Assembly: GCA_964016885.1 (NCBI GenBank)
Contig: OZ024743.1
Coordinates: forward strand, 48,484,001-48,548,000
DNA length: 64,000 nt
Reading direction: 5' to 3'
Source of the DNA: Eledone cirrhosa
Lineage: Eukaryota
The translations under genes were made by a program, and so were the position numbers. Of this stretch, positions 1-64,000 are shown piece by piece (within the stretch, counting starts at the first letter, position 1; each line of letters starts with the position of its first letter). The notes under the pieces are model-generated. The model was not told where the DNA came from. It worked only from the letters and a program-made list of their open reading frames with translations, and did not search any database.

Positions 1-1205
1 AACGGGGTGGTGTGGATCGGGTGGGGGTGGTGGTGGTGGGACGGGGTGTATTTTGTTAGAGATGCCTACTGGCTGGAGTAGGTTTTACTATATATTTAGG
101 TAAGGCGGGTCTTCTCTGTTACTGAGTACCGCCAAAGGTCTCGGTCCAGTGACATTGTCTTGGAGAGGTGTAAGTGTGTGATGTCGGAGTTTATCAGCTC
201 GTCCCAGGTTTTTCTAGGTCTGCCTATTCCGTGACTACCGTCTATCTTTATTACCCTGCACTTTGTTATACAGCTATCGACTTTCATGCGCATCACGTGT
301 CCATACCAACGTAGCCTTCTCTCGAGTAAACAACATCTGATCCCTCTTATCTCTAATTTTTTCCTTAGTTCGTTTATGCTTTGCCGTTCACGTATATTAC
401 TGTTACACATCCAGCGGAGCATGCAAGCTTCGTTCCTCTCTAGTCTGCGTATATCCTCTGCACACAATGCCCAGGTCTCGCTGCCATGCAGCATTGCTGT
501 TCGTATGCAGGCATCGTACAACCTGCCTTTCATTTTTAGTGAGAACCCTTTAGCAGCTAATAGTGGTATAAGCTCTCTGAACTTTTTCCAACCAGTTCTG
601 ACTCTAGCTACAGTACTTTCAGAGCACCCTCCCCCACTGCTGATTTTATCGCCCAGGTAACGGAAGCTGTCCACTATTTCTATAGAACCCTCTGCGCAAT
701 TGAAAGAGCTAGTAGTTTGTGGGCACTTGCTGCTACTTATTGCACCAGAGCACCGGCCACATGTAAAATCTATGTTCTTAGTTAGCTTACCTGTGATCCC
801 ACTACATCTTTTATGCACCCATACTTTGCATTTAGGACATAAAATGGAGTTTCTACCTACGCCTTTCCTACACACCGAGCACGACCATTTCCCAGAAGGG
901 ACCGCCGCCTTGTTTTCTTTCCTACAAACTAGTACTTTGGTCTTAGCCAGGTTAATTTTAAGTCCTTTTGACTCTAGGCCGTGCTTCCATGTTTGGAATT
1001 TCTTCTCTAGCTCGGCCATTGATTCCGCTATGAGTGTCAGGTCGTCTGCGTATAGGAGTTCCCATGGGCAGCCTGTCTTGAACTCCTCTGTTATAGCCTG
1101 AAGGGCAATAATAAATAGTAGTGGGCTGAGAACAGAGCCCTGATGGATGCCAACTTTTACGCTAAACTCTTCACTATATTCGTTGTTAATTCTAACCTTG
1201 CTGAC

Positions 1206-1206
<1 letters not shown>
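1..1206 (-). mobile_element. RTE-clade LINE, PHD-in-RT family subfamily 1, 5'-truncated (copy A)
   Basis: ORF 96..1019 and upstream sequence give RT motifs (HQGSVLSPLLF, LLYADD, FRYLG, RRLRWYGHV, GRPRKTW). 5' end abuts (TA)n; 3' UTR runs off the window start. Confidence 0.93.
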
Positions 1207-1254
<48 letters not shown>

Positions 1255-1258
<4 letters not shown>

Positions 1259-1532
1259 TCCATCATCCACTTATCTAAAAAAAAATAGATTATACACAAA
1301 ACGCCAGCATCAACAGTTTTCCAAGAGATGTCAACATGAATATTATTTTTATCTAAAGACATGTTTTCCAATTCCAACCTGCCCAAACCCTTCAATCTAT
1401 CTTATTTCTCATTCTTTCTTTTGATGAAGACTAGCGTCAGAAACGTTAAGACCTTCTTCCTGCTATTTCAAGTGTTAACCTAATATATTCCTTCCATATA
1501 CTGTACCAATTGTGTTGTTATTTACCTTTTAC
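1255..1532 (+). mobile_element. Penelope-like element 3' remnant with degenerate minimal hammerhead
   Basis: Lies between (TA)n tracts. TTGATGA-agac-tagc-gtca-GAAACGTTA at 1421-1448. Related copy near 24925-25135. Confidence 0.5.
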
Positions 1533-1552
1533 ATATATATATATATATATAT

Positions 1553-2437
1553 ATAACTTTGAATAACTTTGAAATGTTTTGGCCAGTATTGGCCCAGGCC
1601 ATGTCTAACTTAATAGCACCACCTGGCGAAGTCTTTCAATTCAGGATTTGGGCACCATGGCCCATTCGAGAAGAGAATTACTGTTTGCGGAGACATATCC
1701 GGGTGTGGGTGGTTTGTCCGGGATTACTTGGAGGAATTTGTCCAAAGACTTCTTGAATTTTGTGTGGTCAGTTTCTGTTTTGACGTGTCCTGGTGTGATG
1801 TTGAAGAGAGCAGGGCTGATTGAGGTGAAATAATTGTGCCGTATTGTTGTTATGAGTTGCGATTTAGATTTTTGAATGGGACGGATAGCACGGGGCCCAA
1901 GCCTTGGGTGTATCTTGAAGGCGATGCCAACATCATTTGGGCAGTGATGATGGAACATTTTCCACATCATGCAGATAATATAACGCTCACGGCGACGTTG
2001 GAGTGAGTAAAGTTTCAGGTTTTCTAATCGACCCCAGTAGTCAAGGTCTGACATGCCATCTATCTTTTTCGTGATTGCCCTTTGAGGAGCCTCAAGTTTC
2101 ATGATACTTTGTTTCGTGTGGGGAGACCACAGTGGACAACAGTATTCAAGGTGTGGTCGGGCAAAAGTAGAGAAGAGAAGGATAATGGTGCGGGAATCTC
2201 TCGACTGGAAGGTTCTGAGGATCCAGGAACACATTCTGCAGGCCATGTCAACTTTGCTGCTTATATGCGTGGTCCAGCTTATGTTGCTGTCCACGGTTAC
2301 TCCCAAGTCTCTGATGTTGTTAGATGCCACGAGAGTTTCCCCGGAGGGAAGGGAGTACGGGAGTTTCAGAGCATCCTCTTTTCCAAAGTGGATCAGTTCG
2401 AATTTGTCTTCGTTCAGTAACATGTTGTTCTTTTCTG
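1553..2437 (-). mobile_element. CR1/L2-group LINE, 3' fragment
   Basis: C-terminal part of ORF 1641..2648: [43 protein letters not shown]. Short tandem 3' tail near 1553-1573. The ORF's N-terminal YI run is microsatellite. Confidence 0.85.
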
Positions 2438-2458
2438 TATATATATATACACATATAA

Positions 2459-2489
<31 letters not shown>

Positions 2490-2698
2490 AATATATATAT
2501 ATATACACATATAAATATATATATATACATATACATATATAAATATATATATATACATATACATATATAAATATATATATATACATATACATATATAAAT
2601 ATATACATATAAATATATATATATACATACATATATAAATATATACATTATATATATATAAATATAAATATATATATTAATATATATATATATATATA
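2437..2698. repeat. compound (TA)n/(TACA) microsatellite
   Basis: Directly visible. Confidence 0.95.
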
Positions 2699-2871
2699 AT
2701 AACTAGAAATTGATTAACATGTATATAAATAAATATAAACAGTAATAATCACAGGAGATAATTTTTACAAGCGTGTAACCACGCATGGCTAGTAGGTAAC
2801 AAATAAATAAAGTTAACTAGAACTTCAAAAATAGATACCTTTTAATGATTAATCTTCCCTGCGCACGCCGA

Positions 2872-3000
2872 TTAAAATGGGTGATTTTGTTTCATAAAAC
2901 CAGAGCTGGTTTTGGCCTGGTTGGTATGAAAAGGGTTTAAATGTTTGTTGTATACTAAGTCATGGGAGATTTCTATATTACTTAGTATACAATATATCTT
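2872..3000 (+). repeat. 129-bp local duplicate of 3818-3946
   Basis: TTAAAATGGGTG...AATATATCTT occurs at both loci with one mismatch. Confidence 0.9.
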
Positions 3001-3080
3001 CCCGGCGCATGCAGTTATGGCACGACACCCACAATTTAGATTTGGATTAAATTCATTTAATTTATCTTAATTTTGGATAT

Positions 3081-3131
<51 letters not shown>

Positions 3132-6100
3132 AGGTTAAAAAAATCAAAGATAATACTTCAAATCATTTTATGAATTTCTATGTCCATTTCAATTTTAATG
3201 AAATACAATTGCAAGTATAAATAATGATTTGTAGATGAATGAATTAATTAATCTAATCAATAAACCAATAAACATTACAATCACATATCACAAAATCTCT
3301 TCAGGAAACCAATATTAGATTTGAGGAATGTATGTCCCAAAATACCAGGCAAAGTAGGCAATGATCAACAAATAATAGATATTAAAAAATAGTCTTTTTT
3401 AAAAAACCAAATATACGAGTCAGATCAGACAGCGTCAATGTATCATGGAACTTGATTAAAGCAACAAAAAGTCTAATGTATAAAACATAAGTCCTCATGC
3501 TGTAATTTAGTTTATGTATACAAACACAAATATAGTTTTACTTACAAGAAAATGCCAACATTTCAAAGCACATTCATTCTGTTGTGACCATATTTCTAAT
3601 TAAATACCTTCTATGTTTCAATTAATTAATGAAGAATCTTGAGGAACATTATTGATTATTTCTGGAGTTACAACTGGTAAAGAGTATCAGCAATGGAAGC
3701 ATTGTCTCTTGGTCAAATTGACAATCTACTCCTTTTGTTTCATTACTAAGATAGTAACTTAACATGTTGTTCTTAGATAAAATTATGTTGGAAGATTTTA
3801 TTTTAAATTGGAACCCTTTAAAATGGGTGATTTTGTTTCATAAAACCAGAGCTGGTTTTGGCCTGGTTGGTATGAAAAGGATTTAAATGTTTGTTGTATA
3901 CTAAGTCATGGGAGATTTCTATATTACTTAGTATACAATATATCTTGTGAGATTTCTACAAGGGATATTGGAGTTTATTGTATTACATAAAACTAACAAA
4001 TGATGTATTAGAATTTATCATGATATAAATAAAATATTATCAGGTGGGTTGGGGACATTTTTTGATGTTGCCTTTTTTTAAACCTTTTAGCTGAACATTG
4101 ACTTTCTCTGTAATATATCTTTAGCTTTTAGATTAGTTGTATGCTATCTGTAGTATACACTATTTTGATAGATAGGGTAACCTTATTCCAAGCCATTTTT
4201 TTTTCACTTAAAGTAGTTTATAAATAAGCATCTAGCCAATTTTTTGATGCCCTATTATTTATTATTTACTTATTACCTCTCCCACCCCCCACACAATTTC
4301 TTATTCACATAGCGAATCTGAAACTGCAAGTTTCTTTCCTTTGCCTTCCGAGTGCACTCGTTTGAATGCACTGAATTTACTTAGTAAAAAGTGGGAATAA
4401 AATAACCTAGTTATTGATTTTTCTTCTCTGATTGCTGCTATGTGGTACTTTGCCAAACATAAACATCTATATTTCAGCTCCATGTCTTAGGTGTTAGCTT
4501 TGTGTATTATAAATAAATGGATGAGTTGTGCCAGCAGTTTAGAAACACTTTTATCAATAACATGTTTGGCATGAAGGATGCACACATATGTGCCTTGATA
4601 TCACTGAAAACTTAGGAGAAAAACATCCAGTTTTTCATTTTTCTTTTTAAATCAAGAAAAATGTTTCAGATTAATATTCATAAAGAAGAATTTTTAGTAT
4701 TCTTTTTATTACATAATCTTAGAAAGAAGCCAATAGGAAAATTATTTTTTTAATAAACAAGTAAATAATTAAATGGTGATATTATTAATAAAATATTTAT
4801 CTATGAATAAATGGTTCAATTTCTTAGTCTCAGTCTTGAATCCAAATCAGTGAATTTATGTCAAAACATTTCCAGCTTTGCATTATAATGAATGGATATC
4901 AAATAAAAAGTAATAAAACTTATTTCTGAAACAACTTCTAACTAATATTTTTTATTGTCTAGTGATTAAAGTGTTGGACTCAATCATAACGTTGTGGGTT
5001 TGATTCCTGGACTGGATAGTGTGCTGAGTTCTTGATCAAGGCACTTCATTTCACATTGCTTTTCATGATAGGGTTGGGACTCCTATAATTAAAACACCTG
5101 AGAAACCTATACGATATAGCTTTGTAGAGGTCAGCTAAACCTGAAAAGTGTTAGCTATAAAAATCTGACATTCTGGCAAATTTTCTTAGTTTTGAAAAAT
5201 GTTCACAGGGTTAATCACTTGCAACATTTCTGGAACTGAGAAAGCTCTTCGAATTCTGTTTTTAATATTGAATATGTTTTCAAACCAGTAAGTTCCATTT
5301 GTTTATTACTAAATATTTTCATAATCACTAAGTGAAGATTGGTTTATGCAAACATGCAGTTTCCATTTTCAGCAAAATCAGAAAAATGTCTTTCAAATTT
5401 TTTTAGCATATGTTGTAAAATTGCCATTTATCATCAGCACATTCACTTCATTCTATTAAATATGAAACTTGATTCTAATTCTCATATTTTAGCTGAGAAA
5501 TGAATGGTTTTAATTTCATCTGGAATGCATTGATGTCATTTACTCAGCTAAGAAACAGTTTGTTCTTACCTTGCAGTTTCGAATTTATATAATTCAGATA
5601 GTTGGTTATATTAATTAAAATGCTCTATCAAATAATGAGTTATCACCTACAAGTGTTTTCTTTGAACAGCTAATTTTTCTCTTCTAGAAAATTATGAATG
5701 GTATTTTTCAGTTTCCAAAACCTATTCAATGAAGGCATGCAGTCTAGTGGTTAGAATGGCATGTTGTGTCTTTAAGCAAGATACTTCATTACATGCTTCT
5801 CCAGTTCACCCACCTCTTTGTTAAACCTGGTATAGACTGGCATCCTGTCCAGTGAGGGAGTGTTGTATTCAGTTGCTTAATGGCAATGAAGCTCGGATGA
5901 TCTTTGACCTGATGAGCTTCTAAGCTTGAGATGGACTTTAACCTAATGCAGAACCCATACACTAGAAAGTTAACACACCTCACAATGGAGAACAAGACAT
6001 TCCAGATCTAACATACCACAATATCCTCTCAATTCTCATCTATTTAACGTTATGTTCTAATTTTATTCACCCATTTTACAACTATTAACATAACATATTG

Positions 6101-6229
6101 CAAGTTTAGTGTTTTTTACATAGAATAACTCTCAGTGTAATGCAGTGATACTTTAATAGAGGATGATCTAAAAAGTTATAGTCCCAGCTGTTTTACAGAT
6201 CATCAGCTGAGCTCAGGACAAATATATAT

Positions 6230-6470
6230 ATATATAAGATCAAAAGATGGTTAAAAGAGTTCCACGTATTTTATTATGCGCATTTCAAAAACAAATATCA
6301 TCATGCGATGACATTTGCATTTTCATCAGATAAAATAGATGGAAATACATGGAACTCTTTTAACCATCTTTTGATCTTATATATTATTTATACTCCAGTC
6401 CTACAAACTGTAGAGTGCTACTTATCCGATATCTGCATTGCTTTATTGTACTACAATAAAACTCACCTCC

Positions 6471-6476
<6 letters not shown>
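6230..6476. mobile_element. Small fold-back Penelope-type (pLTR-like) element in (TA)n
   Basis: 42-bp inverted arms 6230-6271 and 6343-6384 (1 mismatch) enclose a hammerhead. The right arm continues to AATAAA and (TA)n. Confidence 0.75.
6267..6337 (-). ncRNA. Type I minimal hammerhead ribozyme
   Basis: Minus strand: UAUUUUAU-CUGAUGA-[16-bp stem II, loop GCAU]-GAAA-U-GCGC-A-UA|AUAAAAUA. 8-bp helix I, intact core, palindromic loop III, AUA cleavage triplet. Confidence 0.88.
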
Positions 6477-6511
<35 letters not shown>

Positions 6512-8040
6512 TGTGATGTACTAATTAAACAATATATATGAGTTTACTGAAATTTACTTGTAGATTTTTCAAACCTGACAACTTTTTCAAATATATCTGA
6601 TCCTTCTGTTTATCAATGAAGCACCTCAAAACTGAGAAGTGGTTAGGGTGTTGGACTTGTGATCATAAGATTGTGCGTTTGATTCCTGGACCTGGTGGTT
6701 TATTGTGTTCTCGAGCGGTTTCATGTTGCTTTCCACAAGATGTATCATTGTAGAAGGCTAGCTAAACCTGCATAGATGTGAGCTGACAAGTTCTTCAGAT
6801 ACAAAAATTGCCATCAGTTCCTCTTATAAAAATGCTTAACCAGGCTATATTGCATATATCTTTATATTTGTCCAAAGCTAAAGAATATGTAGTACAAGCA
6901 TAGAAAAGACCTTTCAGTTGATCAAATACAGTGTGGAAGAGTTCATTAGTACATCACATTTTTATTGCTAAGACATTGTACAGATTTTTTTAGATAAAAT
7001 CTTACAATTTCTTCATTAGGGAAAGGCTTCCATTTTTGTAGTCTATGCTAAAGCAATTTTGTAGGGCACTTCTTTCATTACAAATTCTTTCATAACTTCA
7101 ACAGATTTAATTTCTTTTGATTTTTTCCTTGTTCTTAATCATGCATACGTGCCTTAACCCAGGCACTAACACAAGCTTCAGTTTTATTTTAGTCTGACGT
7201 GTTTATTACAATAATGTTTTCTGTTATGTGAGAAACTATTTTCACAAACAATGCACAATGGTTTTCCTGAAGTACCCGCTATAAATAACACACTTTTCCC
7301 ACATTTAATTCACACTTATTTTCACCTTTTGCTTTTCTTTTGATGGTTAAAATAAAAAGAAGGCTTAATTTTCTGAAAACATCAACTTGCAAATGTTCAC
7401 AAAGGATGAACAAAGCACTTCTAACTAGCATAAAGCTTCTGTTGATCTTTGATAGCTGCTACATCCAGTGCACTACTTTTGATATATGTACCAAAGGTTG
7501 ACCATCCCTGAATTAAAGACTTGTTATGTATTAATATGGGTTACATGAAATTATATCTGGAGATGTACAGAGTAAATAGTTATGAGAGTGAGAGTATTTA
7601 ATAAGACCTGTTGTTTGAGTTATTAATCAAAAGATATATTGTGATGTAGAAGTATTTTATAAATCATTTTATTCACAACACTTAAATAATTAGTTCCCAA
7701 ACAAAACAACTAGAAAATGCTTTATACCAATGATTGTTTTAACCCTTTTCATGCAAAAGGACCTGAAACTGCCCCATAGTTCTACAATACTAAGTAGTTT
7801 ATTTTAAAGTTTTTATATTTACCTATAAACCTTACACCATAATTCTTCCTTGGAATCTTTGTTAAATTTGCCAAATCCTAAATTCCCTTAAATTCTTCAT
7901 TATTTTCAAAATTGTTTGAAAATCATAGGCTGTGTCTTTCATTAGAAATATGCTACTGAAAGAGATGATATATCAACATCTGCATTTGATGAAGAAGCAT
8001 TCAATCGAAATAATATATTTTGAGAACATCCTGTGTTTTC

Positions 8041-8042
<2 letters not shown>

Positions 8043-8130
<88 letters not shown>
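8043..8130. repeat. (TG)n microsatellite
   Basis: Directly visible. Confidence 0.98.
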
Positions 8131-8134
<4 letters not shown>

Positions 8135-9172
8135 GTCTGTTCCCTAGGGGGAAATGGATAAATCACAATCATTTCTTTCTCATCCCAGTCTTTAAGAGTT
8201 GATAATCATTTGATTTAGCTATTAATTACAGGTAAAAACTCATTTTAGAACCTATTCATTGTTTTGTGCTTCTGCTTAAAATAATGGTTTTCAGTTAACT
8301 GGCACTGATATAAAACCTAGTGTTATTTCATTACTAGAAACTACATAGAGCAGAAAATAAAACTTTTCTTTAGTAGTTTCATACAGCATATAACTGCAAA
8401 TAATAATTGCTAACATTCACATTTCCAACAATTTCTAAGAACTCTTCACTCAGCAGAAACTATGAAAACCATTTATCTTACACTTGTTGTTTTCTGTGAT
8501 TCATTTTCTTTATATATTTCTAGTCAGAGAAATTATTTTCTGATTGAGTAGTCAAGCCCTATCAATTGTATATACCAGTGTAACTTTTGTCTGCAACCTG
8601 TTAGTACTCTCTTTCCTTCACCATTCTCTTATGTAGTTGTGAAGTGCTTATTCTCTTTTATTTATCCTATGTCTCATATCTTTATAATACATACACATAT
8701 ATGTGTTAACCTATAAATCAAGCTTTCATCATCATAGTCATAATCATTATCACCAACATCATTTTATGTTTCTTTCCATGCTGGTATGAGTTGGATGGGT
8801 TGTCATGGCCCAAGACAAGATAGTCCCAATGCCACGCCTTGCTCATATATTCCATATTTGGGCATGGTTTCTATGGCTGAATGCTCTTCCTTATACTAAC
8901 CTGATTTGATTTTTATTAAATAGCTAACATTTTGGTTGTAACCTTAGTTATTGGTAATTGAGTCGATCATTTTGTTAACACCCTTTCAAAACTGCATTTT
9001 AAATGAAAGGTACTACCTATAATTTTCAAGTCATATTGAACATAATCAAGAGTTTGAAGGGATTTAGTCAGATAACTTTTTCATTGTTAAGCTAGTGTTT
9101 GGGACAGAGCAAAGGATTTTTATGGAGTGGGTTTTTTGGGGTTGGGTGGGGGTATTTGATGATCATAAACAA

Positions 9173-9631
9173 TCTAAACTATAATAAAGGAGTGAAGGAC
9201 TGCATCAAGAATATTTTTTTTTATCCCATTTGTAAAATAAGTTGGATTACTTTGAATAAATAATGAATGAATTTATCTACTAAATTTTGTGGCGGTTCAT
9301 TAAATATATTTTATTACTTATTTAAAGATTCACTTCTTTAAAATGTTCAAATGTCAACACTTCTGGTTAGCGATCACTTAAATAAACATTCATATATCAC
9401 TAATTTTCTCCTAATGCAGTTTATATATAATATCGTCTTTTTTTAATGTATCATGGATTACGTTACTGATTACATAAGACAATGTAATTCAGTCTTCGTT
9501 CAATTTCTGTATATATTGTCAATTACGATTTTATTTGATGTATCATATCTACATGTATATATATTTGCGTATAATATCAATATACACACTACACATGCTA
9601 GCAGACCACCAGAAGGGTGGTTTTCTGCTAG
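9173..9631 (+). mobile_element. Non-autonomous Helitron, copy 1
   Basis: 5' TC (A|TCTAAACT), 3' hairpin CCACC-agaag-GGTGG, CTAG|T end. Sits between A and T with no TSD. Homologous to 13832-14307. Confidence 0.85.
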
Positions 9632-11856
9632 TTTAAAATAAACAGCTTTGTATCATAGAACCAGGTAGCTTGGTATCAAAGAGTTAAACTCAAATATTTT
9701 TTGTAGTACAACTTTTGGATCTTGGTTTTGCTAAGCCATTCTCAGCCACAATATATTTTAATTTGTTGTATTTCAATTCTCTGCTTTAATCTTTTTTCTA
9801 TCCCAATTTCATTGTTGTCTATTTGATGCCAGACTGCAGAAATGTTCTGTAGATATATCATGGTTAAATTATTTAGAATTTCACTTCATAATCATAAGGT
9901 CCTGGGTTTGATTCCACTGCATGACATCTTGGGTGTCAAATACTATAGTCTCAGGTCAACCTAAGCCTTGTTTGGAAGCCTGTTGGATGGACTGTACCTG
10001 TAATTTAAAGGGCTAACCTTATCACACTGTTATATTTCCTGAAAATTATGGATATACAAGTCTGTGGAATGTTTAGCCATTTGCACATTAATCTCATGAC
10101 TAACAGAGTTTCATTCCACTTACAGAATATTCCTATTTTTAGAAGTACTCAATTTACACTTCAAATATATATTTCATTGTGTACATTGGCTTGAAACTTC
10201 AAATCAATGGTGTAAAAAGTAGTTTTATGAGAAGGTGTGTGGCCTAGTGGATAGGGTGTTGGATTAATTTCCTGGACTGGGCAGTGTATTCTGTTTTTAA
10301 GTAAGGTACTTTATTTCATGTTGCTTTTCATGATAGGACAGCTCTCGTTAGAACACCCAAGAAACCTATGAGATGCAACCTAAAGGCCAGCTAAACCTGT
10401 ATAGATGTGGGCTGTAAATTTCATTTCATTAAATAGTAGTAATAGTGGCAATGTGGTAGTGATGGTGATTGTAGTAGTAGTCATGCTTATGTCAAGATCA
10501 CTGAACTGATAGTTCATAGAATAAATATATAAGTATATATTGAGAAACCTGAAATATTGAATAACCATTAAAGCAGTAAAATATCTCTGAGTTTCAACTA
10601 CATTACATGATTAATATGAAACATCTCTTGAGTTTGCCTGCCATATTTATTCCACTTTTAACAAACAGTGTGTGAAGGAATTACATTGATACTGTGGTTT
10701 CAAGTCCCATTTTATAGGCTCCAGCATCATCTCTTGTTTTATTTGGTAGTTGTCTCTTATCAATTCATTCATCTTTAAACAGCTCCCACAATTTAGTGCA
10801 AGAACTGCAACCAAATTATTTACAGTCTTGCTTTGAATGTACTGTCAAACATTATTGTCAGATCATTATTGACAAAATGTAGAGTTTCTCCAATGTTTAG
10901 ATTATTTTCCAGGCATCATGCAGACAACTTTGACAGTCCAACTATGTCTGCTGATATTTTTTATTTAGATGGGAATCTATACTCTATTATGACAATGTTC
11001 ATAGTTGAAATTACTTGTTTTAATCAATATCATATTTATTTCACATCTATTTCCTTCTTCATGATTATATCACATTTTAAGGCTTTATAAACTTTAATTT
11101 TAACTATTTTGATACCAACCCACATGGAACCATCCCTCTTTCTACTATTCAAAATTGATTTCTTTTAATCATTTATATTTATCTTCCATTCATATTTTAT
11201 GTAAGAACCTTTATTCTCCCAAACCAGAATAACAAGAAATTTATTTTACTAAATCCCTTTAACTTATTGATTATTTTGAAAACTATTTAAAAATCATAGG
11301 CACGGTGTTTTATCAGAAATAAAGCTAGAAAAGAGTCAATCTATATATAGTTACAGAATTGTTTGAGCTGTTTTTAAATTGCTCTTTATATCATAGTTCT
11401 TATTTAGAATAAACCAATGCACATTTTAAAGTATTTGTTGATTCTCTTTATCCTCATATTTATAGAAAATTACTGTCTATTGTTATTTGATAAATTGTTT
11501 TATAATCAACCCACTTTATCGGTATTTATTTCAATTGATGAAATAGACCAAAAAGATACACATCTATCATTAATTTTCCTAGCTAGCAAATTCGGAGATT
11601 TACATAATGTTAAAGCAGTTGTTTCTACTTTTGATTTTGCTAAACATTCAGCTGCCAAAGTGGAGTTAGAATTTTCCAAGCTGGAAATGTTAACTAAATG
11701 TTCCTTGCTTTTTGGATTTCCCTATCTGTTTACAATTTTCCTGCAACTGTTCGAAAGGAATATCAACTACATTCATTTTACTGGCCTCAGAATGCCTGCA
11801 AAGACTATAGTCACTGCCCTTCTTGTTCTTGTCCAATACTGTAAAAAATGCATTAA

Positions 11857-12090
11857 CCCTTTTGATACAAAACTACTGAAAATCACCCTTGGTTCTATAA
11901 TATAAATCTTTTTATTGAAAGCGTTTATATTTATCGAAACACCTATCATAATTTTTATTTAAGAATCCTTAAGTTTAATAATGAGGAAGTTAGTTATAAG
12001 TTACTAAATTCCTCCAATTTCTTCATTATTTTGTAAGTTACTTGAAAATGATATTCAGTATATTTTATTAGATATAGGTTAATGAAAGGG
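11857..12090 (+). mobile_element. piggyBac-type MITE family A (representative copy)
   Basis: TTAA|CCCTTT...AAAGGG|TTAA. Many decayed relatives in the window, e.g. near 7743, 8980-9685, 12630-12831, 26189, 41560, 54240-54657. Confidence 0.75.
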
Positions 12091-13831
12091 TTAAAATACC
12101 TACTTTTTGCAGGTTGAGGTTATCTCGAAGCTGGCTAATTAGGTCAGATCCTAAAAAATTGAATTTCACAGTTGTCATTGCAGTAATGATGGAAATATAC
12201 TGAATTCTGCTCTGTTCAAGAAATAGCATTGTAGTAAAATGGACATTTAGATGATGATGATGATGATGGTCCTAAAGCATTAGATGTCAGAAATTCAATA
12301 GATTTTATTTGGTTTTCTAGAAAACGAATTGATTGGCTACTTATTACCATAATTCATGAATCTTGTTATTTCCATGTAGTAACAAAGATCTTAATTCTTA
12401 AAATGTCCTGTACCATATGAAACTGCATTAGAATGGCATTCTTTAAAAGTTCAGGAGAGGACTATGACTTCATGACATTAAAAATTAAAGTATTTATTCT
12501 AATACAGCAAATTTTGATGATAATCTTGTTCGCTAGTAAAAGATACTGTAAACATTTGTATTAGGAAACTCATTTTTAGATACTTTCTGTGAAATCATTA
12601 CATCATGTTAAGAGTTTAATATTGGTAATTTAGTCCTTTCATTATCATATTTCTTATGAAAGACACAGCTTATGATATTTTAATAATTTTGAGAGTAATC
12701 AAGTATTTGAAAGGATTTACTAATGTAACTAAAGTGTTCATTATTAAGCTGGTGTTTGAAAGAATTCAACAAAGATTCTCACACTTATCATGAAATGAGG
12801 AGTGGTATCAGGCTGGTTGGTATCAAAAGGGTTAAATTCCTCTCATTAATGTGTCCATTTATCTTAGCAAATGTTTAAAATTTCCCTTGAGGTTTTTTTT
12901 CTTCAAGTTTATTATCAAAATCAAAATGAAATATTTAAAATCTGATGATGATTTACACTTACTCAAAAAAATCATTTTCATTTATGCTGATCTAAAAATA
13001 AAACATTGTTTCACTATTTTAATCAATAAATTTAAACAATTCTGACAGCAACAAACACTTCTAATTACAAAGTAAATACAGATGTTTTTGTTTAGGCAAG
13101 GTAAATAACTGACGAAAAACATATATAAGGGAGTATTAAATTAATGGCATAAATTTATGATAATGATAATGTTATAATGAATCTGATGATGTAATAATTA
13201 TACTAATATAACAGTGCAATGATTGAAATGTTGTTAATTATTAGGTATTGAGGCATTCTTTTTCCTCTATCCATTTGCAAGAGATAAATTACTTAAACAA
13301 AATTGTGTGATTGTATAAATATATGTGTTAGTTGTCAACAACCATTGAATTTCCATGGGTCTAGCTAGTGGTTATTTCTTGAAATTATCTCTCCTTTACT
13401 ATGACAGTTGCTAGTAGTTGCTGGTATTTTTTCTTTCTTTATCCAACTAAGAGGGAAATTTTATTTAAGTAAGGATTGCATGCTTCATTTTGTACATTAA
13501 CCTCTAACTTGTTTGAAGCAACAGTTTTAGAGTAGTATAAGAGACAATAGAAAAAAACGTGCACATGCACATCTAATTGTGAATGCACACTAACACATTT
13601 TCAAAACATTCTACAAAAGACACAGTATAAAAGTATTTATGAAAGGAAACCAGTGGTGTAATACTTGTTTATAAATTGCACCTTTCTCCTTGGAAAACAT
13701 CAATTCAAAATATATGGTAAGTTATAAATGTGATTTATCTACTAATTTGACTTATACATGAGTATAACAGTTTACTTTAGAAGTTTTAATGAAAGTCGCA
13801 CATAAAATGCTCTTGTTGACATAAAAAGAAA

Positions 13832-14307
13832 TCTAAACTACAATAAAGTAAGGAGTGCGGGACTGCATCCAGAATATATATTTTTATCCCGTTTGTAAAA
13901 TAAGTTAGATTACTTTGAATGAATAATGAATGAATATTACATAATTTATCTTCTAAATTTCGTTAATCTTGATTAAATATAAATAATTTTGTTGCTTATT
14001 TAAAGATTCACTTCTTTAAAATTTTCAAATGTCAACACTTCCAGTTAGCGATTGCTTAAATAAAGTTTCATATATTTCCGTCACTAATTTTCTCCTAATG
14101 CAGTTTATATATAATATCGTCTTTTTTTAATGTATCATGGATTACGTTACTGATTACATAAGACAATGTAACACAGTCTTCATTAATTTCTGTGTATATT
14201 GTAAATTACGATTTTATTTGATGTATCATATCTACATGCATATAATATCAATATGCACACTACACTTGCTAGCAGAAAAACCACCTGAAGGGTGGTTTTT
14301 CTGCTAG
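13832..14307 (+). mobile_element. Non-autonomous Helitron, copy 2
   Basis: A|TCTAAACTAC...AAAAACCACC-tgaag-GGTGGTTTTT-ctg-CTAG|T, collinear with 9173-9631. Confidence 0.85.
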
Positions 14308-15029
14308 TTCATTTAAAAATTCCCTTGAATAATGATTATAATGCAATCATTTTTGTCATATTTCTGGCAGTTTATTTCCCCCACCAACAATCTTGATATT
14401 GTGTCATCTTTATATCTGATAGTCTCTTCCCCCTCCCCACCATTGCCTACTAATGGGGAATAAGTATAGAAACGTTAGTTATAGTATAGCATTAATTTAC
14501 GGTACTGATGAAGCAAGCCATGCCAGTATTGGCCAAGATACTGCTACATTTAGCTGTTTGTGACAGTACCTTCACGAGCAAGGCCTGCTATTTTATTGTT
14601 AGTTTATTGTAACACTTGTTCTGTTATTCTTTTATTGGCTTCAGTTATTTGACTGTGGCCATACTACAGCACCACCTTAAAGGGCTTTAATGAAGCATGT
14701 TTGACTCCAGCATCTATTTTTTCAAATCTGGTGCTTATTTTATAAATTGCCTTTTGCCAGACTGCTAAGTTACAGAGCCCAAGAATGCATCTGCATGCAC
14801 ACGTGTGCACATCAGGTGTCTGCAATTTCCACTTACCAAATTTCACTCACAAGGCTATAGTGGGACTAAATCTCAAACCATGTAGTTACTGAACAAACTC
14901 CTTTACCATATATCCATGCCTGTAACCATATTAACCTCCACCTCACCCAACTTTTAATGCTCTCTATCCAGAATAAACAAGAGAGGATTATGTTTGTTTC
15001 TTCAAATCAAATTGATTTTAAGAAGCAAT

Positions 15030-15482
15030 CAACAATTTGTATCCAGTTTAGAATAGTTACACCATAATTTTGTGTTGTAAGAGACAATTAAAAGGCTAAA
15101 CACCAGAAAGGGAATCCAATTGTTAAACATTGCCTCAAAAAGGACCCCATGAGGAGTATGAAGAGGCTTGCTAGACTAATTCCTGTTGTAGCAGGGAAAA
15201 TGGCCTTAAAATGCTTGTGTATAAACAATCACCAATGTAAATAATTAGTTTAGAACAACTCCTGCGACAATCTGTATGTATCCAGTTTAGAATGGGTATA
15301 CCATATCCTTATGTATTATAAGTGTTACTAGAAAGGACATCTGGTTGTAAAATGTTGCCTCAAAAAGGACCCCCATGATGAGTATGAACCTTATCATAGG
15401 GCCTGCAAGCCTAATCCATGTTTTAACAGGGAATACTGACTGAAACGTTTGTTTGTAAACAATGATCACTGTTAGTAATTAG
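15030..15482 (+). repeat. Two diverged tandem copies (~235 bp) of an old repeat
   Basis: Shared blocks TATCCAGTTTAGAAT and TTGCCTCAAAAAGGACCCC..ATGA.GAGTATGAA at ~15040/15130 and ~15279/15355. Confidence 0.65.
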
Positions 15483-16009
15483 ATCAGCTCCTGCTACTTT
15501 TAGATTCCAAAATTTTATTATCATGTGTTAATTGAATGAAATAATCTCACAAGTAAACAGTTTTCATGTAGCTTAGTCGTTAGGCAGATTTAACTGAACA
15601 TTTTGCTTAGAGCTAACTAAGCCAATGCCTCTCTTCTTTTCTTCTATACTTCTGTCATTCAAATCTTTGTCTAAAATTAAACTAATTATCTAATTTGGTT
15701 TTGAAGTATGTTTTTCTCATTTCAATTCTGTGTCTATTGAACCGACCAACTGCTTAGACATTGTTCTTGCTTTCCAAAGAAGAATTCTTCTCCATTCTAT
15801 TCCAGTAACCAATATTTTTGTTATCATTTTAAATGATTTATTTATATATTTCCCGGCATTAGAAATCTATCTTTGTGTGTGAATGTATGCACACACACAC
15901 ACTCTATGAGTGACCCCCTTCCCACATTCTAGCATAAAGAAACATGTAAAACCAACAATCATATGCCCATCACTTTTCATTGGCAGTCATTAGAGCATTA
16001 GAATATTAA

Positions 16010-16219
16010 CCCTTTAGCATTTACATTACTCTATATATACTATTATATGTTCATGGTAAGGGCTTTACCCTGCATAATTATCTCACATAATATTGAATCT
16101 ATGAGATTTTGAAAGTATTTATTTTGAGAACAATACCTTAACATCAGTTTGAGCAACCGGTTACAGCCAGTTTCAACAGAAAGAGGTAGAGAATTCTGGC
16201 CAGTTTGAACATTAAAGGG
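16010..16219 (-). mobile_element. piggyBac-type MITE family B
   Basis: TTAA TSD at 16006-16009 and 16220-16223, CCCTTTA termini. Reverse-complement homolog of 41848-42068 and 47329-47538. Confidence 0.85.
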
Positions 16220-16420
16220 TTAAGCTAGTGTTTGGAACATAACTTAAGGGTTCTTCCATAAAATATTGATGGATAGTTTTTAGATAAATATAAACACTTT
16301 AAAACAAAGTTTAATATCAAAAACCCAGAGAGCTTTGGAGAAATAACTATTTACAGGAACAGTTGTAGGGTTAGAACCCAGAACTTGTGATTAGAATGCA
16401 AACTTTTTATGATACTAATG

Positions 16421-16606
16421 GTTTCTACTTTTGGCACCAGGCCAGCAATTACCCAGTGCATTACTGGTACTTTATTTTATCGACCCCGTAAGGATGAAAG
16501 GCAAAATTAACCTCGGCGAGATTTGAACTCAGATCATAAAGGGAGGTAACTCTATGCTTCAAAGCATGGCGCCCGACCCTCTACCAATACTGCCAATCCA
16601 CTGCCC
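16421..16606 (-). mobile_element. tRNA-derived SINE with 11-bp TSD
   Basis: Minus strand has A-box TGGCAGTATTGG, B-box GAGTTCAAATC and body GCCTTTCATCCTTACGGGGTCGATAAAATAAAGTACC. TSD TGATACTAATG at 16410-16420 and 16607-16617. Confidence 0.9.
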
Positions 16607-17025
16607 TGATACTAATGTGACAAAGATAGGATATGCATTGTGTGTGTGTGTGTGTGTGTGTGTGTGGGCGCGCGCGAATTATATATAATATATTTGAATT
16701 TTTTTTCTCTGATACATAATACAAAATAAAATCTGCCTGGTCTTACCTTGTGACACATATTTCACTGCAAGATATTCTGTTTTGTGAGTTGTATCAGACA
16801 GAGAAAAAATGATAGAATATTTCCGTGACTAGTAATATAAAGCCAATTTAACTTGTTAGGTATTTTCTCTAAATTAATTTTTTTTTATATTTCTCACGTA
16901 ACATTTTAAAAATTTGTATGTAAGATGTTTTTTTTTCTTTGTTGTTGTTGTTATTATTATTGTTAATTTTATACCAACCAAATTTGTAAAATCCTTTTTC
17001 AATTCTTTTTTTTTCTTTTTTCCAG

Positions 17026-17118
17026 ATTGTCTATGAATTTTTCTTAAGGTTTTTAGAATCTCCTGACTTTGTGGCAACTTCTGCTAAAAAATTCATTGAT
17101 CAAAAATTTGTTCTTCAG
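17026..17118 (+). CDS. PPP2R5: PP2A regulatory subunit B56 (B'), internal exon (93 nt, phase 0-0)
   Basis: Polypyrimidine tract + TCCAG acceptor and CAG|GTAAGT donor. Translates to [31 protein letters not shown], a typical B56 segment. Confidence 0.95.
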
Positions 17119-19289
17119 GTAAGTTTTACTTTGCTCAATATTCATTCATACTTTAGTGTTAATTTTTTGTTTTCATTCCATAGTTGCTGACTTTTGTTTA
17201 ACTTTTAAAATATCTAAAAACAGGCTTGATAATTCGAATGCTCATAGAATTTTTGCTAGTGCACAGGTTATTTAGAGTGAAGACTTTAGTTTTTAATGTG
17301 ATGCAATTGTGATGTTATTTTATACTTTTCAAGAATGTCTTGCTGATGCAGTTTTATGTGCTACTGGATGTTAGAAATACACTCGGTTGATGAATGTATT
17401 GTGACGACATTTCTAGTACTGGTGCCACAATTCAAATCTTCAGTACACCTTGTAAAGTGGTTGACTGCAGACTTTAAGTGTTTTCACCATGGTTTTGTTT
17501 CACATGTGAGTACCCAAATGTGGTATCAAAAGAGCTAAACAGTCATTTCCAATATTCTTTCATTAACTATCAAAAGGCTTGCATGTGTGAGGTAGCCAAA
17601 GGAAGTGTAAAGGAATAAGTACAGAAGCTACTAAATTAATAGTCAGATCTGAGGGCCGTGCTTGACTGTGAAATCAATAAGAATAGTTAGTGGTGTTTAC
17701 TAGGAGCAAGCATGTAATTAACATGATCTGTTGACCTACTACTTGCCAGAAATTCATTATTTAATGCCTCAAAGTCTAAGTATTAGAGCTGATAAACTTA
17801 TTCCAGTAAACCCTGATGGAGTGAATGTTGTTGGTATACCATTTTCATTGACATGGGGTGACCTTTAGCTCATAGAGGTAAAAGTGTTTACCAACATCAA
17901 GAAACCATATTAAGTGTTAGCAGCAGCAGAGTGTGTATATACAAGGTCAAAATCTAAAAATATGTGAAGTTAATGTATTTTATTTTGATTTGTATTCACG
18001 ATTGGTAAGAAAAGGCTTAAGAATAGCTCACACACCATTTTAGTTATCTCTGAATATTGATTAGATTTTCAGGGTTTCTTTTTTCTTTTTGTACTTTTGT
18101 GTGTCAACCTCAGAATAAGACGAGATGTTAAAAGAAAAAGAAATTCTTGGGGAAAATAGAGGTTTATTAAGAAATACTGCTGCTAGTTGTCCTTGGTAGC
18201 CAAAAGTGTTCTGAACTGAATGGTAAAATTATAGGCTAATGACTTTTATTAAAATAAACATGCTTGGGGGGAGCATTTTTCATGGCCATTAGTTCAACAG
18301 GTTATCAATGAGACTAGTTAGAACTCACACACTTTGGCAAAGTAGGCTCTGTATGAGACAGAAAATGAACATGGGTGGTAGTTTCCTTTATCAAGCAATG
18401 AAATTTACTTTCAGATGCCGACTTATATCCATCATTCCTTCATAGTTTATTCCCAAAAGCAATTTTGTTAATTGTCAATAACATTTATTGTGTAATGCTT
18501 GGAAAATTTATTCCAGCTTGTGCAAACTTTTTTTACCATTGAGATTTCAATCTGTTAAACTAATGATATGAATTTTGTATTTTGATTTTAATGAATTCTA
18601 TTTCTGATTAACTCAGCTAGGCCGGCAAAAAAAAAAAAAATTGTAAGGAAAGGAGTATAATTAATTGAATCAGCCAAATAAATTACTGGTATTTACTTGT
18701 ACCTATTGTTTCTGGAGGAATGAAATACATTTTTTTTTTTTAACATGGCGTCATATTGGACTGAGAATAGTAAAGTACAGAAAAAATCTCTTAACTCAGT
18801 CATTACCATATTTTTAATGAAATCCGATTATAATGAAATATGATTATAAATTAATTTTGAAAATAATCATGAATTTTAAAATAAGATTTTCATTATTAAG
18901 CTGGTGTTTGAAAGAACTTGACAATTTTTTTTTACATAAAATTATGATGGAATGTTTGAATTTAAATATGAACATTTTAAAATAAACAGCTTTGTATCAT
19001 AGAACTAGGGGTAGTTGCTGCCAGTTTCATATTAAGTATGTTAAACCTTGCAAAGCTATCATATAAAAACGGTTATTTTTCAATTTTCATAAGCTAACAT
19101 AATGAAACAACCTCTGCACAGTTATTAGAAATGTCAGACAAATCTTCCATAAACCACACCTTTAGTTTACCTTTCTCCTGTAAATCCTGATGGAGCCCGT
19201 CTCCTTTCCAGGTCTCAACATAACAGATTTCTTCCAGAGAAAGATAGAGAGTGAGAGAATGGAAGTGAGAAAGAGATATAGAGGAAGAA

Positions 19290-19445
19290 TCGACCCTGTA
19301 CTCCACTGATACTTTTTTTATCAACCTCAAATGGATGAAAGGCAAAGTTGACCTGGGTAGGATTTGAACTCAGAAGACAGAGAGCCAAAACAAATATCGC
19401 AAAGCATTCTGTCTGATGTTCTATCAACTCTGCCAATTCACCACC
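19290..19445 (-). mobile_element. Older copy of a related tRNA-derived SINE
   Basis: GGATGAAAGGCAAAGTTGACC...GATTTGAACTCAG...CTGCCAATTCACCACC on the + strand. Confidence 0.7.
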
Positions 19446-19817
19446 ATATGTGTATATGTGTGTGTGTCTGTACACACACGCGCACGCACACACACACACA
19501 CACACACACGTCTGTGTGTGTTTAATTAATGTAAAGTATTTATATATTTAATTAATTTTAAAACAAAACAACAAATATCACGATTAATTTTTTCTTTTTT
19601 TGCTAGCTGTTTTAAAAAATCTAAAAAACATATTGGATACTATAGTCCTAGATATATTATCCAAAAAATAGATGAGATGGTCACAGCTTCATAGGTTTTC
19701 TTGGCTTGGACTGATTTGTAGCTAAACAATCAACCACGATAACATGTCATCTGTTTGTATATATCTGTAACTCTTTAAAAATTACACACATAAATTTACA
19801 TACATAGAATTTGGGGT

Positions 19818-19869
<52 letters not shown>

Positions 19870-20396
19870 GGGCTTGAAATTGGCATTGAAGCTGGTGGCC
19901 CTTCACATTGAATATAGCAAGAAATGTCATCAGATACATAGTAGAGTTGCTGATTTAGTTGAGAATAGGTACAGAATATCTCAGAGAAAATAGACAATTA
20001 TTCGTTGACAGCATTTAGAGATAGCTGAACTTAGTGTGTTTATCATCTACACATTACAACAGATAACAATACTTAACAACATTGTTTCATACACTCACAC
20101 TCATTTTAAGACCATTTTTCCAGTTAAGTCAGAGATTAGCCTTGCAGTGGAGTCTCTATAATAAACTTCTCTATTTTGCCCTATCCTCTGCATCTCCATT
20201 CACCAATCCCTTGGCTTTCATCTTTCCCCCCATTCATTTCCATGTCTTTCTTAATCTTCCCTTTCCTCTACTTCAATTCCAAATTTATATGATGAGTATA
20301 AGAGAGTGTCATACTTTAATATTAAACTTTGTTTAGATAGTATTTTGTTATGTAGGCTTGTTGGTGTTTAATGATATCATTTTAATTAGATCATGC

Positions 20397-21005
20397 TACA
20401 CGCACTCATCGAGTGTCCGAGTATTGCTGACCTGTGGGTTTATGTCGAGCACCTGCTGTCATGTGTAGGACGAATCCAACGATCAACTGAGTTCATTGTG
20501 GAGATCACCCCCCCCCCCCCCCATCTTCCTTTAGAGGAGAAGGACAGGTAGTTTTTATCTACCTGGTGGCCATGGCAAAAGAAGTCGTGTGGTGGACATG
20601 TTTGAAAGGGTTGAAGACAACCACTTACCTCATCAGCGTAACTCTGATTAACTTTTTCAGGTTTCACTTGAAGAGGAAGATCTGAGTGAAGAGGGAAGTG
20701 CTGCCTTCCAACCAGTTTGTTGAAAGTGGATGAGAGTGGTGAGGATGGCCTATGTGGATGGGCCTGCCTTGAGTATACACCTGTAAATTAAAGGAGAATA
20801 ACAGGGTGACTAGCTTTTTGTGGGCTTTCTCCACGAGTGACCCTTGGAGTCTCCCCACCTTTGGAGAATTTGTTTTTTTAATGTTTATTTTTCTTAGTCT
20901 CTGTTATAAATTTTATTTTGCACAAAAAAAACCCTTACACTGTATTGTCTTGTACCGTTTTTAATGTTTTCTTAATGTGATCCCTGCATGGCTAATAAAG
21001 ATATT
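20397..21005 (+). mobile_element. L1/Tx1-clade LINE 3' fragment (decayed)
   Basis: Manual translation HALIECPSIADLWVYVEHLL...YLVAMAKEVVWW resembles the ORF2 C-terminal zinc-knuckle region. Followed by a T-rich 3' UTR and AATAAA. Confidence 0.6.
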
Positions 21006-21264
21006 ATTATATCAGGGAATTGGATTGGTAAATCTGTTAGTGTGTCAAAAATGCCTTACAATATTTATTTTAGCTCCTCCCACTGACGTCAACTTTGCCT
21101 TTCATTCTTCCAGGGTTGATAAAATAAAGTACCAGTGAGTTGATTTAATTGACTTTTCTCCTCCCTCAATACTTCTGGCTGTGCCTAAATTAGAAACCAT
21201 TATTAATATTGTTGTTAAAGATATTGTTATTTAATGGAATGTATTATTCTCCATTTTATTTCAG

Positions 21265-21395
21265 TTATTGGAATTATTTGACAGTGAAGATCCTCGGGAG
21301 CGTGATTTTCTAAAGACAGTACTTCACAGAATTTATGGAAAGTTTTTGGGTCTAAGAGCATTCATTCGCAAACAGATAAATAATATATTTCTCAG
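21265..21395 (+). CDS. PPP2R5: PP2A B56 internal exon (131 nt, phase 0-2)
   Basis: TTTCAG acceptor, AG|GTAAGC donor. Translates to [43 protein letters not shown](R), the hallmark B56 motif, in frame with the previous exon. Confidence 0.97.
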
Positions 21396-22139
21396 GTAAG
21401 CAAGCTTGTTTAAACCAATTGAATTCTGTTTGAATCTTTTTCTTACAAATTATTACTGCTATAATTTATCATGATAAAATGCACCCAGTACACTATAAGG
21501 TGAAAACACTGGTGCTACAATAAAATGGCATTGCCCCAGTACTGTCTGTGAGGTAATTAGTGATGGAGCCATGATAAATGTGCCCAGTACACTCTATAAA
21601 ATGATAGTGCTGGTGTCATGATAAATGGACCCTGTACATTCTGTAAAGTGGTTGGAAATATTAAGGACATCCTGCTATAAGATCCATTCTAAAAATAGAA
21701 TGTATAAGCAAGATGTGGTTCTCTGACCCATCTAGTCTTGGACTGTGACAGCCTATTCAACCCATAGCAGATGATGATAATTAGAATGTGGACTAGTTAT
21801 TATATGTCTTAAAGCAATCAATAGTTAGTTTTAATGTAATATAGTAAATATGACAGACCAAGATTTCTTTTTACATAAACCTTAACCTAAGATTTTATCA
21901 GTGAAGAGGAAATGAAATTGATTGCCTGTCATTACTTGAAAAATTGACAATTTTGATTGAACTGGAATTTCACAAATGTTGAACATTTACACGTTAAAAA
22001 AGAAAAATAATGAAAATTATCAATTTAAACTTAGGCACATGTTTGCCCGTGTTGGTAAGGGGTTTACTTCACAACCATGGTGTTTCTGGTTCAGTCCCAC
22101 TGTGTGTCTCCTCTGACAGGTGTCTTATACTATAACTAG

Positions 22140-23500
22140 GTGTACTTAGTGATTTATATAACTGACATCTCCACCATACACATCACATCCCTGTATTTGA
22201 GCGGTCTTCCTTGTAGCACTGCATCTGATTCCGTTTATATCCAGTATTTCTCTCATTACATTTATATTCTGTCATTCATTCACACTAACATTACACATCC
22301 TGTGTAGTAAGCTTGCTGCATTTCATTTCCAACCCTTGAAAATCCTCTGTATGAAAACTTACATCTCACTTCCATGCAACATCATAGCCAAGTATCATGA
22401 AATTGACTTTCCACATTGCGAGTGTGTTGCTAGTGGAAGTAATATTACCTTGAACTTTTTCCACTCTGACTAATGTGCTTTTCAAACTATTAACTCTGCT
22501 GCTAATTAGGTCACATCACTAACAAAAGCTTTCAGCTACTTCTGAGGAGCCTTCTGAACATTTGAAAGAATTTATTTTGTGTTTACTGCTAACTACTCCT
22601 GTGCATCTGTCATATATGAAGTCTACCTTCTCTGTCGGCCTACCACATCATATGCATTCATAGTTTACATTCAGTACACGGTATAGAATTCATATCTAAT
22701 ATTTTTTCTGCATATCAAGCATAGCCACTTTTTCAATGGCAGCAGAGAGCTTTAATCTGTGACTTTACAATTTTAGGTTTTGCTTCTATGTTTGTAATTT
22801 CTTCTCTAAATCAGATTCAAATATGATAATTAGGTCATCAGCTGGTCTTAACCCTATAAAATCTGAGCTTTTTAGTTGCTCTAAAAACCAGGATGGGGTG
22901 GGAAGAGCTCAGCCCCCCCCCCCTCCCCTCCCCAATCGCTTTATTCCTGACCCACTAATGGTATGACAATTAAACTTGGTGCAAGTATAGACCATTGATA
23001 GGCAAACATTTCTGCATTACAATCATGTTCCTGGCACATTCATTTTATAGTGTTCAAAATTTTAACAGAACCACTAAGGCTATCCCCATGAAATTTTTCA
23101 GGGATATAGGTACTGTGATGTACTTCTCCTTGCCATGTTTGCTACTAAATGAAACAACAATGCAATGTCAAAGATTTGCAAAATGGATAAAAAATTGCTG
23201 CCATTGTAACCACATGGTTGCCATAGCAACTATTACCATGCAACTCAAATCACATACATTAGATTGGTAATGATATTATTTTGGTTACAAAGGCTTTATA
23301 ATTAAATTTTGTAGCAAGAAGAATCAAAGAAATTTCATCATTTTATACCCCCTGTCCAGCTCCTGCCATTTGCATGGCTATAGGCAAATTCTTTTCCAAA
23401 ATCGGTTATGTTACCATTTAACAGGTTAAATTCTAGGGAAAGTTATTAAATTTCAGAGAAAAATCTGCTTCCTTTCAAAAGTTATGAGTACCCCCCCCCC

Positions 23501-23569
<69 letters not shown>

Positions 23570-24000
23570 AAACTCATTTTAAGGACTATATCAAATGGAA
23601 ATAGAATGAGAACCGAGTCCTATTGAACACCTACTTGCACACCAAATTCCTTGCTGAACTCATTGCTAACTCTGACTTTGCTGGTGGCACCTCTACACGG
23701 CTTGTATAACTTTCACAAGCCAGTCACTTATCCCTAATTTTCTTACAGATCCCTAGATTACTGAGTGTGATATCCTGTCAAAGATCTCCAATTTAACAAA
23801 TACTAGGTAGAGTGACTAACTCCTAGCTAAGTACTTTTTTTTTATAGTTGTTTACTAAGAAGAGGACATTGATGGTGCCCATCCTCGCATAAACCCAAAC
23901 TGCATCTCATCTAAGTTAATTTTCTTTCTAATTAGTTGTGCTATAATTCTTTCATAACTTGATCAATGAATTTGATGCCAGTTGCTTCTTCCTATATCTT
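22140..24000 (-). mobile_element. Highly decayed RTE LINE, interrupted by an insertion
   Basis: Blocks similar to the young RTE copies, e.g. AAACCCAAACTGCATCTCATCTA (QFGF motif) and GGTCATCAGC (ADD motif). Confidence 0.6.
22852..23567. mobile_element. TTAA-flanked DNA element inserted in the old RTE
   Basis: TTAA at 22848-22851 and 23568-23571. Removing it rejoins GGTCTTAAACTC as in RTE copy C. Left end is CCCTAT; right end is obscured by poly-C/(CA)n. Confidence 0.5.
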
Positions 24001-25317
24001 CCTCTTCTGCAGGCTCCTTTCTTAATGTTAGTCCTTTTGACACTGAGAAATTTTCTCTCTTGTACACATCAACTATGTGGTCTTTCCATCACCAGCCACT
24101 TTACAGTATGGATTGGGTGTATTTTATCATGTCAATGACACTAGAGAGGTTATCTGCTAAAACTAAAATATCCCATCAATTCTGTATCAGATTTTCTGCA
24201 GATACTGCTATTCTAGGCAGGTTACCCTCACTGTAATGCAACTTCCATCTCTGTCGTTTAATTATGACAAAAGCCTTTTTGTCTATTGTTGGGGTTTTTT
24301 CTGGAATCTCAACTTCCTAGAGGGGTTGCTTTCACTATAGCTGAGAAGCCCCATCTCCATGATGTAGAAATGGGTGTCAGCTTCTGTGAATGAAGATTGT
24401 TTTCACAATGTAGGACTTTTAGTTAATAAGTTGCTCTACAACTGGGCATAATTATTGTCTCCATTATGTAGGTAGAATGTAGTAGCTTACTAGATTGAGG
24501 TGACTAGGAGTGAGATCTTCTTAATATAGAGATGGTGGGTATTTATTTACCCAGAAAACTTATGCTAAACTAATGACAGCCAAGCTTAGATTATCCAAGT
24601 CAGTTATAGGACAGTTGATATACCAGTGTAGGTTGTCAAGATGTGGGAAAGCTATGCTCTAGAACCGTATTTTACATATAGCAGTGTAGGTTGTCAAGAG
24701 CAGCGGAGATGTGGGAAAGCTATGCTCTGGAACCATATTTTACAGCTATTGATCTACCAGACACTCTGTGTCAATCAATGTTTATTGATTATCCTGATCA
24801 TTCATATTGTAGGTATATGTATGTATACATATATATACATGTGTATATCTATGTTTGTATACGTACAACCCCCCCCCCCCCATATATATATATATATTTT
24901 TTTTTCCCATAAGAGATGATGACGTGAATAGACCTGTTTTTCTCTAGAAATTTTCTTTTTTTCTTCCACTGCCCAGTCTCCTCTATCTTTCTATTCTTTA
25001 ACTTCTCCTATTTTCTGAAGGACTAGCTTCCAAAACTTTAAGACTCTTTTCCTACTATATCAAGCGTTAAACTAATAATATATTCCTCCATTGTACTGTG
25101 TTTGATTTCTGTTTACCTTTTGCATGCATGCACGTATACACACATACAACTCACTGACACAGGAGGGTTTTTACACCTCCAAACCCTAACAACCCTCTCC
25201 TGTCCACATCCCTCTCCCTCTTGCACCTCCCATGTCTCAACAATCCACTCATGCCTAAACACCTTGCCCTCTCACACACACACCTAGATCTACCTGCACC
25301 CTACCCAAGTCCTCAGC

Positions 25318-25707
25318 CCACATTGTAAAGTGGTTGTGTAGGTGTCACAACAAAAAGAACCCAGTCCACACTGTAAAGTGGTCTTGTAGGTGTCATGACA
25401 AAAAGCACCCAGTCCAGACTGTAAAATGGTCTTGTAGGTGTCATGACAAAAAGCACCCAATCCACACTGTAAAGTGGTCTTGTAGGTGTCATGACAAAAA
25501 GCACCCAATCCACACTGTAAAGTGGTCTTGTAGGTGTCATGACAAAAAGCACCCAGTCCAGACTGTAAAGTGGTCTTGTAGGTGTCATGACAAAAAGCAC
25601 CCAATCCACACTATAAAGTGGTCTTGTAGGTGTTATGACAAAAAGCACCCAGTCCACACTGTAAAGTGGTCATGTAGGTGTTATGACAAAAAGCACCCAG
25701 TCCACAC
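25318..25707 (+). repeat. 48-bp minisatellite (~8 copies) inside an RTE-type 3' tail
   Basis: Unit CCACACTGTAAAGTGGTCTTGTAGGTGTCATGACAAAAAGCACCCAGT, followed by CCCATGCTAGCATGGAAAATGGACATTAAACAA(TGA)n. Confidence 0.92.
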
Positions 25708-27019
25708 CAGCTGCAGAAACCAATCCAAAACCAGTCTTGTGTGAGCAAGTCATCACCATCTGTTCTGGTTTGTCTCACAACGAGGCAACTCGTCTAACCC
25801 ATGCTAGCATGGAAAATGGACATTAAACAATGATGATGATGTGTGTTTATTCTTTTACTAGTTTCAGTCATTAGACTGCAGCCATGCTGGGGTGATGCAT
25901 CTAAAATATGAGAGGAGGGTTACTATTATTTATACTACAATATAACCAATGGAAATCAGAAGCATGATAAAAAAAAATAATGAAATCATTATGCTAAGAT
26001 GACTTTGTCTGTGTTATGGCTCCTTATCTCCTTCATTCAACCTGATTCTAATTAAGCAGTCTTGTACAATCATGTTGCCAACAGCTGACTAAATGTGAAT
26101 TGTACTTGATATGAACTCATAAACCATCAGGTGGAATCCAGTATTTTGCTTACTTTTGTAGTACACTATTATTTTCTCTACTGTTTAACCCTTTTGATAC
26201 CAAATTGTCAGAAACTGCACTTGGTTCAATGATATACAAATATTTGTTTTAAATTATTTATATTTATCTAAAAAGTTTCCATCATAATTTTATGTAAGAA
26301 CCCATATTAACCTTTCATTACCATATTTTTAATGGAATACACTGTATTTCAATTAATTAGTGAAAAACTTGGAAGAATTTACTATAATTATTATTTCACT
26401 ATTAAGCTAGTTTTCATATCATCACGTAGCAAAAGGTTTATAGATTATGTATTGTGTAAGTGTCATGACAAAAAGCACCCAGACAACACTGTAAAGTGGT
26501 TGGTGTTAGGAAGGGCATCCAGCCATAGAAACCAAGCCCAAACCAGTTCTGTGTGAGCGAATCACGATCCCCTGACCTGATCCCTCACAAAGGGACAGCC
26601 CGACCTACTCATGCTAGCGTGACAGATGGATGTTAAATGATGATGATGATGATGTTAGAAGGTTTAATTTAGATAAGAATCCTTTAAAAGAGGTGGTCTT
26701 GTTTCATATAACTAGAGCTGTTTTAGCCAGGTTGGTATCAAAAGGATTGTTATATTCAAAACACCAGCTTAATAATGAGAAAGTTATATTACTTTCCTTT
26801 CAATTTCTTAAAAATCATTTGAAATACTTAGAAATATAATAAAATGTAGTAGCCATAAATTTTGATGGAAAGGTTGTAGTTGATTGAATTGACAATGGCA
26901 GTTATTTTATCAACCTTAGGGAGTGGTGTGGAAAGCATGAAACACTGCTGAGATTTTAATCTAAACTATAAAAAAACATAAATACTGTTAGATATCCTAT
27001 TGGGCTCCCTACTATTTCT

Positions 27020-27900
27020 GCTGCTGCCATCATCTCTCCTGTTCATTATTTACATGAACAAGATTGACATGCACAGCTGGGTTGGAAGTGGTGTCATGAC
27101 TGGTGGGTTTAAAATCAGTCGGCTGGAATTTGCAAACTACATAGCGTTATTTAACTTAACAGAAAATGATCTTCGACTTACATTTGATAGGTTTGATGCC
27201 GAGTGCTGCATGGCTGGGATGAAAATCAGTGCTGCGAAAACTAAGACACTCGTCTTTTCGAGGAATCCTGCGCAGTGCACTCTACATGTGAATGGAGGTC
27301 CACTGAAGCAGGTAGAGAAGTTCAAGTATCTTGGGGTCGTGTTCATGAGTGATGGAAGGCAGGAGGCTGAATTAAGTGCAAGAATTGCAGGAGCTGGTGC
27401 AGTAATGCGCTAGCTTCAGCAATCAGAAAAAGGGATGTAGGCGTAAACACCAGATTTGGTATTTATGCGAACCCTTACCTATAGTCATGAATCTTGGGTA
27501 ACAACCAAAAGAATACGATTGTGATTACAAGTGGCCGAAATGGGATTCTTCCGAATGGTCTTTGGAATAACGTTACTCGATAAAGTGTGTAGCTCGGAGA
27601 TCAGTCACTCCAGGTAGAGCCACTATTTCTCCAAATTGTGAGATTACAACTCCAATACTATGGGTATGTGGCTAGAATGTCTCAGGAAAGAATCACTGGA
27701 CAGATTTTACAGGCAAAAACCAACCAGCAGGAGACCCAGAGGTAAACCTGGGCAAGATGGTTGATAACATCCATGAGCTTGGCTGGTCTCACTTGGGGAT
27801 CCAGCCGGGTCAGTTGGAGATGCTTGCTTCTGATAGGACCTACTGGAAGGAGTGTTTGATGACTCTGTCCCCACAACCCTCTCAGGAATAAGTGGGTGAA
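27020..27900 (+). mobile_element. RTE-clade LINE family 2 (no PHD insert), decayed 3' part
   Basis: SSLLFIIYM...LEFANY...GMKISAAKTK...VEKFKYLG in ORF 27000..27413. Related fragments at ~31210-31400 and ~47815-48290. Confidence 0.85.
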
Positions 27901-28492
27901 GAAAAAACTATTGTTTTTATACCTCATTAAACCCTTTCTACACGAAACCACTTGAAACTACCCCCAGTTCTACAATGCAAAACTGTTTCTTTTAAATTGT
28001 ATATATTTATCTAAAATGAAGTGATAAATTACACTGTATGACCTTTGGTAGTGAAATTCATTCAATTTTTCTTTCAAATTTCCATGAAGCATTATAGATT
28101 TATCTGTTTTATGGTTAAGTCATTTTTGGAAATATTGTCTTTAACCCTTTTGCATATTTCTATTGAAAGATACTGCCAATGAATTTCAAATAATTTTGAA
28201 AATAATTAAGAATGGGAAGAAATTTCATATATAAATTAATTTTTTCATTATTAAGCTGGTGTTTGGAACATAGCAACTTCAAACTATATTGGAAGACTTT
28301 TAGATGAATATAAACAAACACTTCAGAATGTACAGTTTCAGGCACTTTATCAAATTGATTAATTTGTTCTATTATTTCTGACAGTGATAGTTTAGAATGT
28401 AAACTCTTTTATTTGTTATTCTTAGGGATGTTTCAAGTGTGTGTGTGTGCTTTTCATTTTGTCATTTTTGGCTAAATTTAACTATGGATTAA

Positions 28493-28736
28493 CCCTTTTG
28501 ATACCAACCTATTTGAAACTCCCTGGTTCCACTATAGAAAAGTGCCTATTTGAAAGTGTTCATATATTAAAACCTTCCAAAGGATTTTATATAAGAACTC
28601 TTTGTCAAGAAATGTTCCAAACATCAGCTCAATAATGAAAAAGTTAATTATATTACTAAATTTCTCCATTTATTTTTTCACTTTTAATTGAAACACATTG
28701 ACAGTGTATTTCATTAGAAATATGGTAACAAAAGGA
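28493..28736 (+). mobile_element. piggyBac-type MITE family A copy
   Basis: TTAA|CCCTTTTGATACC...GGTAACAAAAGGA|TTAA, ~13-bp imperfect TIR. Confidence 0.8.
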
Positions 28737-29559
28737 TTAAGATTTTCTATCATGATTAATGCTGAGAAATAATCAAAAAACATTCTGTAATCTTAGTTTT
28801 TTGAATAGATTTAAAATGTTGATACTGGAAATTTAATCTGATTAATTCAGTTGTTCTTCAAATATAAGACTTAGCCAGTGTAGTGGTGTGTGGAGAAGTA
28901 AGGTAGGTAGTGAAATTTAAAAATTAACCAGGAATCCCAACCTGGAGAGGCTTGTAGTGATAGCTGTTCCAGTAAAAAAATTTTTTTTTAATCATAAACA
29001 GCAGTCTTTTACTGCTTGAGTAGCACATAGCAGGTTACTTCGTTTTTAATGCACCAGCCAGTTTACATATGTATATATGTCTAAGTAATCAATATAACTT
29101 TGTAATTCACTCTGTTCATACTATCTGCTTTCTTTTTTAAATTCCATTAGCATTGCTTCCTATTGCTGACTTTTTCTACTTAACTATGACCAAGTTTGGA
29201 TGTGGGTAGGCCTTGATCTAAAATTGGAAGCAATCTTAAAGGAAAGGAAATGTGTCAAAAATGTTTTAGGTTATAGGAAAATCCTTTTTATTTAGTTTTA
29301 AAACACACGCACACGATGGACTCTCATTGTATTTCAACGTGTAAGGGTTCAATAGTCTTCATAGTTCTTTTTTTTTGGGGGGGGGGGGATGCCTTAAATG
29401 GCATTTCAGTTCAGCTGCTGATTTACGCACAGCAAGTTGCATTTAGTGCAGATGGCAGGAACTTAAAATATTTTAGGTCACACCTGTGTGTGGTGTCATA
29501 GTCATTCATGTGTCAATCCTTGAATCTAGGATTGCCTTATGGTTTACAGGTTGTTGAAA

Positions 29560-30330
29560 AAAGCTAAGATCAAATTTTAAATTCATAAAACCCAAGGACG
29601 TCTTGCCATGTTTGATAGTCATTTCCAACTCTATCATTCAAATCTCCCATTATGATGAACTTGTTCTTGTATGGAACAGGATGAAGTTGATCATAGAATG
29701 TTTTGATATCCTGCTCAGATGAATAGAGAGGCGTAGCAACTGACTAGTGTGACAGAGGTTTATTTGCTAGATCCAGAGGCAGCGTCATGATATAATCACT
29801 GACACTTTTAGGGAATGATGTTAGGGATTTAACAATGCCAGATCTAATGATAAAACCAACACCAGATTGATGGTGTTGCTCTTCGCTTTTTTTCTGGACT
29901 AGAAGGCTCTGTACCCTTCTGTATTTCTTCCATTTGGGATGAGCCAGGGAGTGAGATTTCACTTATGGCACAGATATTGATATTAAATCTATTAAGTACA
30001 TTGCAATGAGGGCTGATCTTTGTTCCAGATTTGAACTGCTGCCCCAATGTTCTAACATCCCAGGAACCAAAAGTTAAATTCTTTGTTTTCTTTCAAATGC
30101 ATATTTGGATAACCAGACAGCTGCGGTCGACTGCCAGGTTAAAAGATTGAGCAAGCATTTGTTTAAGGCTCCTTTTATTGCCCACCTCTTGTATAAGGAA
30201 AGCAGTGTTATCTCTAAAAAAAACCTGCTTTGTCACCATCAGAGAACATGAACAGCATAAATTACTCATATTTTGTTGAAGAATGGCCATCACCTAATGG
30301 TTGCTACTGTGTAGAGCTCCAGTTAAGGAT
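29560..30330 (-). mobile_element. RTE-type LINE 5' region / AP-endonuclease remnant
   Basis: Minus-strand pieces NFGSWDVRTL, NINICAISE, SGVGFII and FIIMGDLN, with frameshifts. Confidence 0.7.
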
Positions 30331-31474
30331 ATCCTGTAATACCCTTTACTTGTCCCTGTTGCCTTTGCTCTCTGCCTGAGGGATTTGTGTTAATGATAAA
30401 CTGGTTGAGCTACACACACAAATTGTTTATAGTGGTGAAGGCTTGTGTTGGACCAGTCACACTATTTTGAAATGTTAACAAAGGATTTATGCAAAAGTTT
30501 GTCACAAATCCAGTGGATGGCTGTTGATTAAGAGTTTTTTTCTACTCTTTTTAATGAACTTTGTTTTTCGGTCTGTAGGATGTTCGAAATCACCCTCCTC
30601 ACCAAGCAAGCTTGGTGGTGTTGCTAGTTGAGTCAATGATTAGCCGACAAGTTCTACAGGGTTACATGTTACCAGTAGTGCTAAAAGGTGACATGTTATA
30701 TACTGTGAAGTATGTGTTACATAATTGGAAAGACCTGGAATGAAAATTCAAACGAAAATTGTCTCCTCTGCAACAGTTTAATTTGAGTTGTCACCCAGCT
30801 ATCGCTGTCTATTGTGCAGAATCCAGTCAGCTCATACACACTCTGTTGTCACCGCAGCCATACATGGAGTGAAAATACATTGAAACACATATCCTTGAGT
30901 ATGGTTTGCTAATTTATTGTGGAACTAATTCTATATCAAACTCGTCCTTTTGACTGATTGCTCTACTTACTATGGATATAACCTCTTGTTTTTTTTATCA
31001 CTATATTTATGTATATATGTATATTTATATTTGTATATATATTTTCTTGGGAGCTGCAGGTGTCACCCATTGCTCCATCTCCCCAAGTAGTTTACTGCTG
31101 TTGGTCTGGGCTTGCTTATTTGTCCAGCAGTTGCCTGCTTATATCAGCACTAGCCAGCGTAATGCTATCTGCCACCTGTGACCCGTTCTCTAGCAGAACA
31201 GCTCTGCCGAGAATGTCTCAGGAAAGAATTGCTGGACAGATTTGAAGGGCAAAACCAATCAGCAGGAAACCCAGGAGTAAACCCCGAGCAAAATGCCTGG
31301 CTGATCACGCTTGGGGATCAGTTGAAGCCAGTTGCTTCTGACAGGACCCGCTGGAAGGAGTGATGACTCTACTCCCACAATCTTCTCGGGAATAAGTGGG
31401 CAAAGATGTATATATATGTAGGTTTGCGTGAATATATGTATATATATATATAGGTTTGTGTGTGTATATGTATA

Positions 31475-31944
31475 TATATAAAGAATGAATAATAACAGGT
31501 AGACATCATAAAAAGATAATTTATTCCGTGTGCTTACAAGTGTTTCCACGGTGGTACTGCAGCCTAGTTATGCTATGTGCAAATTCACAAGTACTTGCAG
31601 AACTCAAATATCCAATGCTGTGACCACTGTTTCCTCAGAGCAGAGGAAACAGTGGTCACAGCATTGGATATTTGAGTTCTGCAAGTACTTGTGAATTTGC
31701 ACATAGCATAACTAGGCTGCAGTACCACCGTGGAAACGCTTGTAAGCACACGGAATAAATTACCTTTTTATGATGTCTACCTGTTATTATTCATTCTTTA
31801 TATACACTCTGGAATACAGAAGGATCAGGAACTAAGTTTCTTCAACAATTCTTCCATAACTCGTAGAGTAATCTCTTACCGTACGTCAACCATATCCAGT
31901 GTAGTAATTAACCATTACTACATCTTGGATAATCCTATACCTAA

Positions 31945-31945
<1 letters not shown>
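31475..31945. mobile_element. Fold-back Penelope-type pLTR element, 162-bp palindromic arms
   Basis: Arms 31475-31636 and 31643-31804 (2 mismatches, 6-nt spacer). The minus strand of the left arm carries UGCU-CUGAGGA...GAAAC-ACUU-GUA|AGCA. Confidence 0.75.
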
Positions 31946-31979
<34 letters not shown>

Positions 31980-32184
31980 GTTTGTGTGTATATATATATA
32001 TATATATATATTATGGAATACTCTTGGCTTTTCGCTACAATGTTTTCTATACCTTTCATTTTTATATATATATATATATAGTTTTGTGTATATATATATA
32101 TATAGGTTTGTGTGTGTGTGTGTGTGGGTGTATATATATATATATATATAGGTTTGTTTGTGTGTATATATATATATATACACA

Positions 32185-33247
32185 CTAACTAAGAACATAG
32201 ATTTTACATGTGGCTGGTGCTCTGGTGCAATAAGTAGCAGCAAGTGCCCACAAAATACTAGCTCTTTCAATTGCGCAGAGGGTTCTATAGAAATAGTGGA
32301 CAGCTTCCGTTACCTGGGTGACAAAATCAGCAGTGGGGGAGGGTGCTCTGAAAGTACAGTAGCTAGAGTCAGAACTGGATGGAAAAAGTTCAGAGAGCTT
32401 ATACCACTATTAGCCGCTAAAGGGTTCTCCCTAAAAATGAAAGGCAGGTTGTATGATGCCTGCATACGAACAGCAATGTTGCATGGCAGTGAGACCTGGG
32501 CATTGTGTGCAGAGGATATACGCAGACTAGAGAGGAACGAAGCTTGCATGCTCCGCTGGATGTGTAATAGTAATATACGTGAACGGCAAAGCATAAACGA
32601 ACTAAGGAAAAAATTAGAAATAAGAGGGATCAGATGTTGTTTACTCGAGAGAAGGCTACGTTGGTATGGTCACGTGATGCGCATGAAAGACGACGGCTGT
32701 ATAACAAAGTGCAGGGCAATAAAGATAGACAGTAGCCACGGAGTAGGCAGACCCAGAAAAACCTGGGACGACCTGATAAATTCCGACCTCACACACTTAC
32801 ACCTCTCCAAGACAATGTCACTGGACCGAGATCTTTGGCGGTACTCAGTAATAGAGAAGACCCGCCTTACCTAAGTACTAAGTAAAACCTACTACAGTCA
32901 GTAGGCATATCTAACAAAATACACGCCGTCCCACCACCCCATCCACACCGCCCCTTTCAATGTAAAGTTATGTTGGTGCCACAACATCCAGGCCGAAACA
33001 AATGAGATTGTGTAGGTGTCACGACAAAAAAAACACAGTCCACGCTGTAATGTGGCCGTGTAGGCAACACGGTAAAAACCTCCCAGCCCCACACTGTAAA
33101 TGTGGTTGGTGTTAGGAAGGGCATCCAGCTGTAGAAAATCCGCCAGACAGTCCTATGCGAGCAAGACAACCACTCTTGCCTCAAGTGGGAAAATTCCCGT
33201 CCAAACCCATGCAAGCGTGGAACATGGACGTTAAACGATGATGATGA

Positions 33248-33250
<3 letters not shown>
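32185..33250 (+). mobile_element. RTE PHD-family subfamily 1, 5'-truncated (copy B)
   Basis: ORF 32158..32874 is nearly identical to copies A and D. Full 3' UTR ending TTAAAC(GAT)n. Confidence 0.93.
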
Positions 33251-33280
<30 letters not shown>

Positions 33281-33406
33281 TTTGTGTGTGTATATATATA
33301 TAGATTTGTGTGTATATATATATATATGTATATATATATATAGGTTTGTGTGTATATATATATGTATATATATATATATAGGTTTGTGTATATATATATA
33401 TACACA

Positions 33407-36118
33407 CGCAGAGGTATCCACAGTAAGTTGTGGGGTCTATTCTGCATGAAGAACTCGATGTAATGCATATGTTGAAAATGTTGTAGGTTATGATAAATCT
33501 CGAAAAATAATAAAACATTAAAGAGGAAAACAGAGTCATGATATAACTTAAAACAATGAAATAAAAAATCAAATCATTAGAGATATACTTCACTGCTTTA
33601 CGATCATTTCTAGATGATGATAATACAGTGTAGCTATACTCCGTTATTGATCTATGTAAGGTTAGTTATAAAAATATCAGATAAAGAGAATATTTACTTA
33701 CATGCATATCACCAGCTGTTTTCAAAAGCAATAATAATTTTATTCAGAATTAGTAGTATGTTAGTATCATGTCCTTATTTGGATGTAGTTGAAGAACTAA
33801 CCAATCAAATTGTTTTTTTCATATGGTGTTAAGATGAAAAGTAATACACTTTAGTTGAGGTCATGACCCTTTGAAAGGAATGGTTGAATGGTGCTAATAG
33901 TAGAATTAGCATAAAAATCTATTAGGAGGAAAGGGATTGTCAAACTGATAGTTGAATGTATCTGGTATAGTGAAGTTAAAAAGAATGTCAAAATAAATGG
34001 TGATTAGTGTTGTATTGAGTTTTTAGGTGAATATAAATTAAGGTTATGGTTATACACATATATATACATATATACACATACATAAATATATATATACACA
34101 CACACACACATAAATATATTTCCATATCATACATAGATATATATTTATTCATGCAATTACCGGTGGTTGTGTACCTTGTTGCCTTTAGTCATTAACGCAT
34201 AAACCTAAGGAAGCTAAAACATTAAAAGGTAAAAACATAAGCATGAATGCATATAATTAGGGGAAAGGGGTACTAATAATTGTTACTCTATATAGAAGAA
34301 TTATAGTGAGTTGCTATTTAGAATATTTAATTAGGTTTATAGTATTTAAATGTTCTTCGTATACAGTGATTACAAACTATGATCAGTTCCTGCCTTTTAT
34401 TTAATAAATCGTCCTTAGATTTAGTAATTTCCAAGATCTCCCTTGAACATAATCTGCATTCCCTCCTGTTCCCAAGATATGGAGTTCTTTGTAGAATGGT
34501 GTTCCACGATAACTTAAAATCTATTTTTTTCTTTTTATAATTATTTACCGCTTCAGCTAAAGATGTGGTGTTAGCTAGTTTAGTATTGTTGAAACTACTA
34601 GAGTGTGCGTAAAATCTTTTCTTAAATGTGTTTGATGTAGATCCTATATATGTCTTGTTGGAGTCTGTAGTAGACACAGTGCATTTATATATTACATTAT
34701 TAATCAAACAGTTGCCATTTAAGGGGAAAATGCTTCTATTTCTGCAATTACAGCCATTCGTAAGATGGTTGTTGGGGGTGCCTATACTATTCTCATTAAT
34801 CCTTGAGCTATTCCTATTGTAATTAATGATAGCAGGAGAATGAAGGTTGCTTTGTGGGTGGTTTGGTGCTAGGGTTGTATTGTGATTTTTGTGTTCTGTT
34901 GTTTTTGTGTTGATGATTTGGGTGGTTGTGTTTTCTAGGTTGAAGGATTGTATTATTTGCCTTTTTAAAAGGTGCAGTCCTATTTAAATTATGTTGTGGT
35001 GGTGTAGTCATATTATTTTAAAGTTTATAAATGTTGTAGTTACTTATTTTTTGCTGGAGATTGCTTGATGTAGAGTATGAGAATTTAACAGTATATTTGT
35101 TAAATATTTGGTGGAAAATGTTGATGTAGAATTTCAAAGAATTTTTTGGGGATTTGTCCAATAGTTTGCAGGTTGAAGGGTGTGTTGTAGCATGTTATGT
35201 TTCTTTTGTGGTTTTTAGTTAAGTTCTTATTATTGTGTTGTGTTCTAGAAGAATTCCTATGGTTAGTATCCTTATTTGTGGAATTTGGTAAATTACCGTG
35301 GTTGTATTTGATGTTATTTTTGGGTAGATTATGAGATTTTGAGTGCTTGGTATTCATATGTGGGTTGATAACATTGGTCATAGATCGTGTAGTAATAATT
35401 GTTGTGGTTTTTCAGTTGTTTGGTGTAATAGGAATAACCACTTTAGGTATTTGTTTCAATGGTATTTTTTGGTGTTTGTAGTTTTTGCTAGGTTTTATGT
35501 TTTGGTCCATAGTAGTGTTGGGAATATATGAGATTTTTTCTTTATATCCACTTCTAGTTAAGGCCTCGTTGTAGAAGGGTGCATTATTATAAAATATATC
35601 TTCAATGGAAGATAATTTAGAAAGTCTAAGAGATATGTTATATACTAAGTTCTTGAGTATAGAGCCAGGGTGGTTAGATCGTGAATGTACATAATGTAGA
35701 TTCTGGTTAGGTTTGTGGTAAGGTTGATAAGTATTCGTAGAGAGGTCTAAGGTAACGTCAAGGAAATTAGCTACTTTTAAAGTGGTTTCAAAAGTGATGC
35801 TAAGGCTGTAATAGTCCTTGAGGAATTTTCTAATTTGTTTTTTGTTTGTCTCTATATTGGAATTGCTAAGATTGTTAGATAACAATGGACAATCATCCCG
35901 ATGAAGACCAGCTTTGAGGTGGGAAAAAGAGTCATGAATGTTATAGAGGAGAAATAGTCCAACAAGGTCTGTAACTTGAGCTGAGTCCATGGATCCCATT
36001 GTAATATCGAATAAGTTGTTATATGTGTTTCTTGTTCAGTATTCTTCTTGGAAGTTTAGTAAGGTTTTTCTAGCATGAGTTATGATGTTGATTTCCTCAG
36101 TAGATAAATCCGATTTAT
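33407..36118 (-). mobile_element. Penelope-like retroelement (RT + C-terminal GIY-YIG endonuclease), decayed and 5'-truncated
   Basis: ORF 35412..35999: MGS..SAQVTDLVGL, HRDD, NFLDVTLDL, YVHSRSNHP. ORF 34327..34707: VIYKC...TYIGST..FKKRF.AH...CRLC...LLNKRQEL..CNH. Confidence 0.88.
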
Positions 36119-36309
36119 GTATATATATATATAGGTTTGTGTGTATATATATGTATATATATATATATAGGTTTGTGTGTGTATATATATATATATATAT
36201 ATAGGTTTCTGTGTTTATATATATAGGTTTGTGTGTGTATATATATATATAGGTTTGTATGTGTATATATATATATATAGGTTTGTGTGTATGTATATAT
36301 ATATAGGTT

Positions 36310-36359
<50 letters not shown>

Positions 36360-36480
36360 TTTGTGTGTGTGTATATATATATATTATATATTATGAAATA
36401 CTGTTGGCTTCACGCTCACAATAATTTCTATACTTTCATTTATATATATATATAGGTTTGTGTGTGTATATATATGGGTT

Positions 36481-36560
<80 letters not shown>

Positions 36561-36981
36561 TTTGTGTGTATATATATATATGTATATATATATATATAGG
36601 TTTGTGTATATATATAGGTTTGTGTGTATATATATATATGTATATATATAGGTTTGTGTGTATATATATAGGTTTGTGTGTATATATATATAGGTTTGTG
36701 TGTATATATATATATAGGTTTGTGTGTATATATATATATGTATATATATATAGGTTTGTGTGTGTATATATATATATGTATATATATATATAGGTTTGTG
36801 TGCGTATGTATATATATGAAAAAAAATGGGGAGAAGAATACTGCAGGTTGCACATGGATAACATGTTATAAAATGAGTCCCTCATCAGTGATTTGCCAAC
36901 GATCATAGATATTTCATTGCATTATATATATATATATATATATATAGGTTTGTGTGTGTGTATATATATATATATGTATAT

Positions 36982-39365
36982 GGCAGGTTTTCTATGGCTG
37001 GATGCCCTTTCTAACACTAACAACATTTACAATGTGGACTGAATGTTCTGTGACACCAACATAACTTTACAGAGAAAGGGTAGTGTGGTTGGAAGTGGAA
37101 GGATGTGGTAGTGGGATGGGGTGTATATTTGTTTACGGGGTGCCTACTGACTGTAGGTTTAACTTTGTATGTAAGGGAAGGCGGGTCTTCTGTATTACTG
37201 CGTAGCACCAAAGGTCTCAATCCAGTGATATTCTCTTAGAGAATTGTAAGTGTGTAAGGTCAGGTTTTATCATGTCGTCCCACGTTTTTCTGGGTCTACC
37301 TACTCCATAGCTTCCATCAATTTTGATCGCCCTGCACTTTTTTTATACAGCTGTCATCTTTCATGCGCATCACGTGACCATACCAACGTAGTCTTCTCTT
37401 AAGCAAACAGCTAACAGTGATATTAGCTCTCTGAACTTTTTCCATCCCGTTCTAACTCTGGCTACTGTACTTTCAGAGCACCACCCCCACCCCCCTCCAC
37501 TGCTGACTTTGTCACCCAGCTAATGGAAAGTGTCTACTATTTCTATAAAACAAACTGGGCAGTTGGAGCTAGTATTCAGTGGGCACTTGTTACTTACTGC
37601 ACCCGAGCATCGGCCACATATACAATCTACATTCTTAGATAGCTTACCTGTGATCCCACTACATCTTTTATGTACCCATAGTTTGCATTGGAGCATAGAA
37701 TGGAATTTCTACCTACTCCTTTCCTACACACTGAGCATGGCTATTTCCCAGAGGGCACCTGTGCCCTATTCTCCTTTCTACATACTAGAACTTTGGTCTT
37801 AGACAAGTTAACTTTAAGGCCTTTTGATTCTAGGTCATGATTCCATGTTTGGAATTTCTTCTCTAGTTCAGCCATAGAGTAAGCTATGAGGGTTAGATCA
37901 TCTGCATATAGAAGTTCCGTTGGGCAGCCAGTCTTAAACTCTTCTGTTATATCCTGTAGGGCAATAATAGATGGGGGGGGGGGGGGGGGGCTAAGGACAG
38001 AGCCTTGATGAACACCTACTTTTATGCTAAACTCTTCACTATATTCATTGTTAATTCTAACCTTGCTGACTGTTCCTCTACACATGGCTTTTATAGCTCT
38101 CACAAGCCACTCATCTACTCCTAGTTTTCTAAGAGCCCACCAGATAATGGAGCGGGAGAGTCTGTCAAAGGCTTTCTCCAAGTTAACAAAAGTTAAGTAG
38201 AGGGGTTTACTTTTAGCTAGGTACTTCTCCTGTAGTTGCCGTACAAGGAAGAGAGCATCCGTGATACTTTTACCTGGCACAAATCCAAACTGCATTTCAT
38301 CTAGATCAATTCGGTCTATAATCAGTTGTGCAATAACTCTTTGTGACCTTCATGACCTGGTCAACTAACTTAATGCCTCTATAGTTTTCTCTATCTAGAG
38401 CGTCTTTTTTGCCCTTGTAGCAGTTAACGATGATGCTGCTACGCCACCATTCTGGACACATTTATCTCCAACAACATCCTGATTTGCATTGACACACTGC
38501 CTTGCAATGTGGAACACCACACGCCTCTAATCTTCCCATCGCAGAACATTGGCAAACCTCCTACTCTCAGCCTTCCTGCGTGCTAAGTACATCTGACGTC
38601 TAGCTTCTCTCTTAGCGGCTGTATATCCTTCTCTACTCCCACCCTTTTTTCAAGCCTTCTATGCTAGTTTTTGTCTCTAATGGCCCTATCTACTGTGCTG
38701 TTCCACCACCAGGTTACTCTGTCTGGTTGGAGCTCTGCTCCAGTCACAAATTTCATCAGTAGCCTGCAGTAAGTTGTCACGTAAGAAATTCCAGTTATTA
38801 TCTATGTCATACGGCTCTAAATCGTCTTCTTTTTCATCATACACATCTTGAAGGGCCTTCCTAAATTTGTATTTTAGTGAAAGGTCTTTTAGCTTCCAGA
38901 CCTTTCTTCTCCACACCTTCCTGTATGTCTCTTGCTTACTGAGATATCACTAACGACTAACCTATGCTGTGGGGTACATTCTTCCCCAGGGTATGCCTTG
39001 GTATTTGACACCATCTGCCTATCCCGCTGCCTAACTAGTAAGAAGTCAATCTGGCTTATGTGCTCACCTGATTTGTAGGTTGTAAGGTGGTTGGCAGGTT
39101 TCTGAAGATAGTGTTGCAAATAGTCAGTGTACTTGCATCACAAAATTCAAGAAGTCTCACTCCTTCTTCATTTCTTGAACCGTGCCCACCATGTACTCCA
39201 GTGTAACCATCCTGGAGCTGTCCAACATGACCATTGAAGTCCCCTGCTAGCATAACGATGTCTCCGTTCTCTGTCATTGCGGCTGTTTGTAAAAGTTGCT
39301 TGTAAAAGCAGTCTTTCTCTTCTTTGCCTAGACCTGCTTGGGGAGCATAGGCAGAGATGATTGTC
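36982..39365 (-). mobile_element. RTE PHD-family LINE, older copy with endonuclease and RT remnants (copy C)
   Basis: AGDFNGHVG and SQIDFLL..PQHRLV (AP endonuclease); QFGF, LEKAFD and LLYADD (RT). Frameshifts and internal deletions. Confidence 0.9.
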
Positions 39366-41847
39366 GGGGGGGGGGGGGGGGGGGCAATGTTTAGGAGATG
39401 TAAGCATATGCACGCACGTGCTCACACGCAGTAGGGAAGCAGACATGAGTGTGTTTTAAGGAAAAAAACGCTAGTTTACTTTGGTTTTCTATGTTTTTAT
39501 TCTTAACATCTCTGATATTCTTCTAGATATACCTCATGAATATTCATTATAGTCTTCTCCAGTTTTAACCCTTGATATATGCACTCACCAGTTAAAGCTG
39601 CCTTGTTTTACTTATTTATTCTAAGATCTTTGCTAGATGATGTGCTAATATAAGTGATCATCATTAAAGTAAAACTGCCTGAATCTACCTTTAGTTCTAT
39701 GGTATCAAGCTGTTTGTTTTTAAAGCATTTATATTCATCTAAAAGCCTCTCATTGTACTTTTATACTAGAAATTTTCTTGCATTATGCTCTGAATATGAG
39801 TTTAAGATTGAAAAATTTTGTTATATTACTAAATACTTCCACATATTTGATAATTTTGAAAATTATTTGAAAATAATGTCTTTTATTAGAAATATGATAA
39901 TCAAAGACTTAATGATGTTTTACACCCATATATGATTGGAAGATTTAGCAAAATTTACATAATTATGTGAATTATTATAGCAGGGATTTTACTTGTTGAT
40001 ACTAACAGTGGAATTTTTATCACCATGTATGCAGCTGTTATTACTGTTATATCAGCCATTGAAGTATAATTTCCTACTTCCATCTGCTGCCCTACTATCT
40101 GCTTTTGACACGTGTCTGTTCACACAAAGCAACCAGATCACGCAAACACCTATGTATTACATATTACATGATTATTTTTAAAAAGAAAGTGTTTAGTAGC
40201 CTATTTGATTATTGGGGCATCCCTGACAGCAACTTTATATAGTTAAGTAAATCAAGACATGCCAAGCCTATCCCTTGTCAACTGATGACAACATCCAACA
40301 ATGAACCAGAGGAAATTACTTTGAACTACTTGTATGTGTGTTAGGGTTGCACAGATTATTCAGATTATTCAGCAGATAATTAGTATCAGCCATATCAGTA
40401 TCGGATAATTTTTACTGATTAATCAGTTTTGATAATCGGCCATTATTCTTTTTAATAGGCATGTATGTTGGAGCAAGAGAACAATGAGTGACAGAGAAAT
40501 TCAGAGTAATATAAACTCTGTCCTTAATGCTTAAACATGTTGATCTACACAACAAAACATCATTAAGCTACTTGGAACTGCTCAGGGTGTGTCAAAATAG
40601 AAGAGAAACCTTCCTACCCACCTGAGAGGATATGGGATTAATTGATGTTTTAAAAAGGAATTAATTTGAATACAATAAAAATACTGATTATAGATTTATT
40701 CAAAAGGGTTTTCAGAAATTTCCCAGTTAAAATAATTCCTGTTATCTTAACTAAAAAAAATGGATGATCAAGTTTAAGAAGTCATAAATTATAATGTGAA
40801 AACAAAAGTTTCTCTGTTTTAGAGAATAGTCAATTTCTTGTAACCTCATGATAAAATCAATCTAATTTTGCTCTCAAATAGGGGCTCCATAACTGTGACT
40901 AATTATAAAATATTATAATATATTACTCAATTACATTATGCTAAATTGGTATCAGCCAATAAGACTGTATAGGGATGAAACCTGTTGATGTAGAGAGGAT
41001 GGTGAAAGTTTCAGTTTCTGCATTGGTAGTATTGGGGACAAGTGTGAGAGCCAAAAAAAGTTGTAATCATTGAAGTCAACAAGTCTGTAAAAGTAATGAC
41101 TTCAGTGTAATAAAATAGATGTCTTTGATCCAGGAAAAGATATAGTTAACAGTTGTTGGTGACTGGAGGAATTGAGAATGTGGTAAAAGGTAGAAACAGA
41201 CTAACTGAATGTCTTTGAATTAGCATTCACAGAACATCATTTTCTAAAACTAGAGAAATTGAAATATGTAGAATAAAGTGTCCAAACCAAATCTACCTTC
41301 ATTTGTAAATAAGATAAAGTGTTATTCATATTATTATTCAAATTATTCAAACATCTTGCATTTATAAAATCATCATCAGCAGCATCGTTTAACATCCATT
41401 TTCCACACTAGCTCATCAAAATTCTATGAACTTTCCAACACATGATCCACAGATCCAATTAGCCCTAGCTATATGGAAAAACATTTTAAACACTGAATAA
41501 CTGTCTTGGAATTAGTAATAAAATGGTGAATTATGTCAGCTTTTTGGTTTGTGTTTAACTCTTTTGATATCCAATAGCCTAAAACTGCCATCTGGTTCTA
41601 GGCTACAGAGCTATTTATTTTAAAGTATTTATACTTATCTAAAAACCTTTCATCATAATTGTATCAAAGAACCTTTGTAACATTCCAAACAACAGCTTAT
41701 TAATGACAAAGTTATATTATTAAATCCTTCAAATCATTCTGGTTTGGGCTGGATAGCTCATTGCAGTCCAAAAACAAGTCAGATAACCATATCCTGCTCA
41801 GAGGCTCCATATTTTGACATGATTTCTGTGATAGAATGACTTCTTAA

Positions 41848-42068
41848 CCCTTTAGCATTTAAACCGGCCGTATCCGGCCAGAATTCTTTCACGTCCTTCT
41901 GTTCAAACCGACTGTAACCGGCTTCTCATACTGATGTTAAGGTATTATTCTCAAAATAAATGATATCAAAATCTCATAGATTCGATATTATGTGACATAA
42001 GTATGTGAAGTAAAGCCTTTACCATGAAAATACAATAGTAAATATAGAGTAATATAAATGCTAAAGGG
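41848..42068 (+). mobile_element. piggyBac-type MITE family B
   Basis: TTAA TSD and perfect 14-bp TIR CCCTTTAGCATTTA...TAAATGCTAAAGGG. Confidence 0.9.
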
Positions 42069-44860
42069 TTAATGTCAATCACAAGAGTGTACTGGGTGCA
42101 TTTTATCATGGCTGGAGCCCCAAAGAAATTGTCAAGTCCTCAACAAGATAAAGGGTTCTCTTTACCTTTCATTGCCTTTGTTCATTCATCAACCACTTTA
42201 CAAGGGGTTGAAAATTCTTGATTATTTTCAAATAGGATAACAAAAGGGTTAAATTTTTCTTCTGGGTGGTGGTTGAATTTAAAATCCCTGCTACAATTGT
42301 TCATTTAACCACAGAGTGAATGGTCTTAGTTTTCTAACCTTAGTGTAATCCCACTTTTGTGATATCAGAATTTAAATTTAATTATAAAACATGCCACAGA
42401 TGTACACAACATATTCTGGCATTGACACATTTTAGAGTATAGAAGAATAGAAATAAAAACAGTAACTCTTTTAAATATAATCAACATTTCATAAACATTT
42501 CAGTTGATTTGTTGTAGGAGTATTGCATTTATTATTCAAAATAATCTGACCTTATTGTTTGAAGGTCACATTTATTTTAAAAGGACATGAATGTTGTCTA
42601 TGAACTTGTAATGAATAAATTATGTAAACATGATTATCTATTTTAATGTATGTGTGTGTGTCTGTATATATATATGTGTGCACGTGGACATGGAAATACT
42701 TGGTTTGGTACCGAAGTGAGAGACTCTTAGTCCTTATTAGGACATCATTCTAGGAGACAGTAAACTCTGATGTAAATAAAACCTATGGCTCAACCGCATC
42801 CAATGATATTGACCTGTTCTTCTTTTTCAAAGAGTGGAATTGGACCAGTACAATTTTTTTTTTTTCATTTAAAAAAGCTTCAAGCATAGGCATCACTTGA
42901 TCTAAACATCTTACATGTGTTGCACGAGCATGTCTGGCCATAGCCAAACACTTTTTCTGTACCATTCATGTATGGGAGAGGGATCAAGTGATGGTAATTC
43001 TCAAAATCAAGATGCAGCCATCACACACACACACGCGTTAGTTTAGGTACATATATATATATATATCACTGTTGTTTTAATGTCTGCTCTCCCTGTTAGC
43101 AAGAGTTAAGTCTACATATACTAAGTCAGTACTGAAGTGAAGCTACTGATCTCCCAGTCAGGCCAGGGATCTGCATCTCTCTTATTTACAGTCTCGCATT
43201 CTACCAAGTGCATAGAGGAGGGTGTCATGTGTTTGACACAATCAGGGCTCCTCCCAACTCTTTGTTTGGCAAGATTTCTATTATTGTATTCCCTTCCTAC
43301 CACCAACTAATTTAGAGTGTGAACTGGGTGTGTTTATCATGCAGATCACCAACACTAGGGAGATTGTCATGTCCTTAACACCCTTTTTTTGGCAAGCTTT
43401 CTATGGCCGGATGCCCTTCCTATCATCAGCCACTTTACAGCGTGTACTTGTGTGTTTATTGTGTAGATCAGAAACACTAGGGAGGCTGTCATGTCCTTGA
43501 CACGACTGAAGCGTCCTCCCAACGCTTTTAGAAAACTATCCCCAGCTGGATGCCCTTCCTCTCACCAACCACTTCATGGGGGCAGCAGCTTGGAATGGGG
43601 GGGGGGGGGGGGGGGGTAGTGTTGTTGGTTGTTGGTTGTGATGTTAGTGAGTGCTAGTGGAAGGGGGCACATGGGGGTAGGTCAAGTCACATTGTATACT
43701 GCAGTTCAGGCCTTCTTCCGCACCACATGTTTTTACACTAAATGTCTTAAAATATATAACTCAAACACATATTTATATTATTGTTGACTCTGGTTTGCTT
43801 TATATATCAAGTGCTGGTTGCTGTATTCATATTCAACTGGGAAACTGCAAGTAGATAGCAAAGTTGTTCTCCTACATTAAAGTTTGGAGGAATACTTTAC
43901 AAGGATTCTTGTAATATGTAATTGGAAAATACAAAAACAGTTAAAGTTTAATGTTGAAGTAATTTCAATGTTGGAATATATTTAATATAAACGCAGGGTT
44001 AAGGAGTTTGATTTACAACTATGTGGTTTCAGGTTCCTCTCTTTCTATGTTGGACTTTTGCTATTGCCCCAGGTTGACTTACGTCAGTGAAATTTGGTAA
44101 TGAGAAACTGCAGAACCCCGTTATATGTGTGTTTACATCAGTGTCTATGTCCTGTAACATAGCGGTTCAACAAAAAAGATTAATAAAATGAATATCTGAC
44201 TTGAAAGAATAAGTATTTTGGTAAATATGATCAACTAAATCTCTTTAAGACAGTGCTCCAGCATGACTGCAGTCTAAAAACTGAAATTAGTAAAAAGAAA
44301 AAAAGAGAATTACTATTGTTTATCTCTGTAACATTACCATATTTAGGGTTGTGCAGGATATTGTGATCATCATTATCATTGTTTAATGTCTACTTTTCCA
44401 AACATGCATGGGTTAGACAGGTTGTCATGTTATGAGACAAGTGAGGTCCAGAGATCACATCATGCTCAAATGGCTGGATGTCCTTTGTAACACTAACCAC
44501 AATACAGTGTGGACTTGGTCCTTTTTATTGTGTCACTGAAATGACCACCTTACAAGGTGAAGTGGTTGCGTCACCAACACAACCACCTTACAGGCTGGAC
44601 TGGGTCCTTTTTTTCATGTAACCAGCAGGACCACCTTACAGTATGCTGTTTTTAGAAATTGTTCTGTGGCTGGACTATATTATTGAGAGATTTGTGTTTT
44701 TTGGAATAATTCTTTGTGGAGCAACTATTTCTTATGTCTATTCATATTCACATGGAATTACAATTCATTATGTTCCATAGTGACTAAAAGAAACTAGATA
44801 ATATAATTCTCTTTGATGAATGCAGATGCATAATTGGTATTTTTTTTTTTTCATTCAGTT

Positions 44861-45444
44861 TTTGGCACTCCAAAGAATGGCAAGTTTCTTTGGTACTCCA
44901 AAGAATGGCAAGTTTCTTTGGTGTTCCATAGAATGGCAAGTTTCTTTGGTGTTCCATAGAATGGCAAGTTTCTTTGGTGTTCCATAGAATGGCAAGTTTC
45001 TTTGGTGTTCCATAGAATGGCAAGTTTCTTTGGTATTCCATAGAATGGCAAGTTTCTTTGGTATTCCATAGAATGGCAAGTTTCTTTGGTGTTCCATAGA
45101 ATGGCAAATTTCTTTGGTGTTCCATAGAATGGCAAGTTTCTTTGGTATTCCATAGAATGGCAAGTTTCTTTGGTGTTCCATAGAATGGCAAGTTTCTTTG
45201 GTGTTCCATAGAATGGCAAGTTTCTTTGGTGTTCCATAGAATGGCAAGTTTCTTTGGTATTTCATAGAATGGCAAGTTTCTTTGGTGTTCCATAGAATGG
45301 CAAGTTTCTTTGGTGTTCCACAGAATGGCAAGTTTCTTTGGTGTTCCACAGAATGGCAAGTTTCTTTGTTGTTCCATAGAATGGCAAGTTGCTTTGGTGT
45401 TCCATAGAATGGCAAGTTGCTTTGGTGTTCCATAGAATGGCAAG
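44861..45444. repeat. 28-bp minisatellite, ~21 copies
   Basis: Unit CATAGAATGGCAAGTTTCTTTGGTGTTC, head-to-tail with no spacers. Confidence 0.97.
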
Positions 45445-45490
45445 CATTAGAATGTTAATAGTTTAAATTTCATTATTTCATTTTATGAAA

Positions 45491-45935
45491 TCAAATCCTA
45501 CCAAACTCAACTTTACTTGTCATCCTTTGGAGTTGATAAAAGTACTAGTCAATTTTATTAATATTCCTTTCCCTCTAAAATTGTGGGTTTTGTGCCCAAA
45601 TCAGAAACCATTATTATCATTTCAAATCCCGCCGAGGTTAACTTTGCCTTTCATCCTTACGGGGTCGATAAAATAAAGTACCAGTAATGTACTGGGATAA
45701 TTGCTGGCCTTGTGCCAAAAGTAGAAACAATTGTTATCATTATCATCAGGGCGGTGGATTGGCAGTATTGGTAGAGGGTCAGATGCCATGCTTTGGCGCA
45801 TAGAGTTACGGCCCTTGCCATTCTGAGTTCAAATCCCGCCGAGGTTAACTTTGCCTTTCATCCTTACGGGGTCGATAAAATAAAGTACCAGTAATACACT
45901 GGGTAATTGCTGGCCTTGTGCCTAACGTAGAAACA
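45491..45935 (+). mobile_element. Chimeric SINE insertion with 19-bp TSD (left arm of long inverted repeat)
   Basis: ATTATTTCATTTTATGAAA at 45472-45490 and 45936-45954. Full SINE at 45749-45935, preceded by an inverted copy of 46227-46484. Confidence 0.85.
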
Positions 45936-46035
45936 ATTATTTCATTTTATGAAACTTATTTAATAAGGTAGACAACCTTGTACATCAGAAATGTGGTTTA
46001 TTAATAGTAATAATAATGATGATGATAATGATAAT

Positions 46036-46559
46036 AATTGTTTCTACTTTTGGCACAAGGCCAGCAATTATCCCAGTGTATTACTGGTACTTTATTTTAT
46101 CGACCCCGTAAGGATGAAAGGCAAAGTTAACCTCGGCGGGAGTTGAACTCAGATCATAAAGGGCCATAACTCTTTGCTGCAAAGCATGGCGTCAGACCCT
46201 CTACCGATACTGCCAATCCATCGCCCTGATGATAATGAAAATAATTGTTTCTACTTTTGGCACAAGGCCAGCAATTATGCCAGTACATTACTGGTACTTT
46301 ATTTTATCGACCCCGTAAGGATGAAGAGCAAAGTTAACCTCGGCGGGATTTGAAATGATAATAATGGTTTCTGACTTGGGCACAAAACTCACAATTTTAG
46401 AGGGAAAGGAATGTTAATAAAATTGACTAGTACTTTTATCAACTCCAAAGGATGACAAGTAAAGTTGAGTTTGGTAGGATTTGATTTTTAAAAAAATGAA
46501 ACAAATACCACAGAGTATTTTTTTTTTTATATTCTAACAATTCTGCCAATCCACTGGCC
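46036..46559 (-). mobile_element. Tandem cluster of three tRNA-derived SINEs (right arm of inverted repeat)
   Basis: Full copy 46036-46226, truncated copy ~46240-46355, older copy ~46360-46559. Confidence 0.85.
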
Positions 46560-46601
46560 AGATAATAAATTCTGTTTTATTTATTACTTTTTGTGTTTCA
46601 G

Positions 46602-46661
46602 GTTTATCTATGAAACGGAACAATTTAATGGAGTTGGAGAATTGTTAGAGATATTAGGCAG
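46602..46661 (+). CDS. PPP2R5: PP2A B56 internal exon (60 nt, phase 2-2)
   Basis: TTTCAG acceptor, AG|GTAAGT donor. Translates to (R)FIYETEQFNGVGELLEILG(S), continuing the frame. KTVLH/LRAFI/NGVGE residues suggest the alpha/epsilon/widerborst-like subgroup. Confidence 0.95.
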
Positions 46662-47328
46662 GTAAGTAATCTCAAAAGACATTTCTAATTATTTAATTAT
46701 TCAATACTTTCAGCTCCCTTGTGTCATGAAACAACTGGTGATTTTCGTGTCACCCAAAAAACATTGGTTGATACCCAGCATTTATATATTGAAGTTTCAT
46801 TTAATGTTAACTTCTTCCACTTTGTTTTTATACCTCAATACCAATATTGTTGGCATTTTTTTTAATGCTTTTATGGGTTGGGTGGGTTTTCTGCAGCACA
46901 GCATCTCATTGTCTGTTGCTGTCCTTTGACATATTGGTGAGATCATCTTTCACTGCTTCTTCCCATGTCTTCCTCTTCTATAAGTTCTTGCCATTTGGAT
47001 TGCTTGGCACTAATTTATCAAACTGACACTCCTCATACACATCACACGGTCATATAAGTGCAACCTCTTTTGTACACTTCATTCATGGACACCAACATTA
47101 TCCAACAGAGAATGCTCCTCTCATTTTTTCTATCCTACATGCATTTTCTCCATTGATTCATGTTTTGGTACTGTACACTATCCCACGTCTAAATTATCTT
47201 AACTCTACGTAAAGACACTCACAAGGCTAGAGTTTATCCAAGCCTTGGGTAATATATACAGATGGAAATCAGTTAGTTGGATTATAATTGAAATTCATAG
47301 GGCCAACTTTATCACTGTGTTATGTTAA

Positions 47329-47538
47329 CCCTTTAATGTTCAAACCGGCCAGATTTCTCTACCTCTTTCTGTTGAAACTGGCTGTAACCGGTCGCTCAAA
47401 CTGATGTTAAGGTATTGTTCTCAAAATAAATACTTTCAAAATCTCATAGATTCGATATTATGTAAGATAATTATACAAGGTAAAGCCTTTACCATGAAAG
47501 TATAATAGTATATATAGAGTAATGCAAATGCTAAAGGG
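47329..47538 (+). mobile_element. piggyBac-type MITE family B
   Basis: TTAA|CCCTTTAATG...ATGCTAAAGGG|TTAA, homologous to 41848-42068. Confidence 0.88.
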
Positions 47539-47814
47539 TTAATTTAACATGGTTTTTAAAAAGTCAACAAATGGTAATTCTCAGCAATTTCACATCCATT
47601 TTCCATGTTGACTAAAATGACAAAAATTTCATTCAGTCATTGAAACTTTAAGATTGGCATCTCTTTAATGCAGAGCAAGTTGTTATTAATGCCACTTAAT
47701 CCCACAATCATTACACCTGCATTATATGTGTGTGTGTATGTGTAAACACACATGCATGCGTACACACACACATACATATATATATAGAGAGAGACATAAT
47801 ACACCAGCTCTCAA

Positions 47815-48290
47815 TAATCAGAAGAAGGCAGGATGGTGTAAAGGCCAAACCTGCAATCTTCAATTCGGTATCCATGCCTATCCTTACCTATGGCCATAAA
47901 TCTTGGGAAATGATTGAAAGAATACAAGCAATAGAAATAAGATTCTTCCGAAGGGTCTTTGGGTGTAACATTACTTGATAGGGCGCATAACCTGGTAATC
48001 AGGGAATTGTGCCAGGTAGAGCTTCTATTTCTCTGCATCGAGAGATCTCAGCTCTGGTACTACAGATTTGTGGTTAGAATGTCTAAGGAGAGAATCACTG
48101 GTCAGATTTTACAGGCAACGCCAATCAGCAGGAGACCCAGGGGTAGACCCTGAGCAAGATGATTGGACAACATCAGTTGGTCTCACTTGGGGATCCAGCT
48201 AGATCATTTGGAGATAGTTGCTTCTGGTGGGACCTTCTGGAAAGTGTATCTAAGAACTCTGCCCCAATGACCCTCTCAGGAATAAGGAGG
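47815..48290 (+). mobile_element. RTE family 2, 3' fragment
   Basis: PILTYGHKSW...RFFRRVFGVTLLDR...RRPRGRP, homologous to 27420-27900. Confidence 0.8.
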
Positions 48291-49960
48291 TCAAGAAGAA
48301 AAATCCCAGTTTTCATATCATGCCAAATTTGAATTGTTTCATTTAATGTCTTTCTCACCACCACTACCTACCTAACTCTTTAACCAATAACTACACAAGT
48401 GTTTTAAAGCCATTTTCCCTGTTAAAGCAAGTGGGTAGCCTTGTGGATCATCATTAGGTCCTTTTAGAGGTAATGTTTTACAGCAGGATGCCCTTCCTGA
48501 TGCCCATGCTTTTAGTTGTTTCTTATGTTATGTTATAGATTTCTCTCATTTGCACATAACTGATCAAGCCCATTGGGTTGAAAAGTAAAGTCAACACTGA
48601 TGAGATATGAACTCCGAACATAAGGTGACATTATTACATATTTCAATGCATTTTCTCTATCATGCTATTATTTTTACCTTTCTAAAATACATTAATACAA
48701 CAATTATTCTAAGGCTATTTTCCCTGCTAAGGCAGAGGTTAGCCATGCCGGTCCCATGAAACTTGTTGATCGCATGGGTCGGACAGGACTTTTTGAGGTA
48801 ATGTTTTACAGCTGGAAGCCCTTTAGTTGCTGTTTACGTCACAAAGATATAGTGTGCCTACTATGAACCATTTTAATTAATTACCTTGTTTAATAATTAT
48901 TTCCTTAATCTTGTCTTATCTCTGCCAGCAAAACATATGTCTGTAAAACCTCTACATAGTTAGCCATGGCCTCATGGTTGGATTATGACTGAATGGTACA
49001 TATTAAACAATATATTTGTCTATTATAGCAGCCTTTATGTATGCAATTGTTACAATAATGTACTATTACAATTATAACTGTTTCTTTAAGAAAATTCCCT
49101 CAAAAGGACTAATAAATGTTCATCAAGTAAGCTTTTCATGGAGACTGTTTTCAACCAGAAAGCTGTTGATGACCTTATTTATAAGTTACTACATAACTAG
49201 ATAAGGAGCTGACAGTTTGTGCCCTATCACCAGCACTGATACTGTCATCCTTTTGATATTACACCATGTGGAAGACACTATTTCTATGATAGAAAACTTT
49301 ATCTACCTAAAAACCTTTCTTTGGTTTGTTCTGTACACCAGATAAAGTTATTTTAGTAAATCCCTCTGAATTTTTGATTATTTTCAAAATTATTTGAAAA
49401 TCATAGGTAGAGTTATTAAAAATATAATAAATGGACAAATCAATCTTAATCTTCTATAGTGTTGAAAACCTGACATACATATTTTTTCAAAAGCCGTCAA
49501 TTTTACAACCATGGATATTTTGTATATCATTGCAATGAAAAGTTGCACAGCTAAAGTATTCAATCTTTCTAAATAAGAGCTGCATTTATTTTTAGATTGA
49601 CAATCTGTAGTACATTTAGTACATTCTTTGTCCAGGTGTACAATACAAAGTAAATGTACACGCGCGCGCACACACACACACACACTTATATATACAATGG
49701 TAAACATATGTATAAATAGTAATATATCTTGTTTGTACATTATTTGTGTTAGAATATATATAATATATATTCTAACACAAATATTGACCCAAGATATTTT
49801 ATGCATGTCAATAGAAAATCTGTTGGTATGTGTTAATTTTGAAACAGAACTGCCAACTTTCCTCATACATATCCCCATATAACACATCTCTCACAGTTCT
49901 ACTTCTACTTGTGTGTCACTTAAATTGAATAAATTAGAAAATGTTTGAGTTAGGTATATT

Positions 49961-50303
49961 CATTCATCATTCATTTCATTTTACGTCCACTTTTCCCTGC
50001 TTGCAAGGGTGGGACGGGAACTGATTCTGGCTTGATTTCTACAGCTGGATGCCCTTCTTAACACCAACTTCATTTACAGTGAGTGCTGAGTGCTTTTTTT
50101 TCCAGTGGCACCTACACGTCCACTTTACAGTGGAATGATATGGACCCCAGTCCCTATCATCTCATTTCTACAGCTGAGTAAACTGGAGCAATGTGAAATA
50201 AAGTGTCTTGCTCAAGGAAACAACACATCACCCGGTCTGAGAATTGAACTCACAACCTTTCGATTGCAAGGCCAATGCTCTAACCACTAAGCCATGTGCC
50301 TCC
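49961..50303 (-). mobile_element. tRNA-derived CORE-type SINE with RTE-derived tail
   Basis: Minus strand GGAGGCACATGGCTTAGTGGTTAGAGC...GAGTTCAATTC...CCTTGAGCAAGACACTT. Near-identical to 61458-61780. Confidence 0.85.
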
Positions 50304-50346
50304 ATATTATTCATAGATTTTCATATATGAGTATGAAGGGAATAAT

Positions 50347-52370
50347 ATCATCACCATCATCATTATCATCGTTTAACGTCCATGTTCCATGCTTGCATGG
50401 GTTTGGACGGGAGTTTTCCCACTTGAGGCAAGAGTGGTTGTCTTGCTCGCATAGGACTGTCTGACGGGTTTTCTACAGCTGGATGCCCTTCCTAACACCA
50501 ACCACATTTACAGTGTGGGACTGGGAGGTTTTTACCGTGTTGCCTACACGGCCACATTACAGCGTGGACTGTGTGTTTTTTTGTCGTGACACCTACACGA
50601 TCTCATTTGTTTCGGCCTGGATGTTGTGGCACCAACATAACTTTACATTGAAAGGGGCGGTGTGGATGGGACGGGGGCGGTGGGGGGTGTATTTTGTTAG
50701 AGATGCCTACTGACTGTAGTAGGTTTTACTTTGTATTTAGGTAAGGCGGGTCTTCTCTATTACTGAGTACCGCCAAAGATCTCGGTCCAGTGACATTGTC
50801 TTGGAGAGGTGTAAGTGTGTGAGGTCGGAATTTATCAGGTCGTCCCAGGTTTTTCTGGGTCTGCCTACTCCGTGGCTACCGTCTATCTTTATTGCCCTGC
50901 ACTTTTTTATACAGCTGTCGTCTTTCATGCGCATCACGTGACCATACCAACGTAGCCTTCTCTCGAGTAAACAACATCTGATCCCTCTTATTTCTAATTT
51001 TTCCCTTAGTTCGTTTATGCTTTGCCGTTCGCGTACATTACTATTACACATCCAGCGGAGCATGCAAGCTTCGTTCCTCTCTAGTCTGCGTATATCCTCT
51101 GCACACAATGCCCAGGTCTCACTGCCATGCAACATTGCTGTTCGTATGCAGGCATCATACAGCCTGCCTTTCATTTTTAGGGAGAACCCTTTAGCGGCTA
51201 ATAGTGGTATAAGCTCTCTGAACTTTTTCCATCCAGTTCTGACTCTAGCTACTGTACTTTCAGAGCACCCTCCCCCACTGCTGATTTTGTCACCCAGGTA
51301 ACGGAAGCTGTCCACTATTTCTATAGAACCCTCTGCACAATTGAAAGAGCTAGTATTTTGTGGGCACTTGCTACTACTTATTGCACCAGAGCACCGGCCA
51401 CATGTAAAATCTGTGTTCTTAGTTAGCTTACCTGTGATCCCACTACATCTTTTATGCACCCATATTTTGCATTTGGGACATAAAATGGAGTTTCTACCTA
51501 CGCCTTTTCTACACACTGAGCATGGCCATTTCCCGGAAGGGACCAGCGCCTTATTTTCTTTCCTACAAACTAGAATTTTAGTCTTAGCCAGGTTAATTTT
51601 AAGGCCTTTTGATTCTAGGCGATGCTTCCATGTTTGGAATTTCTTCTTTAGCTCGGCCATTGATTCAGCTATGAGCGTTAGATCATCTGCGTATAGGAGT
51701 TCCCATGGGCAGCCGGTCTTGAACTCCACTGTTATAGCCTGAAGGGCAATAATAAATAGTAGGGGGCTAAGAACAGAGCCCTGATGAACACCAACTTTTA
51801 CGCTAAACTCTTCACTATATTCGTTGTTAATTCTAACCTTGCTGACTGTTTCTTTATACATGGCTTGTATAGCTCTCACAAGCCATTCATCAACACCTAG
51901 TTTTCTAAGAGCCCACCAGATAATGGAACGGGGAACTCTGTCGAAGGCTTTCTCTAAGTCGACAAAAGCTAAGTATAGGTGTTTACTTTTAGCTAGGTAC
52001 TTCTCCTGTAGTTGTCGTACAATGAAAAGAGCGTCTGTGGTACTTTTGCCTGATACAAACCCGAACTGCATTTCATCTAGATCAATTCTCTCTCTGATTA
52101 GTTGCGCTATTACTTTTTCCGTGACCTTCATGACCTGGTCGATTAATTTAATGCCTCTATAGTTACTCCTATCTAGGGCGTCTCCTTTACCCTTGTAGCA
52201 GTTATGATGATGCTGCTACGCCAGTCCTTCGGAACAACCCCATTCTGTATGACTTGGTTTACTATCCGGGTGACCATGGTGTGTCCTACCGTTCCAGAGG
52301 CTTTCAGCATCTCAGCAACTATTTCCGAAGGCCCAGCTGCCTTACCCGTCTTCATATCTTTGATTGCCTT
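50347..52370 (-). mobile_element. RTE PHD-family subfamily 1, longest young copy (copy D)
   Basis: Open 464-aa ORF 50737..52131 with complete RT core (QFGF, DLEKAFD, QGSVLSP, YADD), PHD insert, 3' UTR and (GAT)n tail. Confidence 0.95.
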
Positions 52371-52379
52371 TGTATATAT

Positions 52380-53878
52380 ATCATCATCATCATCATCATC
52401 ACCGTTTTACGTCCGTTCTTCCACGCTAGCATGGGTTAGACGGGTTGTCCTGTTGTGGGCAGTGTCTGGTCGGCTGACCATGCCTTGCTCATACAGGAAC
52501 TGATCTGGCTTGATTTCTACAGCTGGATGCCCTTCCTAACACCAACCTCATTTACAGTGAGTGCTGGGTGCTTTTTCGTGGCGCCTACACGTCCACTTTA
52601 CAGTGTGGGCTGGGTGCTTTTTTGCCGTTGCACCTCCACGACCACCTTGCGGTGGGGTGGGGGGGGGGCATATTGTTTATATGCTTCAGCATGTACCCAT
52701 GGGAGGTCGGGTACCCTGTATTACTGCGTGACGCCAGAAGTCACGGTCGTGTGTCATTGACTTTGAGAGGTGTAGTTGGGTAAGGTCGGCTTTTATCACC
52801 TCATCCCAAGTCATCTTGGGTCTCCCCACTCCGCGGTTTCCATCAACTTCTAGTGCTCTGCACCTTTTTATGCAGCTGTCATCCTTCATACGCATCACAT
52901 GTCCATACCAGCGTAACCGCCTCTCCTGCACGCAGCATTTGATTCCTCTTATGCTCAGTCTCTCTCTCAATTCATTTATGCTTTGTCGTTCACGTATATT
53001 ACTGTTACACATCCATCGGAGCATGCAGGCTTCGTTTCTCTCTAATCTACGTAAGTCTTCCACCTTCAGCGCCCAGGTCTCACTACCATGCAACATCGCT
53101 GTTCGGATACACGCATCATACAGTCTGCCTTTCATTCTGAGGGAGAAGCCTTTTGCAGCTAGCAGTGGTAGTAGTTCCCTAAACTTCTTCCATCCCGTTC
53201 TTACCCTAGTTATTGTACTTTCTGAGCACCCACCTCCGTTGCTAATTCGGTCACCCAGGTAGCAGAAGCTGTCTACTGTTTCTACAGGGCCCTCCCAGAG
53301 ATTGGTGGTACTTGTTTCCTGTGGCTGTTTGCTTGCTGTTTCAGCACAGCTGCTGCATGTGAATCCTACATTCTTAATTAAGCTTCCTGAGATCCCGCTA
53401 CATCTCTTGTGTACCCATTGTTTGCATTTGGGGCAAAGAATGGAGTTCCTACCTACACCTTTCCTACATACTGAGCAAGGCCATTTCCCTGAGGGGATCT
53501 GGGTTCTGTTTTCTCGTCTACTTATAAGGACCTTAGTCTTTGTCATGTTGACTTTGAGGCCCTTTCTCTCTAGTCCCTGCTTCCAGGTTTGGAATTTATT
53601 CTCTAGTTCTACCATAGATTCAGCTATGAGTGCGAGGTCATCAGCATACAGGAGTTCCCATGGGCATCCGGTCTTAAACTCCTCCGTTATTGCCTGCAGG
53701 ACTATGATGAACAGGAGAGGGCTAAGAACAGAGCCCTGGTGGACCCCAACCTGTACGCTAAATTCCTCGCTATACTCATTGCCAATCCTAACTTTGCTGA
53801 CTGCTCCCCTATACATGGCTTGTACCGCTTTCACAAGCCATTCATCTACTCCTAGTTTTCTAAGAGCCCACCAGATTA
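52380..53878 (-). mobile_element. RTE PHD-family subfamily 2 (copy E)
   Basis: 400-aa ORF 52686..53888, collinear with but clearly diverged from copy D. Own 3' UTR and (GAT)n tail, directly in tandem with D. Confidence 0.95.
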
Positions 53879-56516
53879 TACAAATCATTTCCTAGTTTAT
53901 TCAGTTCCAGTGACACACAGATATACAAGTATATATAACATTGAACCAGAGGTGGTTTCGGGAGATTTGGTATCAAAAGACTTGAAAGTGGTTGGGATAT
54001 ACTAATTTGTGCAATTATGAACAAACAGATTATCAAAAAATATTTCTAAAGATACAGTATGGAAGTCTTGGATGTATTATGACTGCTTTGTAAAAGAAAG
54101 TTACACAAAATATTATTTTCCATGTAGTTACTAATATTTCCCAAAAGACAAACAGAATGTAATTTGTTGCTCTGCTCATACACTTCAACATATTTTCAAA
54201 CACACATAAAGTATTTTGCAATTAACACTGCCTGTGATTTTGAATAATTTTGAAAATAATCAAGAATTTGAAGGTATTTAGTAATAAAACGTTCTCATTA
54301 TTAAGCTGGCATTTGGAACATAGCTTAACAAAGGTTATTACATAAAATTATGATTTTAAAATAAACAGCTTTGTATTGAATTAAAGGCAGTTTCAGGCAG
54401 TTTGATATCAAGAGGGTTAAGGAAAGACACTGTTCATGACGTTTGTATCATTTGGAAAATAATCAACAATTTGGTATGGTTTAGTAATATACCAAACTTT
54501 CTCATTATTAAGTTTGCATTTGAACATAACCCCACACAAGTTCTTACAATGATGATGATGATGATGCATGGTTTTAAGATAAATATGAACACCTTAAAAT
54601 AAGCAGCTTTGTATTGTAGAACCAGAGGTGGTTTCAGACGATTTAGTATCAAAAGTGTTAAACTGAGTAAACAATAACCAGACTTCTGTTTGTTTTTTTT
54701 TCTAAATTAAAACTTAAAGTAGCTATTTGATCATAGTAATTATTTGTTTCTGTTTTGCAATAATTATATATATTTCTTGTGCACTAATACAGAATTTTTA
54801 TTTGCCTAAATAAATTGCCTACGCAATGATCAATAAATCTAGCTCCACTTCAATACCATTAGCATAGTTTTATTGATGTTTCTTTATTAAATCTTGGTTG
54901 AAACATTTTTGCAAGCACACTTGTTCGTAATATTCTATAAAAACTGCTGCCAATATGCTAGCTGGTAAACTCTCAACTAGATTATTTTATTATTATCAAT
55001 ACTATTATTGCAGTTTGGAACTACAACTGTGGACTTTTATATACCTTTGATATTTAAAGAGCAAGTGATATGCAGTTCTGTATTTTTGTCTTTCTGCTTT
55101 AAGTTAAATCTAATTTGAAAACCACAGTAGACATGCATATGTTATTTTATGGAAATTTTAAATATTCTTAATTGAATTCTAAGCTAGTTGTTAACAAAGT
55201 GACAAGCTTTTATTGTCAAGACAGCAACAAGAATTCATACAAGTTAATGTGTTTATGAGTATTATGTACACCCTCTCCTCTTTTCCTAACATTCTCTCCC
55301 CTAGAATCAAATAGAATCTTTTACACATCTTCACTATACCACTGACCCATTTTCTCTTGGTTCATGTAATATATATATATATATACATATTCATATTCTT
55401 GTATTGTTTTGTGTATATAGGAAGACATTATCCAGTGTATTAATTCCTGTTCCTAGGAACTAGCAAAGTAATTCAAGATTGACTGTCTATGCAAATTCCT
55501 GAATATCATAGAAAAGGAGTCCATGCAAACTCTTTTATATCAATGACATAATTCTCTAAACTGAATCAATAAAACAATTGGAGGAAAAGTGTTTCAGTGT
55601 TGATATTTTCACTGCTACTTCAAAAACATTGTTTGATAGGGAGTTATTAAACAAGTACTGATTTGTTGCTCACTTCTAGCACCAACATATCCAATTGTAT
55701 CAATCATCTTTGAAAGCTAATGAAGAGAAGCCATTCATACCATTGTTCATTATTTGGTCAATTATTTATTTCAAATTCACTTAACCTCTCTAGTGTTGGT
55801 GTCTCTATAAAGTGGTAGTGCTTACACTACAATAAAAAGCACCCGATGTACTCTGTAAAGTGATAGGCATTAGGAAGGGCATTTAGCTATAGAAACCATG
55901 CCAAAATACGGAACATAAGGATAAGACGTGTCTCCTTGACTCAGCCAGTCTTAGACTGACAACTTCTGCAACCCATGCTAGTGTGGAAAACAAAACATCA
56001 AATGATGATATCTGTCAAATATAGTTTTATTTTGGACAAATTCCATCCATATGTCTCAGAGGATATTGTGACAAGCTTTAATTGTGTCTTAGTGTTATAA
56101 ATATTATGATCTCGATCACCAAGAAAATAATATATTTTTGGGTGACATTGATTTTGTTCTTCTTTGACCATCGAAGCATACAACTTTGGCACTTCTTCAA
56201 CAGAACTGGCAAAGGATTCACTGATAGATTAAGCAGCAGTATAGTACAGAGAAGCTGTTGCTGCTTCAGATATTTCCATCAATAACCTAATTCTATTTCT
56301 GACTAGGAACAGGCACTTACTTTATTATATCTAGCCACAGTCACTGGGCGTTGACATCACTCGCACGCACGCACGACATGCGATGCGTGCGCACTCACAT
56401 ACACAAATTATGCTAGGTTTTTGCTTTAAAATTTAAACTTCATTCCTTCTCTTCTTTCTCCATACAGAATGAGTGAAAAAAAAAACAAAGAACAAAGTAG
56501 CAATGTTATGTATATA

Positions 56517-57437
56517 TCATCATCATCACTGTTTAACATCCATTTTCCCACCGTAGCATGGGTTAGGTGAGTAGTCTTGTTGTGAGCAATGCCAGGTCAG
56601 GTGACAATGTCTTGGTCACACAGAACTATTTCTGGCTTGGTTTCTACAGCTGGATGCCCTTCCTAACGCCAACCTCATTTACAATGAATACTGGGCACTT
56701 TTTGTCGTGACACTTATATGACCACTTTACAGTGTGGACTGGGTACTTTTTGTCGTGACACTTATATGACCACTTTACAGTGTGGACTGGGTACTTTTTG
56801 TCGTGACACTTATATGACCACTTTACAGTGTGTACTGGGTGGTTTTTGTCATGACACCTACATGACCACTTTACAGTGTGGGCTGGGTGATTTTTGTCGT
56901 GTCACCTACATGACCACTTTACAGTGTGTACTGGTGGTTTTTGTTGTGTTGCCATCACGACCACTTTGCAGTGTGGGCTGGAGGCTTCACTGGATGTATA
57001 CTTCAGCCTGTCCTCATGGAAGTGGGTGCAGTGGGGTGGTTCATACTATATATATGCTTCAGCTTCAGTCTGTGCCTATGGGCAGTTGGGTCTTCTGTAT
57101 TACTGTGTAACGCCAAAGATCTCAGTCCTGTGTCATCGCCCTTTGTGAGGTGCAATTGATTATGGTCAGCTTTTATCACCTCATCTCAAGTGTTCCTTTG
57201 TCTCCACACTCCACGGATTCCATCGACTTTGAGCGCTCTGCCACACTCCACGGATTCCATCGACTTTGAGCGCTCTGCCACGCTCCACGGATTCCATCGA
57301 CTTTGAGCGCTCTGCACCTTTTTATACAGCTGTCATCCTTCATATGCATCACATGTCCATAGCAACGCAATCTCCTCTCCTGCACACTGCATCTGACTCC
57401 TCTTATGCCTAGTTTCTCTCTCAGTTCATTTATGCTT
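56517..57437 (-). mobile_element. RTE subfamily-2-like 3' fragment (copy G) with internal tandem expansions
   Basis: QERRLRCYGHVMHMKDDSCIKRCR; 48-bp repeats at ~56690-56980; 37-bp unit x3 at 57204-57314; (GAT)n tail. Confidence 0.85.
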
Positions 57438-57882
57438 TGGTCTCACAGAAAGAAGCAATTGTTTTGGAAAATCTGAATTCCCCAAAACAATGTTTATTGT
57501 ACAAAATATCTATTCTGGTTAGATTGAGATCCTGTTTGTATCCTATTTTATTGTTTTCTCTCCATAATCTATTGTGTTGGAGACTGCTGTTAACTGAGCT
57601 ACAATATTTATTTTTACCATCACCTTTCCATTACAATTAGTTTTACTAGGGTTGATTCTTCCTTTATACTGCTATTTTGTGACCTAGAACAAGTACAGTT
57701 AACTGTTTCTTCCTTGTCCACAGCTTTTCCAAAATACCATATTTTTTTTCTAACCCTTTTGATATCAAATCATAGGAAACTGCCCCAGTTATATGATACA
57801 AAGCTGTTTATTTTAAACTGTTTACATTTATCTAATAACTTTCTATTATAGTTTTATGTATGAACCTTTATGTTACTAAATC

Positions 57883-58066
57883 ATGGTGGATTGGCAGTAT
57901 CGGTAGAGGGTCGGACGCCATGCTTTCCAGCATAGTTACGTCCCTTTACGATCTGAGTTCAAATCCCACCGAGGTTGACTTTGCCTTCCATCCTTACGGA
58001 GTCTATAAAATAAAGTACCAGTAATGCACTGGGTAATTGCTGGCCTTGTGCCTAATGTAGAAACAA
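57883..58066 (+). mobile_element. tRNA-derived SINE with 15-bp TSD, nested in a family-A MITE (~57754-58162)
   Basis: TSD TTATGTTACTAAATC at 57868-57882 and 58067-58081; A/B boxes present. Confidence 0.88.
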
Positions 58067-59854
58067 TTATGTTACTAAATCCTTCCAAATTTTTTTTTTT
58101 TTTGCAAAATGATTCGAAAATTATAGGCAGTCTCCTTCATTAGAAATATGGTAATGAATGAGTTAATAAAAGAAGAAATAGTATTATCGGGCAATACTAC
58201 TTTTCTTGCATGCAGTAGTAGTGATATATATGAAAGAAATAACTACATTTGGGTATGAAAACTGAATTATAAACTCTACTTGCAAAGAAACTAAGCTTTA
58301 CATTGTTAACTATCCTTGTTCAAATTATTCACTCTAAAGTCAAACTGACATTGTAATGGTCTAAGGAAGTGGAGTTCTAATGTACTAATAAGGAAGCTGT
58401 GAAACAACTGAGTTTTGGTAGGATTCAACTAATCTTTTCATCTAGTTTAATTTTAACTCTGGGATAGTCTGTTAGCTTGGTTTTATTTTAGTGGACTTGA
58501 AGTTTATCAATGTTTATCTCTTTCTTCATTGGCTTAATGGCTAATTTGTTGGTTAATCCATAACTTTTCATTCCAAGCATTACTTTGGTTTTCAATGAAT
58601 GTCCAATATAAATAATTTACTGACATAGTATGAAGTGCAGAAAGCTCTGACAATATTTGCCTTAATCTTTAGTAAATACACTCTGTGCTGTTTATGTGTA
58701 AGTAAAAGGAATGGAAGGATTTTTTAACTGTTGACCAATCTAGGCTCGCTTTTTTTCAAATTAGTTGGATAGCTTTCATTATTTTTTTTGTATAGATAAA
58801 ATCTAGAAAATGTCTCACATATCTAATTTACGTTAAATTTATTCAAATGTATTGAATAAGTTTAATATGTTTTCTTTTCCCTTTTAAACTAAAATATTAA
58901 TTATTTTTGTTAAAGTATTTCTTGGTATTTCTTTTTTTCTGACAAATAGAATGTTTTAACCTGTTTGATAGCAAACTGCCTGAAACTCTCCCTTGTTCTA
59001 TGATCTAAGCTTTTAATTTTTGAGTGTTTATATTTACCTTTAAAAAACCTTGAAATTTTGTTAAGCTATCATCCAAACACCAACATAATTAAATTCTTCC
59101 AAATTTTTTATTATTTTCAAAATTATTTGAAAATCACAGGCAGTGTATTTCATTAGAAATATGGTAACAAAGGGATTAATATAATGGTTTTTACTATATT
59201 CAAATCATCTTCTTGACTGTAGTAGATATTCTTAAATGTCCTCACCATCAGAATGGTTTTGTAATTTTTCCTGTCTTTTTTTTTTTAGATCTAATCTTTT
59301 AAAAATGTAAACTTATTTGGAAATAATACTAAGAAAGTTGATATTCTTGAGTCAGTATCATCATACTACAATATAATAATGGATGGTTTATTTGGTCTTG
59401 GGAGGCAAGAAATTACTTTATTTGCTGGCTTTATTTTGTTTATTGACTACTCATTGTAAAGTCATATTTAGAAGAGCATCCAACCATAGAAAACACACCA
59501 AAACTGAAATGTTTGTGAAACATGACTCCTGGCATATCTAGGAGGACAGTAGTTCTAATTAAATACTGGCTTGGTCTGTAATGACCTATCCAACCTGTGA
59601 CAGCATAGAAAGATGGATGTAAAATGAAGATAATGAGTACAGTTCACTTCCACTCTTATTAGTATTAGTTTCATAATTAAGATAGTATACAAAAGACTTC
59701 AGAATGACTACTAGACCATCAATCTTTACTACACAAGAACAGTTTCTTTTATGTTCTGATATAGAAAGATGATTCTCAAAAGTTTAAAAAAGATTCACAT
59801 AAATACTGGAATTTATCTTGTATAGTTACCAATGTTTATCTTTTCTATCTAATG

Positions 59855-59885
<31 letters not shown>

Positions 59886-60859
59886 GATAATAATGATGAG
59901 CTGCGCGTTGCAAATGGGGTGCATATGAAAAAGTAAGTCCTTCATCAGTGACCCTCCAACCGTCCCAGGCATTTCATCGCTTTAAGGGCCATATACCTCA
60001 GGTTGGTGCGAACAACGGCTAAAAAAAGTCGTTGGGACACGTAAATAAAGGGGACGTTAGGGTAACAAACAAAATGGTTTAAGCAACGGAAAGTGAGAAG
60101 AAAGAGACAAGTCCCAGATTTCTATGAATATAAACTCGGTGAAATCGTGAACAAGAGACAAAAGACCATCAAACCTGGTTGAAATGTGAGCAAGGAAGGA
60201 ATTTCGCACAGGTCTAACGGGGGGAAGAAGAAGAAGAAGAAGAAGGGGTCTGGTCTACGAATTCGGTAAACATAAGTTTTGTGAAGTCGCAGACGAAAGA
60301 GAGAGAGAAAAGAAATTTCATACCGGCTTGACCAAGAACGCGCGAGAAAAGAATTACACACAGGTCAAACTGGAAGAAAGAGGAGGAAAGAGGAGAGGTA
60401 GTGACAGAATGAGTGAGTGAAAGTTGAGGAGGAGGCTAACAGAGAGAGAGACTGCTAGAAAGGGTAAAGATACAAAGAACGAAACAGATATATATATATA
60501 TATATAAAGAGAGAGAGAGAGAGAGAGAGAGCAAGCGAGAGAAAGTGGAATTGAAAATAGCACGAAAAATATATTTAAAGAATCTGTTTATCTTTTTTTT
60601 CTTCTTTGATCCATTAAAGTGACATCATTGAAAAAATGAGAGGAATAATTTTGTTTTAAAAAAAGGAGTTTTATAATGTATATAAAATATAACTGGTTTC
60701 GATGTATCAGTGTGATCCATCTTTATCCATCATATTACAATTAAAAAGAATTTAAAAATTTTAAATTTTAAATTAAGTGTTGAAGATCTATTCATCTTTC
60801 TTGTTGAGAAGAAGACTGGGTCTAAAATGGAGAAAGAAAAAAAAGTTTTTTTTAGGTAT

Positions 60860-60901
<42 letters not shown>

Positions 60902-60902
<1 letters not shown>

Positions 60903-61451
60903 CATCATCTTCATTTAACGTCCATCTTCCACGCTAGCATGGGTTAGACGGGTGTTGTCTCACTTGGGCAAGGTTGGTCGGGTGACCGTGTCTCGCTCAT
61001 ATAGGACTATCTGGCAGGTTTTCTACAGCTGGATGCTCTTCCTAACACCAACCACATTTACAGTGTGGAACTGTATTACCTAGACGGCCACATTACAGCG
61101 TGGACTGTTTGTTTTTTTTGTCGTGACACCTACACGATCTTGATCTCATTATCTCATTTATTTCGACTGGATATTGTGGTACCAACTTTACAGAGGGAAC
61201 GTGGTGTTGGTGGGAGTTGGAGGATAGGGTAAGTGTAGTGGATTGGGGTGTATATTTGGTTAAGAGGTGCCAACTGACTGTAGGTTTCACTTTGTACATA
61301 GGCAAGGCGGGTCTTCTGTATTACTGCGTAGCTCCAAAGATCTCGGTCCAGTGACATTGTCTTAGAGAGGTCAGAATTTATCAAATCGTTCCAGGTTTTT
61401 CTGGGTCTACCTACTCCATAACTACCATCAATTTTGATCGCCCTGCACATT
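60902..61451 (-). mobile_element. RTE PHD-family 3' fragment (copy H)
   Basis: CRAIKIDGSYGVGRPRKTW...DRDLW plus 3' UTR and tail. Confidence 0.85.
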
Positions 61452-61457
61452 TTGTAA

Positions 61458-61780
61458 CATCATCATCATCCTTTTACGTCCACTTTTCCCTGCTTGCAAG
61501 GGTGGGACGGGAACTGATTCTGGCTGGATGCCCTTCCTAACACCAACCTCATTTACAGTGAGTGCTGGGTGCTTTTTTGCCGTGGCACCTCCACGACCAC
61601 TTTGCAGTGGAATGATATGGATCCCAGTCCCTATCATCTCATTTCTACAGCTGAGTAAACTGGAGCAATGTGAAATAAAGTGTCTTGCTCAAGGAAACAA
61701 CACATCACCCGGCCTGAGAATTGAACTCACAACCATTTGATTGCAAGCCCAATGCTCTAACCACTAAGCCATGTGCCTCC
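61458..61780 (-). mobile_element. CORE-type SINE with RTE tail, copy 2
   Basis: Near-identical to 49961-50303, with (GAT)n tail. Confidence 0.85.
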
Positions 61781-61795
61781 ATATGTATGTATGTA

Positions 61796-61866
<71 letters not shown>

Positions 61867-61867
61867 G

Positions 61868-62198
61868 AAAAGAAAAGAATGACTTCACGTGTAGTTATAA
61901 ACAATTCGATTTAATTTTATATCGTGATTTGACAATTTGGTTTTGTAGATCTAGTAAGTTCTTTGTTAACTTTGGTGGGGAGATTTTTAAAGATTCCTGG
62001 TTTACTTTATTGCAGAACGATCGCCACCGATGAATGTGAAAAAGTTCTCCAGGAAAGTTAATCAGGAATCTTTAAAAATCTCCCCACCAAAGTTAACAAA
62101 GAACTTACTAGATGTACAAAATCAAATTGTCAAATCATAATATTATAAAATTAAATCAAATTGTTTAGAACTACAAGTGAAGTCATTATTTTCATTTT
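61868..62198. mobile_element. Fold-back element with ~140-bp arms next to (TA)n, probably Penelope pLTR-type
   Basis: Arms ~61868-62008 and 62054-62198 (roughly 90% complementary). The spacer contains CCGATGA...GAAA. Confidence 0.65.
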
Positions 62199-62248
62199 TT
62201 TAAATATACCTAACTGTACCAAGGATTTCACATATTTTCCAATATAAT

Positions 62249-63132
62249 GAAAAAGTTCAGAGAGCTTATACCACTATTAGCTGCTAAAGGGTTCTCCCTA
62301 AAAATGAAAGGCAGGTTGTACGATGCCTGCATACGAACAGCAATGCTGCATGGCAGTGAGACCTGGGCGTTGTGTGCAGAGGATATACGCAGACTAGAGA
62401 GGAATGAAGCTTGCATGCTCCGCTGGATGTGTAACAGTAATATACGTGAACGGCAAAGCATAAACGAACTAAGGAAAAAATTAGAGATAAGAGGGATCAG
62501 ATGTTGTTTACTCGAGAGAAGGCTACGTTGGTATGGACACGTGATGCGCATGAAAGTCGATAGCTGTATAACAAAGTGCATGGCAATAAAGATAGACGGT
62601 AGTCACGGAATAGGCAGACCTAGAAAAACCTGGGACGAGCTGATAAACTCCGACATCACACACTTACACCTCTCCAAGACAATGTCACTGGACCGAGACC
62701 TTTGGCGGTACTCAGTAACAGAGAAGACCCGCCTTACCTAAATATATAGTAAAACCTACTCCAGCCAGTAGGCATCTCTAACAAAATACACTCCGTCCCA
62801 CCACCCCCACCCCCACCCCATCCACACCACCCCGTTCTATGTAAAGTTATGTTGGTGCCGCGCCATCCAGGCCGAAACAAATGAGATCGTGTAGGTGTCA
62901 CGACAAAAAACACACAGTCCACGCTGTAATGTGGCCGTGTAGGCAACACGGTAAAAACCTCCCAGACCCACACTGTAAATGTGGTTGGTGTTAGGAAGGG
63001 CATCCAACTGTAGAAAACCTGCCAGACAGTCCTATGCGAGCAAGACAATCACTCTTGCCTCAAGTGGGACTACCCCCGTCCAAACCCATGCAAGCGTGGA
63101 ACACGGACGTTAAACGTTGATGATGATGATGA
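62249..63132 (+). mobile_element. RTE PHD-family subfamily 1, 5'-truncated (copy I)
   Basis: ORF 62247..62741 shares diagnostic residues with copy A (KVDSC, HGIG, DELINSDIT, SVTEK). 3' UTR and (GAT)n tail. Confidence 0.93.
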
Positions 63133-63460
63133 ATGGCTGCAAGCTTGTGTTCGAGCATTGCCATCGCCCGATAAAATGCTAAAAAATGGGAGGCATGAAT
63201 GTGGCTCTTTAAGCCAGCCGAAGACTTGCACCCGCTGGTACCTGTAGGCTCTTCTGGGACTTTCCATTGCTTTGTTCTGGCTGTGTGTTCTTATGTTTGC
63301 CACATTCCTTACATCTTTTCAGATCATAATCTACATGAGGTCTACTGATATGACTTTGTTTGTGTCAAATCAAACCAGCTTTGCTCAGGCAGACTCGATC
63401 ACAGTGCTGGCAAACTAGATGATGCCAATTCCATTTTTTCTCTATAATCTCTGTTTTGTA
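63120..63460 (-). mobile_element. 3' end of another RTE-type LINE with C2H2 zinc fingers
   Basis: Minus strand CQHCDRVCLSKAGLI*H and CKSSAGLKSHIH, ending in (TCA)n. Confidence 0.65.
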
Positions 63461-63482
63461 TAGAACCTCACTCCCTTTTAAA

Positions 63483-63955
63483 ATATATATATATATATGA
63501 TATATATATATGATATAGATATATATGATATATATATATATGATTGATATATATATGATTGATATATATATATATATGATATATATATATATATGATATA
63601 TATGATATATATATATGATATATATATATATGATATATATATATGATATATATATATATATATATATATATGATATATATATATATGATATATATATATA
63701 TATATGATATATATATATATATATATGATACATATATATATATCATATATATATATATATATATCATATATATATATATGATCATCATCATCATCATCAT
63801 CATGATATATATATATATATATATATGATATATATATATCATATATATATATCATATATATATCATATATCATATATATATATGATATATATATATCATA
63901 TATATATATATATATATCATATATATGATATATATATATATATGATATATATATC
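63483..63955. repeat. (TA)n/TGA/TCA compound microsatellite
   Basis: Directly visible. Confidence 0.95.
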
Positions 63956-64000
63956 ATCATCATCATCATCATTGTTTAACGTCCATGTTCCACGCTTGCA
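63955..64000 (-). mobile_element. 3' tail of a further RTE PHD-family copy, running off the window end
   Basis: (CAT)n GTTTAACGTCCATGTTCCACGCTTGCA is the reverse complement of the copy B/I terminus. Confidence 0.8.

Follow-up and report, generated by a model that had tools for sequence, protein, structure and literature searches.

The DNA analyzed here, hereafter the window, is a stretch of 64,000 nt from Eledone cirrhosa (assembly GCA_964016885.1, contig OZ024743.1, positions 48,484,001 to 48,548,000 of the forward strand). On its minus strand, positions 50347-52370 hold a copy of an RTE LINE that is both 5'-truncated and frameshifted, and that consists of an ORF remnant, a 3' UTR of several hundred bases, and a (GAT)n tail at 50347-50370. 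The remnant is open from stop to stop over 50737-52215 (minus strand) and encodes the LINE reverse transcriptase (RT) and thumb; the initial annotation had the boundary at 50737 right, but the minus-strand frame extends to 52215 and not 52131. Its translation, P0001, contains the catalytic YADD of the RT (51682-51693). A C4HC3 PHD finger at 51391-51522, residues 231-274 of P0001, lies within the RT palm, in an insert that is bounded upstream by RT motif 6 (51577-51606) and downstream by the FxYLG of motif 7 (51292-51306), all on the minus strand and all located in the translation. The motif numbers 6 and 7 follow the usage in PMC10499050. Copies of the same PHD-bearing RTE with the whole ORF are present at other sites in the genome.

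Further copies of the family lie in the window. One copy belongs to a diverged subfamily (52372-53891, minus strand; 77% nucleotide identity to the copy at locus L034) and has its PHD at 53346-53477, and another, which is cut by the window edge (1-1220, minus strand), has its PHD at 750-881. A degraded copy (37036-38832, minus strand; 67-85% identity) is interrupted by a stop just before the PHD, a 5'-truncated one (32185-33251, plus strand) has its start inside the final portion of the PHD, and a third (62249-63132, plus strand) retains only the 3' portion downstream of the PHD. At 52352-52390, the 5' break of the 50347-52370 copy adjoins the (GAT)n tail of the diverged copy together with a short TA run; the two subfamily copies are thus stacked head to tail. 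An RTE family without the PHD, with a 25-aa spacer and a (GAA)n tail, is found at 26982-27413 (plus strand) and was used as a control; by eye it appears to be Rex3-like. Also in the window are the 3' part of a CR1-like LINE (1641-2702, minus strand), whose 5' end adjoins a (TA)n run, and fragments flanked by (TA)n at 34327-36383 (minus strand) that include an RT and a GIY-YIG-type segment and that, judging by these motifs, look Penelope-like. Tandem arrays occupy 25259-25744, 44784-45454, and 56608-57110, the first and last of which resemble the 3' UTR unit of the RTE family at ~70-77%.

The identity of the finger was examined from its sequence pattern, by profile, and by predicted fold. Read again from the minus-strand frame, the ligand pattern C-x2-C-x10-C-x2-C-x4-H-x2-C-x14-C-x2-C (CSVC, CPKC, H, C, CGRC) falls exactly on window positions 51522-51391, with W251 two residues ahead of His253 and F269 two ahead of the last CxxC, all as initially annotated. 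The translations also returned the same figures that had been given for an insert inside the RT: the spacer from KTK to FxYLG is 90 aa in the PHD family versus 25 aa in the RTE family at 26982-27413. The Pfam PHD model PF00628 scores 26.3 bits with the whole ORF and 33.7 bits with the finger alone (cut-off 24), and it is also above the cut-off in the copies at 99-1259 and 52689-53888; the proposed PHD identity therefore passes the curated threshold in three window copies. The C1 and RING Pfam models were both below their own cut-offs on the finger. In AF2 models the finger is folded, and in the full model it is confident (pLDDT about 80-90), with low values for the linkers (58 and 61). The best PHD matches by profile are the PHDs of Pygo1/2 (E 2.7e-7), and the best PDB fold match is likewise a Pygopus PHD (probability 1.00, E 0.011, rmsd 1.0 Å over 37 columns). 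Over 152 relatives, the aromatic residue before the last Cys pair is F in 75% and Y in 24%.

The PHD-bearing family is a high-copy RTE-clade LINE. Its product P0003 is a single 1064-aa ORF with an AP endonuclease (APE) and an RT; no ORF1 was seen upstream in three 5' regions, and no C-terminal zinc finger in the whole-ORF copies. The local copy P0002 is 47% identical to a Branchiostoma floridae RefSeq protein (P0562), which agrees by eye, through the insert, with BfRTE-a02, a member of the published RTE phylogeny. The RT is 32-34% identical to that of a catfish element similar to OlRTE-a03 on visual comparison. Through these pairwise identities the RT appears, indirectly, to group with named RTE elements. 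The 47% match, the APE and RT ORF, and a simple-repeat 3' end, in the form of the (GAT)3-12 tails that end the family's copies, bear out the assignment to RTE made at the outset. In L034 the 3' UTR is about 500 bases; a very short 3' UTR is typical, not defining, of RTE, and that of RTE-2_OV from Octopus vulgaris is about 600, yet this element is classed as RTE by phylogeny (PMC9115989). Like the family described here, RTE-2_OV is an RTE LINE of an octopus, has one ORF, and ends 3' in a microsatellite, but it is 1109 aa long with a terminal C2H2 finger, whereas the family described here is about 1064 aa with an internal PHD and no C2H2 (PMC9115989). Identity of the two was ruled out by this difference in ORF length and by the absent terminal C2H2.

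Target-site duplications of 6-12 bp were sought at 39 loci, yielding one plausible case of 10 bp (L029); numerous junctions fall within microsatellites or outside the sequence examined. About 900 bases ahead of the ORF, L039 and L040 contain a tandem array of roughly 135-base monomers. The 5' region of the L039/L040 subfamily is unlike that of L034, and both converge on a CCAAT-containing block, which suggests 5' UTR swapping between subfamilies.

Between the two subfamilies in the window the finger is 83% identical and the flanking linkers just 47-50%, with 8/8 ligands in both; the initial observation that the ligands were retained while the linker drifted therefore holds. The corresponding omega values are 0.085 for the finger, 0.077 for RT motifs 3-6, and 0.054 for motif 7 plus thumb; in the linkers, synonymous sites are saturated. 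Purifying selection, which had been proposed from the window, is thus supported by a finger value close to that of the RT core. Conservation of the ligands also extends well outside the window. A PHD-containing query listed 120 relatives at 41-62% identity, and an exhaustive search added 150 rows; both flanking motifs were present in 189 of these 270 proteins, 183 with a long spacer, five with 25 aa, and one with 35 aa. After an 80% identity filter, and with the query included, all eight ligands are found in 144 of 152 relatives. A query containing the finger might favor carriers, and a finger-free one (RT residues 520-750) served as a control for this bias. Among the best 120 of its 1226 matches, 114 have all ligands, five have degenerate, frameshifted, or cut inserts, and in one a deletion takes out the end of motif 6 as well; no intact short spacer was seen among these 120.

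The named carrier hosts are O. bimaculoides, the catfish Neoarius graeffei, Branchiostoma floridae, and a lucinid-symbiont metagenome bin, and a Nematostella vectensis sequence adds Cnidaria to the range (PMC2887409 Additional file 2). Carrier proteins of the P0498 cluster are filed under the bacterial symbiont metagenome bin, on contigs of 3.8-4.8 kb, and are probably bivalve host DNA. Two public gene models, P0004 and P0015, fuse the PHD-bearing RTE to LETM1-like (O. bimaculoides) and to slc22a21 (a catfish), respectively; these host-gene fusions are probably annotation artefacts. In an unrooted tree of the RT core built without the insert, 75 carriers, which are 33-72% identical mutually, are separated from five PHD-less rows, all from one catfish family, with an SH-aLRT of 100. 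Judged from these sequences, the finger is a real, conserved, and lineage-defining feature that is fixed in one RTE lineage.

The place of the finger in the RT has a parallel in R2 elements. The 6a insertion of R2Bm, which likewise separates RT motifs 6 and 7, recognizes the center of the upstream target motif, and deletion of its residues 672-677 blocks nicking (PMC10499050); vertebrate R2s use 6a likewise (PMC11601368). A profile of the RTE family aligns to R2Bm as far as residue 670, a point shortly after motif 6 and immediately ahead of the finger, and because 6a comprises residues 672-677 the finger occupies the same loop. By analogy, this loop in an APE-type element may also face upstream target DNA. 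The analogy is positional only: the insert here and the 6a loop of R2Bm, R2Tg, and R2Pm are both lineage-specific insertions between motifs 6 and 7, but a short basic loop of an RLE element with a fixed target site contrasts with a zinc finger of 44 residues, flanked by linkers, in an APE element that is dispersed, and the two have no sequence homology.

The comparison with Pygo bears more directly on what the finger might bind. The Pygo cage for K4me2 has walls of W366, Y341, and D352 and a base of V350 and A356; E360 and I357 are also required for binding, which mutation of E360 abolishes (PMC2726290). Four of the five cage positions are kept in the finger, again with coordinates on the minus strand. 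W229 (51526-51528) is at the Y341 wall position and is W/Y/F in 87% of the 152 relatives; V238 (51499-51501; 96%) and S242 (51487-51489; Ser in 96%) correspond to V350 and A356 at the base; and W251 (51460-51462; 97%) corresponds to W366, the pocket divider. I243, at the position of I357 in the T3 pocket, is I/V in 95%. The acidic lip formed by D352 has no counterpart by alignment, the loop being two residues shorter with a conserved Asn, and the position of the E360 anchor is non-acidic in the 152 relatives (T/S/N/G/V). The finger is therefore not filed as a member of the Pygo family, from which it also differs in that loop 1 is acidic in Pygo and basic here, and loop 2 is shorter here.

Of the 16 PHD matches in this genome that are presumed to be host ones, only one has the Trp two residues before the His; this Trp is thus not needed for the fold, and that it has been retained suggests a conserved ligand pocket. 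The net charge of the finger is positive in 152/152 relatives (+1 to +12, median +7), with conserved basic positions K228, K236, K254, and K/R255. The 16 presumed host matches, some of which are partial exons, have a median charge of about -2.5 and a range of -9 to +5. The suggestion of a histone reader in the initial annotation can accordingly be kept for the conserved Pygo-type cage with its pocket-dividing Trp, whereas the lack of D352 and E360 equivalents and the uniformly positive charge stand against it. The H3 tail is itself basic, and the PHD of RAG2 recognizes H3K4me3 although it lacks the acidic contact to R2 that is usual. At L133-L137 (G000 C25 at about 19-24 Mb, C14, C15, and C3) there is another retroelement, whose own, different PHD precedes the RT and is without the pocket Trp; many near-identical copies are clustered on C25, and by its motifs the element looks CRE/R2-superfamily-like. 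Binding of nucleic acid by PHDs has been described: the BAZ1A PHD binds DNA through basic residues (PMC5636791), and the PHDs of VEL proteins bind polyanions and not H3, their pocket architecture having been lost (PMC9640981).

Insertion sites were examined through the 3' junctions. Tails were found at 34 of 40 loci, 33 of them distinct, and 16 of these 33 junctions have (AT)3 or (TA)3 within the first 12 flanking bases, against a background of 7.5% of 199,760 positions in 20 arbitrary 10-kb stretches. Beside the older PHD-less (GAA)n family the figure is 2/16. A simpler account of the (TA)n bias would be microhomology, with the (GAT)n tail annealing to AT repeats; since the tail could anneal in this way, and since unrelated elements in the window also adjoin (TA)n, the bias is not counted as evidence for the finger. 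By hand count, dispersal appears to follow chromosome length roughly, about 49 of 81 matches lying on the four largest contigs, which hold ~54% of the bases.

The insert is not specific to this genome; carrier sequences have been in print since 2010. Additional file 2 of PMC2887409 includes BfRTE-a02 (Branchiostoma floridae) and NvRTE-a01 (Nematostella vectensis), in both of which motifs 6 and 7 are separated by the C4HC3 insert seen here, within the same kind of single APE and RT ORF; the insert is absent from 17 of the 19 complete entries examined in that file, and the main text of the paper has no mention of PHD, zinc, or cysteine. No description of a PHD inside an RTE RT was found in the literature outside Repbase, with few subscription journals covered, and the accessible portion of PMC3905857 has nothing further on the subject. 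PF00628 is precomputed on many public protein records of the family. The carrier sequences are therefore public, and the PHD feature has apparently gone unremarked. Repbase also holds amphioxus RTE families. PHD fingers of CR1/L2 LINEs were reportedly described by Kapitonov and Jurka in 2003. These PHDs are Pygo-like and have been proposed to act in chromatin targeting, but they are found in ORF1 or at the N-terminus of the ORF, before the endonuclease, and are present in some subgroups and missing from others (PMC4120745), unlike the PHD described here, which lies within the palm of the polymerase and has become fixed in its RTE lineage. The same study calls ORF2 highly constrained, and its authors knew of no functional study of such a PHD (PMC4120745).

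At about even odds (a probability of roughly 0.5), we interpret the finger as a tethered chromatin grip that combines a methyl-lysine pocket, likely for H3K4me, with a basic, DNA-facing surface. The finger, flexibly tethered at a loop that may face the target, would grip chromatin at the insertion site: its Pygopus-type pocket is predicted to accommodate a methylated lysine, with histone H3K4me as the likeliest candidate, and its basic surface would contact DNA. Such binding might raise the efficiency of, or access for, target-primed reverse transcription (TPRT), or shift its placement. RTEs without a PHD are common, and on that ground the finger would serve site choice or access as an add-on and have no part in catalysis. 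In APE-type LINEs, the endonuclease is generally held responsible for site choice. Pairing of a chromatin reader with a transposon-derived enzyme that inserts or cuts DNA is known from the RAG2 PHD and from chromodomain integrases, where the chemistry is that of a DDE recombinase or integrase and the reader is outside the catalytic domain. In favor of a chromatin grip are the best matches to Pygo by both profile and fold, the four retained cage positions, the ligands kept in 114 of the best 120 matches to the finger-free query, the position at the R2 6a loop, and an omega near that of the RT core; against it are the missing acidic E360/D352 equivalents, the positive charge throughout, the roughly length-proportional dispersal of the copies, and a (TA)n bias that does not point to chromatin marks. 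The more specific proposal, that an H3K4-methyl reader built into the palm of an ancient RTE lineage gates or aims TPRT in cis, is offered more tentatively.

The finger could instead be a nucleic-acid clamp and nothing more, holding either upstream target DNA, as a zinc-finger counterpart of R2's 6a loop, or RNA from the 3' end of the element; the aromatic pocket would then stack a base, and the finger would substitute for the DNA-binding domains that RTEs lack. The positive charge and the four conserved basic residues would suit such a clamp, as would an insert position equal to that of the R2 6a loop, the lack of an ORF1 upstream and of a C-terminal zinc finger in the copies inspected, and the 16/33 junctions at (TA)n; BAZ1A and BRD1 PHD2 and the VEL PHDs provide precedents (PMC5636791, PMC9640981). 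A clamp alone, however, leaves unexplained why the exact methyl-lysine cage positions are conserved. VEL lost its pocket architecture, whereas the finger keeps the residues, and the (TA)n bias would fit annealing of the (GAT)n tail and is seen beside unrelated window elements. We regard the clamp as the main rival, less likely than the chromatin grip. That the pocket takes a non-histone partner, either a host factor that carries methylation or part of the RT itself, and in this way regulates nuclear entry, stability, or timing, is improbable. A pocket conserved without the usual acidic H3-anchoring residues would be in keeping with such a partner, and Pygo PHDs do bind a protein cofactor as well, on their rear face (PMC2726290), but conservation across cnidarians, molluscs, and chordates would demand a near-invariant ligand, for which histones or nucleic acid seem better suited. 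There is very little to recommend the finger as a tolerated passenger, captured once from another retroelement and kept because in-frame deletion is rare or damages the palm: its omega equals that of the RT core, and its non-ligand residues are 90-97% conserved among families down to 33% RT-core identity. PHD-less RTEs nevertheless attain high copy number, and the ORF1 PHDs of CR1/L2 elements also match Pygo best, making a transposon donor plausible (PMC4120745).

With a 44-residue domain, a defined pocket, a single ORF, intact copies, and PHD-less sister lineages, this lineage is a clean test case for the chromatin-grip interpretation. If an H3K4-methyl reader does act in cis from the palm, the lineage, whose hosts range from sea anemones to fishes, would be an example of a LINE polymerase that carries its own epigenetic reader, and the loop between motifs 6 and 7 would offer non-LTR RTs a socket into which targeting modules can be fitted repeatedly. 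If the finger reads chromatin at all, a non-LTR RT would be shown to tolerate a folded targeting domain in its 6-7 loop, a tolerance of interest for retrotransposon-based gene insertion tools, and the finding would be relevant to the way in which a highly abundant repeat has shaped the genome.
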